Origin: Longimicrobiales bacterium
GTDB taxonomy: Bacteria > Gemmatimonadota > Gemmatimonadetes > Longimicrobiales > Gaopeijiaceae
Direction: 5' to 3'
Length of the DNA: 64,000 nucleotides
Assembly: GCA_965202985.1 (NCBI GenBank)
Contig: CBDBCF010000001.1
Span: 992,001 to 1,056,000, forward strand
Below the pieces are notes generated by a model that was not told the origin of the DNA, ran no database searches, and saw only the letters and a list, made by a program, of their open reading frames with translations. The translations under genes and the position numbers were made by a program. The stretch's first letter is position 1; every line of letters begins with the position of its first letter. Shown here piece after piece: positions 1 through 64,000 of the stretch.

Positions 1-989
1 GACCGCTGTTCAACCAGGATCGATGCAGCTCGTGCCACGATCTGCCTACCAGCGGAGGGCACGGCGCCGAGCCGGTCACCAAGGCAAGCCGATTCGACTC
101 CGCGCAGGGTTGCAACGTCTTGACGGAGCAAGGGGGCGACCTGTTGCAGTTCGGGGTGACGGACCATGCGCGGGCGCTGGGCGTGACGCCGGAACGGATG
201 CCGCCGGACGCCACGGCCACAACCGACATGCGCGCGCCGGCGCTCTACGGACTGGGGCTGGTGGAAGCCGTTCCCGACGACGCCATCCTGCGGGCTGCCG
301 ACCCCGACGACGCCGACGGCGACGGCATCTCGGGTCGCCCCAACCTGGACTCGCAAGGACGACTTGGCCGATTCGGACGGAAGGCCCAGCACGCGACGCT
401 CTTCGGATTCGTCGAAGAAGCCGCGCGGCTTGAAATGGGCCTCACGACGCCCAGCCGTCCGCTGGAAGAAGCCGCCAACGGCGTCCCGGTCCCTTCGGCG
501 GCGGACCTGGCTCCCGATCCGGAGATCGGGCAGGCGGAACTCCAGCTCCTGACCGACTACGTCCGCTTCCTGGCCCCGCCGCGGCCGGTGCGGCCCGACG
601 ACGTCGATCCGTCGGACGTTCGCGAAGGCGCCAAGGTATTCGAGTGGCTGGGGTGCGAATCGTGCCACACGCCGACCTTCCAAACGACAAGAAGCGAGGT
701 CCCGGCGTTCGACCGAAAGACCTTCCGTCTCTACTCCGACCTGCTGCTTCACGATCTGGGACCGGAGTTGGCCGAGACGTGCACGCCCGGCACGACCCCC
801 TCGGAGTGGAAAACGGCTCGGCTGGTTGGCCTAGGCCGTCGCTTCGAATTCCTCCACAACGGGCGAGCGCAGACGATAGAAGAAGCGATTCTGCTGCACG
901 GAGGAGAGGCCAGCGCAATGCGGGACGTGTTTCGCCGGCTCAACCCGTCGGCGAAGCGACAGCTGTTGAGCTTCTTGATGTCCCTGTAA
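1..989 (+). CDS. Di-haem oxidoreductase (DHOR)-family protein, 5' end outside window
   Basis: Frame open from base 3 (PLFNQDRCSSCHD...). Two haem c motifs, CSSCH and CESCH. Family-typical segments PALYGLGLVEAVPD, DPDDADGDGISGR, GRFGRKA, YSDLLLHDLG, LHNGRA, HGGEA. Confidence 0.85.
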   Translation, partial: PLFNQDRCSSCHDLPTSGGHGAEPVTKASRFDSAQGCNVLTEQGGDLLQFGVTDHARALGVTPERMPPDATATTDMRAPALYGLGLVEAVPDDAILRAADPDDADGDGISGRPNLDSQGRLGRFGRKAQHATLFGFVEEAARLEMGLTTPSRPLEEAANGVPVPSAADLAPDPEIGQAELQLLTDYVRFLAPPRPVRPDDVDPSDVREGAKVFEWLGCESCHTPTFQTTRSEVPAFDRKTFRLYSDLLLHDLGPELAETCTPGTTPSEWKTARLVGLGRRFEFLHNGRAQTIEEAILLHGGEASAMRDVFRRLNPSAKRQLLSFLMSL

Positions 990-990
990 C

Positions 991-1044
991 CAAGAACGGC
1001 TGCGACCACCCGGCCATCCGACCGGGCGACCGCAACCGTTCTTG
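991..1044. terminator. Inverted repeat between convergent genes (possible bidirectional terminator)
   Basis: CAAGAACGG (991-999) pairs with CCGTTCTTG (1036-1044), with an inner CCCGG/CCGGG stem. Lies between the DHOR stop (989) and the SusD stop (1086). Confidence 0.45.
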
Positions 1045-1085
1045 TTGCTTGTAGCCTAGCCTAGCTCTAGTCGAGCTGGTTGCCG

Positions 1086-2390
1086 CTAGGTCTTGGGCAA
1101 GCACCTCTGAGTAAGGTCGTTGTCGATGTTGGTATTGTGCAACGCCTCGTCGTCGCTGATGGGGAACTGCGTCGGCCTGCCGTCGCCGGACCGGCTCTCG
1201 TCGTTCATCGCCGCGAAGATCTGGCGCGTCAAGCCGAACCGACGCAGGTCGACGGCCCGATGTCCCTCCATGAACAGTTCGGCAAACCGCTCCGACAGCA
1301 AGTACTCCATCATCGTCTCCCGGTCGGTCGGCACGTCGAACGGTGCCAAGTCGACCGCAGCTCGGAGCCTGTTGAGCACGGCTGTCGCCCCGGCGTAGTC
1401 GCCGGCTTCGACCATGACCTCCGCCTCGATGAGCCGCATGCCGTCGGAGTGCACCATCGGGATGTCGGAGGTCAGCGTGTTGTACTTCCACTGGCTGTAG
1501 TGAGGCGTCTCGTTGTCGGTTGCCACCTCGCCGTCGAAGTACACGGGTATCCGCTTGTCGAACTCGTTCGTCCACGGATCGCGCATGAACCCGGGAGCGT
1601 CGTCTTCTTCGATCATCGGCCACCACTTCGCCATCAAACCGGCCGCCTCGTTGAACGTCTTGGTCGTGACCAACACGACCCAGTTGTTGGCAGCCTGATT
1701 GAAGACGGCGTCGTACGAGAACCCTGCCTGCACCGCGCTTGCGTCGGTCGCCGCCGAGGACATGTCTCCCATGAGAAGGTGCGCTTGGGCGCGGCCTGCC
1801 TGAGCCGCCGTCACCCAATCCGGGCGGCCGGCGACCCTAGCCGTCTCCATCGCTTGCCCGAACCTCGTCACGGCCACTCCCAGCATCTGCATGTCCGTCA
1901 TGGAGTCTCCGCTGGGATCCGACACGGACTCGCAGAACGCCATCCCCAGGTACAACGCGGCGAATGCGCCCGCCAACCGCACTTGCGCCGTCAGCGGACT
2001 GGACGCGGCCTCGCTCTCGCCCATCACCTCTCCGAAACGCCGTTCGGCGTCCATCGAGTACCACTGGGCTCGGTGCCATGCGTTGCTGTTGCCGTCCATG
2101 GCGCTGGTCCCGTACTGGAACCTGCCGTGGTCGACCTCGTCGTAGTTGGTCCACGTACCGGTGTGCTGGTACTCGTCGGCAAGCAGCGCCTGGTAGACGA
2201 CGTACTGGTCCATGACGTTGTGGACCGCGCCCTCGACCCCGTTCGCCACCGCGGGCAAGGCCGTGTCCAGGTCGGACGACGTGTAGCGCTGGGGGTCCGG
2301 GACGTCCAGAAGGTCGCCGCACGCGACGAGCGTCAGCACTCCCAACGCCGTCGTGATCTTCGTGAGCGTTCTTGTCGTCATCATCATCAT
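1086..2390 (-). CDS. RagB/SusD-family outer-membrane lipoprotein
   Basis: Lipobox LVAC. C-terminal LIEAE...LNRLR...ERFAELFMEGHRAVDLRRFG SusD signature. Directly downstream of susC-like gene. Confidence 0.85.
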   Translation of the reverse strand: MMMMTTRTLTKITTALGVLTLVACGDLLDVPDPQRYTSSDLDTALPAVANGVEGAVHNVMDQYVVYQALLADEYQHTGTWTNYDEVDHGRFQYGTSAMDGNSNAWHRAQWYSMDAERRFGEVMGESEAASSPLTAQVRLAGAFAALYLGMAFCESVSDPSGDSMTDMQMLGVAVTRFGQAMETARVAGRPDWVTAAQAGRAQAHLLMGDMSSAATDASAVQAGFSYDAVFNQAANNWVVLVTTKTFNEAAGLMAKWWPMIEEDDAPGFMRDPWTNEFDKRIPVYFDGEVATDNETPHYSQWKYNTLTSDIPMVHSDGMRLIEAEVMVEAGDYAGATAVLNRLRAAVDLAPFDVPTDRETMMEYLLSERFAELFMEGHRAVDLRRFGLTRQIFAAMNDESRSGDGRPTQFPISDDEALHNTNIDNDLTQRCLPKT

Positions 2391-2402
2391 GTGAACGGCC
2401 TC

Positions 2403-5354
2403 CTAGAACCGAGTGCGCAACGAGAAGAGGAAGCGCCTGGGCTGTGGAAGGCCTAGGAACGGAGACGTGTTGAAGCTGGAACCGCCCCGGTACTGCTGAT
2501 TGGGGTCGGGGCAGTTGCAGTTGTCCCACCAGTGGGCGTTGTACACCGCCAGTGTAGCCGTCGTGCGCTGCAAGCCGACGACGCTCGATATCGTCTCGGG
2601 CAGGGTATACGTCAGGGAGACCTCTTGCAGCCGCACGTGGTCCCTGGAATCCACCGGATAGGCCAAGATGTGACGGTTGTGAACCGAATCGCTGGCCGGA
2701 GTGGACGATCCGTCCGACTGGAGGTGCATCAGATACTCGTCGTAGGCGAACTGCCGAACCCCGTACCCGCGATCCGAGTTGACCATAGACGCTCCCCATT
2801 CGCCTCGGACCTGCATCCCAATGCGAATGGATTGACCCAGAGCGAATTCGGTGTTGATCGATCCAAGGTGATCGGGGAACGCCTGCCCTTGGTAGAAGTT
2901 GTAGACCGAGCGTATGTGCTCTCGCTCCGCAGGATCCCAGCCCAGGACTTGCCTAGCGATGATCTCGCTGACTGGAAAGCCTTCCCAGAAGCCGCCGAGC
3001 CGCATGTGCTGCGTCCATCCGACAAGCTCGGTGCCCTGATAGATCGGCAGCGAATCGCGTTGGGCAGTCTCGCCGAGGTCCAGGATCTCGTTGTGCGTCC
3101 ACTCGTAGTTGAGTCCCGCGGACCACCTGAAGGAGGCCTGATCGACAAGCGTTGCGTTGATGCCAAGCTCAACCCCCCTGTTGAGAATTGAGCCCGCATT
3201 CTGCCAACGAGCCTGGGCGAAGCCTTCGCTGGGCGGAAGCGCTATCTGCAACAGCCCGTTTTGAGTCACCTGATGGTAATACGTTGCGTCGATGCCGATC
3301 CGATCGTTCCACAAGCCCAGCTCGAGGCCGCCTTCGTACTCGATCTTCGTCTCCGGCTCGAGAGCGTCGTTGCCGGGGTTGGACGGAGATACGCCCGGCA
3401 AGTCGTCAAGCACCGTCGCCGGTACGTAGGTCTGGAACTGGTCGAAGGCGCCCGGCGCCTTGCCGGCCATTCCCACGGCCCCGCGAACCTTCGCGCTGCT
3501 CACGAACGTCGGGAGGAAGTCTTGACCGAAGTTGTAGGCGAAGTCGGCCTTGGGATAGACCTGCAAACCGTAGTTCTCGCCAAAGGCGCTGTTGCCGTCC
3601 ACTCTCACCGCGCCCGTCACGAAGAGGTTCCCGACGTCGAAGCGGTTCTGGACGAAGAAGCCCACGTTGACCTCTTCGATGCGGGACTCGTCGCCGAAAG
3701 TCCGCGCCGCGCCGCCCACCGTCGATACGCCTTGACCCGCGAAGTCTTTTCCGGTGGCCATGGAGAAGTTGGCAAGATCCCAGTATCCCTGCGTGCCGAA
3801 CGCCAAGCTGCCGGGCAAGTCGTTGAGGAACGGAAGCGTGTAGTCCAGGTTGGCGGTGTAGTCGGCCGTGAACTGTCTGTTTGCTCGATAGCCGATGTTT
3901 CGCTCGCCTAGCGTTCCGATATACGTGTAGTGCCGCCCGAAGGGCAGATACCTCGACTTCTGGTCCGTCACCGCGTCCAATCCGAGCTTCGCCGTGTGCT
4001 GGAAGTTGGGACGCGGCGTGTAGTTCAGCTGCACGGAGCCCGTGAATCGCTCGGCATCGGAGAACGTGTCGATTGCCTTGGCGTCTTCCACGTTCACGTC
4101 CAGCCCGCCGCCGTACGGTTCGTCGGCGGTGGCGTTCAGAGGATTGGTGAGCATGGCGTTGGTGTAGATGCCCAGCCAGTTGTTGCCGGACTGCAGGGCG
4201 CGTACGCGGTTCCTCACGTAGCCCGACGTGACTCCGACCGTCAAGTTGTCCGACGCCGTCCAGTTCAGGTTGACCCGTAGGTTCGCCCGCTTCTGGTCGT
4301 TGGGCTTGACGGACCCCTCTTCGAAGGAGAAGCCGCCCGAAACGAAGTACGTGACGGCCTCGCCCCCCCCCGTCGCCGATATGTCGTAGCTGTTGATCAG
4401 GCCGTTCTCGATGAGGTCCTGGTTGGGATCGCGCGCGCGCGTGCCGTCTCGGCCGGTGAAGTTCGGCCGCAACGCCGTAGGAAAGTTCGCGCGGTGCCGG
4501 TTGACTCCGACCGAGGTCTGGAAGGTGAAGGTGGCCGGGCTGTTGTTTCGACCCCGCTTCGTAAAGACCTGGATTACGCCGCCCGATGCTTCGGAGCCGT
4601 AGAGCGTCGATGCGGCCGGTCCCTTCAGGACCTCGATCCGCTCGATCTCGTCGGGGTTCAGGTCCGAAAGTCGGTCCTCGCCCGCGCCGCCGCTGAAGAA
4701 ACAGCAGGTGACCTGGCTCATCCAGCCCCACTCGCCGGCGCTGTTGTCCACGCGGATCCCGTCGATGTAGATCACGGGCCGCTGGCCCAGGGAGAACGAG
4801 TCCGTCCCTCGGATGCGGAGTTCTCGGGAAGCTCCTACGCCGCCCACGACGCCGATGGAGCGCACACCCGGAATCCGGCCCTCAAGGGTCTGGCTGAAGC
4901 CCTCCAGAGGCATCTTCTCCTGGATGCCCTCCACGTCCAGGGAGGACGTCGAGACTCCCAGCTTCCTCCGTTCGACTGCGCCGGCCGTGCCGGTGACGAT
5001 GATCTCGTCGAGGTCCACCGCCGAGACCTCCAGGCGGAACTCCACGGTTGCGGAAGCCCCTGGGGCGATCGTCACCTCCTGCGTCGCCGTCCCCCAGCCC
5101 ACGTGAACGGCTTGGACCGTCCAGGTTCCGGGGGGCACGCGGTTGATCAGGAACCTCCCGTTGGCGTTCGAGAGCACGCCCAGGTTGGTGTCCAGGATCG
5201 AAACCTGGGTGCCGTTGATCGGCTCCCCGGTCGTGGCGGCGGTCACCGTCCCCGTGACGATGCCGTCCTGTGCGACGGCGTTGGCCGGCGCGAACAGGGC
5301 CAGTGCCCCGAGCAGGCCGAGGCCCGCCCTTGCGGTCTGTAGCGTTGGTTTCAT
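2403..5354 (-). CDS. SusC/RagA-family TonB-dependent receptor
   Basis: ATG 5354 preceded by AGAGGAG. Signal peptide, N-terminal carboxypeptidase-regulatory-like domain, TonB box LDEIIVTG, plug motif DLNPDEIERIEVLKGPAASTLYGSEASGGVIQVFTKRG, GNDALEPE, C-terminal Phe. Confidence 0.92.
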   Translation of the reverse strand: MKPTLQTARAGLGLLGALALFAPANAVAQDGIVTGTVTAATTGEPINGTQVSILDTNLGVLSNANGRFLINRVPPGTWTVQAVHVGWGTATQEVTIAPGASATVEFRLEVSAVDLDEIIVTGTAGAVERRKLGVSTSSLDVEGIQEKMPLEGFSQTLEGRIPGVRSIGVVGGVGASRELRIRGTDSFSLGQRPVIYIDGIRVDNSAGEWGWMSQVTCCFFSGGAGEDRLSDLNPDEIERIEVLKGPAASTLYGSEASGGVIQVFTKRGRNNSPATFTFQTSVGVNRHRANFPTALRPNFTGRDGTRARDPNQDLIENGLINSYDISATGGGEAVTYFVSGGFSFEEGSVKPNDQKRANLRVNLNWTASDNLTVGVTSGYVRNRVRALQSGNNWLGIYTNAMLTNPLNATADEPYGGGLDVNVEDAKAIDTFSDAERFTGSVQLNYTPRPNFQHTAKLGLDAVTDQKSRYLPFGRHYTYIGTLGERNIGYRANRQFTADYTANLDYTLPFLNDLPGSLAFGTQGYWDLANFSMATGKDFAGQGVSTVGGAARTFGDESRIEEVNVGFFVQNRFDVGNLFVTGAVRVDGNSAFGENYGLQVYPKADFAYNFGQDFLPTFVSSAKVRGAVGMAGKAPGAFDQFQTYVPATVLDDLPGVSPSNPGNDALEPETKIEYEGGLELGLWNDRIGIDATYYHQVTQNGLLQIALPPSEGFAQARWQNAGSILNRGVELGINATLVDQASFRWSAGLNYEWTHNEILDLGETAQRDSLPIYQGTELVGWTQHMRLGGFWEGFPVSEIIARQVLGWDPAEREHIRSVYNFYQGQAFPDHLGSINTEFALGQSIRIGMQVRGEWGASMVNSDRGYGVRQFAYDEYLMHLQSDGSSTPASDSVHNRHILAYPVDSRDHVRLQEVSLTYTLPETISSVVGLQRTTATLAVYNAHWWDNCNCPDPNQQYRGGSSFNTSPFLGLPQPRRFLFSLRTRF

Positions 5355-5505
5355 GTCGTCTCCTCTTACGCTGTGGACGAGATTGGCGGGAGTCCGCAAC
5401 CGATCGTTGCTGGGAGCTGGCCCGCGATCGCTACGAGTCCGAACATCATACGACGCGACGTCGGAATGCGCCAGAAGCAGGTCGTCGCATATGGGGGAAC
5501 GAGTG

Positions 5506-6534
5506 CTAGAACACTTCCTCCAGCGCCTCGGCCAGGCGCTCGGCCAGGGCGGTGACCGCCCTCGCCAGGATGCGGGTTCGCTCGGTGCGCAGGTAGTAGG
5601 GGTCGCGCTCGGCGGCGTCGTCGCGGAAGAGCTCCATGAAGCCGATGGCGTCGCCGTCCTCGTTCAGGTAGTCCACGCGGAGCAGGACCGGCAGCGCGCC
5701 TTGCGGGGGCGTGTCCTCGTAGCCCGAGATCGCCAGCTGGTCCACGCGCTGCATGAAGTTGGCGAAGGCCTCGTCGGGCGCTTCGTCGTCGGGCGAGGTC
5801 CAGTCGCCGGACTCGGCGCGGGACATGGCGCGTTCCGTATCTCCATTGGTGACAACGACTTGCGCTACGTCGTCGTCGGGGAAGTGGTGAAGCCAGCGCT
5901 CTCGCAGGGAGCCTTCGCCGATCCCCAGCGGGCGGGTCGCGTCGGCGGCCAAGACGTAACCGGCGCCGGTGGCGAACTCGCGGGCGTAGCGGTCCGCACC
6001 CCCGTAGGTCGTGTCGCCCAGCACGAACTCGCGGCGCTCGTCGCGGAACTCGACTGAGAGCAGTTCGCCCTGCTCCGCCGTCGCGTCCGCCAGCCCGAAG
6101 CGCGCCTGCTGGCCGTCGGTCAGCGAGCCCAGGGAGCGGACGACTCGGAAGGCGGCCCAGCGTCCCACCAGGCTGTGGCCGGACGCCCCCACGGGGAACT
6201 CCAGGGTGTCGGCGCTCGCGGCGGGGTTGCCGGCGCCTTCGCCCCCTTCGGCGTCGTCGGTGCTGTCGGCGGCGGCGGTGGCGGCTCCCGCGTCGGGGTC
6301 CCCGTGCTCGATCTGGGTTCCCCACAGGTAGGCGCCTCCGTCGTCCTCTCGGCGCTCGATCAGCACGTCCTTCTCGGGCGACGAGAAGCGGATCGCGACC
6401 ACCTCCGTGGTGTCGCGCTCCCACACCAGAACCCGGTTGCGGTCCTCTTCGCGCACCGGATCCCGGCCCGACAGAAAGAACGCCCAGACCGCCGCCGCGG
6501 CCAGCAGCACCAGGTGAATGCGCAGCGCCCTCAC
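5506..6534 (-). CDS. DUF4340-like periplasmic protein of Gld-type ABC module
   Basis: N-terminal membrane anchor, RFGL...FVLGDTTYGG motif. Last gene of the ABC-ATPase/permease/GldG run; GTGA overlap with upstream stop. Confidence 0.6.
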   Translation of the reverse strand: MRALRIHLVLLAAAAVWAFFLSGRDPVREEDRNRVLVWERDTTEVVAIRFSSPEKDVLIERREDDGGAYLWGTQIEHGDPDAGAATAAADSTDDAEGGEGAGNPAASADTLEFPVGASGHSLVGRWAAFRVVRSLGSLTDGQQARFGLADATAEQGELLSVEFRDERREFVLGDTTYGGADRYAREFATGAGYVLAADATRPLGIGEGSLRERWLHHFPDDDVAQVVVTNGDTERAMSRAESGDWTSPDDEAPDEAFANFMQRVDQLAISGYEDTPPQGALPVLLRVDYLNEDGDAIGFMELFRDDAAERDPYYLRTERTRILARAVTALAERLAEALEEVF

Positions 6535-8525
6535 GCCGCTTCCCCCTTCTCCGCTTCGCCACGGGCCGCTTCGCTACGAGCCTCGCCTCGACCCCCCCGC
6601 CGTCCGTACAGCGCCGTAAGCCCGGCCCCCAGAACCAGCGCCGGCGCCCCGAAGATGATGGCGTAGAACCACGCCACGTCTTCCGAACGGGTGTGGAGGA
6701 TGGCCACGTCCTCTTCGGACTCGACCTGGCCGGCGTACGCCTCCTCCTTGCCCAGCCAGCGGATCCCGTCCACGACCATGGCCGCGTTCATTTGGAGGCT
6801 GACCAGCACGCGGTCCGAGAAGATCTCGGCGTCGCCGTACACCAGGGCGCGCATTCCGGGGTCGCGGGCGGGGGCCGAGTCCGTCTCCACCTCCACGGCT
6901 GCCGCCAGCCCGTAGCTGTCGCGGGGCTCGGTGGCCTCGTCGAAGCGGAAGTCGCGGTTCGCGTCCGGGAAGGTGGAGCGCATCGAGCGGACCACCAACG
7001 TTCGGCGCAGCCCTTCCACGTCTTCTGCGGCGGCCAACTCCGCGGCGCCCAGGAACAGAACGCCCTGGCCCGCGCCCCGTCGGCTCAGAGTGGTGACGGA
7101 CGGGTGGGTCGAGAAGCGGTTGGCCACGACGAGGCGGCGGTCGGCCGCGGTGCCGGTCTCGCGCATGTGGGCGCGGTCGTCCACGAGCATGGCGGCACCG
7201 TAGTCCAGCCCCAGGTGGTCCCGGAAGTCCGACAGGCGGAACCGGCTGCCGGGCTCCAAGGCCAGCAGCACCGACCCGCCCCGATCCAGGTACTCGCGGA
7301 CGGCAGCGGCCTCGGAGTCGAAGAAGGGGCGCTGCGGACCCAGCACCATGAGCATGGCGGCGTCGTCCGGGACTCGGTCGCCCAGGCCGTCGCGGGCGCC
7401 GATCTCGCGCACCTCGTAGTTGAGGAGCTCCAGAACGCGACGGAGCGCGCCCAGGGGAGGCTCGCGGGGTCCGGGGGGCGCGTTGGCGGGCATCCACGGC
7501 TCGCGGGGGGACGCGGGCGCCAGCGAGTCTTGGACCAGCGGATCGTTGAGTTCGCCGTGGCCGGTGGTCAGGTAGGCCGTGCGGCGGCCTCGCGCCAGCA
7601 GCAGCAGAGCTTGCTGGACCTGGCCGTCCAGGACGCGCAGGCGGGCCCGGGCGTCGTCCAGCTCCAGGGCCAAGCCGATCCGCTCGGTGCGGCCGCCGAA
7701 CCGGAAGAAGACCTCGCCGTCGTTGCGGGCGTCGTAGTCCTCGGCGACTTCGGGGTCGGCGAAGCGGTCGTACTCCTCCACCGCCACGTTGCCGGCGGCC
7801 CCGGCCAGCTCGCGCACGTAGGTCAGCACCTGTTCGCCCACGGCGTTCGAGGGCGGAAAGAAGAGGGCGACTTGGAGCGTGCCGTCCAGGTTGCGGACGA
7901 TCTCGCGGGTGGCGTCGCCCGGCGTGGCCGTCTTGAAGTAGCTGAAGTCCAGGGTGCGGTTGGCGGCGGCGCCGACGTAGCCGATCAGCATGAGGGCCGC
8001 TCCCGCCGCGGCCAGGCTCAGGGCGTGAGACGCGGTCTCTCGGATGCGCAAGGCGTCCACCGCTCGGGCGCCGGCCAGGGCGGAGGCGGAGGCGACGGCA
8101 ACGCTTCCCTGTCGCGCGCCGACCCCCTTCATTGCCGCCCAGTGCGCCGCGGCGGCGGGGAGCGCCGAGCACGCCAGCACGATCGTGGAAGCCGTCAGGA
8201 AGAGGCGGCGGAAGCGACGCTCCTCTTGGGGTCCGCCCACGTCCCAGCCCAGCCACTCCAGCCCGTCCACGGTGCCGGGCAGGAACCCCGCCAGCGACAG
8301 CACGCAGCCCGCGGCGGCCAGCGCGAAGATGGCCTCGGCGGCGCGGGCCTCGGCCGGAACGCTCCGCCACTCGGCCAACCGCAGCCCGGCGGCCGCAACG
8401 GCGGCGGCGGTCCCGGCCAAGATCAGCGGAAGGTCCAGCCACTCGACGGCGTCGAACACGCGGGCGCCGGCGAAGACGGCGGCCAAGCCCCCGAAGAGGA
8501 GCCAGGTGGTCCAGAGGCGTCTCAT
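6531..8525 (-). CDS. GldG-like ABC-associated protein
   Basis: N-terminal TM helices, AYLTTGHGE motif, LMVLGPQRPF, YLDRGGSVLLALEP, single C-terminal TM. Confidence 0.75.
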   Translation of the reverse strand: MRRLWTTWLLFGGLAAVFAGARVFDAVEWLDLPLILAGTAAAVAAAGLRLAEWRSVPAEARAAEAIFALAAAGCVLSLAGFLPGTVDGLEWLGWDVGGPQEERRFRRLFLTASTIVLACSALPAAAAHWAAMKGVGARQGSVAVASASALAGARAVDALRIRETASHALSLAAAGAALMLIGYVGAAANRTLDFSYFKTATPGDATREIVRNLDGTLQVALFFPPSNAVGEQVLTYVRELAGAAGNVAVEEYDRFADPEVAEDYDARNDGEVFFRFGGRTERIGLALELDDARARLRVLDGQVQQALLLLARGRRTAYLTTGHGELNDPLVQDSLAPASPREPWMPANAPPGPREPPLGALRRVLELLNYEVREIGARDGLGDRVPDDAAMLMVLGPQRPFFDSEAAAVREYLDRGGSVLLALEPGSRFRLSDFRDHLGLDYGAAMLVDDRAHMRETGTAADRRLVVANRFSTHPSVTTLSRRGAGQGVLFLGAAELAAAEDVEGLRRTLVVRSMRSTFPDANRDFRFDEATEPRDSYGLAAAVEVETDSAPARDPGMRALVYGDAEIFSDRVLVSLQMNAAMVVDGIRWLGKEEAYAGQVESEEDVAILHTRSEDVAWFYAIIFGAPALVLGAGLTALYGRRGGRGEARSEAARGEAEKGEAA

Positions 8526-8562
8526 GGGCCGGGGGCGGGGGCGGTCGTCGCGGGCGAGGCGG

Positions 8563-9288
8563 TCACTCCCATCGCTTGGCCTCCATGACCTTGGTGGCCG
8601 CGTAGAGGAAGAAGTAGGTGACGGCCACGTAGTAGACCAGATCGCGGACGTGGAAGAGGCCCGACTGGAAGCCGGCGAAGTGGCGGCCGTGGATCGCCAG
8701 GGCGGCGAAGACGCGGGACAGCGGAGGCCCGACGATGCGGGACAGGGGCCAGAGCAGGAACAGGGTGCCCGTGACGACCGAGGCCGCGGCGGCGGCCACC
8801 AGCTGATGGCGGGTCAGGGCGCTGGCGAAGAGGCCCACCGCCAGGACCGCGCCGCCGATCAGGGTCAGCCCCAGGTAGCCGATCAGGACGTGGCCGACCG
8901 AGACCTTGCCATTAACCAATACGAGCAGGGGCATGTAGATGGTGGCCAGGTTGATCGCGCTCAGGAACGCCAGCGCCGACAGGAACTTGCCCCACACGAT
9001 CTGCCAGTCGCGCACCGGCGACGTGTCGAGCAGCAGCTGGGTGCCGGTCTGGCGCTCTTCCGCCACCAGCCGAATGGAGAGCGCCACGGCAGCGATCGCC
9101 GTGAGTCCGCTGGCGTTGTAGAAGAAGCCCGCCAGGACTTGCCCCGACAGGCGCTCGCCCGCGGACGGCCCCAGCGCCTGGGCGTAGAACAGCAGTCCGT
9201 CCAGCAGCAGCACCACCGCCGCCACGATGTACCCCATCGGCGATCGCAAGTAGGCGCCGAACTCGCGACGGAAGACGACCCCGGTCAC
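8563..9288 (-). CDS. ABC-2 type permease (GldF-like)
   Basis: GTG 9288 overlaps the ATPase stop. FRREFGAYLRSPMGYIV, AEERQTGTQLLLDTSPV, IVWGKF; about 6 TM segments. Confidence 0.85.
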   Translation of the reverse strand: MTGVVFRREFGAYLRSPMGYIVAAVVLLLDGLLFYAQALGPSAGERLSGQVLAGFFYNASGLTAIAAVALSIRLVAEERQTGTQLLLDTSPVRDWQIVWGKFLSALAFLSAINLATIYMPLLVLVNGKVSVGHVLIGYLGLTLIGGAVLAVGLFASALTRHQLVAAAAASVVTGTLFLLWPLSRIVGPPLSRVFAALAIHGRHFAGFQSGLFHVRDLVYYVAVTYFFLYAATKVMEAKRWE

Positions 9289-10241
9289 GCTTCCGCTCCG
9301 CCCACCAGTCCCACGAACACGCGCTCCAGCTGGCGCTCGGCGCCGGCCAAGCCCACCACGTCGCAGCCGGCCTCCACCAGTGCGCGGCAGACCGCGGCCC
9401 GCAGGTCGGCGTCGGCCTCCACGTGCCATGTCGCGACATCGTTTTCGCCTCCGGCCGCGCGCTCGACCCCTGTCACGCCCGGCACGGCGCGGATCACGGC
9501 CTCGGCGGCGGCCCCCGCGTCGGCGCCGTCCACGTCGGCCAGCCGAACCGTCACCGCCATCCTGCGCGCGCGGAGCAGCCCTTCGCCCAGCTCCGCCTCG
9601 GTGCCCTGGGCAGCGATCCGACCGTCGTCCAAGATGAGCAGCCGGTCGCACGTCTCGCTGATCTCGGGCAGGATGTGACTGGAGATGAGGATCGTGTGCG
9701 CGTCCTTCAGGTCGCGGATCATGCCGCGCATCTCCACGATCTGGACGGGGTCCAGGTCGTGGGCGGGTTCGTCCAGGATCAGGAGCTCGGGGTCGTGGAC
9801 GATCGCCTGGGCCACGCCGACGCGCTGGCGGTAGCCCTGGGACAGCTGGCGCGCGGGAACGTCGTGGACTTCGGCTACGCGGGTGTACTCCTCCACCTCG
9901 GGCACGCGACGGGCCACGGCTTCGGCGGACATGCCCTTGATCCGCCCCGCGAACGCCAAGTAGTCGCCCACCGTCATGTCGCCGTAGACCGGAGGCGTTT
10001 CGGGCAGGTAGCCGACGCGCTGGCGCACCTTGTGCGGACTGCGGAGCACGTCGTGGCCGTCGATCTCGACCGTTCCCGCCGAGGGCCGAAGCCCGCACGC
10101 CAAGATGCGCAGCAACGTCGTCTTGCCGACCCCGTTCAAGCCCAGGAACCCCACGGCGTCGCCCTTCTCGATCTCGAAGGACACGGGACCCAGCGCCCGC
10201 TTTCTGCCGTAGTACTTGGTGACGTCGGCCAAGTGAACCAT
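9285..10241 (-). CDS. ABC transporter ATP-binding protein (GldA-like)
   Basis: Walker A GLNGVGKTT, signature LSQGYRQRV, Walker B LLILDEP, H-loop ISSH. Real start ATG 10241; the upstream ORF extension is antisense to the repeat gene. Confidence 0.9.
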   Translation of the reverse strand: MVHLADVTKYYGRKRALGPVSFEIEKGDAVGFLGLNGVGKTTLLRILACGLRPSAGTVEIDGHDVLRSPHKVRQRVGYLPETPPVYGDMTVGDYLAFAGRIKGMSAEAVARRVPEVEEYTRVAEVHDVPARQLSQGYRQRVGVAQAIVHDPELLILDEPAHDLDPVQIVEMRGMIRDLKDAHTILISSHILPEISETCDRLLILDDGRIAAQGTEAELGEGLLRARRMAVTVRLADVDGADAGAAAEAVIRAVPGVTGVERAAGGENDVATWHVEADADLRAAVCRALVEAGCDVVGLAGAERQLERVFVGLVGGAEA

Positions 10242-10248
10242 GAGGGAG

Positions 10249-10276
10249 AATCTAGGGCGTCGCGGGGGGCGGTCAA
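10249..10276 (-). promoter_or_regulatory. Putative sigma70 promoter, likely leaderless transcript of the ABC operon
   Basis: Minus strand TTGACC-N16-TAGATT-N7-ATG(10241); no SD sequence before the ATG. Confidence 0.45.
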
Positions 10277-10458
10277 GTCCCCGGCGAGAAGCCGGCCCGC
10301 CTGAATCGCCGGCGGCCGACGGGACTCCCGAACGCCTGTTGGGGACGACGGGTTGACCCGGCAGGAGCGGTATGCGATGGATACTTGTCGGAGCCGGAAT
10401 GCGCCGGCTCCCGCAACCAGCCAACCCGCCCGGAGAGGCGAGGAAAGGAGCAGAGCAG

Positions 10459-11430
10459 ATGGACGGAATCGGAGACGTGGGAATCGTGACGGCCGTGATC
10501 GCCGTGGCGACATGGATCAGCAACCACGTAACTGGAAAACGGTTCGACGAGCTGTCCGAACGGATCGAGACGGTGAGGAACGAACTGTCCGAACGCATCG
10601 ACGCGGTGAGGAACGAACTGTCCGAACGCATCGACGCGGTGAGGAACGAACTGTCCGAGCGCATCGACGCGGTGAGGAACGAACTGTCCGAGCGCATCGA
10701 GACGGTGAGGAACGAACTGTCCGAGCGCATCGACACGGTGAGGAACGAGCTGTCCGAACGGATCGACACGGTGAGGAACGAGCTGTCCGAGCGCATCGAC
10801 ACGGTGAGGAACGAGCTGTCCGAGCGCATCGACACGGTGTCCGAGCGCATCGAAGCGGTGAGGAACGAACTGTCCGAACGGATCGACGCGGTGTCCGAGC
10901 ACACGGAGACCGTCAGGATCGAGCTGTCCGGCCAGGTCGAGGCTGTCGGGAGGGAGGGTCGAGAGGCTCACGCCGGCATTGCAGAGAGCATCAAGGAGTC
11001 GGAAGCACGGACGGTCGCTGTTCTCGGTCAGCGGATCGACGACCTGGGAGACGCGGTCAATCGTAGGATCGACGACGCCGTGGCGTATGGCGAGAAGCAG
11101 ATCGCCGCGGTCAAGGAGTCGACCAGCTCGCAGATCAAGTCCTGTCGCAAGTCCACCGACGCCCAGATCGCGTCCTATCGCGAAACCGTCGACGCCCAGA
11201 TCGCATCTTTTCGCGAGTCCACCAATACGCAGATCGCGTCTTTTTGCGAGTCCACCAATACGCAGATCGCCTTTTTCCAGAAGGCGACCGAGCAACAGGT
11301 CGCGGCGATCCGGGAATCGTCGGACAGGCACGTGGCGGCCATGGATCGGCGGTTCGACGACCTGAAGGACTTCGTGGCGAGACGGGACGGAGCGCCAGGG
11401 CTCCCAGCGACGGAGTCAGAGCGAGCTTAG
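10459..11430 (+). CDS. Membrane-anchored hendecad (11-residue) repeat coiled-coil protein
   Basis: ATG 10459 after AGGAAAGGAG. Short hydrophobic N-terminus, 8 full ELSERI[DE][AT]VRN units plus partial units, then about 7 degenerate S[FY]RESTNTQIA-type 11-mers. Confidence 0.8.
   Translation: MDGIGDVGIVTAVIAVATWISNHVTGKRFDELSERIETVRNELSERIDAVRNELSERIDAVRNELSERIDAVRNELSERIETVRNELSERIDTVRNELSERIDTVRNELSERIDTVRNELSERIDTVSERIEAVRNELSERIDAVSEHTETVRIELSGQVEAVGREGREAHAGIAESIKESEARTVAVLGQRIDDLGDAVNRRIDDAVAYGEKQIAAVKESTSSQIKSCRKSTDAQIASYRETVDAQIASFRESTNTQIASFCESTNTQIAFFQKATEQQVAAIRESSDRHVAAMDRRFDDLKDFVARRDGAPGLPATESERA
10549..10900 (+). repeat. 33-bp coding tandem repeat (8 full copies plus partial copies)
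   Basis: Unit ~GA(A/G)CTGTCCGA(A/G)CG(C/G)ATCGA(C/G)(A/G)CGGTGAGGAAC, contiguous with no spacers. Confidence 0.95.
11107..11340 (+). repeat. Second, degenerate 33-bp coding repeat block
   Basis: AVKESTSSQIK/SCRKSTDAQIA/SYRETVDAQIA/SFRESTNTQIA/SFCESTNTQIA/FFQKATEQQVA/AIRESSDRHVA; CGAGTCCACCAATACGCAGATCGC occurs twice. Confidence 0.75.
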
Positions 11431-12651
11431 GAATCGGAGCAAGGCGCTCCGGGCCTCGAGGGGGAGGGCGGCGAACGCATCCCGTGCAGAAGTCGCTTCT
11501 CCCCCGTGGGCCGCCACCGCCTGGGCTGCATCCTCGGCGCGCCCGTCGTGAAGTAGCCGCGTTCGGTGGCGGAGCCCCCACAACGGTGCCGTGCGAAGCT
11601 CCTGGGGGGCGGCGCTTCGGCCGCACACGTCGGCCAGGGACGGCCCCATGTCGTGCAGCAGCAAGTCGGAGTACGGGCGAACGGTGCGGTCGGCCAGCGC
11701 GGCGTAGTGCGCCGTCGGACCGGTCCGCACTTCGGGTCGGTGGCAGGAGGCGCAGCCGATCTGGCGGAACAAGGCGGCGCCTTGGGCCAGCGTGTCGGCC
11801 AGCGGGCGCGAGGACGCAGTCTCGGGGGCCGGCGGGGCCAGCAGCCGCACGTAATCCGAGAGCAGGTCCAGCGTGGCTTGGTCGATCTCGGGGTCGGGCA
11901 TGGGGTCGGCCCCGGGCGGGACGGGCACGCCGTTGCGCGGCTCCTCGGCGGGGTGGTCCGGCGTCGTGAATCCGAGCTCGAAGCGCAGGGCGGCGTCCAC
12001 GAAGCCCTGGATGGTGGCGGCGTCGCCTTTGCGCCCGAAGCGGGCCGGTCGGCCGCCGTCCGGTCCCGGCGGGGTCCGCGGCAGGCGACCCGAGATGCCG
12101 TCGGCGTCGGCGTCCTCCGGGTCCGCCCATTCGTCCAGGACGGAATCGGGGACGGCCTCCAGCAGGCCGAGCCCCAGCAAGGGGGGCGCCACCACGCTGG
12201 ATGTAGCCGTGGCGTTTTCTGGAATGTCTTCCGGGGCAACTCCGTGGACGCGTGCCAGCTCCGTTGCCCGGCGCTGGATGTTGTCGCCTCCCTGGGCTTC
12301 CAGCAGGTCGCACTGGCCGTCGGCGAAGCGGGTGGCTTTGAGAACGGGGAACCGCGTGCCTCCGCCGCCTACGACGGGCTGGTCGTGGCAGTCGCTGCAC
12401 CGCTTGGCGTTGTAGAGGGGGCCCAGGCCCTCGTCGGCGGTGGCCAGGCGCTCGAAGAGGGCGCGGCCCACGAAGAAGCGACCCCGCTCGCCGGGGGCCA
12501 AGTCGGGAAGGGGTTCGCCGGGCGCTGCGTAAGGCACGGCGGGCGCGCGGTCGGAGGCATTGTTGCAAGCGGCGGGAGTCAAGGCCGCCAGGAGGAGAAC
12601 GCCGCGAGCGCTGCGGCAGCCGCACGCACGGGGCGCGGACGGCCGGATCAC
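11416..12651 (-). CDS. Di-haem oxidoreductase (DHOR)-family lipoprotein, paralogue of 1-989
   Basis: GTG 12651 overlaps upstream stop. Possible lipobox PAAC. CSDCH and CASCH haem motifs; GLGPLYN, PPLLGLGLLEAVPD, YSDLLLHDMG, LHDGRA. Confidence 0.85.
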   Translation of the reverse strand: MIRPSAPRACGCRSARGVLLLAALTPAACNNASDRAPAVPYAAPGEPLPDLAPGERGRFFVGRALFERLATADEGLGPLYNAKRCSDCHDQPVVGGGGTRFPVLKATRFADGQCDLLEAQGGDNIQRRATELARVHGVAPEDIPENATATSSVVAPPLLGLGLLEAVPDSVLDEWADPEDADADGISGRLPRTPPGPDGGRPARFGRKGDAATIQGFVDAALRFELGFTTPDHPAEEPRNGVPVPPGADPMPDPEIDQATLDLLSDYVRLLAPPAPETASSRPLADTLAQGAALFRQIGCASCHRPEVRTGPTAHYAALADRTVRPYSDLLLHDMGPSLADVCGRSAAPQELRTAPLWGLRHRTRLLHDGRAEDAAQAVAAHGGEATSARDAFAALPLEARSALLRFLSSL

Positions 12652-13982
12652 GTCCCGGCGCCCTCCAGCATCCGCCGAGCCTGGACGACGGCGGCCATGA
12701 CGCCGCGCTCCCGCAGTTGGGCGCTTGCCCGCTGGGACAACCAAGCCTGGAACAGGGGCGACAGCGAACGGAGCTGCCCTCGGCGCGCCACGACTGCTTC
12801 CATGTGGCGGGCAAGCCCAGGGCGGGACGGGGCATCGGGCGAATCCAGCGCCAGCGCGGCGGTCCAGTACTCGACCTCGTCGGCGTGCGCAGCGGCCATG
12901 GCTTCTTCTACGGTTGCGTCCAGGGCGAATCCGCGCTCCCGCACGTCGGCCAAGCGCAGCTCGCGAACGGCCAGCTCCTGCACCAGCTCCGCCTGCGCAT
13001 CCTGGTCGGCGCCGGCCAGCTCCGCCCGAGCGCCGGACGGCAGGAACACCACGTAGCGGGCCGCGTCGCCCGCTGTCAGCGCGCCGCCCTCCCATTCGGC
13101 CAAGGTTAGCTCCGAGTCCAGCCACTCGGACGGCCTGGCGGCCAGCCGGCCCACGACTTCGGTCGCCCCCGCGACGGTGCGCATCTGCCGTTCGGTCCGC
13201 TCCCGTTCGTTGGCGCGCGCATCCGCCTCGGCCAGCCGGCGCTGTCTCAACCGGTCGGCAAAGAGGCTGCGAACCTCCACCAGTCGAGGCCGGTAGACGA
13301 CGTGGAAGCCGGCGCGACTCTGCACAACGCCCGAGATCTGGCCGGGCTGCAAGCGGAAAGCGGCCAAGTCCAAGGTGGTGGGCAGCTCGCCCTGGGCCAC
13401 GAGTCCCAGCAGTCCGCCGGCCGCGCGCGAGCGGGCGTCCTCGCTCTCGGCGACCGCCGCGTTCCATGGGCCCCCGTCCACCAGGGACTGCAGGATGCGC
13501 TCGGCGGTCCGCTGCTGCAGCACGCGCTCGGCCGACGACGTCTCGGGACCCACCCTGCGAACGACGTGGGCTACGAGCCGCAACGAGCCTGCGTGAAAGG
13601 CGCTGTCCACGGCGTTGGGGCCGAGTGCCGACGCCGCGCCCAGTCGTTCCTCGCGGTCGGCGGCAAGCAGGGCCTCTCGCCGGTCCAGCCACGACGCGGC
13701 CCTCAGCGCTTCGGAGCCCAAGAGGGAATCGCCCGCCGCAGCGCGCAAAGCCAGCGACGCCGCGCCCTGCCAGTGACGGGCCAGCGACGCCGCCGAGGCC
13801 GAATCCAGCGGAAACGGCTGGGCCAGGACCAGCAGCTCCGCCAAGCGGTCTTCGGACAGGCTCCAGTCGCCGGCCGTCGCCACTAGGCGGCGGCGCGCCA
13901 AGTCGTCGCAAGCGGAGGACCCGAGCACGCCTGCGAAGGCGAGCGCCGCAAGGGCGCTCCGCGATCGCGGCCCTTGGGCCAA
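12648..13982 (-). CDS. Parvulin/PpiC-type peptidyl-prolyl isomerase (SurA/PrsA-like) lipoprotein
   Basis: Lipobox SSAC. SEDARSRAAGGLLG...AAFRLQPGQISGVVQSRAGFHVV rotamase motif. Confidence 0.75.
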   Translation of the reverse strand: MAQGPRSRSALAALAFAGVLGSSACDDLARRRLVATAGDWSLSEDRLAELLVLAQPFPLDSASAASLARHWQGAASLALRAAAGDSLLGSEALRAASWLDRREALLAADREERLGAASALGPNAVDSAFHAGSLRLVAHVVRRVGPETSSAERVLQQRTAERILQSLVDGGPWNAAVAESEDARSRAAGGLLGLVAQGELPTTLDLAAFRLQPGQISGVVQSRAGFHVVYRPRLVEVRSLFADRLRQRRLAEADARANERERTERQMRTVAGATEVVGRLAARPSEWLDSELTLAEWEGGALTAGDAARYVVFLPSGARAELAGADQDAQAELVQELAVRELRLADVRERGFALDATVEEAMAAAHADEVEYWTAALALDSPDAPSRPGLARHMEAVVARRGQLRSLSPLFQAWLSQRASAQLRERGVMAAVVQARRMLEGAGT

Positions 13983-13983
13983 G

Positions 13984-14454
13984 CTACCGAACAGTCACGT
14001 AGATGGTGTCGGCGACGGGCGGGTCCAGGGGAATGTGCACGCCGTCGGCCACGACCGCGATGATCCGGTGTTCGCCCGGCATCAAGTCCTCCAGGGTGAA
14101 CTCGGTCTCGGCTTGCCCCATGTGGTAGTGGACGCCGGGATCGTTGGCGATCGGCAGCTCCCACTCCACGTCGCCGTCGACGATCAGGTGATGGTGGCCC
14201 GTGCCGGCGTCCATCGTGCCCGCCGGGACGATCTCCAGGCCCGTCGTTTCCATGACCACCCGCAGCGGACCCGCGTCCACTTGGGCGCCGTCTTCGGGCT
14301 GCGTGATCGACACGGTCGCGCGTACGGTTTCCGCTTCGGGCACTGCGGCTGCGGCCTCCGGGGGCGCCTCGCCGGCCTCGTCGGCCCCATCGCCTCCGCC
14401 GCCGCAGCCGGTGGCGACAAGGACGATTCCAACTGTGATCGCGGTCCGCGTCAT
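13984..14454 (-). CDS. DUF4399-like lipoprotein
   Basis: ATG 14454 after AAAGGAGAAGG. Lipobox ATGC; PAG...GTGHHHLIVD...HMGQAETE...PGEH...ADGVH. Confidence 0.75.
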   Translation of the reverse strand: MTRTAITVGIVLVATGCGGGGDGADEAGEAPPEAAAAVPEAETVRATVSITQPEDGAQVDAGPLRVVMETTGLEIVPAGTMDAGTGHHHLIVDGDVEWELPIANDPGVHYHMGQAETEFTLEDLMPGEHRIIAVVADGVHIPLDPPVADTIYVTVR

Positions 14455-14626
14455 GGTCCTTCTCCTTTGCATGAGGTTCCGTCGGGGGAAGCGGGCGTCG
14501 AACCCGGGGGCAAGTTGGACCTTTTCGGGCGGTCGCGCCAGTGTTGCCCGGCCAGAAGCGGAGGCCGCGCTTCCGGTGGACGTTTGGGGCATGAGCGACG
14601 CGCGTCGCGGGCGTCCGGGCGCTTCC

Positions 14627-15214
14627 TCACAGCCAGAGCACGGCAACGCCCGCCGCCACCAGGAGACAGCCGGCAGGCTTGGTCGCTCTCTCCCCGAAGG
14701 GAAGCGTCGTCTCCGCCGCCATGAAGAGAGCCATGCCGCCCATCCACGCCCAGCCCGCCATGCCGGCCGCGAACGCCAGCAGCATCAGCGCCCAGCAGCA
14801 GCCGATGCAGTAGAGGCCGTGGCGCGCGCCCATTCGCATCCAGCCGGCGGCGCTGCTTCGCCAGTGCGCCAGCAGGTATCCGGCCGGGGAGCGACAGTGC
14901 GTCAAGCAGGCGGCCTTGAGCTTGGTGAACTGAAACAGCCCGGCGGCGATCAGCAGGGCGGCGGAGGCGGTCGGCGCTTCCAGGCCGAACGGGACGGGGA
15001 GCCCCAGCGCCGGCAAGCCGACGTGAGCCCCGGCGGCAGCCGCGCTGAAGCCGGACCACGCCCCGCCGTAGCCGGCGACGAACGGCGCCAACGAGACGGC
15101 TTCCCCTCCCCCGTGGGCCAGTCGGCGGAGAGCGCGGACCCAGGGAAGGACCACCGGCGCCATCATGACGCCCGTCATGGCCAGCCACATGCCGAGGGCG
15201 GCGGGATAGCTCAA
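14627..15214 (-). CDS. DUF2182 predicted metal-binding membrane protein
   Basis: W..M...MM.P, FQFTKLKAACLTHCRSP and GLYCIGCCWALM motifs; adjacent to DUF1326. Confidence 0.8.
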   Translation of the reverse strand: MSYPAALGMWLAMTGVMMAPVVLPWVRALRRLAHGGGEAVSLAPFVAGYGGAWSGFSAAAAGAHVGLPALGLPVPFGLEAPTASAALLIAAGLFQFTKLKAACLTHCRSPAGYLLAHWRSSAAGWMRMGARHGLYCIGCCWALMLLAFAAGMAGWAWMGGMALFMAAETTLPFGERATKPAGCLLVAAGVAVLWL

Positions 15215-15220
15215 CTCAAT

Positions 15221-15868
15221 TCAACTGTCGGAAGGAGGTCCTCCGCCGCCGGCCCAGCTGAAGTTCGACCACAAGCCGTGGGTTCCCCGTGTCTCGACTT
15301 TGATCTCTCCGTCGTCGCATTGGGTCGAACCGGTGGCCACGACTTGGCGAGCGTCGTGAATCTGGTTGTAGATGTTCTCGAAGCTCACCGGCCGGCTCTT
15401 GTCCCGGCCTCGGATCGCCTCCACGGCTCCGCGCAGAACGCCCGTTACGACCACGCTCTTGCTGCGCGGCGCGTCTTCGATCCGCACGGGGACGGTGCGC
15501 GTCGGCAGCCTGGTCGAGACGAAGCGGGACAGCACCTCCCACGGACCTCCGCGCGTCCCGGCCACGATTCCTTCCACCGCCGCGACCTGTGCGGGGTCGG
15601 CCCGGTCGGTCACGAGAAGCCGCTGCTTCCAGCCGCCTTCGATCATGACGGGAGGGGTCTCGAAGACGACGACCGCTTCCAGGCCGGCAAGGCTCGCGCC
15701 CCCCAGCCGACCCTCGCGAAACCGAATCCCCCAAAACCCGTGGCACACGTCGTGCGTGCACTTCTGGCTGAAGTGGACGTGTCCAGGGCACACGGCGGTG
15801 CAGTTGCAGTTCTCGAACAGAAGTCCCTTGGCCCACCAGCCGTCGGTGCTCTCGTTCGTCTTATGCAT
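15221..15868 (-). CDS. DUF1326 family protein
   Basis: W..KG..FENCNC...CP N-terminal motif, C.G, DRADPAQ, GGPW; usual partner of DUF2182. Confidence 0.8.
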   Translation of the reverse strand: MHKTNESTDGWWAKGLLFENCNCTAVCPGHVHFSQKCTHDVCHGFWGIRFREGRLGGASLAGLEAVVVFETPPVMIEGGWKQRLLVTDRADPAQVAAVEGIVAGTRGGPWEVLSRFVSTRLPTRTVPVRIEDAPRSKSVVVTGVLRGAVEAIRGRDKSRPVSFENIYNQIHDARQVVATGSTQCDDGEIKVETRGTHGLWSNFSWAGGGGPPSDS

Positions 15869-16103
15869 TCATGTGCTCCGAACTCCGGCAACAGGCGTCG
15901 AGCGTTCTCGGGGGGTGGGCCGACCGCACTGCTCGCGGCCACTCTGCGCGCTTCGGGGCGAACGATAGCGAGCCCGGCGCCTGCGCGGCACCCCCCGGGG
16001 TCTGCGACTGCTGGACTTTCGCTTGCGCCCGGCGCATCTTGAGAGTCGGCGAATCGCACGGCGAGCGAGGCGCCTCCCCTTGGGCCGAAAGGACTTGGCA
16101 CAC

Positions 16104-16799
16104 GTGAAGAAATCGACGCGCCCGGCGCCGGCTTGGGCAACATTGGCAACGCTCGCCGCGGCGGGATGCGGCGGCGCAGACGACCCCGCTTCCGAGGATG
16201 AGGAAGCCCCCGGCGACACGGCAAGCGCTCTCATGGACCCCGCGACGCTGGCCGAAACGGCGCCGGAGACGTTCCATGCCCGCTTCGAAACCAGCAAGGG
16301 CGTCTTCGTGATCGAGGTCGAACGGGCGTGGGCGCCGCAGGGCGCGGATCGGTTCTACGCGCTGGTCAAGAACGGCTTCTACGACGGCGTTCGCTTCTTC
16401 CGCGTGATGGAGGGGTTCGTGGTCCAGTTCGGCATCCACGGAGACCCGGAGGTGGCGGCGATATGGCGCGACGAGCGGTTCCCCGACGACTCGGTGGTGG
16501 CGTCCAACACTCGCGGCATGGTCACCTACGCCATGAGTTCCGCGCCCAACTCGCGAACCACGCAGATCTTCGTCAACTACGGGGACAACAGCCGGCTGGA
16601 CGAGGACGGCTTCGCCCCCTTCGGCCGCGTCGTCGAGGGCATGGAGGTGCTGGACCAGCTGCACAGCGGCTACGGCGGCACGCCCAGCTCGAATCAAGGC
16701 AGGATCCAGGCCGAAGGCAATGCGTACTTGGAGGAGCACTTCCCGGAGCTGGACTACGTGGTGTCGGCGACCGTCGTCGAATCCGGCGGTCGTCCATGA
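16104..16799 (+). CDS. Cyclophilin-type peptidyl-prolyl isomerase (lipoprotein)
   Basis: FETSKG, FYDGVRFFRVMEGFVVQFG, SNTRG, RTTQIFVN, GFAPFGRVVEGM; lipobox AAGC. Confidence 0.9.
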   Translation: MKKSTRPAPAWATLATLAAAGCGGADDPASEDEEAPGDTASALMDPATLAETAPETFHARFETSKGVFVIEVERAWAPQGADRFYALVKNGFYDGVRFFRVMEGFVVQFGIHGDPEVAAIWRDERFPDDSVVASNTRGMVTYAMSSAPNSRTTQIFVNYGDNSRLDEDGFAPFGRVVEGMEVLDQLHSGYGGTPSSNQGRIQAEGNAYLEEHFPELDYVVSATVVESGGRP

Positions 16800-17314
16800 C
16801 CCGTACCGAGGCCTCCCGGACCGTCGCCGCAACTCCGGCGATCGTCTTCCAGGTTCTGTCCGACGCCGCCAACTTCGCCAAGGCGGTGCCTGCGATCCGC
16901 AAAGTCGAGTTCCTCTCGGAAGTCCGCAACGGCGTGGGAACCCGGTTTCGCGAGACGCGCGTCATGCGGGGCCGCGAGGCCGTCGCGGTCATGGAGGTCA
17001 CCGAGCATTCGGAAGGGGAGCGGATTTGCTTTCGTTCCGACGCGGGCGGCGCCGTCTGGGACAGCACCTTCGCGGTGGCCCCGATCGACGACGACCGCAC
17101 GCGCCTGCACCTGATCATGGAGGCCCGTCCGTACCGCCTGCTGGCCAAGTTGTTCGTACCCGTCCTTAGGGGCATGGTGGCCAAGGCGGTGGAGTCCGAC
17201 ATGGATGCGGTGAAGGCGTACTGCGAGCGTCCAGCGGACGGAGTGGGCGCGGGCGACGACGCGAATGCGGGCAGTGCGGGCGAAGGGGGCGACGACCACG
17301 GGCGTCATGCCTGA
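16796..17314 (+). CDS. SRPBCC/START-like (polyketide cyclase) family protein
   Basis: ATGA overlap with cyclophilin stop; GVGTRFRETR motif and C-terminal helix DMDAVKAYCE. Confidence 0.75.
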   Translation: MTRTEASRTVAATPAIVFQVLSDAANFAKAVPAIRKVEFLSEVRNGVGTRFRETRVMRGREAVAVMEVTEHSEGERICFRSDAGGAVWDSTFAVAPIDDDRTRLHLIMEARPYRLLAKLFVPVLRGMVAKAVESDMDAVKAYCERPADGVGAGDDANAGSAGEGGDDHGRHA

Positions 17315-18473
17315 ACCGCAAGGAGCGGACGTGCCCGTCACCTTGGGCGTCGAAGAGGAGTTCTTCTTGGTGGACCCGGAGTCCCGCGACCTGCTGGCGG
17401 ACCCCGACCCCGGCATCTTTGCGGCGTGCCGGCGCAACATCGGTCCGCACAAGGTGACGGAAGAGCTGCTTCGGTCCCAGGTCGAGACCAACACGCGCGT
17501 GTGCGGGTCGGTTGCGGAGCTGGCCCAGGCCGTTCGGGAGACGCGACGCGTGGTAGTGGAGGCGGCGGAAGCGCACGGAGCGGCGGTGCTGGCGGCTTCC
17601 ACGCACCCCTTCGCGGCGTGGGCGGACCAGCTGACCACGCCCAAGGACCGCTACCGGGAGTTCCAGGTCACGTACCAGGAGGCGCTGCGACGCTTCCTGG
17701 TGGGCGGGATGCACGTTCACGCCGGCTTCGGCGACGCCGATTCGCGGATTCGCGTCATGACCGCCGTGCGCCGATACCTTCCGCTTCTTCATGCGCTGTC
17801 GGCGTCGTCGCCGTTCAACGAGGGCCGCGAGACCGGCTTCAAGTCGTTCCGGCTGAACTTGGTGGGCGCCTTGCCGCGCACCGGCTTGCCCGGCCCCCTG
17901 TGGTCCAAGGCGGAGTACGACGCGCTGGTGGACGACTATCGGCGGCTTGACTTCATATCGGACGGCAGCGAGCTGTGGTGGGACATCCGGCCTTCTCACG
18001 CCTTCCCCACCATCGAGCTGCGGATCTGCGACATCTGCACGCGCATCGACGACGCCATGGCCGTTGCGGCGCTCTACGCCTGCCTGGTGCGCTGGCTGCT
18101 TCGCCGGGACCGGGCGGGCGCCCTGCCGCCGGAGCCGCCCACCGAGATCATCGCCGAGAACCGATGGCTGGCCCAGCGCTACGGCGTGCTGGCGTTCTTG
18201 GGCAACACGCCGGAACGCGGACGGATCGACGTGGAGGACCAGGCGGTCCGGTTGGTCGAAGAGCTGGCCGAAGACGCCCAGGCAATGGAGTGCGACGCCG
18301 AGCTGGCGCGCGCCCTCCGCATCGTGCACGAAGGCAGCGGGGCCGACGGACAGGTGGACCACTACCGCTTGCGGCTTCTGGACGGGGACGACCGGGACCA
18401 AGCGCTGCGCTCCGTCGTGGACTACGTCGTGGCCGAAACGCGCAAGGGGTCGGGGGCGCAGCCCGCGTCGTGA
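17307..18473 (+). CDS. ybdK: Carboxylate-amine ligase (YbdK/GCS2 family)
   Basis: TLGVEEEFFLVD, ELLRSQVE, STHPF, GMHVHAG, ALSASSPF, WWDIRPS..FPTIELRICD, ENRWLAQRYG. Confidence 0.9.
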   Translation: MPEPQGADVPVTLGVEEEFFLVDPESRDLLADPDPGIFAACRRNIGPHKVTEELLRSQVETNTRVCGSVAELAQAVRETRRVVVEAAEAHGAAVLAASTHPFAAWADQLTTPKDRYREFQVTYQEALRRFLVGGMHVHAGFGDADSRIRVMTAVRRYLPLLHALSASSPFNEGRETGFKSFRLNLVGALPRTGLPGPLWSKAEYDALVDDYRRLDFISDGSELWWDIRPSHAFPTIELRICDICTRIDDAMAVAALYACLVRWLLRRDRAGALPPEPPTEIIAENRWLAQRYGVLAFLGNTPERGRIDVEDQAVRLVEELAEDAQAMECDAELARALRIVHEGSGADGQVDHYRLRLLDGDDRDQALRSVVDYVVAETRKGSGAQPAS

Positions 18474-18898
18474 CCGAGGCTCGCGTCGGCGCCCGCAACT
18501 GCTTCGTGTGCGGGCCGGAGAACCCGGTGGGACTTCGCCTGACGTTCCGGTTGGAGGACGGGGCGTGCGTGTCGGAGTTCACGCCGGACGAGAACCACGT
18601 GGGCTATCCGGGGGTCGTCCACGGCGGGATGATCTACAGCGCCATGGACGACGTGATGGCGAACTGGCTGTACTTGCGGGGCGCGCGCGCCTACACCGCC
18701 CGCTGCGAGATCCGCTACCACGAGCCCATTGCCGTGGGCCAAGCGCTCCGCTTGGTGGGGCGTCAGACAAATCGGAACCGGAAGGTGGCCAAGATGGAGG
18801 CCACGGCGGCGCGCGCGACCGACGGCAAGGTGGTCGCCACGGCCGCCGCCGTCTTCGTGATCTTGGACGAGACCGAGTTCGAAGGGGTGTCGGCCTGA
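18470..18898 (+). CDS. PaaI/hotdog-fold thioesterase
   Basis: CFVCGPENPVGL, GYPGVVHGG..SAMDD; GTGA overlap with ybdK. Confidence 0.85.
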   Translation: MTEARVGARNCFVCGPENPVGLRLTFRLEDGACVSEFTPDENHVGYPGVVHGGMIYSAMDDVMANWLYLRGARAYTARCEIRYHEPIAVGQALRLVGRQTNRNRKVAKMEATAARATDGKVVATAAAVFVILDETEFEGVSA

Positions 18899-21183
18899 TG
18901 CATCCGGCGCGCAGCGTCCAGTCCATGCGGTTGTCCGTCGCGACCGCCCTTGCCCCCGGCCTGTTCGGGGTGGCCGGCCTTTGGGCGCTGGCCAGCCTGC
19001 TTGCCTTGCCCGCCGCGGGCCAGACCCTTGCCGTGACGGGCGGCACCGTCATCGACGGCACCGGCGCCGCTGCCGTCGCCGACGCCACGGTGCTGGTGCG
19101 CGACGGCCGTATCGTGGCGGTCGGCGCGGCAGAGGACGTGCCCGTGCCCGCAGGCGCCGCGGTCCTGGACGCCCGGGGAAAGTACGTGATCCCGGGTTTG
19201 ATCGACGCCAACCTTCATCTGTTCCTCAATATCGATCTGGAGACGCTGGTCAAGTACGAAGGTCGGTACCACGAGATCGTTCTGGAGGCCGCCCAGATCG
19301 CGCTCAAGTCGGGCCAGACCACGGTGTTCGACACGTGGGGCCCCCGAGACGCGCTGGCCACCGCCCGCGACATGATCAACCGGGGCGACGCGCCGGGGAG
19401 CCGCATCTACTTGGCGGGGAACATCATCGGCTTCGACGGGCCTCTGTCGGCGGACTTCCGGGAAGCGGCCGCGGCTCACGTCAGCAAGGCGTTCGCGGGC
19501 CGCATCAACGAGACTTGGGAGCAGGGCACCGGGCGGGCTCTGCTGTGGATGCCGCCGGACTCCGTGCGCGCGAAGGTTCGGGAGTACGCGGGCACGGGCG
19601 TGGACTTCCTCAAGTACGGCGCCAGCGGGCACGTGGACATGAACTTCGTGTCGTTTTCGCCGGCCCAGCAGCGGGCGATCGTGGAAGAGGGACGCCGGGC
19701 CGGGTTGACCGTGCAGACGCACACGACCTCCGTGGAGAGCTTCGACATGGCCGTCGAGGCCGGCGTGGACTTGATCACGCACTGCGGCATTACGGGACCC
19801 ACCCATCGCTTGCCCCTCGAGTACGTGCGGAAGCTGGTGGACCGAGGCGTCGCCTGCTCGGTGCTGCCGATTACGCAACGACGGCTGGACGCCCTCCGGA
19901 AGGAGGCGCCGGACGGCACGCTGGCGACGTACATGAAGGTGGGCAAGGAAAACCACCGCGCCTTGATCCGCGCCGGCGCGGTGCTGCTGGTGTCCACCGA
20001 CGCGGGGATAGAGAACCCCGTTCTGCGCGCGGAATCGCCCACGCTGGCCGCCGACACGGTCGATCCGCGGGTGAAGCTCGGCGAGGGTCACTTCAACGCC
20101 CTGGCGGCGCTGGAGGAGATGGGCATGGCGCCGATGGAGATCCTAAAGTCCGCCACCAGCCACGTCGCTCGGGCCTACAAGGTGAACGCCGAGATCGGCG
20201 CCCTGGAGCCCGGCAAGGCCGCCGACATGGTCGTGCTGGATGCGAATCCGCTGGCCAGCGCCCTCAACTACCGGCGAATCCACGCCGTGATCCAGGGCGG
20301 GCGCGTGGTGGACCGGGACGCGTTGCCGGTCACGCCGCGCATCAGCTCCATGCAGCCCCCGAAGGCGGAGAGCGCTTCAAGCAACACGCGACCGGATGTG
20401 GAAGCCGGCGCCACCGACGGCGCGCCGGAGTCCGAGACCGGCGCAGGCGATGCGGGACCGGAGACCGAGGCGAACGAAGGCAACACGGACAGAGCTGGAC
20501 CGGCGGCTTCGTACCGCGCCTCCGTTTCGTTCGAGGTGGTCGACGCGGACCTTCCTCCCGACCCCGGCATCGAGGCGGCGATTGCGCCGTTTCGCGCGCA
20601 GATGCAGGCCGAAATGCAAGAGGTGGTGGGCCGGGCGACGGGTGCGTTCGTCAAGGACGACCCGGAAGGGGCGCTGGACAACTTGGTGGCGGACGCGGTT
20701 CTTGCGGGGGCCAGGCGCCGTTCGCGCGACACGGTGCACGCCGCCTTGGTCAACGACGGCGGGTTGCGCGTGCCGGTCGCGGCCGGTCCGATCCTCGTGC
20801 GACATGCGTACGAGCTGCTACCGTTCGAGAACTACGTTGTCGTGCTGGACCTGACGGGAGAACAGATGGAGAGACTGGCGAACGAAGTGGCGCGCACCAA
20901 CGGCGAGCCGATCGCCGGCTGGACGCTGATTCTGGAGGGCGGGACGGCGGCGAGCGCGCTCGTGGGCGGGAATCGAATCGAGCCGGACGCCACGTACCGG
21001 GTAGCCACGGTGGACTACTTGACGGACGGCGGGGGCACGTGGAGCGTGCTGTGGGAAGTTGCGCCCGAAGATCGAGAGGAGTTGGCCGTGCTGATTCGAG
21101 ACGTGTTCCTGGAGTACGTGCGGGAGCAAGAAGTCGTCAGCCCGAAGCTGGACGGCCGAGTTCGGCGCCGGGGGCCGGCATGA
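18898..21183 (+). CDS. Secreted amidohydrolase fused to a 5'-nucleotidase C-terminal domain
   Basis: Signal peptide; amidohydrolase motifs PGLIDANLH, LKYG, QTH, ITH, STDAG, GALEPGKAADMVVL; acidic linker; then NLVADA...NDGGLR...ELLPFEN...YRVATVDYLTDGG. Confidence 0.8.
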   Translation: MHPARSVQSMRLSVATALAPGLFGVAGLWALASLLALPAAGQTLAVTGGTVIDGTGAAAVADATVLVRDGRIVAVGAAEDVPVPAGAAVLDARGKYVIPGLIDANLHLFLNIDLETLVKYEGRYHEIVLEAAQIALKSGQTTVFDTWGPRDALATARDMINRGDAPGSRIYLAGNIIGFDGPLSADFREAAAAHVSKAFAGRINETWEQGTGRALLWMPPDSVRAKVREYAGTGVDFLKYGASGHVDMNFVSFSPAQQRAIVEEGRRAGLTVQTHTTSVESFDMAVEAGVDLITHCGITGPTHRLPLEYVRKLVDRGVACSVLPITQRRLDALRKEAPDGTLATYMKVGKENHRALIRAGAVLLVSTDAGIENPVLRAESPTLAADTVDPRVKLGEGHFNALAALEEMGMAPMEILKSATSHVARAYKVNAEIGALEPGKAADMVVLDANPLASALNYRRIHAVIQGGRVVDRDALPVTPRISSMQPPKAESASSNTRPDVEAGATDGAPESETGAGDAGPETEANEGNTDRAGPAASYRASVSFEVVDADLPPDPGIEAAIAPFRAQMQAEMQEVVGRATGAFVKDDPEGALDNLVADAVLAGARRRSRDTVHAALVNDGGLRVPVAAGPILVRHAYELLPFENYVVVLDLTGEQMERLANEVARTNGEPIAGWTLILEGGTAASALVGGNRIEPDATYRVATVDYLTDGGGTWSVLWEVAPEDREELAVLIRDVFLEYVREQEVVSPKLDGRVRRRGPA

Positions 21184-22181
21184 ACCGTCGCGACTTCGTG
21201 CGCACGCTGGGCGCAGGCGGAGCAGCCGGAGCAGCGGGCTTGGTCGCCGGGGCGACGCACGCTCGCGCGCTTCCCTTGCCGGCCGTCGCGTCGGCCCCGC
21301 CGTTTCCCAGCCGCCCTGCGCCGTACGGTCCGCTGACCGACGACACGCTCGCCCTGGTCGTCCTGCACACCAACGACACCCATTCGCGGCTGGATCCGTT
21401 CCCCATGGACGGGGGACGCTTCGAGGGGCTGGGCGGATCTGCCCGACGCGCCACCCTCGTGCGCCGGATACGCGACGCCAACGAGCACGTGTTGCTGTTG
21501 GACGCGGGCGACATCTTTCAGGGAACGCCCTACTTCAACTTCTTCGGGGGCGAGCTGGAGTTTCGCGTCATGACGGAGATGGGCTACGACGCCGCCACCT
21601 TGGGCAACCACGACTTCGACAACGGCGTGGACGGCTTGGTGTCGATGCTGCCTCACGCCGGGTTCGACTTCGTGTCCGCCAACTACGAGATCGACGATCC
21701 GACCTTGGCCGAGCACGTTTCGCGGTACGTGGTACGGGAGTTCGGCGGCGTCAAGGTGGGAATCTTCGGTCTGGGGATCGCCTTTCGGGGCCTGGTGTTG
21801 CCTGCTCTTCACGAGGGCGTCCGCTATCGCGACCCGATCGCTGCCGCGCGGTCCGTCGCGCGCGAACTGCGCGACATGGGTTGTGCGCTAGTGATCTGCC
21901 TGTCGCACCTGGGCTACACCTACTCGAACCCTACGCGCCCCAGCGACAGGATGGTGGCAACGTCGGTCCAGGAAATCGACCTGGTCCTGGGCGGGCACAC
22001 GCACACGTTCCTGGACGACGCCGAGTCGTTCGGCGAAGGGACTTCCGGCTTCACGCTGGTCAACCAAGTGGGTTGGGGCGGCATGAGGTTGGGAAGGATC
22101 GATGTGGCCTTCGACGGCACCGGACGCACGTCCGGTTGGGGAGCGGCCGGCTACGACGTGGACGCCCGCTACGACCGATAG
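21180..22181 (+). CDS. Tat-exported metallophosphoesterase (5'-nucleotidase N-terminal catalytic half)
   Basis: MNRRDFV Tat motif; LHTNDTHS, DAGD, GNHDFD, LSHLG, GGHTH. Confidence 0.9.
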   Translation: MNRRDFVRTLGAGGAAGAAGLVAGATHARALPLPAVASAPPFPSRPAPYGPLTDDTLALVVLHTNDTHSRLDPFPMDGGRFEGLGGSARRATLVRRIRDANEHVLLLDAGDIFQGTPYFNFFGGELEFRVMTEMGYDAATLGNHDFDNGVDGLVSMLPHAGFDFVSANYEIDDPTLAEHVSRYVVREFGGVKVGIFGLGIAFRGLVLPALHEGVRYRDPIAAARSVARELRDMGCALVICLSHLGYTYSNPTRPSDRMVATSVQEIDLVLGGHTHTFLDDAESFGEGTSGFTLVNQVGWGGMRLGRIDVAFDGTGRTSGWGAAGYDVDARYDR

Positions 22182-22185
22182 GAGG

Positions 22186-23340
22186 TCAGCGCACGCCGCC
22201 GTTGAAGGAGCCGCTCGCCGTCGGTTCGATCTTGTACGCGGACTTGCCGGCGCCGGACACCGCGTTGCGCTCCACCACCGCATCTTCCGCCTGGCGAACA
22301 AGGATGCCGTGCTGCATCCACGGGTCGGGCCGGTCGTCGCGAACCGTGTTGCCGACGACGACCGCGCGTTGGGAAGGTCCTTCCGCGGTGCCGCTCACCA
22401 CGATGCCCACCACCTCGGAAGACGAGTCGGGACCGGGAGCGCGAACGCCGGTATCCAGCACGTGGTTGCCGGCAATTCTGCCGTCGATCACGCCGACTTG
22501 GCCGATCCCGTGCCAGGCCGACCGGCGCGCGACGTTGTTCCTGAACTCGATCCGCCGCGCGCGCAGCGCTCGGTGGTTGAACTCGGCCCAGAGTCCTCGG
22601 TTGCAACCCTCGATCTCGACGCCTTCCACGACAACGTCTTCGCAAGCCACGGACGGGTCGGTGCTGTTGAAGGTGACGCCTTGGCCGTCCTCCGTACCCA
22701 GGAACCCGTCGTCGATGTTGCGGACGCAACCGCCGTAGACGCGCCAGTTCGCCCATCCCTGGTTCTCCTTGTCGCCCTCGTATTGGTCGCGAATGGGCGC
22801 ATGGCACTGAATCCCGTTGTTGCGGCAGCTCGAGATTCGTGGGCCAACCCATACGACGTTGCGACACTTGTACAACTTGGCCCCTTCCTCGATCCCGTCG
22901 GCGATCTCCACGTGGTCGAAGAACAGGTTGTCCACGCGCACGAGAAAGAAGGCGCTCACCGTGTCGCCCAAGGTACCGGCGGGCCGGCTCAGCTCGAAGC
23001 GCCCGCCCAGCACGCGCAGGCCGTCGCACCTGCCGCGACGGTCGTAGAACAGGTGCTCGGTGTTGGTATTGCCGAACCGGCCTTCGGGATGCTTGCGGAC
23101 GACGGCTTCGCGACACTCGATCGTGAGCTCCGGCGGGGCCGCCTCTCCCAGATCGACTCCGTCGATCAAGTAGGTGCGTCCTCCGGGGAACAGGACCGTG
23201 TCGCCCGCAACGGCGTCGGACATGGCGTCTCGAACGGCTGCGGTGTCGTCGGTTCGTCCGTCGCCTCGAGCTCCGTACCGGGGAGACGCAACATCCAGGA
23301 CGCGGCCCGCAGTCCGTCGCTTCAGCCTAGCGTGCGCCAC
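22186..23340 (-). CDS. Right-handed beta-helix (pectate-lyase-like) protein
   Basis: YGARGDGRTDDTAA N-terminal motif followed by repeated beta-helix/Asn-ladder segments; start uncertain. Confidence 0.7.
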   Translation of the reverse strand: MAHARLKRRTAGRVLDVASPRYGARGDGRTDDTAAVRDAMSDAVAGDTVLFPGGRTYLIDGVDLGEAAPPELTIECREAVVRKHPEGRFGNTNTEHLFYDRRGRCDGLRVLGGRFELSRPAGTLGDTVSAFFLVRVDNLFFDHVEIADGIEEGAKLYKCRNVVWVGPRISSCRNNGIQCHAPIRDQYEGDKENQGWANWRVYGGCVRNIDDGFLGTEDGQGVTFNSTDPSVACEDVVVEGVEIEGCNRGLWAEFNHRALRARRIEFRNNVARRSAWHGIGQVGVIDGRIAGNHVLDTGVRAPGPDSSSEVVGIVVSGTAEGPSQRAVVVGNTVRDDRPDPWMQHGILVRQAEDAVVERNAVSGAGKSAYKIEPTASGSFNGGVR

Positions 23341-23443
23341 GACATGACTCCTTTCCTGGGACGAGACGCGCCAGCGGGACCGTCAAGGTACGATGAGGCC
23401 GGTGGGCGACGGGTGCAACCACGAGCGCTCGAGTTTGCGCAAC

Positions 23444-25501
23444 CTACGGGCTCGCTCGTTCCAGGAGCTGGTCGTGGAGCTCGGCGGCAGTCGCGAGCAG
23501 CTGCGGTCCCACTTCGCTGCAAGCGTCCGCACGGCAAAACGGCGCCCGGATTCGCCGGCCCGTGGCGGAAAGAACGCGGGATTCGGCTTCGCCCAAGCTC
23601 ACGCGGGCGGCAATGCGTTCGAGTTCGGCGTCCGGTTCCGCGCACAACCTGTCGTAGCTGATCAGCACCGCGTCGGCCGGAGCCGAACTCAAGACGTGGG
23701 CATATGCGGCGCACCAGTACTCGAGCCAGTACCGAGCCGTCCCGGCGTGCTCGCGCGCGTCGCACCCGGTCACGTCGCCGTAGGGGAACCGGATGGGCCG
23801 CAAGTTGGCTCCGAACTCGAAGTGCCCCAGGTCCCTCATGTATCGGCGAGCAAACGGCTGCGCGGCGTGAATCCGGCAGAAGCGCAAGTGCTGTCGGAGC
23901 AGCGATCCGACTTGGTCGGCGGGCGCACGGAACGGCACGAGAAATACGGCATCGGGAAACAGCTCGCGGATCGCCGGAAACCGCGCGATGTTCGCGTTGT
24001 TCTTGGAGAGGTAGCGTCGCGGCGGACCTTCTCGGAAGCTGTCCGACGCGCGGCGGAGCGCAACGACCTTGGCGACGTGTGCAAGAAAGAATCTCCGAAA
24101 TTCTCCGTGGCGACGGGCGTCGGCGGCAGTCCAAAGGCCAACTTTGTCGCCTGCGTACTTCTCGGGCCAGAACGCGCACCACAGCACTTCCTCGAACGCC
24201 TCAGGGCTGTCGAATCCAACGGTCATGCCGTCTCCGTGGGCGCGGGCGACGGACGTCGAGGAACGGCGGAAGCGTCGCGAAAAGGAGTTCCACAGCAGAG
24301 GAGTCAGCAGGAACGGCATGTCGCGATAGGTGTGCGCAGCAAAGACTCCGACGGCAAACAATGCGTTCAGCAACAAGGTCGTTCCGGCTCGCGGCAATCC
24401 CGCAACGAAGACCGGCCGACCGACGGCTGCGTCGCGGATTCGTCGGCCGCAGAGTCGGCTTTCGACGTCTGCGACGGACTTCTGCAGCTCGAGCACGGAG
24501 AACGCCGCCCTGTGCAGCATCCGGTCCAGGACGGCGTATCGCGCCGGGCCTGCCGTCACATCACGCTCGGAAAGACGTACACGACCACGGCCAGCGCCGC
24601 CGCAAGCAAGGCCGCCGGACCGCGACGGCGAAGCCGGGAGGCCGGGCCGCGCTGGCATGCTTCCGTCGTGTTGTTCTCCACCTGAGGCCTCCGCAGCATT
24701 CGCTCTCGGCACGACCTTGAAGAGATGGCCGGAAGGACCCAGCAGATGCGCAAGTCGTCGTCTGGCCGAGACCGGCAACAAGGATCCAAGCAATCGATAC
24801 CCGGTGTGGTAGAAGGGTATCGGCCGTTCCTGGATCACGGTCCACCCGTTCCGGACAAAGTGGGCGCGCCACCAAGCGGGGCGAAGGAACCACGGTTCGG
24901 TGAAGGCGTTGCCACGCACTCCGACGGACCGGGGCACTAGGCATCTCCGCAAGATCTCGGCTGTTGCGCGCCTCGCGGGCGGGGCAACCGGCGGGGCGGG
25001 ATAGAACTCCGGGGCACCTTCGCGTCGCGCCAGTCGCTCCACGGCCGACTTGAGCAGGAACACATGATAGAACACGAGACGCCAGATGGCCCAGAAGTGA
25101 GTCGGAACGACATGGACGCACGAACCGCCGGGCCGAAGGATCCGCGCCAGTTCTCGGTGCAGGGCGCGGGGGTCCGCGACGCACGGCATCACCATGCTGG
25201 ACAGTGCGACGTCGAACGACTTGTCGGCGAACGGCAATCGGCGACCATCGTACTGCATGACGTTGGCAAACATTCCGGGCGCGTGACAGGAGCTTGGAAG
25301 GTCCACGGAAACGACGGGGTAGCCTCGTTGGCTCAGAAGGTGCGCTTGGTAGCCCGTGCCGCCGCCGATCTCGACAATCCGCGTCCCGCGGGGTATGGAC
25401 TTCACGATCTCCGACAGCTCGAACCGCCGGAGCCGATGAAGATAGTCGACAAACCAGCGCGCGTTCCAGTCGATGGGCCGCAGCAAGGCGGCACGGTTCA
25501 C
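23444..25501 (-). CDS. Class I SAM methyltransferase fused in frame to a sulfotransferase
   Basis: GTG 25501 overlaps upstream stop. VEIGGGTG, LPFADKSFD, RILRPGG; then PAPS loop VAGLPRAGTT, PEAFEE..W, YLSKNN, FRAP. A possible internal GTG start lies at 24559. Confidence 0.75.
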   Translation of the reverse strand: MNRAALLRPIDWNARWFVDYLHRLRRFELSEIVKSIPRGTRIVEIGGGTGYQAHLLSQRGYPVVSVDLPSSCHAPGMFANVMQYDGRRLPFADKSFDVALSSMVMPCVADPRALHRELARILRPGGSCVHVVPTHFWAIWRLVFYHVFLLKSAVERLARREGAPEFYPAPPVAPPARRATAEILRRCLVPRSVGVRGNAFTEPWFLRPAWWRAHFVRNGWTVIQERPIPFYHTGYRLLGSLLPVSARRRLAHLLGPSGHLFKVVPRANAAEASGGEQHDGSMPARPGLPASPSRSGGLACGGAGRGRVRLSERDVTAGPARYAVLDRMLHRAAFSVLELQKSVADVESRLCGRRIRDAAVGRPVFVAGLPRAGTTLLLNALFAVGVFAAHTYRDMPFLLTPLLWNSFSRRFRRSSTSVARAHGDGMTVGFDSPEAFEEVLWCAFWPEKYAGDKVGLWTAADARRHGEFRRFFLAHVAKVVALRRASDSFREGPPRRYLSKNNANIARFPAIRELFPDAVFLVPFRAPADQVGSLLRQHLRFCRIHAAQPFARRYMRDLGHFEFGANLRPIRFPYGDVTGCDAREHAGTARYWLEYWCAAYAHVLSSAPADAVLISYDRLCAEPDAELERIAARVSLGEAESRVLSATGRRIRAPFCRADACSEVGPQLLATAAELHDQLLERASP

Positions 25502-26526
25502 GTGCCCGATCTCCCCGACGGATCGGACCGATCTTCGAACCACGAACGGAATTCCGTCAGTGTCATCGGCAAGAAGCCGTTGCGCACGACGCTGAAGAGT
25601 CGCTCCAGGTCGGCATAGAGCTGTTCCACGTTCGACGCCGTGCGCATGCGCGGGCTGCCCCCCGGCATGAGTTCCGACGAGTGAATCATGAACTCGAGGT
25701 GCGTTCTTGCCAAAGCGCCGACGGCCACCTTCTTTGCCTGACGCACGGCACCGCGGAAGCTCCGCCTTCGCAGCGCCCATCTAGGGTACGTCGGGTACAA
25801 CCAATCCAGCGCCGGGAACAAGCGACTTGCCACGTGCTTGTGCCAATCGCGCCTGCACCCCGGCCTGGGCGCGCGCAGCCACATCGGCCATCGCCGGAAG
25901 ATCGAGACGGGCACCTCGAGCAACGACGAGGCGCCGGGACGAGACACATCGTCGAGATCGATCCAGTAGGCGGCCTCCGGAAACACCGTGTAGTCGGGAC
26001 CAAAGCCGGCCGGCCCTCCCGGGCAGCGCGTCCAGTCGACGTGGGGCGTCACCGAGCAGTCCACCAGGAAACCCCTTTCCGCAAGGATTCGGGCATAACG
26101 CTCGTCAAAGGCAAAGCGTCCCCCCCGATGACTCGCAACCGCAACGTCGAAGACGTCCTCCAGCAGCGAGGCGACGCGATGAACCTTGTCGCGCATGACC
26201 GGCTCCGCGTATTCGGTAAGGTACGGGCACCGACGAACCGCCGCGGGCGATGCTGGCGGCGGCGTATTCCAAGCGTGCAGGTGCATGCCCACTTCTCCTG
26301 TGCCCCGAGCGACGACTTCTCGGCCCAGTTCGACGAACGCCGGCGACTGCGCCATGACATAGTCGACCAAGTAGGTGACCTTGAGTCCGTATCGCTCGCA
26401 CAGCGCTTGGAAGCGAGGGACGTAGGCCGCGTTCCTGGTCATGGCGCGCTCGGGCATGGACCAAAGGTCGTCGCCCTCCGCGTCGACCGTGATCAGGAAC
26501 GGGACCGGGGCTTCCGGAGCGGTCAT
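25498..26526 (-). CDS. Polysaccharide deacetylase (WalW/NodB-like)
   Basis: FLITVDAEGD, EVGMHLHAWNTPP, SHRGGRF, VDCSVTP, LLEVPV, FMIHSSEL; ATGA coupling to GT4. Confidence 0.8.
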   Translation of the reverse strand: MTAPEAPVPFLITVDAEGDDLWSMPERAMTRNAAYVPRFQALCERYGLKVTYLVDYVMAQSPAFVELGREVVARGTGEVGMHLHAWNTPPPASPAAVRRCPYLTEYAEPVMRDKVHRVASLLEDVFDVAVASHRGGRFAFDERYARILAERGFLVDCSVTPHVDWTRCPGGPAGFGPDYTVFPEAAYWIDLDDVSRPGASSLLEVPVSIFRRWPMWLRAPRPGCRRDWHKHVASRLFPALDWLYPTYPRWALRRRSFRGAVRQAKKVAVGALARTHLEFMIHSSELMPGGSPRMRTASNVEQLYADLERLFSVVRNGFLPMTLTEFRSWFEDRSDPSGRSGT

Positions 26527-27659
26527 CGTGGGCCGCACAGCGTGCGCAGGTCCGTCGCCATGCGCTCGAACCAGCGCGTGCTGCGATAGCGCTCTCCTTG
26601 CCGGCGGGCGCCCTTGCACAACTGCTTGTACAGGCCGGGGTCGCCCAGAAGTCGTTCCACGGCCGCCCGCACCGCCTCGGCGGACCGCGGCTGCACAAGG
26701 ATGCCGTTGACTTCGTGCTCGACCACCTCCGCAACCCCGCCCCAATCCGAGGCCACGACGGGAAGGCCGCATTGGAATGCCTCCAGAATCGTGCCGGGAT
26801 AGCCTTCGCGGCCGCAGTAGCTGGGCGCCAGCAACAGATCGTGGTCGCCGAGCACGCGAGGCACGTCGCCGGGTGCAAGCACGCCCCCATAGACTGCCGT
26901 CGGATGACCGTCGAACAACGAGAAATCGGTATCGGACATCCCGGGTCCGTATACGTGCAGCCGGCATGGCTCCGGCAAGCGGCGACACGCTTCCAGCGCC
27001 TCGGCCAGCCCCTTGTCCATGTGCAATCTGGCCAGGAAGACCAGTCGATGCGGCTCGCGCCGGGGGGGGACGGTCGGCGCTTGCACGTTTCGCGTATTGG
27101 GAAACCATCGAACGTTCGGGCAGCCGGCGAATTCGCGTTGGAGCGCTTGCGTCTCCACGTATATCAACGCGCTACGCATCCAGGTTCGATCCGCAAGCCA
27201 ACGTGCGATGGAGCCGTAGCGCCGGTAATGGATGCCCAGGTCCGCTCCCGTTGCTCGCATTGCCAAGTGTCGCCTCGCGATGCGGCAAACAACCCATGCG
27301 GTCAACCCCGCAACTCCCGCCGAGAATCCGGCAACGACAAGCAGTACGATGTCGCAACGGCGCACTCGCACAGCGATGCCGAAGGTCGCTTTGACGAACC
27401 TTGCGAAGCGAACGACTCGGAACGTCCACGGGGAGAGATTGGCGACGGGTCCAGACGTGTCCACGACTGCAACGTCGAAGCCGTGGCGACCCAGCTCCCG
27501 CACGATCTCTCCGATCATCAGCCTGTTTCCCCCGACAACGTTGGTCTTCGACCGTCCGCCGCCGACGGGACCCACGACGAGCACCCGGGGGCGACGGCGA
27601 GGCGGCGAGGCGCGGGCGTCTGGCCTTTCGGACTGCTTGGCGGTTATCTTTGTCCGCAT
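26523..27659 (-). CDS. Glycosyltransferase family 4 (GT-B)
   Basis: FLARL...KG, EGYPGTILEAFQCGLPVVASDWGG (EX7E). Its ATG overlaps the divergent GT2 ATG. Confidence 0.85.
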   Translation of the reverse strand: MRTKITAKQSERPDARASPPRRRPRVLVVGPVGGGRSKTNVVGGNRLMIGEIVRELGRHGFDVAVVDTSGPVANLSPWTFRVVRFARFVKATFGIAVRVRRCDIVLLVVAGFSAGVAGLTAWVVCRIARRHLAMRATGADLGIHYRRYGSIARWLADRTWMRSALIYVETQALQREFAGCPNVRWFPNTRNVQAPTVPPRREPHRLVFLARLHMDKGLAEALEACRRLPEPCRLHVYGPGMSDTDFSLFDGHPTAVYGGVLAPGDVPRVLGDHDLLLAPSYCGREGYPGTILEAFQCGLPVVASDWGGVAEVVEHEVNGILVQPRSAEAVRAAVERLLGDPGLYKQLCKGARRQGERYRSTRWFERMATDLRTLCGPR

Positions 27660-28794
27660 GAAACCTGCCCCTCCCTCGGTCTCCGTCGTCATCCCGGCTC
27701 GCAACGAGGAAGCCACGATCGGAGAAGCCCTCGATTCCGTGCTGTCCCAGGACTACCCGGGTTCCTTGGAGGTGATCGTAGCCGACGGCTCGGAAACGAC
27801 CGCCACTTCCAAGGTAATTGAAGAGCGGTACCCGTCGGTGCGGATCGTCCCCAACCCGCAACGGTTCCTTGCCCTCGGCGTCAACGCGGCGTGCCAAGTT
27901 GCTGCGGGCGACGTGATCGTGCGTTGCGACGCCCGCACGAAGTTGCCGCCCGGATACCTTCGCCGCGCCGTGGAGACCCTGCAGAGGACCGGCGCGGGCA
28001 ACGTGGGAGGCCGCCAGCAGCCGGTCGGCACCACGTTCTTCGAGCGTGTCGTCGCCATGGCGACGACGACGCCTCTGGGGGTCGGAAGATCCCGATACCG
28101 GCTGGGCGGCGCCGAGGGGCCGGTGGAGAGTGTCATCCTGGGAACGTTTTGGCGGCAGACGTGGGAGGCGGTGGACGGATACGACGAGTCGCTGCCGTGC
28201 GCGGAGGATTACGAACTGAACTGGCGGTTGCGACAACGAGGCCAAACCGTGTGGTTCGACCCCGCACTCTTTGTTTTGTACCAGCCGCGCGCAACCTTGC
28301 GGAAGCTTGCGCACCAGTATTTCCGATACGGACGATGGAAGCGCGTGGTTCTGGGGATGCACCCGCGCGCCGCATTGTCCCGTCATTTTGCCGCCTCCGC
28401 GCTCTTGTTGGGGCTGGCAACGTCTGCGGTCGCAGCAGGAGCGGGTGCGCCGTGGGCCGCGGCCGCGGCTCTGCCCATCGCTTACGCGCTTTCACTGGTC
28501 GCGGGCTCTGTGGTGGTCGGCCTGCGGCGCGGCGAGCCTGCGGCGTTGGGGCTGCCCTTTGTGCTTGCGACCATGCACTTGAGCTGGGGCGTCGGGTTCT
28601 GGACGCCGGGCCGGGCGCGGCGACCGCCTGTACGGTCGGGCGCGGAACTCGGTCCCTTTGGGCGCGACGGAAACAAGAAGCCCGTGCCCCAACTGGAATG
28701 CATGGTGGCCAGCACCAGTGGAAGCAGAAGCCCCGCCCAGTCCCGCCGGCGAACTCCGGCGATCGACGACCCGACCACCAAGGCGCCCAAGTAG
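27658..28794 (+). CDS. Glycosyltransferase family 2 (ExoA-like), opposite orientation to the rest of the cluster
   Basis: VSVVIPARNEE, VIVADG, VRCDA, EDYELNWRLR, QYFRYGRWK, HLSWGVGF. The domain ends ~28620 and the ORF then runs antisense into its paralogue. Confidence 0.85.
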   Translation: MKPAPPSVSVVIPARNEEATIGEALDSVLSQDYPGSLEVIVADGSETTATSKVIEERYPSVRIVPNPQRFLALGVNAACQVAAGDVIVRCDARTKLPPGYLRRAVETLQRTGAGNVGGRQQPVGTTFFERVVAMATTTPLGVGRSRYRLGGAEGPVESVILGTFWRQTWEAVDGYDESLPCAEDYELNWRLRQRGQTVWFDPALFVLYQPRATLRKLAHQYFRYGRWKRVVLGMHPRAALSRHFAASALLLGLATSAVAAGAGAPWAAAAALPIAYALSLVAGSVVVGLRRGEPAALGLPFVLATMHLSWGVGFWTPGRARRPPVRSGAELGPFGRDGNKKPVPQLECMVASTSGSRSPAQSRRRTPAIDDPTTKAPK

Positions 28795-30482
28795 GCCAGA
28801 GGCGCGGCCGCAGCAACCGGCGTCGGGGCTCCCATCAACGCCAGCAGAGCCGATGCGGCCAGTGCCAACATGAGCAGGGGAGCGGCAAAGTGACGCATCC
28901 TGAAGGAAGACGGATGCCGCGTCAGGACGACCCGCTTCCATCGGCCGTAGTCCCAGTACTGTCGGGCAAGACGCCCGACGGAAGAGCGAGGCTTGTAGAT
29001 GGCGGCCATCCGGGGGTCAGGGTCGAACCAGACGACTTCGCCCCGCTGTCGCAAGCGCCAATTCAGCTCGTAGTCTTGATTGCGCACCAGGGATGCGTCG
29101 AAACCGCCCACCGCGTCCAAGGCCTGCCGTCGGAACGCGCCCAAGAAGAACGTGTCCACCGGCCCTTCGGCGCCGTCCAGCCTGTATCGGGCCCCTCCAG
29201 AGCCCAGAAGCGTGGTTATGGCCATGGCCACGGCGCGTTCGAAGAACGTCGTGCCCGCCGGATGTTGGCGGCCTCCGACGCTTGCCGCCCCGGTCCGCGC
29301 CAAGGTTTCGACGGCCCGACGCACGTACCCCGCCGTAAGGACGCTATGCGCATCGCATCGAACTACGACTTCCCCCGTCGCGACGCTCAGCGCGGCGTTG
29401 AGCCCGCACGAGGTGGTCCGCTCGGGGTTGGGGACCAGTCGCACTCGGGGATACAGCCTGCGAACGATCGACGACAGGGCAGGCGTCTCGGAACCGTCCG
29501 CCACGATCACCTCCATCGGACCGTCATAGTCCTGAGAAAGGACGGATTCGATCGCCGCCGAGATCGTGGCTTCGGCGTTCCGCGCAGGAATGATCACGGA
29601 GACCAGCGGCGGCCCCTCAGCGACCCAGGACCACGGCTGCGCCCTATGCACGTAGACTGCGTTCTCCGTCCAAGACGAGGACTCCTGCATCAACGCGACG
29701 CACTCGTCGTAGGTGGCGGCCAACAGATCTTGGGTCTCGCTGCCGAGCCTATGGCGGCTCTTGCCCGCAGGACGAAAAAACAGGCGCCCGACCAGGGGAG
29801 CGTGCTTGATGCGGCGCAACGGATCTCGAAGGTTCAGGCGGCGTAGGACGACGGCAAGCACCGTGCCGAGGGCAGCAAGCGGCACGAAACGGGCTTCCAC
29901 GGCGTCGTTGACCACGTCTTGCCGCACGGGGCCGAAATCGCCGATGCCGCACTGTGCCGACAGCACTCGGAGCACGGAGTTGGTCTGGTCGGTCAACGTG
30001 GTGAACGGAACGACGATCAGATCGGCGTTCAGCCGCATGAGACGGCGTAGGTGCGCCGGCCGCAGTCGGTCGCGGAGCGCCGCGAGTTCGAGGCGGCGCA
30101 CACCGAACCACGCCGACGGCTGACCCCGGCTCTTGCGAAAGCGCATCACGGAGACCGCCCGGCGGCGGTGGTCGCGCAAGAGCGCCACCAGGAGGACGCG
30201 AAACCCGTCGCGCCTCAACCTTGAAACGGCACCGGTCAGTGCGTGGTCCTTGTACGCCAAGTTGGCCACGTCGACGACGATTCGCCGACCGTTCGTGCCG
30301 TTTCCGCTTCTTGCCACGGCCTTCCGGAACCGACGGCGGGAACGGTAGTAGTACGCTCCTTCGGCTCGCGTCGCGTCGAGATCGGGGTGGGCCTTCAAGT
30401 TCGCAAGGAGAAACCTGGTTCCGGAACGCCCGGGGCCGGTCACCAGGAGGTAATCGTACTTCGGGCTGGGGCTCCGGCTCAC
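28482..30482 (-). CDS. P-loop/sulfotransferase-like domain fused to GT2 (ExoA-like)
   Basis: GTG 30482 overlaps upstream stop. LVTGPGRSGT..L...L..HP sulfotransferase-type P-loop; C-half VSVIIPARN, VRCDAH, NQDYELNWRLR, QYWDYGRWK, HSSWGTGF. Confidence 0.8.
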   Translation of the reverse strand: MSRSPSPKYDYLLVTGPGRSGTRFLLANLKAHPDLDATRAEGAYYYRSRRRFRKAVARSGNGTNGRRIVVDVANLAYKDHALTGAVSRLRRDGFRVLLVALLRDHRRRAVSVMRFRKSRGQPSAWFGVRRLELAALRDRLRPAHLRRLMRLNADLIVVPFTTLTDQTNSVLRVLSAQCGIGDFGPVRQDVVNDAVEARFVPLAALGTVLAVVLRRLNLRDPLRRIKHAPLVGRLFFRPAGKSRHRLGSETQDLLAATYDECVALMQESSSWTENAVYVHRAQPWSWVAEGPPLVSVIIPARNAEATISAAIESVLSQDYDGPMEVIVADGSETPALSSIVRRLYPRVRLVPNPERTTSCGLNAALSVATGEVVVRCDAHSVLTAGYVRRAVETLARTGAASVGGRQHPAGTTFFERAVAMAITTLLGSGGARYRLDGAEGPVDTFFLGAFRRQALDAVGGFDASLVRNQDYELNWRLRQRGEVVWFDPDPRMAAIYKPRSSVGRLARQYWDYGRWKRVVLTRHPSSFRMRHFAAPLLMLALAASALLALMGAPTPVAAAAPLAYLGALVVGSSIAGVRRRDWAGLLLPLVLATMHSSWGTGFLFPSRPKGPSSAPDRTGGRRARPGVQNPTPQLKCMVASTKGSPNAAGSPRRRPTTTEPATSESA

Positions 30483-30688
30483 CCGCACGCCTCCGGGTGC
30501 GGCTCCAGCCATTCCGTCAGCGCTTCGGCCGCCCACTGGTGGCCAGCAGCGCTCCAGTGGCAGTCGTGGGCCCAGTGCGCATCCTCGATGCGGCCGCTCT
30601 GGCGCGCGGTGCAGCCGAGCTGGTCGATGACGGGAATGCTCCGGGGCGACTGCGGCGCGTCCACCAGATCGAACAGCATGTCGCCCAT
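30479..30688 (-). pseudogene. C-terminal remnant of SGNH/AlgX-like acetyltransferase/esterase
   Basis: DCHWSAAGHQWAAEAL matches the SGNH block V DxHW...GH motif. Only 69 codons; upstream frame is broken. Confidence 0.55.
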
Positions 30689-30922
30689 CGGATTACGACG
30701 CGAGCATGGCTAGCACAAAGCTGTCCAGGCCGCCAAAACGGACCGGCAACGAAACTCGGTCTTGCTGCGGGCGCAGACCTCCGCTACGCACACGACGGCG
30801 GCCAGTCCGCCCGCGTTGAAGACGGCGACGCGCGCGACCGCCCGCGAAGTCTGGCATCACGCGACCTGGCGTCTCGACATGCGCCCCTCCGGCGTCGGTT
30901 CGGGAGTCGGGTACCGCCAAGG

Positions 30923-32209
30923 CTAGCAAGCCTTCGCCGACTCGTGCAAGACTGCCGAGCGTCTTTCGGCCGCACGGGCGTGGGCTTCCAGACCCTCCAT
31001 GCGGGCCAGCGCGGCGGCGTCTTGGGCGATCTGTTCGAGGCCGGGGCCGGCGGCCAAGCGCACCCACGACGGCCGACGCAGGAACGAGAACACGGAGAGC
31101 CCGCCGTGGAAGCGGGCCGTTCCCCCCGTCGGCAGGGTATGGTTGGGGCCGATGCCGTAGTCGCCCAGCACCTCGGCTGCGGCGGCCCCCACGAAGACGG
31201 CGCCGAAGGCGTCCAGCAGCTCGGCCCAGCGGTCGGCCCGCGCGCCGTGGATCGCCAAGTGTTCGGGAGCTAGTTCTTGGCAGCAGCGCAGCGCGTCGTC
31301 CTCGGGGGCGACCACGGCGAAGCCGTTCCGCAGGGCGGCAGCGGCGGTGCTCGCGGTGGGGAGTCCCGCCAGCTGATTGGCCAGCTCGCGGTCGACGCGC
31401 TCGGCGAGGGCGCGGGAAGGCGTGACCAAAACCGGCAGGGCGGCGGTGTCGTGCTCGGCCTGGGCCAGCAGGTCCGCTGCGACCAGCGCCGGGTCGGCAT
31501 CTTGGTCCGCCAGGACGACCAGCTCCGACGGGCCGGCCAGAAGATCGATGCCCACCACGCCGGACAGAAGCAGCTTGGCGCCGGTGACCCACTGGTTTCC
31601 GGGTCCTGCCACGACATCGCAACGGGGCGCCGGCGGCACGCCGTGCGCCAGGGCCGCCACGGCTTGGGCGCCCCCCGCGGCCAGCACCCCGTCCACCCCG
31701 GCCACGGACGCCGCCGCCATGACGTGGGGCGACGGATCGGGAGACGCCAGCCAAACTGCGCGAACCCCTGCAACGCGCGCCGTGACCGCCGTCATGAGCA
31801 CCGACGACGGCAGGGGGAACCAGCCGCCCGGCGCGTAGCATCCCGCCGTCCGCACGGGCACGAGCCGGTCGCCGGCCCACCCGCCGAGCACTTTGGTCCG
31901 GGCGGGCGCCGCGGCATCGAGTTGCGCGCGGGCGAAGTGCGCGATCCGGTCCGCCGTGCGGCGCAACAGGTCCTGGTCGGCCCCAGGCAGCGACGCGAGG
32001 GCCTGCTTCAGTTCGTCGGGAGTCCGAAGCAGCGGCGCTCCCGGAGGCAGTCGATCCCAACGTTCGGCGTATTCCCGGAGGGCGGGCTCGCCGCGGGTCC
32101 GGACAGCGGTTACGATTTCGGAGATCCGCGGCAGCATCTCGGGCGCCACGACCGGAGACCGGGCCTTGGCCGCCTGGGCCGCGTCCACGCGCCGCAACAC
32201 CGGGTTCAC
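30923..32209 (-). CDS. hisD: Histidinol dehydrogenase
   Basis: GCYAPGG..PLPSSVLM, GGAQAVAALA, GPGNQWV, IDLLAGPSE, DLLAQAEHD, APEHL, GDYGIGPNHTLPT. Confidence 0.95.
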   Translation of the reverse strand: MNPVLRRVDAAQAAKARSPVVAPEMLPRISEIVTAVRTRGEPALREYAERWDRLPPGAPLLRTPDELKQALASLPGADQDLLRRTADRIAHFARAQLDAAAPARTKVLGGWAGDRLVPVRTAGCYAPGGWFPLPSSVLMTAVTARVAGVRAVWLASPDPSPHVMAAASVAGVDGVLAAGGAQAVAALAHGVPPAPRCDVVAGPGNQWVTGAKLLLSGVVGIDLLAGPSELVVLADQDADPALVAADLLAQAEHDTAALPVLVTPSRALAERVDRELANQLAGLPTASTAAAALRNGFAVVAPEDDALRCCQELAPEHLAIHGARADRWAELLDAFGAVFVGAAAAEVLGDYGIGPNHTLPTGGTARFHGGLSVFSFLRRPSWVRLAAGPGLEQIAQDAAALARMEGLEAHARAAERRSAVLHESAKAC

Positions 32210-33510
32210 GCGTCCTCCGCCAAGCCCGCCCCGGCCGCCGCCGCGCCCTTCGGCGGCGAGACGGGCCTGCGCGAGACCCTGGCGCGCCTGCGGTCTAGCT
32301 CGCGCTCCACATCGGCGAGGTCCGCACCCGCTCGCGCCAGCGCGACGGCCAGGAAGTAGAGCAGGTCCGCGGCCTCTTCCACAACCCGCTCCCGGCCTTG
32401 GGCCTCGCCCACTTCCGCGGCTTCCTCGACCAGCTTGCCGCGCAGGAAACGCGCGTCGCCTTCGTCCGACAAGAGTCGGCTGGAGAGCGATCCGGCCACG
32501 GGGGCGTCCCGCCGCTCGGTCAGCAGCCGCTCCAGCGCCTGGAGCCCGCGGGCGGGCCCGAAGCACGTCCATTCGCCCTGGTGGCAGAAGCCGCGTCCCT
32601 GTTGCGCGACGGTGAAGCGGAGCGCGTCCCGGTCGCAGTCGGCGTCGATGTACAGCAGCCGCTGGACGTCGCCCGAGGATTCGCCCTTCCGCCAAAGACC
32701 CCGGCGACGGGAGTGGTAGACGCCCCTTCCCTCTTCGACGGAGGCGCGCACGCTCTCGGCGCTAGACCAGACCAGCCCCAACGCGGCGCCCCGGTCGTCG
32801 CACACCACGGTCGGCCACAGTTGGTCCGGCCGCTCGCTGGTCAGCGGGGCCGTGAAGGCGCGCGCCAAGTCCAAGGTCCCCCGGTACAGCGACATGCCCA
32901 CCTGCGCGCCGACGCCAAGCCGGTCCAGCCAAGCCACCTCCGCCGCCGTCGTGACGCCGCCGGCCACGGTGAGCCGCGCCGGGCGCGCCGCCTCCGTCAA
33001 GCCAGCGGCCTCTTCGCGAGGGAACCCGGCTTCCTTGCCTTCGCCCTCCACAAACGTGACCAGGAACTCGCCCACCAAGCCCCGCAGCGCCTCGATCCCC
33101 TGGCGGACGGTCCGCCCCGTCCGTTCCGTCCACCCCTTCACCACGACCTCGCCCTTCCAGGCGTCCAGTGCCGCCACCACTCGCTGCGGCGGCAAGCGCT
33201 CCAGCACTTCGGGAACCGCCGCCGTTCCCAACACCACCTTTGCGGCGCCCCGGTCCAGCCACCGCATCGCGTCGTCCCGGCTGCGTATGCCGCCGCCTAC
33301 CCGGCACCGCGCCAAACTGCACAGCTCCTGCACCACATCCGCGTTGGACCCCCTCCCCAGCGCGGCGTCCAAGTCCACCACGGCCACCTCGCCCACGCGC
33401 CCGAAGCGCTCCGCCAGGGGCCGCGGGTCGCCCGCGTCCAGCACCTTCTTCCGGCCCTGGACGAGCTGGACGGCGCGCCCGTCCATGAGATCGATCGACG
33501 GGACGATCAC
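32206..33510 (-). CDS. hisAIE: HisA-like isomerase fused to PR-AMP cyclohydrolase (HisI) and PR-ATP pyrophosphatase (HisE)
   Basis: IVPSIDLMDGRAVQLVQG, VDLDAA, VGGGIRS, ALDA..G.V..KGW; then SR..LWRKGESSG, DCDRDAL, CH...TCF; then KLVEEAAE, EAADLLY. Confidence 0.85.
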   Translation of the reverse strand: MIVPSIDLMDGRAVQLVQGRKKVLDAGDPRPLAERFGRVGEVAVVDLDAALGRGSNADVVQELCSLARCRVGGGIRSRDDAMRWLDRGAAKVVLGTAAVPEVLERLPPQRVVAALDAWKGEVVVKGWTERTGRTVRQGIEALRGLVGEFLVTFVEGEGKEAGFPREEAAGLTEAARPARLTVAGGVTTAAEVAWLDRLGVGAQVGMSLYRGTLDLARAFTAPLTSERPDQLWPTVVCDDRGAALGLVWSSAESVRASVEEGRGVYHSRRRGLWRKGESSGDVQRLLYIDADCDRDALRFTVAQQGRGFCHQGEWTCFGPARGLQALERLLTERRDAPVAGSLSSRLLSDEGDARFLRGKLVEEAAEVGEAQGRERVVEEAADLLYFLAVALARAGADLADVERELDRRRARVSRRPVSPPKGAAAAGAGLAEDA

Positions 33511-34319
33511 GGCGCTTGGGCGCCTCCCGCCCCCGCCGGCGCGTTCCCCTCTTGAAACCGAGGCCGCACCGGCACGCCCAGGTCTTGCAGGGCGTCCTTG
33601 ATCCCGTCCACCGTCCACGCCGCCTGGTGGAAGATCGACGCCGCCAGCACGGCGTCGGCGCCGGCGTCGACCGCGCGGGCCATGTGGTCGGGCGACTCCG
33701 CTCCACCCGACGCGACGATCGGCACCGACGTCGCGGCGCGCACCTGCCGCACCAGCGTCAAGTCGTACCCCGTCCTGGTCCCGTCGCGGTCCACGCTGGT
33801 CAGCAGGATCTCGCCGGCCCCGGCTCGGGCCGCCGCCGTGGCCCACGCCACCGCATCCAAGCCCGTCGGCTCCGTGCCCGAGCGGACTATCACTTGGTAG
33901 CTTCCGTCGCCGGCCGCTGCCGCGTCCACGGCCACCACCACGCATTGGCTGCCGAAGCGGGCCGCCAGCTCCGAGAGCAGGTCGGGCCGACGCACGGCCG
34001 CCGTGTTGACCGCCACCTTGTCGGCCCCCGCTTCCAGAAGCGCCGCAGCGTCCTGGGTCCGAGTCACGCCGCCGCCGACCGCCAGGGGCACCGACAGCCG
34101 CTCGCGCACCGCCCGCACCGTCTGCAGCCGAGCGCTCCGGCCCTCGGAAGTGGCCGACACGTCCAGCACCACCACCTCGTCGGCCCCCTGCGCTTCGTAG
34201 AGGCCGGCAAGGGCGGCGGGGCTGCCTTGATCGGCAAGCTCCTTGAAGGCGACGCCCTTGACCACGCGGCCGTTTCGCACGTCGAGGCAAGGTACCACGC
34301 GGACGGGCAGACGGGTCAC
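33507..34319 (-). CDS. hisF: Imidazole glycerol phosphate synthase cyclase subunit
   Basis: RVVPCLDV..GRVVKG, GADE..LDV, FGSQCVVVAVDA, GAGEILLTSVDRDGT, ASGGA, LAASIFH. Confidence 0.95.
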   Translation of the reverse strand: MTRLPVRVVPCLDVRNGRVVKGVAFKELADQGSPAALAGLYEAQGADEVVVLDVSATSEGRSARLQTVRAVRERLSVPLAVGGGVTRTQDAAALLEAGADKVAVNTAAVRRPDLLSELAARFGSQCVVVAVDAAAAGDGSYQVIVRSGTEPTGLDAVAWATAAARAGAGEILLTSVDRDGTRTGYDLTLVRQVRAATSVPIVASGGAESPDHMARAVDAGADAVLAASIFHQAAWTVDGIKDALQDLGVPVRPRFQEGNAPAGAGGAQAP

Positions 34320-34933
34320 GCCGCCACCCAGCGCGAGAGCAGCGCGCGACCGTAGGCGCCCGAGAGTTCCGGGTGGAACTGGCAGGCCACCACGGCGCCG
34401 CGTTCGGCGGCCGCCAGGAAGGGACCTCCATAGTGCGACCAGGCCGAGCGCCAGGATGCCGCGTTCGCATTCGCCGGTCCAGTCAGTCGATACGAGTTCG
34501 CGAAGTAGGCGAAGCCCCTGGGGACGATCCGGCAACCGTCGTCGGGCACGACCTCGTTCCAGCCCATTTGGGGCACGCGCACCCCGTCGCCGTAGCGCTG
34601 GGCCACGCCGTTCAGCGCGCCCAGTCCGGGCGTCCCGGGCGCTTCTCGACTGCCGGCCGCCATCAGCTGCATCCCGAGACATATCCCCAGCGTGGGCCGT
34701 CCCGCGGCGATCCGGTCGCCAAGGGCCTCGGCCAAGCTGTCCGCCGCCACCGCCCTCCACGCGGCCGCGAAGGCGCCCACCCCCGGCAGCACGACGCGAG
34801 CGGCGCGGGCCACGGCGCGGGCATCCGATACGAAGCGCACGGCGCACCCGAGCCGCTCGAAGGCCACCCCGACCGAGGCCAAGTTTGCCGTGCTGGTGCG
34901 CACCACCGACACGGGGCGGGTCAGGGGCGTCAC
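34316..34933 (-). CDS. hisH: Imidazole glycerol phosphate synthase glutaminase subunit
   Basis: LPGVGAF, LGICLGMQL, VPQMGWN, QFHPE. Confidence 0.93.
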   Translation of the reverse strand: MTPLTRPVSVVRTSTANLASVGVAFERLGCAVRFVSDARAVARAARVVLPGVGAFAAAWRAVAADSLAEALGDRIAAGRPTLGICLGMQLMAAGSREAPGTPGLGALNGVAQRYGDGVRVPQMGWNEVVPDDGCRIVPRGFAYFANSYRLTGPANANAASWRSAWSHYGGPFLAAAERGAVVACQFHPELSGAYGRALLSRWVAA

Positions 34934-35538
34934 AGCACCCCTTTGGTGGAGGGGACTTCGCCGGCCGGGACCGCCCCGCCGTCGCGCTTGGCGAAGGCCG
35001 CGCGGAGCGCCAAGGCCACGGACTTGAAGGCGGCCTCGGCGCGGTGGTGGTCGTTGGCGCCGCGGAGCACGTCCACGTGCAGCGCCAGCTTGGCTGCCTG
35101 GGCGAACGATTGGAAGAAGTGCGGGACCATCTCGCACGACATCGCGCCCAGCCGATCTCGGCGGAGCGTCAAGTCGCCCGCGAAGCACGGCCGACCCGAG
35201 GCGTCGGCCACGGCCCGAGCGAGCGCCTCGTCCAACGGAGCATAGGACCATCCGAAGCGCACGATCCCCTCTCGGCCCCCCAGCGCCTGGTCCACGGCGG
35301 CCCCCAATGCCAGCCCCACATCTTCCACGGTGTGGTGGTCGTCCACGTTCAGGTCGCCCTCGCAGGACACGTCCAGGTCCCAGCCGGCGTGGAACCCCAA
35401 GGCGTGGAGCACGTGGTCGAAGAAGCCGATGCCCGTGTCGGCGCGCACGGCGCCCGCGCCGTCCAACGTCACGCAAACCCGCACCCGGGTCTCGCCGGTG
35501 GCTCGCGCCGCCTCTGCGCGTCGGCCTTCGTCTTTCAT
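34930..35538 (-). CDS. hisB: Imidazoleglycerol-phosphate dehydratase
   Basis: RATGET, TGIGFFDH, DDHHTVED, PLDEAL, NDHHRAEAAFK, PSTKGVL. Confidence 0.95.
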   Translation of the reverse strand: MKDEGRRAEAARATGETRVRVCVTLDGAGAVRADTGIGFFDHVLHALGFHAGWDLDVSCEGDLNVDDHHTVEDVGLALGAAVDQALGGREGIVRFGWSYAPLDEALARAVADASGRPCFAGDLTLRRDRLGAMSCEMVPHFFQSFAQAAKLALHVDVLRGANDHHRAEAAFKSVALALRAAFAKRDGGAVPAGEVPSTKGVL

Positions 35539-37301
35539 GGCAGTACTCCTTCGAAGTCTGCGCTTGCGCGGACCATGCGAGCTGCGCCCGCCTGGTCCAG
35601 CGCGCAATGCATGCCGTTGCCAGCGCCGGGGGCCAAGACGCCGATCGGCACCACGCCGGCGCGCCGGGCCGCGTTCACGTCGTCGGGCGTGTCGCCCAGC
35701 ATCCACCCCGAGCGCGCGCGCAACTGGGTCATGGCGGCGCGCACGGGCGCCGGGTCCGGCTTGAGGGGGGCGTCCTCGCGGCACACCACGGCGCCGAAGA
35801 TGTCGCGGATCCGGTGCTCGTCCAGGAAGCGCTCGGCGTCTCGGCGCGGCCTGCCGGTGACCACGCCCAGCTTGAAGGAGCGCGCCAGCGCGGCCAAGTG
35901 TTCGCGATCGGGAACAAGTGTTTCGCGACGGCGCAGGCCGGGTGCCGAATCCGTGCCTTGGTAGGCCTCTTCGAAACGACGCCGGACCTGGGCGAGCGTT
36001 GCGGACACGCCGGCCTCGGCCAGCAATGTTTGCGTCAATGCCCAGTCGTCGTTGGCGTGGCCGCGGGCCTTGGCCGCCTCGATCTCCGCCGGGCCGGCGC
36101 GAACGCCGAACGACGCGCACGCCGCCACGATCGCTTCCCGGTAGGAACGGCTCACGTCGGCCAGCACGCCGTCCATGTCGAAGAGCACGGCTTCGGGTCG
36201 CATCAGGCAGCGCATGGCCTGCTCCAGCCGGTCGAACTCGCCGTCGTCGCGGGGGACGGTGATGCGCACGAACCCCGGCAGGTGCTCGAAGTGCCGGACC
36301 CGCACGCCCTGGGCCGCGAGCCCGCGCAGAACCCACTGGGCGCCCGAGTCGTCGAGAGCGGCCGTGCCGTCCCGAGCAACTGCGCCGCCCCCGGCAGCCG
36401 CGCCTTCCGCTGGATACCGGGCCAAGACGAAGTTCGTCCACGACGGCTGGGGCACGCCGCCCGTCTCGCGCACCAAAGCCGCAAGCCGCTCCCGGCCGGC
36501 CCGCGCGTAAGCCACGAACTTCCGCATCCGGGCTTGGCCCCGCTCCAACCGATCCCGCCCCAAAACCAGCGCGGGACCGCTCAGCGGATACGGGCCGCCG
36601 AACCCGCGCACCGCGGCAATCCGTTCCTGGGTACCCACGACGAAGCCGATGCGCAGTCCCGCCAGACCCCAGCACTTGGACATGGTGCGGATCTGCAACA
36701 CGTTCGGCAGGTCGGCCAGGACGCCGTCGTCCTCCGGGTTGCCGAACTCGGCGTAGGCCCGGTCCACCACCAGAGGTACGCCCTCGGGCAGGTCGCGCGC
36801 CAGTCCGGCCAACTCGTCCGCCGGGAACGCCCAGCCGGTCGGGTTGTCGGGAGACACGACGACGACCAAGCCAGTGCGCTCGTTCACGGCGTCGAGGATC
36901 GGGTCGCGGGGGAAGGTCCCCCATTCGTAATCCAGCGCCGCTAGCCGACCGCGGGCCATGCGGGCGTAGGCCGGGATCATGTAGAAGGTGGGAACCAGGT
37001 GGACTAGTTCGCGGTCCGGGTCCAGGTACGCGCGACAGACGCGATCGATTGCGTCGTCGGCGCCCGTGGTGGCCAGGACGCGCTCGGGGCCGACGCCCAA
37101 GTACGCAGCGTAGGCCTCCTCCAGCGGCGCGGGGTCGCCGTAGTCGCGGAGGATGCCGGGGCCCAGCCGACGCAAGAGGTCGAAGCATTCCTGCGGGGGC
37201 GGTTCGCCCTCGTTCATGGCCAGGTCGAGCACGGGCGCGGCGGGCCGAGCCGCCTCGAGGCCGGGCGGGGCCGGGCTGGGCTGGGCGAAGTCGGGCTTCA
37301 T
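35535..37301 (-). CDS. hisC: Histidinol-phosphate aminotransferase fused to a HAD-family phosphatase
   Basis: NE, PTF, SPDNPTG, DRAY, RTMSKCWGLAGLRIG; C-terminal HAD domain LFDMDGVLAD, VTGR, KPDP, GDTPDD. Confidence 0.88.
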   Translation of the reverse strand: MKPDFAQPSPAPPGLEAARPAAPVLDLAMNEGEPPPQECFDLLRRLGPGILRDYGDPAPLEEAYAAYLGVGPERVLATTGADDAIDRVCRAYLDPDRELVHLVPTFYMIPAYARMARGRLAALDYEWGTFPRDPILDAVNERTGLVVVVSPDNPTGWAFPADELAGLARDLPEGVPLVVDRAYAEFGNPEDDGVLADLPNVLQIRTMSKCWGLAGLRIGFVVGTQERIAAVRGFGGPYPLSGPALVLGRDRLERGQARMRKFVAYARAGRERLAALVRETGGVPQPSWTNFVLARYPAEGAAAGGGAVARDGTAALDDSGAQWVLRGLAAQGVRVRHFEHLPGFVRITVPRDDGEFDRLEQAMRCLMRPEAVLFDMDGVLADVSRSYREAIVAACASFGVRAGPAEIEAAKARGHANDDWALTQTLLAEAGVSATLAQVRRRFEEAYQGTDSAPGLRRRETLVPDREHLAALARSFKLGVVTGRPRRDAERFLDEHRIRDIFGAVVCREDAPLKPDPAPVRAAMTQLRARSGWMLGDTPDDVNAARRAGVVPIGVLAPGAGNGMHCALDQAGAARMVRASADFEGVLP

Positions 37302-38179
37302 GGCACGATCTGTCGAGGCCGCGAGACCACCAAGTCGGTGGCGCCCCGGGCTTTCGCGTCCAAGAGCAGCGCGGGCAGCCCTCTGCGCGGCACGGCGGCA
37401 CGGATCGCGTACCCTCCGTCGCCGTGGAGCCGCGACACGGTCGGTTCGCGCATGCACGGCAGCACCGACGCCACCTCGTCGAAGTCGGCTTCCGACACGT
37501 TGAGCTCGAGCATGACCCGGCTGCGCGCCGCCAGTACCGACGAGAGCAGCAAGACCAAGTCCTCCACCAAGCGCCTGCAACTGGGGTTGGCCAACGAGGC
37601 CCGGTTGGCGTAGAGCCGAGTGGAGGAGCGCATGAGGGTGTCCGCCACCGTCAGCCCGTTCTGTCGCAGGGTGGCGCCGCTCGCCACGTTGTCCACGATC
37701 AGGTCCGCGTCTTCGGGCGGGAAGACTTCGGTGGCTCCGTACGAGCGGACGAAGACGGCGTCGAAGGGCTGGTCGGCGATCCATGCCTCTGCGAGTCGGG
37801 CGTACTCGGACGCCACTACCAACGGCCGGTCCGCCCGAACGCGACCGTCGGAAAGCAGGCTGTCCGGCGCCGCCGCAACCACGCGAACGGGGTCCAGTCC
37901 CGTGTCCAGCAGCTCCACCAAGTCCGCGTCCAGCTCCGCAACCCAGTCGGCTCCTGCGAACCCGGCGTCCCGGGAGCCGGCCTGCAGCATCTCCACGACG
38001 TTTCGCGGATTCAGGAGCTTGGCCTGGAAGCCCGCTAGCGAGAGCGACGGACGGTAGCTCCGCTCGCCGAGATGAACGTCCACGCCCGCGTCGGCCAGGA
38101 GGCCCATGACGCCGGCCTGCATCCGTCCCTTGGGCAAGGCGATCCGGGCCGCCGCTCGGGCGCCGTCGGCTCGGCTCAC
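37298..38179 (-). CDS. hisG: ATP phosphoribosyltransferase (long form)
   Basis: IALPKGR, GADWVAE, GATEVFP, DLIVD..SGATLRQNGL, C-terminal regulatory domain with PTVS.L. Confidence 0.93.
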   Translation of the reverse strand: MSRADGARAAARIALPKGRMQAGVMGLLADAGVDVHLGERSYRPSLSLAGFQAKLLNPRNVVEMLQAGSRDAGFAGADWVAELDADLVELLDTGLDPVRVVAAAPDSLLSDGRVRADRPLVVASEYARLAEAWIADQPFDAVFVRSYGATEVFPPEDADLIVDNVASGATLRQNGLTVADTLMRSSTRLYANRASLANPSCRRLVEDLVLLLSSVLAARSRVMLELNVSEADFDEVASVLPCMREPTVSRLHGDGGYAIRAAVPRRGLPALLLDAKARGATDLVVSRPRQIVP

Positions 38180-39129
38180 GGGCCGCTGGCCTCGTCAAAG
38201 CCGATCCGCTCCTTTACGAAGTAGAGCGGGCGCGCCATGGCTTCCCGCTGCACGCGCCCGAGCTGCTCGCCCAGGATTCCAAGCGCCAGCATCTGGAGGC
38301 CGCCGACGCAAAGGAACGCGGCCAGCACAATCTTCCACGCTCCGGCCTGACCGGCGCCCAGCAGGCTCGTCGCGACGTCTCCCAAGGGCACGGCCGCCGC
38401 CCCCAGCAGCAGCAGCACTCCGACCATCAAGACGAAGCGGACGGGCGTCGTGGAGAACGACAGGACGGCATCCGCGGCTGTCTCGAACCGTGTCCGCAAC
38501 GTGTAGTTCGGCTTGCGTCCCTTAAGCGGCGGCTGCCGCCTGAAGTAAGCCGGCTCGTGGCGATACCCGATCCAGGGAGTCATGCCCCGCAGGAACGGAG
38601 TGCGTTCGGGCATGGCCAAGAGAGCGTCCACCACCTTTCGGTCCATGAGACGGAAGTTGCCCGCGTCAATGGGCATGTGGCCCGACGCCAGAAAACGCTG
38701 CACGCGGTAGAAGGCGGCGGCCAAGAAGCGCTTGAGCAACGGTTCGCCGTCGCGCCCGGTTCGCACTCCGTAGACCACGTCAGCGCCGTTCTTCCAGCGG
38801 TCCAGCATTTCGTGGACGACATCGGGCGGGTCCTGCAGGTCGGCGTCGATGACGACGGCGGCGGCGCCGTTCGTCGCCGCCAAGCCCGCGAACTGGGCGA
38901 TCTCCTGGCCGAAGTTGCGCGAGAGCGACACCACCCTCACGCGATCGTCGTTGCCCCGAAGCTCGCGAAGCAGTTCGAGCGTGGCGTCCGTGCTGCCGTC
39001 GTCCACGTACACGAACTCGACGCGCTCGGGAACGCCCGCCAAGCTCCCGGCAAGGCGGCGGTGCGCTTCCCGGATGATCTCGGCTTCGTTGAAGCAGGGA
39101 ACCACGACCGACAGAGACGTCCCTGTCAT
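38176..39129 (-). CDS. GT2 polyprenol-phosphate glycosyltransferase (GtrB/ArnC-like)
   Basis: VVVPCFNE, VDDGSTD, LSRNFG, DADLQDPP, FRLMDR, FLRGM, two C-terminal TMs, RPLY. Confidence 0.9.
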   Translation of the reverse strand: MTGTSLSVVVPCFNEAEIIREAHRRLAGSLAGVPERVEFVYVDDGSTDATLELLRELRGNDDRVRVVSLSRNFGQEIAQFAGLAATNGAAAVVIDADLQDPPDVVHEMLDRWKNGADVVYGVRTGRDGEPLLKRFLAAAFYRVQRFLASGHMPIDAGNFRLMDRKVVDALLAMPERTPFLRGMTPWIGYRHEPAYFRRQPPLKGRKPNYTLRTRFETAADAVLSFSTTPVRFVLMVGVLLLLGAAAVPLGDVATSLLGAGQAGAWKIVLAAFLCVGGLQMLALGILGEQLGRVQREAMARPLYFVKERIGFDEASGP

Positions 39130-39305
39130 CTCTACCCCCTTGTGGACCGGCGTTGGCAAGGCTGGCCCCTGCGGCAAGGCCGGGGGCGTCCTTGGCTAAA
39201 TTTGATGGGCGGCCGCCAGCGGGGTCAATGGTGACGCATGCGCGGGTCCAGCGCACCGCGGCTCGGCGTACTCGGGAGACGGCCGGTTGCGCGCCTCGGC
39301 CCAAG

Positions 39306-39335
39306 TTGGCGGCGCCGTCCGGCCCAGCGTAGCTT
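39306..39335 (+). promoter_or_regulatory. Putative sigma70 promoter, possibly leaderless
   Basis: TTGGCG-N18-TAGCTT-N7-ATG(39343); no SD sequence. Confidence 0.3.
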
Positions 39336-39342
39336 CCCAACG

Positions 39343-39567
39343 ATGACCGTTCGCCGCTCCCACTATCTGCCCCGCACCTGGGCGGGGCGCGTCGCCGCCT
39401 TCGCATTCCTTGCGTGCATGGCGCTGGCGCAGCCGCCGATTGTGCACGGGCTGGCCGACCGCATCGAGCCCTGGATCCTGGGGATGCCCTTCCTCTTCGC
39501 CTACCTGCTGGCCGTCTACCTGCTCCTGATCGCAATCCTGATCTGGACGGCCAGGAGAAGGGTCTGA
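39343..39567 (+). CDS. Small 2-TM protein (DUF3311-like) accompanying the SSS symporter
   Basis: DRIEPWILGMPFLF motif; immediately upstream of the symporter. Confidence 0.7.
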   Translation: MTVRRSHYLPRTWAGRVAAFAFLACMALAQPPIVHGLADRIEPWILGMPFLFAYLLAVYLLLIAILIWTARRRV

Positions 39568-39571
39568 CCCC

Positions 39572-41071
39572 GTGGAGCCGTGGGTCGTATCCACCAGCCT
39601 GATCTTCGTCTACTTGGCGGCCACGATCGCGATCGGCGTGCTGGCCAACAAGAGGCTGGCCGCGAACATGGAGGACTTTCTGCTGTACGGCCGCCAAGCC
39701 GGGTTCGTGGTGCTGTACTTGACCGTGGTGGCCACCTTCCATTCGGCGTTCGCGTTCCTGGGATCGGGCGGGTACTTCTACACGCACGGAATCGGGTTCT
39801 GGGCGGCCGGAACTTGGACGATCCTGGTGGGCGCCGTCACCTACGTCCTGGGCACCCGGATCTGGGCGCTGGGCAAGAAGTTCGGCTACATCACGCCGGC
39901 CGACCTGCTGGCGGACTTCTACCAGAGCGAGACGGTGCGGGTCCTGGCCGCCGCGGTCTCGGTCGTCTTCACGATCATGTACATCCAGGTCCAAGCCACG
40001 GGGCTGGGCTACATCTTGTCGGTGGCCACGGGCGACAGGCTGCCCCTGGAGTGGGCCACGTTGATCCTGCTGGTCGTGGCCGCGATGTATTTGATCGTCG
40101 GGGGCCTGCGCGCCGTGTACTGGACCGACGTGATCCAGGGCGTCTGGATGTACGTGGCGGTCTGGGCCGGCGCCTTGGTGCTGGTCTACAAGGTCTTCGG
40201 CGGACCGGTGGCGCTTTGGCGGCGGCTGGCGACCGAGCGGCCGGACCTGCTTTCGCTGCCGGGACCGGAGGGCTTCTTCACGCCGGGCATGTGGGTGGGC
40301 ATGACGATCGTGCTGTCGTTCGGGCTCGTCTTCCAGCCCCACATGATGATCCGCTACTACACGTCGGCATCAGCGCGCACGCTCAAGCTGCTGGGAGCCA
40401 CCACGCCGCTGTACCTGATGAGCCTGTTCATCCCCATGGCCTTGGTGGGGCTGGGGGGCGCGCTCGTGCTTCCGGGACTCGAGGGCGCCGAAGCGGACAA
40501 GATCTTCCCGGAGCTGCTCTTCCGCTATGCGCCGGCGTGGCTGACGGGCCTGATTCTGGCGGGCGCGACCGCAGCGGCGATGTCCACCCTGGACTCGATC
40601 CTCCACTCCAACATGACCGTGCTCACCCGGGACGTGTACCAGCGGTACGTGGCCCCGAACCGAAGCCAGTCGCACTACGTCGCCTTCGGAAGGTGCGTGG
40701 TGCTCGTCCTGCTGGGAGTCGGCTGGTACCTCTCGGTCAACCAGATCGACTTCCTGGTCAGCTTGGTGACGCTGGCAGCGGCCGGATCGTTGCAGCTGAT
40801 GCCGGCGGTGCTGGGGGTCTGCTTCCCCGGGCGAAGGCCGACCACGGCGGCTGGCGCGGTGGCCGGCATTGCGACGGGATTGGTCGTTCTGTACCTGACG
40901 CGGATCGAGTTCGTTCGGCCTTGGGGGGTGCACGAAGCCGTGTGGTCGCTGGCGGCCAACTTCGTCGTGACGTGGGCGGTGTCCAGGTTCACGCGCCCCC
41001 CGGCTGCGGAGACCGTGGAGCGTATACACGGCGAAGTGGAGCGCTTCGTGTACGGAGACGGCACGAGCTAG
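39572..41071 (+). CDS. Sodium:solute symporter family protein
   Basis: About 13 TMs; AT.HSAFAFLG, GGLRAVYWTDVIQG, AAAMSTLDS. Confidence 0.92.
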   Translation: MEPWVVSTSLIFVYLAATIAIGVLANKRLAANMEDFLLYGRQAGFVVLYLTVVATFHSAFAFLGSGGYFYTHGIGFWAAGTWTILVGAVTYVLGTRIWALGKKFGYITPADLLADFYQSETVRVLAAAVSVVFTIMYIQVQATGLGYILSVATGDRLPLEWATLILLVVAAMYLIVGGLRAVYWTDVIQGVWMYVAVWAGALVLVYKVFGGPVALWRRLATERPDLLSLPGPEGFFTPGMWVGMTIVLSFGLVFQPHMMIRYYTSASARTLKLLGATTPLYLMSLFIPMALVGLGGALVLPGLEGAEADKIFPELLFRYAPAWLTGLILAGATAAAMSTLDSILHSNMTVLTRDVYQRYVAPNRSQSHYVAFGRCVVLVLLGVGWYLSVNQIDFLVSLVTLAAAGSLQLMPAVLGVCFPGRRPTTAAGAVAGIATGLVVLYLTRIEFVRPWGVHEAVWSLAANFVVTWAVSRFTRPPAAETVERIHGEVERFVYGDGTS

Positions 41072-41296
41072 CTGCACGGCCGGCAGGCTCTTGGACGCGC
41101 GCGGATCGGGCTTGGGAGGCGCGAATCAGATCTTGGTGCGCAACCAGTCCAGGAGAAGCCGCACGACGCGCCGGAGGATGTATCCCATGAGTCGGTTGTT
41201 CCGGTTGGGGTTCGGAGCACGCCCGCCGGCGAGCGCGCCGGCCCTTGGCCCTACGACCGTTCCGAGTCCGCGGGTTCAGGGCGGCCGGCGTTCGCG

Positions 41297-41764
41297 TCAG
41301 CCGTCGGTGGTCTCCACTTCCGTCGTGATGTCGATGCACCGGTGCAGTGTTCGGTAGACGGGACAGCGCATGGGGTGCACCTCGAAGGCGCGTTGGACAA
41401 CCTCCGGGTCGGCGCCGGCGGCCTTCAACGCGTACTTCACGTGAATCCGTCGGATCACCAAGACGCCCTCGTCCTTGCCGACCTTGCCGTGCACCTCCGC
41501 CGTCAGCCGTCCGTCCGAAGCGTCGATCCCGCGTGCCTCCAGCACGCCTCCGAAGGTGCCGACGAGTCAGCCGCCGGTGGCGGCCATCACGTAGTCCAGC
41601 GTGGTCGTGGTGTCTGCCGCCGCGCGCGCGCCGTAGTGCTCGGCGATGGCGCCGTGGACGCCGAACTCCACGGGACCGTCGCGGGCGGGCAGGTAGGCCA
41701 GGCGGTGCGGCCCGCGAGTGCGCTCGATGCGGATGCGGGCTTCGTAGACCATGGCGTCGCTCAC
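41297..41764 (-). CDS. OsmC-like peroxiredoxin with in-frame UGA (probable selenocysteine)
   Basis: The two ORF-track pieces are in the same frame, separated only by TGA (41567-41569): LDYVMAATGG*LVGTFGGVL. Second Cys in HPMRCPV. GTG 41764 overlaps upstream stop; alternative ATG at 41752. Confidence 0.8.
41537..41566 (-). promoter_or_regulatory. Candidate bacterial SECIS hairpin
   Basis: Directly 3' of the UGA: CUCGUCGGCACCUUCGGAGGCGUGCUGGAG. UCGGCAC pairs with GUGCUGG, with an apical CCU-UCGG-AGG stem-loop. Confidence 0.55.
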
Positions 41765-42321
41765 GGCCAGAGCCATCCGAACACGGCGCCGGTGATGACG
41801 GCGTAGACCAACCCGTCCACGGCGTGCTTGACGGCGACCTTGCCGGGCAACCCGAACCAGATGCTCTCTTGCACGCCGACGAAGCCGTAGGCCAGGAACG
41901 CCGCCAGCCCCGTGACGTGGAACACCTCGGCAAAGTGCGCCTCGGTCCCGACGACCCCGGCCGCCAAGAGAGCGATCACGGCGTTGATGGCCGCGTACTG
42001 CAGGAACGCCTTGATCAGCGCGGACCGCATGTCGAGCGCCGACTTGGGGTCGCGCACGCGCAGGATGCCGACGGGGCCGGCCCGCACCTTGTCCTTGTAC
42101 GCGTCCGCGTTCTCTTGCCCCCACTTGGCGAAGGGGAAGTAGTACATGCCCGGCGCGACGCCCACGCACTTGCGCACGGCGTCCATGAGCCCGTCCTCGT
42201 CCTCGGCTTCGGCGAAGTCCTTCTTGTGGTGCGGCATCGCCATCCAGACCACGGCGCTGGCCACGAACACGGCGACCGTGGCCACGAGCGCCGGCAGCCA
42301 GAGGGCGGTGGCGTGGATCAT
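41761..42321 (-). CDS. Conserved-type hypothetical membrane protein
   Basis: About 4 TMs; WMAMPHHKKDF, PGMYYFP, GPVG, SIWFG; AGGAAGGAG RBS; coupled to the OsmC-like gene. Confidence 0.7.
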   Translation of the reverse strand: MIHATALWLPALVATVAVFVASAVVWMAMPHHKKDFAEAEDEDGLMDAVRKCVGVAPGMYYFPFAKWGQENADAYKDKVRAGPVGILRVRDPKSALDMRSALIKAFLQYAAINAVIALLAAGVVGTEAHFAEVFHVTGLAAFLAYGFVGVQESIWFGLPGKVAVKHAVDGLVYAVITGAVFGWLWP

Positions 42322-42361
42322 CTCTTGCGCTCCTTCCTTCTCGAGGGGATCGAACCCGTGC

Positions 42362-43546
42362 TCAAGCTACGCGTGCGCGGCGCCACGCCGCCAGTCCCGC
42401 GTCCAGGCGGTCCAGCGCTCGGCGCAGCTCGCTCTCGGGGGGACCGAAGCCGATTCGCATGAAGTGCTCGGCGCCGAAGTGGGCGCCCGGCACGATCAGC
42501 ACGCCGTGCTCGGCCCGCAGTCGCTCCGCCAGCGCCAACGACGGTTCGGCGGCGTGGTACCGCACCATGCAGATGGCGCCGGCGTCGGGGGGCGTCCAGG
42601 CGAACAGCCCGTCGCGCGCGTCCAGCCACTCTGCGAGCACCGCCAAGTTACGGCGGACGATGCCGCGGGTGCGCTCCAAGATGCGGGGACGGACATCGGG
42701 CGAGAGCGCGACCACCGCCAGGGCGTCGGACAACGAGGCGGGCGTGATCGTGGTGTAGTCGGTCCGCGCCCACAGGCGGTCCACCACGGCGGCGGGCCCC
42801 GCGCACCAACCCAGCCGCACGCCGGGGATTCCGTACGCCTTGGACAGCGAGTTGGTCACCACCAGCTTGTCGTACCGGCCCCAAAAGCTGCCGACCTGCG
42901 CATCGCCGGCCTCGGCGCCCTGATACACCTCGTCGGAGAGGATCCAAGCTCCGTGCCGATCCGCCAGGCCCACGATCTGATCGATCTCGTCCGAAGTCAG
43001 GGCCACGCCGGTCGGGTTGTTGGGGTGGGTGACCAGAATCAGCCCGGCGCCCGCATGCAACGCCGACTCCAGCTCGTCCAGGTCGGGGCGCCAGCCCGTC
43101 TCTTCGCGCAAGCGGAAGGGCAGGACTTCGCCCTGGAAGTTCTCCGCCAAGCCGGGGACCTGCATGTAGTTCGGAACCAGGGCGGCCACGGGCTTGCTCG
43201 GATCGGCAAGCTCCCAGAACACCACGAAGTTGGCCTCGATGCCGCCGGTCGTCGCGACGACGGACTGGTCGGTCGCCCCCGGATACAGCGCCGCGATCAG
43301 GGACCGAAGCTCGTCGGAGCCGTTGGACTGGCCGTAGCCCAACCGAACGTCCGAAAGCAGGTCGGGGGTGCCGGCGTAGGAAAGAAGCTCGCCCGTCGTC
43401 AGCGGATGGACGCCGCTCTCCGACAGGTTGCAGTCCACGCGGTGTTCGTAGGTGGACTGCCATCTTTCCATCTTGAAGGGGGCGAACGCCTTGGGCGGGA
43501 CGAGGGCGCGGGACGGCGCGGGAGCTTGGGGCGAAGCGAGATTCAC
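42362..43546 (-). CDS. PLP-dependent aminotransferase class I/II
   Basis: FKMERW, NLSESG, PNNPTG, SDEVY, SLSKAYGIPGVRLGW, RIGFG; start uncertain. Confidence 0.9.
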   Translation of the reverse strand: MNLASPQAPAPSRALVPPKAFAPFKMERWQSTYEHRVDCNLSESGVHPLTTGELLSYAGTPDLLSDVRLGYGQSNGSDELRSLIAALYPGATDQSVVATTGGIEANFVVFWELADPSKPVAALVPNYMQVPGLAENFQGEVLPFRLREETGWRPDLDELESALHAGAGLILVTHPNNPTGVALTSDEIDQIVGLADRHGAWILSDEVYQGAEAGDAQVGSFWGRYDKLVVTNSLSKAYGIPGVRLGWCAGPAAVVDRLWARTDYTTITPASLSDALAVVALSPDVRPRILERTRGIVRRNLAVLAEWLDARDGLFAWTPPDAGAICMVRYHAAEPSLALAERLRAEHGVLIVPGAHFGAEHFMRIGFGPPESELRRALDRLDAGLAAWRRARVA

Positions 43547-43604
43547 GGCTGGACCTTCTTCTTGGCAGGGAGCGGCGACCACCAAAACGGGAGTGCGCAC
43601 TAGC

Positions 43605-44915
43605 ATGGAGCACGACGGCTTGGCCGGGCAAGGGCGGACGGCCGCGGTCCTGGACGGGGTCGAGGAGCATAGGCTGGACAACGGGCTTCGCGTGGTCCTG
43701 GCGCCGGACCCCGCCACGCCGGTGGTGGCGGTCAACCTTTGGTACAACGTGGGATCGCGGAACGAGGCGCCGGGCCGAACCGGATTGGCGCACCTGTTCG
43801 AGCACATGATGTTTCAGGGGTCCGCCCACGTCTCCAAGAACGGCCACCTGCGCCAAGTCGAGGCCGCCGGAGGGTCGGCCAACGCCACGACGTGGTTCGA
43901 CCGCACCAACTACTTCGAGACGCTGCCGTCTCACCACCTGGACCTGGCGCTCTGGCTGGAGTCCGACCGCATGGGCTGGACGCTGCCGGCGCTGACGGGG
44001 GAGAAGCTGGAGAACCAGCGCCGGGTGGTCATGAACGAGCGCAGGCAGCGTTACGACAACCAGCCCTACGGCGACTGGGACGAGCGACTGCAAGCCCTGC
44101 TCTTCCCCCCCGGCCACCCGTACCACCACACGGTGATCGGCGCCATGGAGGACATCGAGTCGGCCACGCTGGACCACGCGCGTGCGTTCTTCCACACGTG
44201 GTACGTGCCCAACAACGCGGTGCTCGCGGTTTGCGGCGACATCGAGGCCGACCGGGCGCTGGACCGGGTCCGCCGCTACTTCGGCGACATCCCCGCGGGA
44301 CCCGAGCCTCCGCCGCCGCCCGGCGGCACGCAAGCGCCCTTCGCTACGGGCGACAGCGCTCGGCGAGAGCGGATCAGCGCCGCGGTGCCCCTGCCCCGAG
44401 TCTACGCCGCCGTCCGAACGCCTCCCTTCGGCAGCGACGCCTTCTACGTCGGCGAGGCGGTGTCGTGCTGCCTGGGGATGGGCCGCTCCGCGCGCCTGCA
44501 CGACCGCTTGGTGCGCACGCGGGCCGTGAAGTCCGCCAGCTGCCATCACCTTCCGCTTACGTGCGGGGCCGCGATCTTCCTGGTCGTCGCAACCGGCTAC
44601 CCGGAGACGCCGGTCGAGGAGCTGGAGTCCGTCGTGGCGCGGGAGCTGGACGACGCGGTCTCGATATCGGCGGAGGAGCTGGGCCGCGCCGTCGTCGGGC
44701 ACGAGACGCGGGTGGTGCAGACGCTCCAAAGGGTCGAGGCTCGGGCCGACCTTCTGTCCATGTACGCCACCGTCTTCGGCACGGCGCGTCGGCTGGCCCC
44801 GGACCTGCGGCGGCTGCGCCAAGTCTCGGCGGACGAAGCTCGGGCGTGGAGCCGCGAGTTCCTTCGCAACGACGACCTCGTCTTCGTTAGCTATCTACCC
44901 GGAGAGGCCTCGTGA
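43605..44915 (+). CDS. M16 (pitrilysin) family zinc peptidase, catalytic subunit
   Basis: LDNGLRV, VGSRNE..GRTGLAHLFEHMMF (HxxEH), NATT..DRTNY, ESDRM. Confidence 0.92.
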   Translation: MEHDGLAGQGRTAAVLDGVEEHRLDNGLRVVLAPDPATPVVAVNLWYNVGSRNEAPGRTGLAHLFEHMMFQGSAHVSKNGHLRQVEAAGGSANATTWFDRTNYFETLPSHHLDLALWLESDRMGWTLPALTGEKLENQRRVVMNERRQRYDNQPYGDWDERLQALLFPPGHPYHHTVIGAMEDIESATLDHARAFFHTWYVPNNAVLAVCGDIEADRALDRVRRYFGDIPAGPEPPPPPGGTQAPFATGDSARRERISAAVPLPRVYAAVRTPPFGSDAFYVGEAVSCCLGMGRSARLHDRLVRTRAVKSASCHHLPLTCGAAIFLVVATGYPETPVEELESVVARELDDAVSISAEELGRAVVGHETRVVQTLQRVEARADLLSMYATVFGTARRLAPDLRRLRQVSADEARAWSREFLRNDDLVFVSYLPGEAS

Positions 44916-46330
44916 GCGCGCGTTCCGGCCCGCCGCCGCCCGGCGACATCCGTCCTTACGAGTTCCCCGAGGTCGTTCGTCGCCGCCTGGGCAACGGCAT
45001 GTCCGTCCGGGTCGCGCCCAAGGTCTCGTTTCCGCTGGTGACGGCGATGGTTGTGCTGAAGGCGGGCGAAACGGCGTCGCCGGGCGGGCGGGCGGGGCTG
45101 GCGTCGTTGACGGCGGACGCCCTGGAAGGGGGCACGCGGTCGCTTCCCGAGCGGGAACTGGCCCGGAGCATGGCGGAGATCGGGGCCAGCTTCGGGGCGG
45201 CCACGGGATGGGACTCGTCCACCGTCGCCGTGTCGTGCTTGGCGGAATACCTGCCGCGCGCCCTGGAGCTGTTGGCGGGGATGGTTGAGGCGCCGGCATT
45301 CGAGGTCGCCGGCTTCGACCGTCGCAAGGCTCAGCGGCTGGCGGCCGCCCGTCAGCGCCTGATGAACCCGGCGGCGCTGGCGTCGGACGCTCACGCGCGC
45401 TTCATGTATCGGGAGGGCGACACCTACGCGCGCCCCGCCGGCGGGACGGCCGCGTCGCTGGAAGGAATCCGCGTCGCCGACGCGCAGGCGTTCGCGGCCG
45501 AGTTCCACGGGGCCGGCGCGGCGACGCTCGTGCTGGTGGGCGACGTGGAGCCGGACGAGGCGGTCGCGAGCGCCGAACGGTTCCTGGGCGGGTGGGAACC
45601 GGGGAGCGCGGTCGTTCCCGATCCCCGCGCCGGACCTCGCGTTCGCGAACGGACCTTCCACGTGGTCGATCGGCCGGGGGCGGTGCAGTCCGAGGTCCGC
45701 GTCGGGCATCCGGGGATCGCAAGGGCCGCGCCGGACTACCTGCCGCTGCGGGTCGCGAACCTGGTCCTGGGCGGCTCGTTCTCTTCGCGGCTGAACCTCA
45801 ACCTGCGGGAGCGGCACGGCTACACCTACGGAGTCCGGTCCAGCTTCGCGGCGCGCAAGGGCCCGGGTCCGTTCGCCGTGTCCGCCGCCGTGGAGACGGG
45901 CGTCACCGGGGCCGCCGTTGCGGAGGTCCTTCGCGAGATCGAGCGCATGGCGGAAGAGGGGCCCACGGCGGAAGAGGTGGAGTCGGCGACCGGGTACTTG
46001 GCCGGCGTCTTCCCCTTGCGGCTGGAGACCACGGGCCAGCTGGCGTCGCGGATCGCCGGGGCGGTCGTCCACGACCTGCCGCCCGAATACGACCGGCGCT
46101 ACCGGGACCGCGTGCGCGCCGTCACGCACGAAGAGGCTGCACAAGCGGCGCACAGGCATCTTCGTCCCGGCGAGCTGTGCGTCGTTGCGGCCGGCGACGC
46201 CGAGGCCGTGGCGCCCCAGTTGGAGGCGCTGAACGCGGGGCCGGTCGAGGTGCACCGGGAGCGGGGGGTGGACGGCGGGCCGACGGACGGCGGCGGAGCG
46301 GTCGAGGGCGGCGAGGGGGCGGTGCGTTGA
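44912..46330 (+). CDS. M16 family peptidase, non-catalytic subunit
   Basis: No HxxEH; LGGSFSSRLNLNLRERHGYTYG (R/Y pair); GTGA overlap. Confidence 0.88.
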   Translation: MSARSGPPPPGDIRPYEFPEVVRRRLGNGMSVRVAPKVSFPLVTAMVVLKAGETASPGGRAGLASLTADALEGGTRSLPERELARSMAEIGASFGAATGWDSSTVAVSCLAEYLPRALELLAGMVEAPAFEVAGFDRRKAQRLAAARQRLMNPAALASDAHARFMYREGDTYARPAGGTAASLEGIRVADAQAFAAEFHGAGAATLVLVGDVEPDEAVASAERFLGGWEPGSAVVPDPRAGPRVRERTFHVVDRPGAVQSEVRVGHPGIARAAPDYLPLRVANLVLGGSFSSRLNLNLRERHGYTYGVRSSFAARKGPGPFAVSAAVETGVTGAAVAEVLREIERMAEEGPTAEEVESATGYLAGVFPLRLETTGQLASRIAGAVVHDLPPEYDRRYRDRVRAVTHEEAAQAAHRHLRPGELCVVAAGDAEAVAPQLEALNAGPVEVHRERGVDGGPTDGGGAVEGGEGAVR

Positions 46331-46938
46331 GCGAGAATCGCGGGGGCGGCGTGGCGGGGCGAGGCGGTTCGGAGGACCGGGCGGGCTCGGAAGATCGCGC
46401 AGCGCGGATGCGGAGCCGGGTCGTCCACGACGGCAGGGTGGTCCACCTGAGCGTGGACACGGTGCGCTTCCCCGACGGGTCGGTGGGCGAGCTGGAGCTG
46501 GTCCGGCACCGGGGGGCGTCGGCCGTTCTGCCCGTGTTTGGAAACGAGGGCGACCCCGACCCGGAGGTCCTGCTGGTGCGGCAGTACCGCTACGCCGCCG
46601 GAGGCGTCATCTACGAGGCGCCCGCGGGGATCGCGGAACCGGGCGAACCCTGGGACCGCTGCGCTCTGCGGGAGTTGGAGGAAGAGACCGGGTTCCGGGG
46701 CGGGCGACTGGTCCAACTGACGACGATTCACACCACGCCCGGCTTCACCAACGAGCAGATCAGGCTGTACGCCGCGTTCGACCTGACGCCGGGCAGGGCG
46801 CGTCGCGACCCCGACGAGTTCCTGGAGCCCGCGCGCCTCCGGCTGTCCCGAGCGCTGGAGATGGTCGAGTCGGGCGAGATCGCCGACGCCAAGTCCGTGG
46901 TCGCCTTGCTCTACGCCGCCCGGTTCCTCTTGGGTTGA
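46327..46938 (+). CDS. Nudix hydrolase (ADP-ribose pyrophosphatase-like)
   Basis: LVRQYRY, Nudix box PAG...GE....ALRELEEETG, TPGFTNE, IADAKS. Confidence 0.9.
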   Translation: MSENRGGGVAGRGGSEDRAGSEDRAARMRSRVVHDGRVVHLSVDTVRFPDGSVGELELVRHRGASAVLPVFGNEGDPDPEVLLVRQYRYAAGGVIYEAPAGIAEPGEPWDRCALRELEEETGFRGGRLVQLTTIHTTPGFTNEQIRLYAAFDLTPGRARRDPDEFLEPARLRLSRALEMVESGEIADAKSVVALLYAARFLLG

Positions 46939-47054
46939 CCGCCGGTCCGCCGGCCCAAGCGTATCCGACCGTGGACGGCGAGCCCTCGGTCGTCGCCGCC
47001 GAAGGTCGCCGAAATCCCTTGTCGACATTGGCAATTCGAAGTCGTTCGGAGTTT

Positions 47055-47070
47055 TGGCACGCTTTATGCA
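47055..47070 (+). promoter_or_regulatory. Putative sigma54 (-24/-12) promoter
   Basis: TGGCACGCTTTATGCA has GG-N10-GC spacing and is near consensus TGGCACG-N4-TTGCW; about 70 bp upstream of the ECF sigma ATG. Confidence 0.55.
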
Positions 47071-47141
47071 GGGAATGTGGGCGGCCACGGGAATCTCACG
47101 GGTCGGGGGTCTCGACCCCAGCAACAGGAGGACAACGAACG

Positions 47142-47753
47142 ATGGCCACGACAAACACGATTCGCATCCAAGAGACGGTCGCGCCGAACGACTGCGAGGT
47201 CGTGCGGCGCTTCCTGGCCGGAGACGAGCAGGCGTTCAACGAGCTGGTGCGCAGGTACCAGGCGCGCCTGCTGCGCTTCGTCAATCGGATGATCGGGGAC
47301 TGGGAGCGGTCCGAGGACCTGGTCCAAGACATCTTCGTCCGGGTCTTCCGCAGCATCGAAGGGTTCGACCAGTCGAGGAAGTTCTCGACATGGGTCTACG
47401 CCATCGCGCGGAACGTGGCACGGACGGAGCTTCGGAGGCGCTCCAAGAGCCGCGAGGTGCTCTTCCAGACGCTCGAGGGCGACGACAACTCGGGGTGGAC
47501 GATGGACTACTGGTCGGACCCGTCCCCCGGTCCCGACGAGCTGTACCGGAAGCGGCGCCTCCAGGCGACGGTGGAAGAAGCGGTGGAGATGCTCCCGGAG
47601 CGGTACCGGGCCATCTTCGTCCTCCGGGAGCTGGAGGAGCGGTCCTACGAAGAGATCGCGGAGATCGCGGACATCAACGTGGGCACGGTCAAGAGCCGGC
47701 TGAACCGGGCGCGAGAGCACTTCGCCGAGATCGTCGCGCCGATGATCGATTGA
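47142..47753 (+). CDS. ECF RNA polymerase sigma factor (RpoE-like)
   Basis: AGGAGG RBS; AFNELVRRY, EDLVQD.F, FSTWVYAIARN, SYEEIAE...GTVKSRLNRAR. Confidence 0.93.
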   Translation: MATTNTIRIQETVAPNDCEVVRRFLAGDEQAFNELVRRYQARLLRFVNRMIGDWERSEDLVQDIFVRVFRSIEGFDQSRKFSTWVYAIARNVARTELRRRSKSREVLFQTLEGDDNSGWTMDYWSDPSPGPDELYRKRRLQATVEEAVEMLPERYRAIFVLRELEERSYEEIAEIADINVGTVKSRLNRAREHFAEIVAPMID

Positions 47754-47822
47754 CGCGCAATCGCGGGGGTTGCGGGCCGGGGGCGTGTTGACCCCGACGC
47801 GGTTTCCTGCGACGGTTCAGGC

Positions 47823-48122
47823 GTGAACGAACGCGAAGCACCTTCGCTGGACTGTCGAAGCTTCCTGCGGGGCTACTCCGACTACCGGGACGGCCGGATC
47901 GCCGCCGGCGCCGAAGCGGCCATGACGGCGCACATGGCCTCGTGTCCGTCGTGCCGACGGTACGACCGCGCCGTCAGACGAGGCGTGGCCGTCCTTCGGG
48001 AAGCGCCGACGCCCGAACCTCGGCCGCTGGACGTGGCGCAGGTCCGGCTTCTTGCCCGGAGCGCCGGACGCTCCTCGTCCTCGTCGACCGACCCCAGCGA
48101 GGGCGCCCCGGAGTTCTGCTAG
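47823..48122 (+). CDS. Zinc-binding anti-sigma (zf-HC2) domain protein
   Basis: C..F...YSDYRDG...HMASCPSC (HxxxCxxC); follows the ECF sigma; no TM segment. Confidence 0.75.
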
Positions 48123-48145
48123 CGGCTCTGCCCGACAACGGCGGC

Positions 48146-49144
48146 GTGGCAAAGGCGACGGACGGGGGCGGAGTATTCTTCCTGCACGGCGAAGACGAGT
48201 ACAGGAAGCTGGAAGCGGCGCGGGGCTTGGTGGAACGCTACCTGGACCCGACAACCCGCGAGTTCAACTTCGACCGCCTCGATGGTTCGGCCACCACGGT
48301 GGAGCGGCTGGCCTCCGTCGTTGCCACGCCCCCGATGATCGCGGAGTGGCGCGTCGTCCACGTGAAGGAGACCGAAGCGTTCGCGGCCAGCCCGAAGGCG
48401 CGGACCGTCCTCTTGGATGCGGCCCGGAACCCTCCGCCGGGACTGGTGCTGATCCTTCAGGCCACGTTGCCTGCCCGCTCCAAGGCCAAGTTCTACAAGG
48501 ACCTGGCGAAGCTGGCCGCCACGACGGAGTTCAAGGAAGTGCCGGCTCACGAAGTGCCGGCGTGGCTGGTGGCGTGGGCGCGAGACGAACTGGACGCCAC
48601 GCTGGAGCTCGACGCGGCCCAGGCGCTGGCATCCGCGGCCGGCGCCGATCTGGGCGTGCTCGTGCACGAGGTGAAGAAGCTGTGCGCAATGATCGGCGAG
48701 GGCGAGGCGGTGGACGTGGAGGCGGTCCGCAAGAGCGGGCTGCGGCTTCCGCGACAGGACCGGTGGGGCTGGTTCGACTTGGTGGGGAACCGCCGCATCC
48801 CCGAAGCCGTTCGAGGCTTGGCGATCCTGTTGGAGCAGGGCGAGACGCCAGTGGGACTCGCGATCGGTCTCTCGGTCCAGATGCTCCGCATCGGCGTCGC
48901 GGTGGAGGGAGGCGCCCCGGCGCTCAACCAGGTCTTGCCCCCGTATCAGCGGTTCATGGCCCGTCGCGTGCTGGGCCAAGCCCGTCGCTGGACGCCCGAC
49001 GGCGTGGCGCGCGCCGTGCGGGGACTTCGCCGCCTGGATCAGCTTCTCAAGGCCAGCTCCCTGCCCGGCGGCGTGCTGTTGGAAGAGTGGCTGTGGAGCT
49101 TGACGGCGCCCGAGCGACGAGCGGGCGGCTCGGGGGGCGGATGA
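48146..49144 (+). CDS. holA: DNA polymerase III delta subunit
   Basis: [35 protein letters not shown]. Confidence 0.85.
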
Positions 49145-51519
49145 CGAGCGGCTTGCAGGCCGGGGCGGAGCGGGACGCAGGGGGCGCGGGGAAGCGGGGC
49201 GCGGGCGCTGGGGAGCGGAACGCGGAGGACGCGGGGAAGCGCGAGCTGCAGCTGGCGGTTCGGGGGATGCACTGCGCCGCGTGCGTGGGGTCGGTGGAGA
49301 AGGCGCTGGGGTCGGTGGACGGCGTGACGGAGGCTCGGGTGAACTTGGTCGAGGAGGTGGCCAGGGTCGCGGCGCGTGCGGGGGTGGAGGCGGCCCGGCT
49401 GGTGGAGGCGGTGGACGCCGTCGGCTACGAGGCCGTCGTCCTGACCGGCGCCGACGATGCCCTGGCGGCGGCGCGGGCCCGGGACGAGCGCAGGGACGCC
49501 GATTCGGCGCGGTTCATGGCCAAGTTTCGGCTGGGCGCCGCCTTGGGCGCGCCGGTCGTGGTGGTGGGCCACTGGGAGATGATCCCGGGGCTGCCGCCCA
49601 TGGAGGGACGGGTCCTCCTGGCGGCGTGGTGGTTCTCGGGGCTGGTCGCGCTCCCGATCCTGTTCTACGTGGGCGGCGGCTTCTTCGCGGGCGCCTGGGC
49701 CGCCTGGAAGCGCCGCACCGCCGACATGAACACCCTGGTCGCGCTGGGAACGAGCGCCGCCTGGGCGTACTCGACTGCTGCGGTCTTGGCGCCCGGTCTC
49801 TTTCCCGGGGGCGCGGCGCGTCCCTTTTACGAAGCCGTGGCCGTGGTGATCGCCTTGGTGGTGCTGGGCCAAGCCATGGAGGCGCGCGCCAAGGGGAGGA
49901 CCGCGCGGGCGCTGCGGGCGCTCTTCGACTTGGCCCCCGAGACGGCCGACCGCGTGACCTCGGACGGCCGCACCGAGAACGTGCCCGTAGCCAGCCTGCA
50001 ACCCGGCGACCGAGTGCGCGTGCGCCCCGGCGGGCGCGTCCCCGTGGACGGGCGGGTCGTGTCGGGGGAGAGCGAGGTGGACGAGTCGATGCTGACCGGC
50101 GAGAGCGTCCCCGTTGCCAAGTTCGCAGGCGGAACCGTGACCGGCGGAACCGTCAACGGCACCGGCGCGATGGTGGTGGAGGCCGCCCGCGTGGGCGCCG
50201 AAACAGTGCTGGCCCGGATCGTGGACACGGTTGCGCGGACCCAGGCCGCCAAGCCCCCCGTGCAGCGAACAGTGGACAAGGTGGCGGCGTGGTTCGTGCC
50301 GGCGGTGCTCGTCGTGGCCGCGGGCACCTTTGCGGCATGGTGGCTGGTCGGCCCCGAGCCCAAGCTGGCCTTTGCGTCGACCACGGCGGTCGCGGTGCTG
50401 GTGATCGCGTGTCCCTGCGCCTTGGGGCTCGCCACCCCCATCTCGGTCATGATCGCCGTCGGACAGGCAGCGAGGCACGGCGTCCTGATCCGAAACGGCG
50501 ACGCGCTCCAGAGGGCGCGGAAGGTGGACACGGTGGTGCTGGACAAGACCGGCACGCTCACCACGAACGACCTGGAGGTGACGTTCGCCGCCGAGGCGGG
50601 TGCGAGAGGGCGGAAGGGGACGGGAGGAACGACGGCGGACGCAACGGGCGACGCGAGCTTCGTCGAGGCGGCCGGCGCCGTGGCGGCGGCTTCGGAGCAC
50701 CCGGCCGGCCGCGCCGTGGCTCGATACGCGGCCCGAAGCGGCGCGCCGCCCAAGGAGGCTCTTCACTTCGCCGCGCATCCGGGCCGCGGCGCATCCGGCG
50801 TTGTGGAGGGACGGCGAGTGCTGCTGGGGTCGCCGTCGTTCCTGGCCGAAGCCGGCGTGAGCACGGAGCCGTTGGACGCAGCGCTGGGGCAGATTGCGGA
50901 ACGGGGAGAGACGCCGGTGGCGGTGGCGGTGAACGGAGCGGCGGCGGGCGTGTTCGGGGCGGCCGGGGCTCTGCGCGACGGGGCGGCCGATGCGGTGGGG
51001 CGGCTTGCGGCGGTGGGCGTCGAGCCCGTCATGCTCACGGGCGACACGGAGGAGTCGGCCGCCCAGGTGGCGCGGGCCACAGGCATCCGGCGCGTGCGAG
51101 CGCGCCTTTCGCCGGAAGAGAAGAGACGCGAAGTACGGGCTCTGCAGCGGCAGGGCCGGGTGGTGGCCATGGTGGGCGACGGGATCAACGACGCGCCCGC
51201 GCTGGCGGCGGCCGACGTGGGCATCGCCATGGGGAGCGGCGCCGAGGCGGCCGTTCGGACCGGCGACGTGGCCTTGCTGGGGGACTCGCTGCGGGGCGTG
51301 GAGACACTGTTGCGGATATCCCGGGCCGCGCAGCGGAACATCGCCCAGAACTTGGCCGGGGCGTTCGCCTACAACGTGGCGGGGATACCCGTCGCCGCAG
51401 GCGTCCTTTACCCGTCCGCGGGACTGCTCCTGTCACCTATGATCGCGGGCGCCGCCATGGCCTTTAGTTCGGTCACGGTCGTCGCGAACGCGAACCGACT
51501 GCGCAGGCGCCTTGGTTGA
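49141..51519 (+). CDS. copA: Cu(I)-type P1B ATPase
   Basis: [41 protein letters not shown] and M..SS TM motifs. Confidence 0.92.
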
Positions 51520-51579
51520 TTGCGCCCACGTCGGCGCAATACTTTGGTCCCGTTGTCCCCGTCTAGCATCGGTAGTGCC

Positions 51580-54225
51580 TTGGCCAATTCAGCCCGCGGC
51601 TCCGAGACGCCGCTCATGCGGCAGTGGCGCGAAGTCAAGTCCCGCCACAGGGACGCCCTTGTGTTCTTTCGGGTCGGCGACTTCTACGAGATGTTCTGCG
51701 ACGACGCGGAGGAAGGCGCCCGCCTGCTGGGGCTGACCCTGACCACCCGCAACAACGGCGCCGCCGGACGCGTGCCGTTGGCGGGCATTCCCGTGAAGGC
51801 GTTGGACGAATACTTGGCGCGCCTGGTCTCGCTGGGGCAGCGGGTCGCGATCTGCGAGCAGATGGAAGACCCCGCCAAGGCCAAGGGGATCGTTCGCCGA
51901 GAGGTGGTGGAGACGGTCACGCCGGGCACGGTGCTGTCCGGCGGCCTCTTGGACGCGAAGCGGAATAACTTCATCGTGGCGGCGGCACCGTTCGGCCGGC
52001 CGGCGGGAGGCCAGGTCGCGGGGTCGGCCCAGGGCGGCGCCGGGGCGCAGGCAGGCGGCGCGGTCGGGGCGCGGGTCGGCGTGGCCGCCTTGGACGTGTC
52101 CACGGCGGAGCTCGTGGTCCTGGAGTCCGCCGAAGCGTACTTGGACGAGGTCCTGGACCGCTTCGAGCCGCGCGAGATCCTGGTCCCCGAGTCATGGGAA
52201 GCCCTTGCGCCCCGCCGTCCGCCCGCCGTGCTCACCATCCGGCCCGACTGGCTGTTCGGCCTGGAGGCGGCCCAGGACGAGCTTGTGCGGCGCTATCGCG
52301 TCCAGTCGCTGGACGGCTTCGGCTTCGAGCGGGGCGACGATGCGCTGGTCTGCGCGGCCGGCGCCGTGGTCGCGTACGTGGAGGAGATCCGCCCCGGAGC
52401 TTCCGGCCACCTGCGGGCGCCCCGAGTCGAGCGTCCCCACGCGTTCATGACCCTGGACTCGATGACGCGCCGGAACCTGGAGCTGGTAGAGCCCCTGCGC
52501 GGGGGCGACGGCGGCACGTCGCTCCTGTCGGTGCTGGACGCCACGCGGACGCCCATGGGCAGCCGCCTGTTGAGAAGCTGGCTGCTGGCGCCGTTGGTGG
52601 ACCCCCAAGCGCTGGAGCGGCGCCAGTTCGGCGTGGCGGAGCTCGTGGACGCCCCGTCCGCCCGAACCGCCCTGCGCGACTCCCTGGGCAAGGTCCGGGA
52701 CCTGGACCGGCTGGCCACGCGCATCGGGTCCGAACATGCGGGGCCGCGCGAGCTGCTGGCCCTGGGAGAGTCCGCGCGCCAGCTTCCGGCGCTCGCGGCG
52801 TCGGGCGCCGAACTGGAGAGCGAGGTCCTGGCGACGCTCTGCCGGGAGCTGGACACCTTGGCCGACTTGGAATCGCTGGTGGGGCGAGCGATCTCGGCGG
52901 ACGCGCCGGCTACGCTGGCGGACGGCGGGGTGATCCACGCCGGGTTCGACTCCGAGCTCGACGAGCTGCGGCGCGCGCGCGACGGTGCGCAGGAGTTCAT
53001 CGCCGGACTCCAAGCCCGAGAACGGGAACAGACGGGGATCGCGTCGCTTCGCGTCGGCTTCAACAAGGTGTTCGGCTACTACCTGGAAGTCACCAAGCCC
53101 AACCTGCCTCGCGTTCCGCCGCGCTTCGCCCGACGTCAGACGCTGACCAACGCCGAGCGCTTCGTAACCGCCGAGCTCAAGGAGTGGGAAGAAAAGGTGT
53201 TCGGGGCCGAGGACCGAATCGCCCAGCTCGAGCAGCGCCTGTTCCGCCGAGTGCGCAGCGAGCTGGCCCAGGCGGTTCCGCGCATTCGCGAGACCGCGCG
53301 GCGGGCGGCGGCGCTGGACGTGTTGGCCGCGCTGGCGGAGGTGGCGGAGTCCCACGGCTACGTGCGTCCGAAGGTGACGGACCAGTTCGCCTACCAAGTG
53401 ACGGCAGGCCGGCACCCCGTGGTCGAGACCGTGATGCCGCGCGAGGACTTCATTCCCAACGACCTGTGCCTGGACGACGACGGACGCGTCGTGATCCTCA
53501 CCGGCCCCAACATGGCCGGAAAGAGCACCGTGCTGCGCCAGACGGGACTGATCCAGATCATGGCGCAGATGGGATCGTTCGTGCCCGCGGCGAAGGCTTC
53601 CCTGGGCATCTGCGACCGGGTCTTCACGCGGGTCGGCGCGTCCGACAGCTTGGCCCGCGGCCAGTCCACGTTCATGGTCGAGATGAACGAGACCGCGTCG
53701 ATCATTCACGGCGCCACCGAGCGAAGCCTGGTCCTGCTGGACGAGATCGGCCGCGGCACGTCCACCTACGACGGAGTCTCCATTGCGTGGGCGGTTACCG
53801 AGTACCTTCACGAGCAGGTAGGCGCCAAGACCGTCTTCGCCACGCACTACCACGAACTGACCCAGTTGAGCGACCTTCTTTCATGCGTCAAAAACCTGAA
53901 CGTGGCGGTCCGCGAGTCGGGCGACTGCATCGTCTTTCTGCGCAGGTTGGAGAAGGGCGGCGCGGACAGGTCCTACGGCATCCAGGTGGCGCGACTGGCC
54001 GGGTTCCCGCCGGAGCTGGTGGCGCGAGCCGCGGAGCTGTTGTCCGAGCTGGAAGGCGTTCCGCGGGAAGCGGCGACACCGGTGGCGGGTCCGGCCGGCG
54101 CGCAACTTTCGCTCTTCGGGGGCGAGCACCCGGTGTTGGAGCGGCTTCGAGCTCTGGACCCCGAGCGCATGACCCCGATCGACGCCCTCAACATGCTCCA
54201 GTCCTTGCGCGCTTCGGCGGTGTGA
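51580..54225 (+). CDS. mutS: DNA mismatch repair protein MutS
   Basis: TPLMRQW, FRVGDFYEMF, TRRNLEL, GPNMAGKST, STFMVEM, DEIGRGTST, FATHYHEL, SYGI; start uncertain (51520-51616). Confidence 0.97.
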   Translation: MANSARGSETPLMRQWREVKSRHRDALVFFRVGDFYEMFCDDAEEGARLLGLTLTTRNNGAAGRVPLAGIPVKALDEYLARLVSLGQRVAICEQMEDPAKAKGIVRREVVETVTPGTVLSGGLLDAKRNNFIVAAAPFGRPAGGQVAGSAQGGAGAQAGGAVGARVGVAALDVSTAELVVLESAEAYLDEVLDRFEPREILVPESWEALAPRRPPAVLTIRPDWLFGLEAAQDELVRRYRVQSLDGFGFERGDDALVCAAGAVVAYVEEIRPGASGHLRAPRVERPHAFMTLDSMTRRNLELVEPLRGGDGGTSLLSVLDATRTPMGSRLLRSWLLAPLVDPQALERRQFGVAELVDAPSARTALRDSLGKVRDLDRLATRIGSEHAGPRELLALGESARQLPALAASGAELESEVLATLCRELDTLADLESLVGRAISADAPATLADGGVIHAGFDSELDELRRARDGAQEFIAGLQAREREQTGIASLRVGFNKVFGYYLEVTKPNLPRVPPRFARRQTLTNAERFVTAELKEWEEKVFGAEDRIAQLEQRLFRRVRSELAQAVPRIRETARRAAALDVLAALAEVAESHGYVRPKVTDQFAYQVTAGRHPVVETVMPREDFIPNDLCLDDDGRVVILTGPNMAGKSTVLRQTGLIQIMAQMGSFVPAAKASLGICDRVFTRVGASDSLARGQSTFMVEMNETASIIHGATERSLVLLDEIGRGTSTYDGVSIAWAVTEYLHEQVGAKTVFATHYHELTQLSDLLSCVKNLNVAVRESGDCIVFLRRLEKGGADRSYGIQVARLAGFPPELVARAAELLSELEGVPREAATPVAGPAGAQLSLFGGEHPVLERLRALDPERMTPIDALNMLQSLRASAV

Positions 54226-54608
54226 AGCGCTTCGGCGGCGCGAAGCGGTGCTGTTTGCTGCTGTTCGCCCTCGGTTGCGCCGACGACGGGGGCGTCGAGC
54301 AGCCCCGGCCTCTGGCGGGCGATCCTCCTGTCGAGTATCCCGTGGAACTCTGGGAGCAGGACGTGGAGGGCGTCGTGCTGTTGCGGGTTCTGGTGAACGA
54401 GGAGGGGCGCGCGGACAGCGTGGAGTTGGCGGAGAGCAGCGGCCACGCGATGCTGGACTCGGCGGCGGCAAGCGGGATCGAGGCCATGAACTTCGAGCCG
54501 GCGCGGCGCCGAGCGGACGGAGCGGCCCAGGCCGCCTGGGTTCGGGTGCCCGTGACGTTCTCGAAAGCGCCCCCGGCGGACAGCGGTGCCCAGCGACGCC
54601 CTTCCTGA
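54222..54608 (+). CDS. TonB C-terminal domain protein
   Basis: YP...EGVVLLRVLVNEEG...ESSG..LDSAA...FEPA...VPVTF; GTGA overlap with mutS. Confidence 0.8.
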   Translation: MKRFGGAKRCCLLLFALGCADDGGVEQPRPLAGDPPVEYPVELWEQDVEGVVLLRVLVNEEGRADSVELAESSGHAMLDSAAASGIEAMNFEPARRRADGAAQAAWVRVPVTFSKAPPADSGAQRRPS

Positions 54609-56001
54609 CGTGGAGGCGCGCCACCGCCGGCCCTACGAGCACGTCATGGAGCTGGTGGGATGGACGCCCCTGGTCCGCTTGACGCGCGTCGGCGGCGACC
54701 TTCGCAGTCGCGTGTACGGCAAGGCCGAGTTCATGAATCCGGGCGGTTCCGTCAAGGACCGGATCGGACTGGCCATGATCGAAGCCGCCGAAGCCGACGG
54801 TCGCCTAAAGCCGGGGGGAACAATCGTGGAGGGAACCAGCGGCAACACGGGGCTGGCCCTGGCCATGGCGGCCGCCTCTAGGGGCTACCGCTGCGTGTTC
54901 ACCATGCCCGACAAGATGAGCCAAGAGAAGGTCAAGCTCCTTCGGGCGTTCGGCGCCGAAGTGGTCATTACGCCGACGGCGGTGCCGCCGGACCATCCGG
55001 ACCACTACGTGAACCGGGCCAAGTCGATCGCGGAGGCCACTTCCGGCGGCTTTCTGGCGGACCAGTTCTACAACCGAGCCAACCCGGAAGCCCACTACCG
55101 CACCACCGGCCCCGAGATCTGGGAGCAGACGGAGGGCGCCGTGACACACTTCTTCGCGGGGGCGGGCACGGGCGGCACCATATCCGGGACGGGCAAGTAC
55201 CTGAAGGAGCGCAACCCCGACGTGCAGGTGATCGGCGTGGACCCGGTGGGATCTGTGCTGGCCGGCTACCACGCCACGGGCCGGACGGGCGAAGGCGCGC
55301 CCTACAAGGTGGAAGGGCTTGGAAACGACAAGGTCCCGGGCACGCTGGACCTGGAGTACGTGGACGAATACGTGACCGTGACGGACGGCGAGTCCTTTCG
55401 GATGGCTCGGCGCCTGGTCGTCGAGGAAGGGCTTTTCGTGGGGGGATCCAGCGGCTTGATCGTGCATGCGGCGGTGCAGCGGGCCCGGCGGATCGACGAC
55501 CCGGACGCTTGCGTGGTCGCGGTCCTGTGCGACTGGGGCGAACGGTACCTGACCAAGCAGTACGACGACGAGTGGATGCGGAACAACGGCTTCTTGGAGG
55601 AGCGCCGGAAGACGGTGGCGGAGATGGCGGCCTCGAAGCCGGACCGACTGCCCGGGCTGGTGACGGCGTCGCCCGACATGCCCGTGCGCATGGCGGTCTC
55701 CACGCTGTCGTCCCACAACGTGTCGCAACTGCCGGTCATGGTGGACGGCGAGTGCGTGGGCAGCGTGGCGGAGCGCGAACTCATGACGCGGGTCTTGGCG
55801 GACCAGGACGTGCTGGACGCCCCGGTCGAGTCGGTCATGGAGGGGCCCTACCCGATCTTGGACGAGCAGGCCGATGCCGGGGCGGCCACGCGGCTGCTGG
55901 TCGGCGGCGCCCAGGCCGTGCTGATTCGCGCGAGCGGGCAGGTGGCCGGCATCGTGACCAGCCACGACTTGGTGCGCGCGCTGGCGGCGTCTCCCGCTTG
56001 A
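54586..56001 (+). CDS. Cystathionine beta-synthase family protein with C-terminal CBS domains
   Basis: KAEFMNPGGSVKDR, EGTSGNTG, GAGTGGT, GGSSG; CBS pair with SQLPV and GIVT. Confidence 0.9.
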   Translation: MPSDALPDVEARHRRPYEHVMELVGWTPLVRLTRVGGDLRSRVYGKAEFMNPGGSVKDRIGLAMIEAAEADGRLKPGGTIVEGTSGNTGLALAMAAASRGYRCVFTMPDKMSQEKVKLLRAFGAEVVITPTAVPPDHPDHYVNRAKSIAEATSGGFLADQFYNRANPEAHYRTTGPEIWEQTEGAVTHFFAGAGTGGTISGTGKYLKERNPDVQVIGVDPVGSVLAGYHATGRTGEGAPYKVEGLGNDKVPGTLDLEYVDEYVTVTDGESFRMARRLVVEEGLFVGGSSGLIVHAAVQRARRIDDPDACVVAVLCDWGERYLTKQYDDEWMRNNGFLEERRKTVAEMAASKPDRLPGLVTASPDMPVRMAVSTLSSHNVSQLPVMVDGECVGSVAERELMTRVLADQDVLDAPVESVMEGPYPILDEQADAGAATRLLVGGAQAVLIRASGQVAGIVTSHDLVRALAASPA

Positions 56002-56009
56002 GCGCTCCC

Positions 56010-57068
56010 ATGCACGTGGTCGTCTTGATGGGCGGGACCTCCGAGGAACGCGGCGTGTCTTTGGCCAGCGGCTGTCAGGTCGCCCGAGCGTTGCGCTCCG
56101 TCGGACACCGCGTGGACGGGGTCGATTCCGCCACGGGCTTGGTGTCGCCGGCCTTCGAGGAGCGCATCCTGGAATCGGGGATCGGGAGGGCCGACGCGAC
56201 GGCGCCCGCGGTGCTCGGCGGCGGACTCGTGGATGCCCGCGTCTTGGCTTCCGAGCCGGTCGTGCGGCAGGCCGACGTGGTCTTTCTGGCCCTTCACGGA
56301 GGCGCCGGCGAAGACGGCACGGTGCAGACGCTGTTGGAGACCGGCGGCGTGCCGTATGCGGGAAGCGGCCCGGTCGGCTGCGCGCTGGCCATGGACAAGG
56401 ACCTGACGAAGCGGCTTCTGCGGGACGCGGGCATCCCGACGCCGGACTGGGTGGTGGTCGGGCCGGACGGCCAGCGGAACGACCACGGGGGCGGCGGCGC
56501 TGACGCGGCGACCCGCCTGGGGCTTCCCCTAGTGGTCAAGCCCGTCTCGGGAGGTTCGTCCGTGCGGCTTGCCCTGGCCCGCACGGAGGCCGAGAGCGCC
56601 CGGGCCCAGGCGGACGCGGCGGGCACCGGCGACGCGGTCATGTGCGAGGCCTACGTGAAAGGACGCGAATTCACGGTCGGCGTGCTGGACGGCGAGGCGC
56701 TGCCTGTGGTGCAGATCGAACCCGCGCGCGAGCTGTTCGACTTCGACTGCAAGTACGAAGACGGGATGGCCCGGGAGACGGCTCCGGCCCCGATTCCCCC
56801 GGAACTGGCTGCGGCACTGCAGACCTCCGCCGTGCGCGTCCATCGCCTGCTCGGGCTGCGCCACTTTTCGCGCGTGGACTTCATGGTGGACCCGGACGGC
56901 ACGGCTTGGTGCCTGGAGGCCAACGCCCTGCCGGGGCTGACGCGCAACAGCCTGCTGCCGAAGGCCGCCGCCGCCGCCGGAATCGCCTTCCCGGCCCTGT
57001 GCGAACGCATCTGCCGGCTGGGCATGCGCCGCGGCGCCGGGCGGTTCGGGCCGGCGGACGGCCCCTGA
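56010..57068 (+). CDS. ddl: D-alanine--D-alanine ligase
   Basis: GGTSEERGVSLASG, LHGGAGEDG, MDK, VKP..GGSS, DFDCKY, RVDF, LEANALPG. Confidence 0.92.
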   Translation: MHVVVLMGGTSEERGVSLASGCQVARALRSVGHRVDGVDSATGLVSPAFEERILESGIGRADATAPAVLGGGLVDARVLASEPVVRQADVVFLALHGGAGEDGTVQTLLETGGVPYAGSGPVGCALAMDKDLTKRLLRDAGIPTPDWVVVGPDGQRNDHGGGGADAATRLGLPLVVKPVSGGSSVRLALARTEAESARAQADAAGTGDAVMCEAYVKGREFTVGVLDGEALPVVQIEPARELFDFDCKYEDGMARETAPAPIPPELAAALQTSAVRVHRLLGLRHFSRVDFMVDPDGTAWCLEANALPGLTRNSLLPKAAAAAGIAFPALCERICRLGMRRGAGRFGPADGP

Positions 57069-57095
57069 TCCAGCGCGCGGCTTGCGTCTGACGCC

Positions 57096-58508
57096 GTGCC
57101 GCGGCCTCGGCGCGTGACGGGCCGCGAGTCGTGGTGGCAGGTCCTCGTTCACGCGGTACGCGGCACGGGCGGAGACCCGACCAGCGGACCGCTCGCGCGG
57201 GCGGTCGTGCTCCTGGCGGTCCCCATGGTGCTGGAGATGGTCATGGAGTCGCTCTTCGCGGTGGTGGACATCTTCTTCGTGTCCAGGCTGGGCGACGCGG
57301 CCATGGCCGCGGTGGGTCTCACCGAATCGATGCTGACGCTGGTCTACACGGTCGCCATGGGACTGAGCATCGGCACCACCGCCATGGTGGCGCGGCGCAC
57401 CGGAGAGGGGAACCGAGAGGGGGCGGCCCGAGCCACGGTCCAGGCCGTGGTCCTGGGGTTCGGCGTGGCGGCCCTGATCGGCGTCGCCGGCGCCGTGTTC
57501 GCGCCCGACCTCCTTCGCCTCATGGGCGCCGACGAGACCGTCGTGGAGACGGGCACGTCCTACACGCGCGTCCTGCTGGGCGGCAACGTCGTGATCATGC
57601 TTCTGTTTCTGCAGAACGCGGCCTTTCGCGGGGCCGGAGATGCGGCCACCGCCATGCGCGTGCTTTGGCTTGCCAACGGGCTGAACATCGTCCTGGACCC
57701 ACTGCTCATCTTCGGCGTGGGACCGTTCCCCGAGATGGGCGTCCAGGGCGCGGCCGTGGCGACCACGATCGGGCGGGGCGTCGCAGTGGCGGCCCAGATG
57801 TACGTGCTGCTCCGCCGGGGCGGGAACCTGCGCGTTCGTCGGTCGCACCTGAAAGTTCGGCTCGCCGTCATGGCTCAGCTCGTACGCCTGTCCGCCACCG
57901 GCGCGCTCCAGACCTTGATCGGAACCGCCAGCTGGATACTGCTGACCCGGGTCACTGCGGCGTTCGGGCCGGCCGCGGTGGCCGGATACGTGATCGGCAT
58001 CCGCATCGTCCTTTTCGCTCTGCTGCCGGCGTGGGGGCTGTCCAACGCCGCGGCCACGATGGTGGGGCAGAGCTTGGGCGCGGGTCGCCCGGAACGCGCG
58101 GAGCGAGCGGTGTGGCTGGCCTGCAAGATGAACTTGGCGTTCCTGGGCGTCGTCGGCGTCGCGTTCTTCGCGCTCGCGCCGGTGCTGGTGAGCCTTTTCG
58201 GCGGCTCCGCAGATGCGGGGGAGGTGGCAGCCAGCTGTTTGCGGATCGTGGCCGCGGGCTTCTTCTTCTACGCCTACGGGATGGTGCTCACCGCTGCCTT
58301 CAACGGAGCGGGGGCCGTGTGGACGCCTACGTTGATCAACCTTTTCTGCTTCTGGTTGTGGGAGGTGCCGCTGGCGTGGCTCTTCGCCTTTCCCCTGGGC
58401 TTGGGACCCAACGGCGTGTTCGTCGCCATCACGATCGCCTTCTCGACCCTGGCGGTGGTGAGCGGCGTGCTCTTCAAGAGGGGCTCGTGGAAGGAGGCGC
58501 GGGCCTGA
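57096..58508 (+). CDS. MATE family efflux transporter
   Basis: LAVPM...VDIFFVSRLG..AMAAVG, RGAGD, NIVLDPLLIFG, GAAVAT; about 12 TMs. Confidence 0.92.
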   Translation: MPRPRRVTGRESWWQVLVHAVRGTGGDPTSGPLARAVVLLAVPMVLEMVMESLFAVVDIFFVSRLGDAAMAAVGLTESMLTLVYTVAMGLSIGTTAMVARRTGEGNREGAARATVQAVVLGFGVAALIGVAGAVFAPDLLRLMGADETVVETGTSYTRVLLGGNVVIMLLFLQNAAFRGAGDAATAMRVLWLANGLNIVLDPLLIFGVGPFPEMGVQGAAVATTIGRGVAVAAQMYVLLRRGGNLRVRRSHLKVRLAVMAQLVRLSATGALQTLIGTASWILLTRVTAAFGPAAVAGYVIGIRIVLFALLPAWGLSNAAATMVGQSLGAGRPERAERAVWLACKMNLAFLGVVGVAFFALAPVLVSLFGGSADAGEVAASCLRIVAAGFFFYAYGMVLTAAFNGAGAVWTPTLINLFCFWLWEVPLAWLFAFPLGLGPNGVFVAITIAFSTLAVVSGVLFKRGSWKEARA

Positions 58509-58540
58509 CCAGAGGCCGGGCCCGACCGGCCCTCCCGGAC

Positions 58541-59908
58541 CTACGAAGCGTCGTCGATGGGTTCGGGCAGGCGCGGATCCTCGTTTTCCGTCGGCGAACC
58601 GCGGGACGGCACCGGCAGCCGACGACTCTGACGCCACAGCGGGATGGCGAACCCAACGCAGATCACGCCCACGGCAATGAGCGTCACGCTTCGAGCCCAC
58701 GCAACACCGGCGACGCCGTGACCGGGTGCAAGGAGAACAGCCGCCACGACCTGGATGACGATCGCGGTCCCCGGTGCGATCAGCGACAGCTTGATGCGCC
58801 CCAGGCCCAGGGGGAGCACGAACAGACCGCTGGTGGCGACCGATGCGAATACGCCGGGAAGCATGAGCAGGAGGAGGGCGGCGGCGTCCCCGGACTCGGG
58901 ATCGAACAGGACGATGACGTGTTCGCCAAGAAGGAACAGTCCTAGGCACGTTACGAGCGCGACCCCGATCAAGGTCGCGCAGAGGCGCAGCGCCAATCTG
59001 CGGAACCCCTCGCCGTCGGAACGAAACCAGTTCGTGCTGCACTCCGTCTGCACCGCGTGTGCGATCGGACTGGCCAGGGTCGAGGGGAACTCCGCAAACC
59101 TGCGCGCCACACCGTAGAGGCCGACTTGGACTTGTGTGGTAAGGACGCCCGCCAGCAGCATGTCCATCTGTTCGAATACGGCTCCGAGCTTTTTCGGCCA
59201 GAACGACCGCCGCAGAAAGTCGGCAACGCTGGTCGGGACAGCGCGAAGCGGCACCCGAGTCTGCCGCACCGGCAAACCCATCTGCCGGGCGGACCCCACA
59301 GCCGCAACAAAGAGACCTGTTGCGGCGAGCCCCATGCCCCCAGCCAGCACAGATACCACTGCAACCACGGAACCGCCCATAAGCCAAGCCATCGCCAGTC
59401 CCCAAACCTGAACCACGGCGCATGCAACCGTTACGGCGAATCCGCGTGCCAAACGGTCAGTCAGTCTCAAGACGGCCAAGCTGCTTGCCCGCACGTCGGT
59501 GTGCACGACCACGGTTCCGTACACGAGCAGCGCCATGGAGTCGGTCGAGCCGAGTCCGAACAGTCCGATCCCGCTAAAGGCGAACACCCCCAAGAGCCCG
59601 TAGCCCGCCAAGCCCAGCAACGCTGAGAGCTTGAAAACGGACCACATGATCGCCGCCGCTTCCCGAGGCCGGCCGTTGGCCATCGACCGGGTCATGAAGG
59701 TGGTGACAGCTTCCGGCCCCATCAGCGACGTCACGCCTTGAAACGCCAGCGCTATTGTCACGATCAACGAGAAGGCCCCGAACTGAGCCACATCCAGCAT
59801 ATTGGCCGTCAGGTACAACTGCGCTACGGACCTTGCGGATTCCACGACCGAGATGCCGACCATCCACGTCGACCGCCGCGCGACTTGTCCCTCAAGCTTC
59901 CGGAACAA
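58541..59908 (-). CDS. Wzx-like oligosaccharide flippase / polysaccharide biosynthesis protein
   Basis: Polytopic; L..AQFGAFS, MD..L.G......VGLYGVARR, HGVAGVAWA; start uncertain. Confidence 0.7.
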   Translation of the reverse strand: MFRKLEGQVARRSTWMVGISVVESARSVAQLYLTANMLDVAQFGAFSLIVTIALAFQGVTSLMGPEAVTTFMTRSMANGRPREAAAIMWSVFKLSALLGLAGYGLLGVFAFSGIGLFGLGSTDSMALLVYGTVVVHTDVRASSLAVLRLTDRLARGFAVTVACAVVQVWGLAMAWLMGGSVVAVVSVLAGGMGLAATGLFVAAVGSARQMGLPVRQTRVPLRAVPTSVADFLRRSFWPKKLGAVFEQMDMLLAGVLTTQVQVGLYGVARRFAEFPSTLASPIAHAVQTECSTNWFRSDGEGFRRLALRLCATLIGVALVTCLGLFLLGEHVIVLFDPESGDAAALLLLMLPGVFASVATSGLFVLPLGLGRIKLSLIAPGTAIVIQVVAAVLLAPGHGVAGVAWARSVTLIAVGVICVGFAIPLWRQSRRLPVPSRGSPTENEDPRLPEPIDDAS

Positions 59909-62012
59909 GGCCCACCTGTCTCATGAGGAACGCGAGCTCCATGGCTGCGTTGCGGACGTTGCGGCTGAACGCCCGACCGCCGGCGTGGCCCGCCCGAGGA
60001 TCGTAGTCCAGAATGATCGGCGCCCCGGACGCCGAAGCCGCTTGGAGTCGAGCCGTCATCTTGCGGGCTTGCAGCGGCGGCACGCGCGTGTCCAGGTCGC
60101 CTTGCGCAAGCATGAACGCGGGGTAGTCCACGCCGTCCTGCACACTTTGGTACGGCGAGAAGGTCCGGAGCACCGCGAACTCGCTGGCGACGGCGGCGTT
60201 GCCGTACTCCAGAAGCGCGGGAAGGTTGTTGGTCGTCGTGAACTGGTAGAAGCGAACCATGTCCAGGTCGGGGAACCCGCAGTAGACGACTCGAAACAGG
60301 TCCGGTCGCCGGGTCGCGGCGGCGGCGACCAGCAGCCCCCCGTTGCTCGAGCCGCGGATCGCTAAACGGTTCGGGTTCGTGTAGTCGTTCGCGACCAGCC
60401 ATTCCGCCGCCGCCACGAAATCGTCGAAGACGTTGGGCTTGTTCTCCAGCATCCCGGCGCGGTGCCACGTCTCGCCGAACTCGCCGCCGCCCCGCAACGT
60501 GGCGATCGCATAGACGCCGCCCTGCTCCATCCAGGCCGCGGCGCGCGCGTCGAACCGGGGAAGCAGGCTTACGTTGAAGCCGCCGTAGCCGTAAAGCAGG
60601 GCGGGCGCGTTGCCGGCGGGATCCAAGTCGCGCCGGTGAGCCACGTACATCGGCACCCGAGTGCCGTCGCGGGACGTGTACCACACCTGTGTCAGCTCGA
60701 AATCGGCGCCGTCGAAGGGCGTCTGGGGGGGCAACCATTCGTCCGCGTCGAGGGTCTCCATGTCCACCTCGAGCACGTGGGCGGGGGCCGTCAGGGAGCT
60801 CAGCGAGAGGAGCGCGCGCCCGTCGCGCCAGGTCCGAAGCGAGGCCGCGTGGTGGGGCGGCACATCGATTTCGCCGGTGGGCGCGCCGTCCATGCCGAAT
60901 CGCTCGATCCGCGTGCTCACGTTGTGCAGGTACTCGGCGTACAGGCTGCCGTCCGCGACATGGTAGTTCGCCAGCACATCGGAGGCTTCGGGCAGCACTT
61001 CGCGCCACTGCGACGGGTCCGAACCCGGGGCGTCCAGGTCCACGGCCACGACGCGGTTGTTCGGCGCGTCCAGGTTGGTCAGCATCAGGAGCTCGCCGTC
61101 CACGAAGCGGGGACGGAAGCGCGCGGCCTCGCCGACCACGAGGGCGACGGGCGGCGTGCCTTTTTGCGGATCGTGGACGTAGACATCGGAGCGCGCCCAA
61201 CCGTGCTGGACCGCGTAGACAAACCGGTCGCCGGCCCGGGACACGCTCAGAAAGCTCTCGGGGCCGATGCCGTCCCCGAACAGCTCGGCGTCGGCGGACG
61301 GCGGCGTGCCGAGAGCGTGGAACCGGAAGCGCGGCCCCGCCGTCCGCGACCGGTGGACGTAGTAGAAGCCGGCGCCTTCGGCGTCGAAGAAGATGCTGCC
61401 GTAGAGAGCCTGGGGCAGACGGTCGGGCAAGTCTCGGTCCTCTGCCAGGTCGCGAACTCGTATCTCCACCTCGTCGCGCCCGCCGTCCCGGACCGCGTAG
61501 AGCAGCAGGCTTCCGTCGGGCGAGAAGTCCCGGATCGCCGCGCTGGTCGTGCCGCTGGGGTTCAATTCCAGCGGATCGATCACGACTTCGTACTCCGCGT
61601 CCGCGTCCAGCGGTCGGTCGTCGGGCTCGGCCGGAGCCGGGCGGCGGTAGATCGCGGCGACCTCGCGTCCCTTCTTGCGCAAGGAGAAGTACTCGTGCTC
61701 TGCTGCGCGTCGCGGGTAGACGGGGCCGGGCACGTCCATGAGCTCCGCCAAGCGGTCTTCCAGCGCCCGGCGCAGCGGCGTGTTGCCGACGATCTGTTCG
61801 GCGTAGGCGTTTTGCGCGGCGATCCAGGTGCGCGTGGCGGGGCTGTCCTGATCTTCCAGCCAGCGATAGGGATCGACGAACGCGACGCCGTGGATCGTGT
61901 CGTGCACGGGCACGCGGGCCGTCTCGGGCGGCGGCGGCCAAGCGGGGCCGCAGGCCAGAAGCAAGGCCGTGGGCGCCAGGGCGGCCGGGAGACACGGAAG
62001 GAATCTGGACAT
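59892..62012 (-). CDS. Prolyl oligopeptidase (S9A), probable lipoprotein
   Basis: DPYRWLED, SRDGTRVPM, YGYGGF, RGGGEFGE.WH, GSSNGGLL, DTRV, GH; lipobox LLAC. Confidence 0.93.
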   Translation of the reverse strand: MSRFLPCLPAALAPTALLLACGPAWPPPPETARVPVHDTIHGVAFVDPYRWLEDQDSPATRTWIAAQNAYAEQIVGNTPLRRALEDRLAELMDVPGPVYPRRAAEHEYFSLRKKGREVAAIYRRPAPAEPDDRPLDADAEYEVVIDPLELNPSGTTSAAIRDFSPDGSLLLYAVRDGGRDEVEIRVRDLAEDRDLPDRLPQALYGSIFFDAEGAGFYYVHRSRTAGPRFRFHALGTPPSADAELFGDGIGPESFLSVSRAGDRFVYAVQHGWARSDVYVHDPQKGTPPVALVVGEAARFRPRFVDGELLMLTNLDAPNNRVVAVDLDAPGSDPSQWREVLPEASDVLANYHVADGSLYAEYLHNVSTRIERFGMDGAPTGEIDVPPHHAASLRTWRDGRALLSLSSLTAPAHVLEVDMETLDADEWLPPQTPFDGADFELTQVWYTSRDGTRVPMYVAHRRDLDPAGNAPALLYGYGGFNVSLLPRFDARAAAWMEQGGVYAIATLRGGGEFGETWHRAGMLENKPNVFDDFVAAAEWLVANDYTNPNRLAIRGSSNGGLLVAAAATRRPDLFRVVYCGFPDLDMVRFYQFTTTNNLPALLEYGNAAVASEFAVLRTFSPYQSVQDGVDYPAFMLAQGDLDTRVPPLQARKMTARLQAASASGAPIILDYDPRAGHAGGRAFSRNVRNAAMELAFLMRQVGLVPEA

Positions 62013-62073
62013 GCGCTGGCCGCCTCGTGGCGTGGGGGTACGGAAGGTCAATATCGCACGGGCGGCGGCGGTC

Positions 62074-63465
62074 TCAACTCAGCACGCGCCGCAGGGCAGC
62101 GAGTTCGGGGGGTGCGCGAACCGCGCGCACGGGGCGGTCCAGCACGGCGGCGATGCCGGGAGGGACCGGCACGGAACGCCCGACCAGAGGCTCCACGGTC
62201 TCGGCGAACTTGCCCGGGTGAGCCGTCGCCAGGACGATCCCGCGGGCGCCGGGTCGGCGCGCCAGCTCCGAGCGCAGGCCCAGGAGACCCACGGCGGTAT
62301 GGGGGTCCAGGACGATTCCGGTGCGGCGCCAAACGTCCTGGATGCAGTTCCGCGTCTCGTCGTCAGTCCACGAGGAGCCGGATACGATGTCCCGAGCAGC
62401 CTCCACGCCGCCGCCGAACAAGTGCAGCACGCGCAGCCAGTTGCTGGGGTTCCCGACGTCCATGGCGCTGGAGATCGTCGGCACGGAGGGGGCAGGTTCG
62501 TAGGCGCCGCCGGCAAGGTGGGCGGGGACGACGGCATTGGCGTTGGTAGGCGCCGCGAACCGCGCAATGGGCACCCCCAGGGCCCGGGCGACGAGCCCCG
62601 CCGCCAAGTTGCCGAAGTTTCCGGAGGGTACCGAGACGACCAAGTCGGGCGACCCCAAGGCTCCAGCATGCCGCCCGACGCGCTTCCTCCTTCCGGCGTC
62701 CTCCGACCGGGCCGCGTGCTCCGCCCAGGCGTGGGCGTAGTAGAACGTCTGGGGGAGCAGCCGGCCCACGTTGATGGAGTTGGCGGGCACCAGTCCGTGG
62801 GCACGGCGAAGGGCTGAGTCGGAAAGGGCTTCCCGCACGAGGCGCTGACATTCGTCGAAGGAGCCCTGAACGCCGACGGCGAGGACGTTGCCCCCCAGCG
62901 CGCAGAACTGGACGGCTTGCCGCGGGCTGACGCGCCCGTCCGGATAGAGCACGACCACGCGCGTGCCCGGCACGTCGAAGAACGCATGGGCCACGGCGGC
63001 CCCCGTGTCGCCGGACGTGGCCGCCAGGATCGTGAGGCGGCGGCGCTCGCCGGGGGGTCGGAACGCCGCCATGATGCGCGCCATGAACCGCGCGCCGACG
63101 TCCTTGAAGGCGTGGGTCGGCCCGTGGAAGAGCTCCAGCATGTGCACGCCCCGCTCCAGCCGACGCAGCGGTACGGGGAAGTCCAGGGCGTCTCGCACCA
63201 CGCCGCGCAGCACGTCCGCGGGCAGGGCGTCGCCCAGCAGATGGCGCGCGACGACGAAAGCGCGTTCATGGAACGACCGGCCCGCCATGTCCTGCAACCG
63301 GTCTTCGCGCATCGGCGCCAACGACGCCGGCACGAAGAGGCCGCCGCCCGGCGGGCTGCCTTGGAAGAGCGCGTCCTCGAACGTCCAGGCGCGCTCGTCG
63401 CCGGCGTCCGGCGAAACCGTCTCCGCGCGTCCGCCGGGCCCCCACCGGGCTACGGCCAGCTTCAC
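62074..63465 (-). CDS. thrC: Threonine synthase
   Basis: GGLFVP, LELFHGPTHAFKD, ATSGDTG, ANSINVGRL, VPSGNFGN, DPHTA, LATAHPGKF. Confidence 0.95.
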   Translation of the reverse strand: MKLAVARWGPGGRAETVSPDAGDERAWTFEDALFQGSPPGGGLFVPASLAPMREDRLQDMAGRSFHERAFVVARHLLGDALPADVLRGVVRDALDFPVPLRRLERGVHMLELFHGPTHAFKDVGARFMARIMAAFRPPGERRRLTILAATSGDTGAAVAHAFFDVPGTRVVVLYPDGRVSPRQAVQFCALGGNVLAVGVQGSFDECQRLVREALSDSALRRAHGLVPANSINVGRLLPQTFYYAHAWAEHAARSEDAGRRKRVGRHAGALGSPDLVVSVPSGNFGNLAAGLVARALGVPIARFAAPTNANAVVPAHLAGGAYEPAPSVPTISSAMDVGNPSNWLRVLHLFGGGVEAARDIVSGSSWTDDETRNCIQDVWRRTGIVLDPHTAVGLLGLRSELARRPGARGIVLATAHPGKFAETVEPLVGRSVPVPPGIAAVLDRPVRAVRAPPELAALRRVLS

Positions 63466-64000
63466 AGGACAGCTTCGAGGACGCGGGCGCCCGCTTGGCC
63501 GACGCCGGAGACGATCAGATCGGAAGCCGCGCCCGCCTCTTCGCGAAAGCCGTCCGCCATGGCTTGGGCGACTCTGTCGGCAACGGACTGTCCCCGGCAG
63601 AGGGCGAAGACCGACGGCCCCGAACCGGACAGTCCCGCACCGGCGGCGCCCGCTTCCAACGCCAGCGCCTTGACGGCTTCGAAGCCCGGCACCAGGGGCG
63701 CCCGAAAGGGCTCGGCCACCGCGTCGTGCACCGAGCGCGCAAGAAGCGCCCAGTCCTCTTCGTACAGCGCGGCGACCAAGCCCGCCGTGCTTCCCCACTG
63801 GCGCACGGCCGCGGCCAGCGGAACCGAGTCGTTCAAGACGGCGCGGGCCCGCGCCGTCTCCACTTCCATGCGCGGGCGCACCACCGCCACCACGAGATCG
63901 TCGGGCGCCGGCAGGCGAACGATCCGCACGGGGTCGCCCGGCGCCGCCAAGACGATCCCGCCGGCCAGGGCCGGGGCGGCGTTGTCGGGGTGGCCCGCGC
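63462..64000 (-). CDS. thrB: Homoserine kinase, 5' end outside window
   Basis: HPDNAAPALAGG, T..ARAVL, D..AEPFR, GLSGSGPSV; coupled to thrC. Confidence 0.9.
   Translation of the reverse strand, partial: AGHPDNAAPALAGGIVLAAPGDPVRIVRLPAPDDLVVAVVRPRMEVETARARAVLNDSVPLAAAVRQWGSTAGLVAALYEEDWALLARSVHDAVAEPFRAPLVPGFEAVKALALEAGAAGAGLSGSGPSVFALCRGQSVADRVAQAMADGFREEAGAASDLIVSGVGQAGARVLEAVL

What the first reader, a model, noticed from the sequence alone, without database searches (positions are those of the whole stretch)
27654..28620. Apparent intragenic inversion: flipping one GT2 segment restores a single 1319-aa four-domain glycan enzyme
Seen: in an otherwise all-minus, tightly coupled cluster one GT2 lies on +. 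Its ATG (27658) overlaps the GT4 ATG (27659, minus) within one CATG, leaving no promoter or RBS space for either gene. At the other end the two GT2 paralogues meet tail to tail, and neither has a stop at its natural C-terminus; each reads on into the antisense of the other. The segment is bounded by inverted CCGC (27654-57) and GCGG (28617-20). Re-inverting 27658-28616 puts both junctions in frame (...PDRTGGRR|MKPAPPSVSV... and ...FWTPGRAR|TKITAKQ...), giving a 3960-nt ORF from 30482 to 26523: P-loop/sulfotransferase-GT2-GT2-GT4. Inference: this is a recent inversion that broke, or switches, a giant multi-domain glycosyltransferase, possibly an intragenic inverton varying surface glycan. Caveats: I chose the breakpoints post hoc, the homology is only 4 bp, no invertase is in the window, and an assembly or amplification chimera is possible.
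Basis: partly seen in the sequence, partly recalled or inferred. Interest (0 to 1): 0.85.

Follow-up and report, generated by a model that had tools for sequence, protein, structure and literature searches.

The report
Ancient, frozen glycosyltransferase gene flip
In a bacterium found in sponge and marine metagenomes, one sugar-transferring gene sits backwards between its neighbours and overlaps both; the same layout recurs in another strain and is read from the proteins of distant relatives, so it is likely an old, fixed inversion, not a live DNA switch or a freshly broken giant enzyme.

Summary
The layout is real: GT2b (27658-28794, +) shares a CATG with the GT4 start and overlaps P-loop-GT2a by 313 nt. 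The proposed flip gives 1319 aa, but so does an open frame for 25% of breakpoint pairs.
Not an artefact, not recent: a strain about 2.3% different is colinear across both junctions, and no flipped joint is listed in 7 runs. The same antisense read-through tails occur in 9 database proteins, down to about 70% identity, in two clades. GT2b changes avoid conserved columns, so it is likely still working.
An inversion origin is supported: 17 of 17 related loci with two such GT2s are co-oriented, 13 of them fused, often followed by GT4. No GT2-GT4 or 1319-aa fusion was found, and three relatives lack the P-loop fusion.
Best reading: one old inversion became fixed. It likely gave GT4 a new start, and each GT2 ends at a stop supplied by its partner's Tyr codon. 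Antisense (noncontiguous-operon-like) control is untested. No earlier scan note on this was found.

The parts
27658..28794 (+). GT2b: membrane-anchored family-2 glycosyltransferase (AED-motif type), 378 aa; core to about 28602, last 64 aa a read-through tail; the inverted gene
   Evidence: Pfam PF00535 E 5e-21; orthologues at 74-88% keep the same Met; tail pLDDT under 50 at residues 320-378
28482..30482 (-). P-loop (sulfotransferase-like) domain fused to GT2a (NQD-motif type), 666 aa; core ends about 28677, last 64 aa a read-through tail
   Evidence: relatives P0006-8 at 83-84% have the same fusion and tail; P0064/65/80 have the tail without the P-loop
26523..27659 (-). GT4 glycosyltransferase, 378 aa, with an N-terminal extension of about 24 aa; its ATG overlaps the GT2b ATG
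   Evidence: Pfam PF13692/PF00534; relatives start about 3-12 aa before the first strand
27654..27660 (.). Left junction: CCGC plus CATG holding both start codons (head-to-head, 2-nt overlap)
   Evidence: bridged in runs X1, X3, X5, X8; upstream frame homologous in P0026
27670..27674 (-). GGAGG Shine-Dalgarno-like motif 10 nt before the GT4 ATG, inside GT2b's antisense
   Evidence: function untested
28600..28676 (.). 77-nt spacer between the two GT2 cores, open in both frames; holds the right junction (GCGG 28617-20 is one candidate)
   Evidence: same register in 9 database proteins; bridged in X1, X4, X5, X8
28482..28794 (.). 313-nt convergent overlap; third codon positions coincide; each stop lies on the antisense of the partner's Tyr codon
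25498..26526 (-). Downstream 342-aa gene (deacetylase-like by eye; no Pfam or NCBIfam hit), coupled to GT4 by an ATGA overlap
   Evidence: 60% homologue follows GT4 in L037

Best explanation
GT2b lies backwards between GT2a and GT4 and overlaps both, likely because one old inversion flipped it out of a co-oriented GT2a-GT2b-GT4 run of a glycan cluster and then became fixed, leaving three genes that are likely all still working. Inferred mechanism: a one-off recombination at short homology cut just before the GT2b start and just inside its C-terminal tail. GT2a and GT2b thereby lost their own stops (either because they were fused, or because the stops overlapped the next start, ATGA-style). The product was viable because (i) in this register both proteins stop after 64 aa at a stop supplied by the partner's Tyr codon (shown), adding only a predicted disordered tail, and (ii) the junction supplied GT4 with an in-frame ATG and a GGAGG motif from GT2b's antisense (motifs shown, use inferred). 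GT2b would need its own promoter inside GT4's antisense. The P-loop fusion to GT2a likely came later.
For: Fixed and old: X5 (study P3) has one 18,250-nt contig colinear over 25523-30577 with 115 differences and no gaps. Left junction bridged in X1, X3, X5, X8; right in X1, X4, X5, X8; no opposite-strand joint at either junction in 7 runs laid (X1 may be the source sample). Antisense tails in the same register in 6 of 6 database members of the GT2a clade and 3 of 4 of the GT2b clade; clades supported 98 and 97. Co-oriented ancestor: of 79 loci, 17 hold two or more such GT2s, all 17 co-oriented, 13 fused; GT4 orthologue in 22, within 2 kb downstream on the same strand in 13. L037, next to the GT2b clade (support 96), has GT2-GT2 then GT4 then the same downstream gene. 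Still selected: window GT2b vs P0030 differs at 12 of 100 conserved and 32 of 88 variable columns (p 1e-4), similar to GT2a vs P0064, 14 of 100 and 43 of 88. A 1- or 2-nt slip in the spacer would give tails of 90/180 or 414/60 aa instead of 64/64; the only length change among the 9 spacers is one whole codon. Window GT4 has no ATG where relatives start.
Against: No direct pre-inversion orthologous locus was seen: the co-oriented loci are 55-68% relatives, and their fused pairs run AED then NQD in 9 of the 13, the reverse of the order that the flip restores. GT2a and GT2b are not sisters, so separate arrival followed by deletions could give the same layout. The 9 tail-bearing proteins came without DNA context; only P0026 speaks to the GT4 junction. 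The tree is the quick one (careful search unfinished). The strain-level test was inconclusive: 8 of 18 X5 differences in the GT2b core are synonymous against 0.31 expected, p 0.16. Window GT2b departs from the family consensus at 9 conserved columns. No promoter-like site found (0, chance 0.3). Logan contigs drop rare variants.
Confidence: 0.72

Rival explanations
1. No single inversion: GT2a and GT2b came from different sources (this GT2 subfamily moves between sponge-symbiont phyla), GT2b landed in the opposite direction, and deletions later removed both intergenic regions, creating the overlaps.
For: GT2a and GT2b are 61.5% identical and not sisters; the tree does not follow taxonomy; natural tandem pairs are homogenised and mostly in the other order.
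Against: Needs two or more events to explain what one inversion explains: both lost stops and GT4's missing native start. GT2b's nearest outside relative (L037) is already co-oriented upstream of this GT4 type.
Confidence: 0.17
2. The old inversion split a true multi-domain polypeptide (GT2a-GT2b, perhaps with GT4, perhaps the full 1319-aa form) into separate genes. This is a sub-case of the best explanation; its confidence is for a three-domain GT2-GT2-GT4 fusion ancestor.
For: The restored GT2a-GT2b linker is 27 aa, against 25-27 aa in 8 of 10 natural fusions; GT4 lacks a native Met; 13 of 17 two-GT2 loci are fused.
Against: GT2-GT4 in one ORF in 0 of 22 loci and P-loop-GT2 in 0 of 9. No close fused protein among 7988 scored candidates of 663-2000 aa (the tool calls this weak evidence). 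The GT2b Met is conserved, also in stand-alone P0033, and reads ATGA, the overlap that this cluster uses elsewhere. P0064/65/80 lack the P-loop. Linker length depends on the chosen breakpoints.
Confidence: 0.25
3. A live intragenic inverton: a recombinase flips the segment so that a minority of cells make the 1319-aa enzyme and a different surface glycan.
For: The flip does give one open frame; three Phage_integrase matches over the cut-off exist elsewhere in the genome; contigs cannot exclude rare variants.
Against: Repeat only 4 bp, and 13 equally good pairs exist. The right copy is changed in P0026 (Trp where the window has Arg, so TGG for CGG). One orientation in 7 runs and all 9 tail-bearing relatives. 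No PF00239 match in G000 (92% complete). Neither flipped junction occurs in G000.
Confidence: 0.03
4. Assembly or amplification chimera.
For: Two paralogues 66% alike at DNA level lie in inverted position.
Against: Independent samples of studies P2 and P3, including a strain with 115 differences, assemble the same junctions; relatives encode the same tails.
Confidence: 0.01

Closest known systems
Intragenic invertons (bioRxiv 10.1101/2023.03.11.532203; passages and sections 14-15 read)
   Same: An inverted segment whose flip would recode or join reading frames; surface-glycan context.
   Different: No sizeable inverted repeat, no second orientation seen, repeat not conserved, layout fixed across about 30% protein divergence.
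Noncontiguous operons / excludons (PMC11034616; abstract and outline read)
   Same: One gene runs opposite to a tightly coupled run of genes, so a read-through transcript would be antisense to it.
   Different: Co-transcription across GT2b and mutual repression are untested; the abstract says that such operons cannot be predicted computationally. Here the coding sequences themselves overlap at both ends.
Overlapping prokaryotic genes (PMC2174442; passages read)
   Same: Convergent and divergent overlaps are known (1890 and 331 against 12737 co-directional in 58 species); ATGA coupling is common.
   Different: One gene has both a 313-nt convergent and a start-on-start divergent overlap, with a traceable likely origin in one inversion and symmetric borrowed stops.
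Membrane-anchored GT2 (Pfam PF00535/PF13641; 'ExoA-like' is a recalled label) and GT4 (PF00534/PF13692) of glycan clusters
   Same: Domains over Pfam cut-offs; GT-A core followed by hydrophobic helices in the model.
   Different: No NCBIfam equivalog reaches its cut-off, so the sugar and product are unknown; best solved relatives are distant (E 5e-7).

Membership tests
Intragenic inverton | Flanking inverted repeats long enough to be recombinase sites (about 11 bp or more is recalled, not from a call) | tested here: not met
   4 bp; no listed inverted repeat pairs the two junctions
Intragenic inverton | Both orientations present in reads | tested here: inconclusive
   One orientation in 7 runs, but all are contigs, which drop rare variants; no raw reads offered
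Intragenic inverton | Repeats conserved in relatives | tested here: not met
   Right copy changed in P0026, deduced from the Trp codon
Intragenic inverton | An invertase in the genome | tested here: inconclusive
   PF00239 0 matches; PF00589 3 matches over cut-off, none in the window, nearest about 400 kb away; genome 92% complete
Noncontiguous operon | Opposite-strand gene inside a co-oriented run | tested here: met
Noncontiguous operon | One transcript spans GT2a to GT4 across the opposite gene | not testable with these tools
   no RNA holder listed
Noncontiguous operon | Mutual repression of the overlapping transcripts | not testable with these tools
   needs stranded RNA data or reporters
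GT2 family (PF00535) | Pfam score over the curated cut-off | tested here: met
   75.8 and 82.7 bits against 23.3
Sulfotransferase (PF13469), P-loop domain | Pfam score over the curated cut-off | tested here: not met
   17.7 bits against 27; 39% relatives P0009 and P0010 carry PF13469, so it is sulfotransferase-like

The most novel reading that the evidence does not exclude
One inversion turned a fused or coupled GT2-GT2-GT4 unit into three interlocked genes, created GT4's start and both borrowed stops in a single step, and was kept because the reversed GT2b is now antisense to the cluster's transcript: cells make either GT2b or GT2a/GT4, a glycan switch run by transcription instead of DNA flipping.
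Probability: 0.17. Interest if true: 0.7.

Novelty: new variant of a known kind. Interest (0 to 1): 0.36.

Why it matters
It removes an exciting claim (a live intragenic switch for a giant enzyme) and leaves a smaller but solid one: a datable natural case in which one rearrangement likely made long overlapping genes at both ends of a gene and stayed fixed while the proteins diverged by about 30%. It shows how chance features (a C before ATG, Pro-Ser codons that read GGAGG backwards, Tyr codons that read as stops backwards) can let an inversion inside a packed cluster survive. If RNA data showed mutual repression, it would be a noncontiguous operon with a known origin, controlling a surface glycan in a sponge-associated bacterium. 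It also warns that 'flipping restores the frame' is weak evidence in GC-rich DNA.

Tried and rejected
In-frame restoration as evidence: rejected, 2772 of 11000 pairs do it. G141's 1428-aa open frame around a GT2: an opposite-strand frame of 1414 aa overlaps it and no GT4 or P-loop match lies in it; rejected as a fused homologue. GT4 and P-loop queries: found in 0 of 150 family genomes; junction-spanning DNA in 0 of 313, with 3 single-GT2 matches; the cluster was not found with these queries in the 3 congeners. Tail-to-tail DNA pattern: 0 in genome contigs and 0 in metagenome contigs (it finds the window). GT4 in metagenome contigs: nothing. So no DNA context was obtained for the divergent tail-bearing proteins. 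Apparent tail matches of L030, L049, L051, L078 and L088: checked, ordinary short tails. Opposite-strand joints all join positions inside the two GT2 cores, not the junctions; read as paralogue cross-matches. No RNA holder listed. Promoter scan 0 sites; Rfam 0. Strain-level synonymous test inconclusive (p 0.16). Inverted duplication of one gene (fold-back) considered: it would explain the symmetric tails, but GT2a and GT2b are not sisters and it does not explain the GT4 junction. The exact-sequence cluster look-up could not be made. Paper searches for this layout listed nothing on it; two searches returned 0 papers; listings only were seen. Earlier scan notes: two shown, neither bears on this.

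Full report
1. Observation. The described bases are there. GT2b runs 27658-28794 on +, P-loop-GT2a 30482-28482 on -, GT4 27659-26523 on -. The two start codons share the CATG at 27657-60. The GT2 genes overlap by 313 nt with third codon positions coinciding. Flipping 27658-28616 in a script gives 3960 nt, 1319 aa, without internal stop. This is weak evidence: GT2a and GT4 already share a frame, so one condition on the breakpoints fixes both junctions. 2772 of 11000 pairs tested gave an open frame, and 13 distinct in-frame pairs had an inverted repeat of at least 4 bp, one of 6 bp. GT4 does have a GGAGG motif 10 nt upstream, inside GT2b's antisense.

2. Artefact or recent? No. Ten of 11 listed runs hold the stretch or part of it, from 5 studies; those with a habitat label are sponge or marine metagenomes. 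I laid 7 of them, all contigs. X1, possibly the source, has one 5016-nt piece across both junctions. X5 (study P3) has an 18,250-nt contig colinear over 25523-30577 with 115 differences and no gaps, a strain about 2.3% different. X3 and X8 bridge the left junction, X4 and X8 the right (study P2). X6 and X9 have no listed piece that bridges a junction. No opposite-strand joint is listed at either junction; those listed join positions inside the two GT2 cores. Contigs drop rare variants, so a rare flipped form is not excluded.

3. How old? Database proteins carry the same signature, a C-terminal tail that is the antisense of a partner GT2's last helices. It is in P0006-8 (P-loop-GT2a, cores 85-86% identical), P0064, P0065 and P0080 (stand-alone GT2a type with their own Met, 69-72%), and P0026, P0029 and P0030 (GT2b type, 78-88%). 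My blast screen missed P0026, P0029 and P0080 because its motif was too strict; their tails are plain. Tails are 64 aa in 6, 63 in 1 (one codon lost) and 97 in 2. In a quick tree of 110 GT2 domains (careful search unfinished, SH-aLRT only) the 7 GT2a-type rows form a clade (98), and the 4 tailed GT2b rows (92) group with P0033 (97), which has an ordinary 11-aa tail and its own stop; L037's pair comes next (96). All 6 database members of the GT2a clade and 3 of 4 of the GT2b clade have the tail, so the layout has one old origin. P0026's extra N-terminal residues match the frame upstream of the window's GT2b, so the GT4 junction is also shared at 85%. These proteins came without DNA; pattern scans found no such locus in two collections.

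4. Was it an inversion? Likely. Of 454 confirmed relatives in genome contigs the best 80 were kept, 79 loci, from MAGs of many phyla. Seventeen hold two or more GT2s of this kind: all 17 co-oriented, 13 fused in one ORF. A GT4 orthologue is present in 22, on the same strand in 20, within 2 kb downstream in 13 (some loci share a genome). L037 has GT2-GT2, one gene, GT4 (58%) and the same downstream gene (60%). One inversion explains three oddities at once: both GT2s lack their own stops, and GT4 has no ATG where relatives start, about 3-12 aa before the first strand. Against: in 9 of the 13 fused pairs the order is AED then NQD, the reverse of what the flip restores; those pairs are homogenised, whereas GT2a and GT2b are 61.5% identical and not sisters.

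5. Was there a giant enzyme? Not shown. GT2 and GT4 share an ORF in 0 of 22 loci, P-loop and GT2 in 0 of 9. Among 7988 scored candidates of 663-2000 aa, 11 matched GT4; the only close one is a GT4-GT4 repeat (54%), and those with GT2 domains (P0015, P0018) match at 34% over less than half. The P-loop query gave 6 proteins of 366-1166 aa, none with two GT2s. Three tail-to-tail relatives lack the P-loop, so that fusion likely postdates the inversion. For a fused GT2a-GT2b ancestor: the restored linker of 27 aa matches 25-27 aa in 8 of 10 natural fusions, though it depends on the breakpoints, and fusions of this GT2 to other domains are common. For separate, coupled genes: GT2b's Met is conserved and reads ATGA, the overlap that couples GT4 to the next gene and a common one in prokaryotes (PMC2174442, passages). 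The two cannot be told apart here.

6. Switch? Unlikely. The repeat is 4 bp; its right copy is changed in P0026; G000 (92% complete) has no PF00239 match and three PF00589 matches over the cut-off, none in the window; neither flipped junction occurs in G000. The inverton preprint calls invertons from inverted repeats plus reads in the reverse orientation (10.1101/2023.03.11.532203, passages and sections 14-15); it also notes that some may be locked, which would match an old fixed state in outcome.

7. How it works now. Shown: each GT2 stops 64 aa after its core at a stop formed by the antisense of the partner's Tyr codon; a 1- or 2-nt slip would give tails of 90/180 or 414/60 aa. Predicted: the GT2b tail is disordered (pLDDT under 50 at 320-378; core mostly 70-95). 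Shown: since the split, GT2b changes avoid conserved columns (12 of 100 against 32 of 88, p 1e-4; P0026 7 of 100 against 24 of 88), as GT2a's do. Inconclusive: X5 differences, 8 of 18 synonymous (p 0.16; I used 31 rows's table, whose long contig has 32 differences). Inferred: all three enzymes are made and build a surface glycan, perhaps sulfated and methylated given the neighbours; GT4 uses the junction-made ATG; GT2b has a promoter inside GT4's antisense that the sigma-70 scan does not see. Untested: whether a transcript from GT2a to GT4 runs antisense across GT2b, as in noncontiguous operons (PMC11034616, abstract). The sugar is unknown: no NCBIfam model reaches its cut-off.

8. Verdict. 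A real, old, fixed layout, most likely from one inversion (0.72). Works like a noncontiguous operon in geometry only; not an inverton. My searches (listings only) showed no paper on this locus; supplements were not examined. New variant of a known kind; interest 0.36.

Noticed in passing
window 30473-30690: Dispersed repeat of about 120-215 nt just upstream of P-loop-GT2a, 6 more matches in G000 at 73-83%, also in G001 and G003; strain X5 lacks 30578-30743; no Rfam match.
   Followed up: partly
window 24701-25577: Methyltransferase part has a second copy at G000:C1:2429966-2430844, 94% identical.
   Followed up: no
window 23444-25780 (-): One ORF joins a methyltransferase and a sulfotransferase domain; this cluster type fuses genes often.
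   Followed up: no
L030-L108: This GT2 subfamily is shared at 50-68% identity by MAGs of many phyla, and its tree does not follow taxonomy: likely a horizontally traded glycan kit.
   Followed up: partly
P0022-P0025, P0141; L032, L038, L049, L052, L056: Tandem GT2-GT2 fusions whose two domains are nearly identical except for small patches, including AED versus NQD next to the predicted catalytic Asp: looks like gene conversion that spares the specificity sites.
   Followed up: partly
window 25498-26526 (-): 342-aa gene without Pfam or NCBIfam hit, deacetylase-like by eye, conserved at 60% behind GT4 in L037.
   Followed up: no
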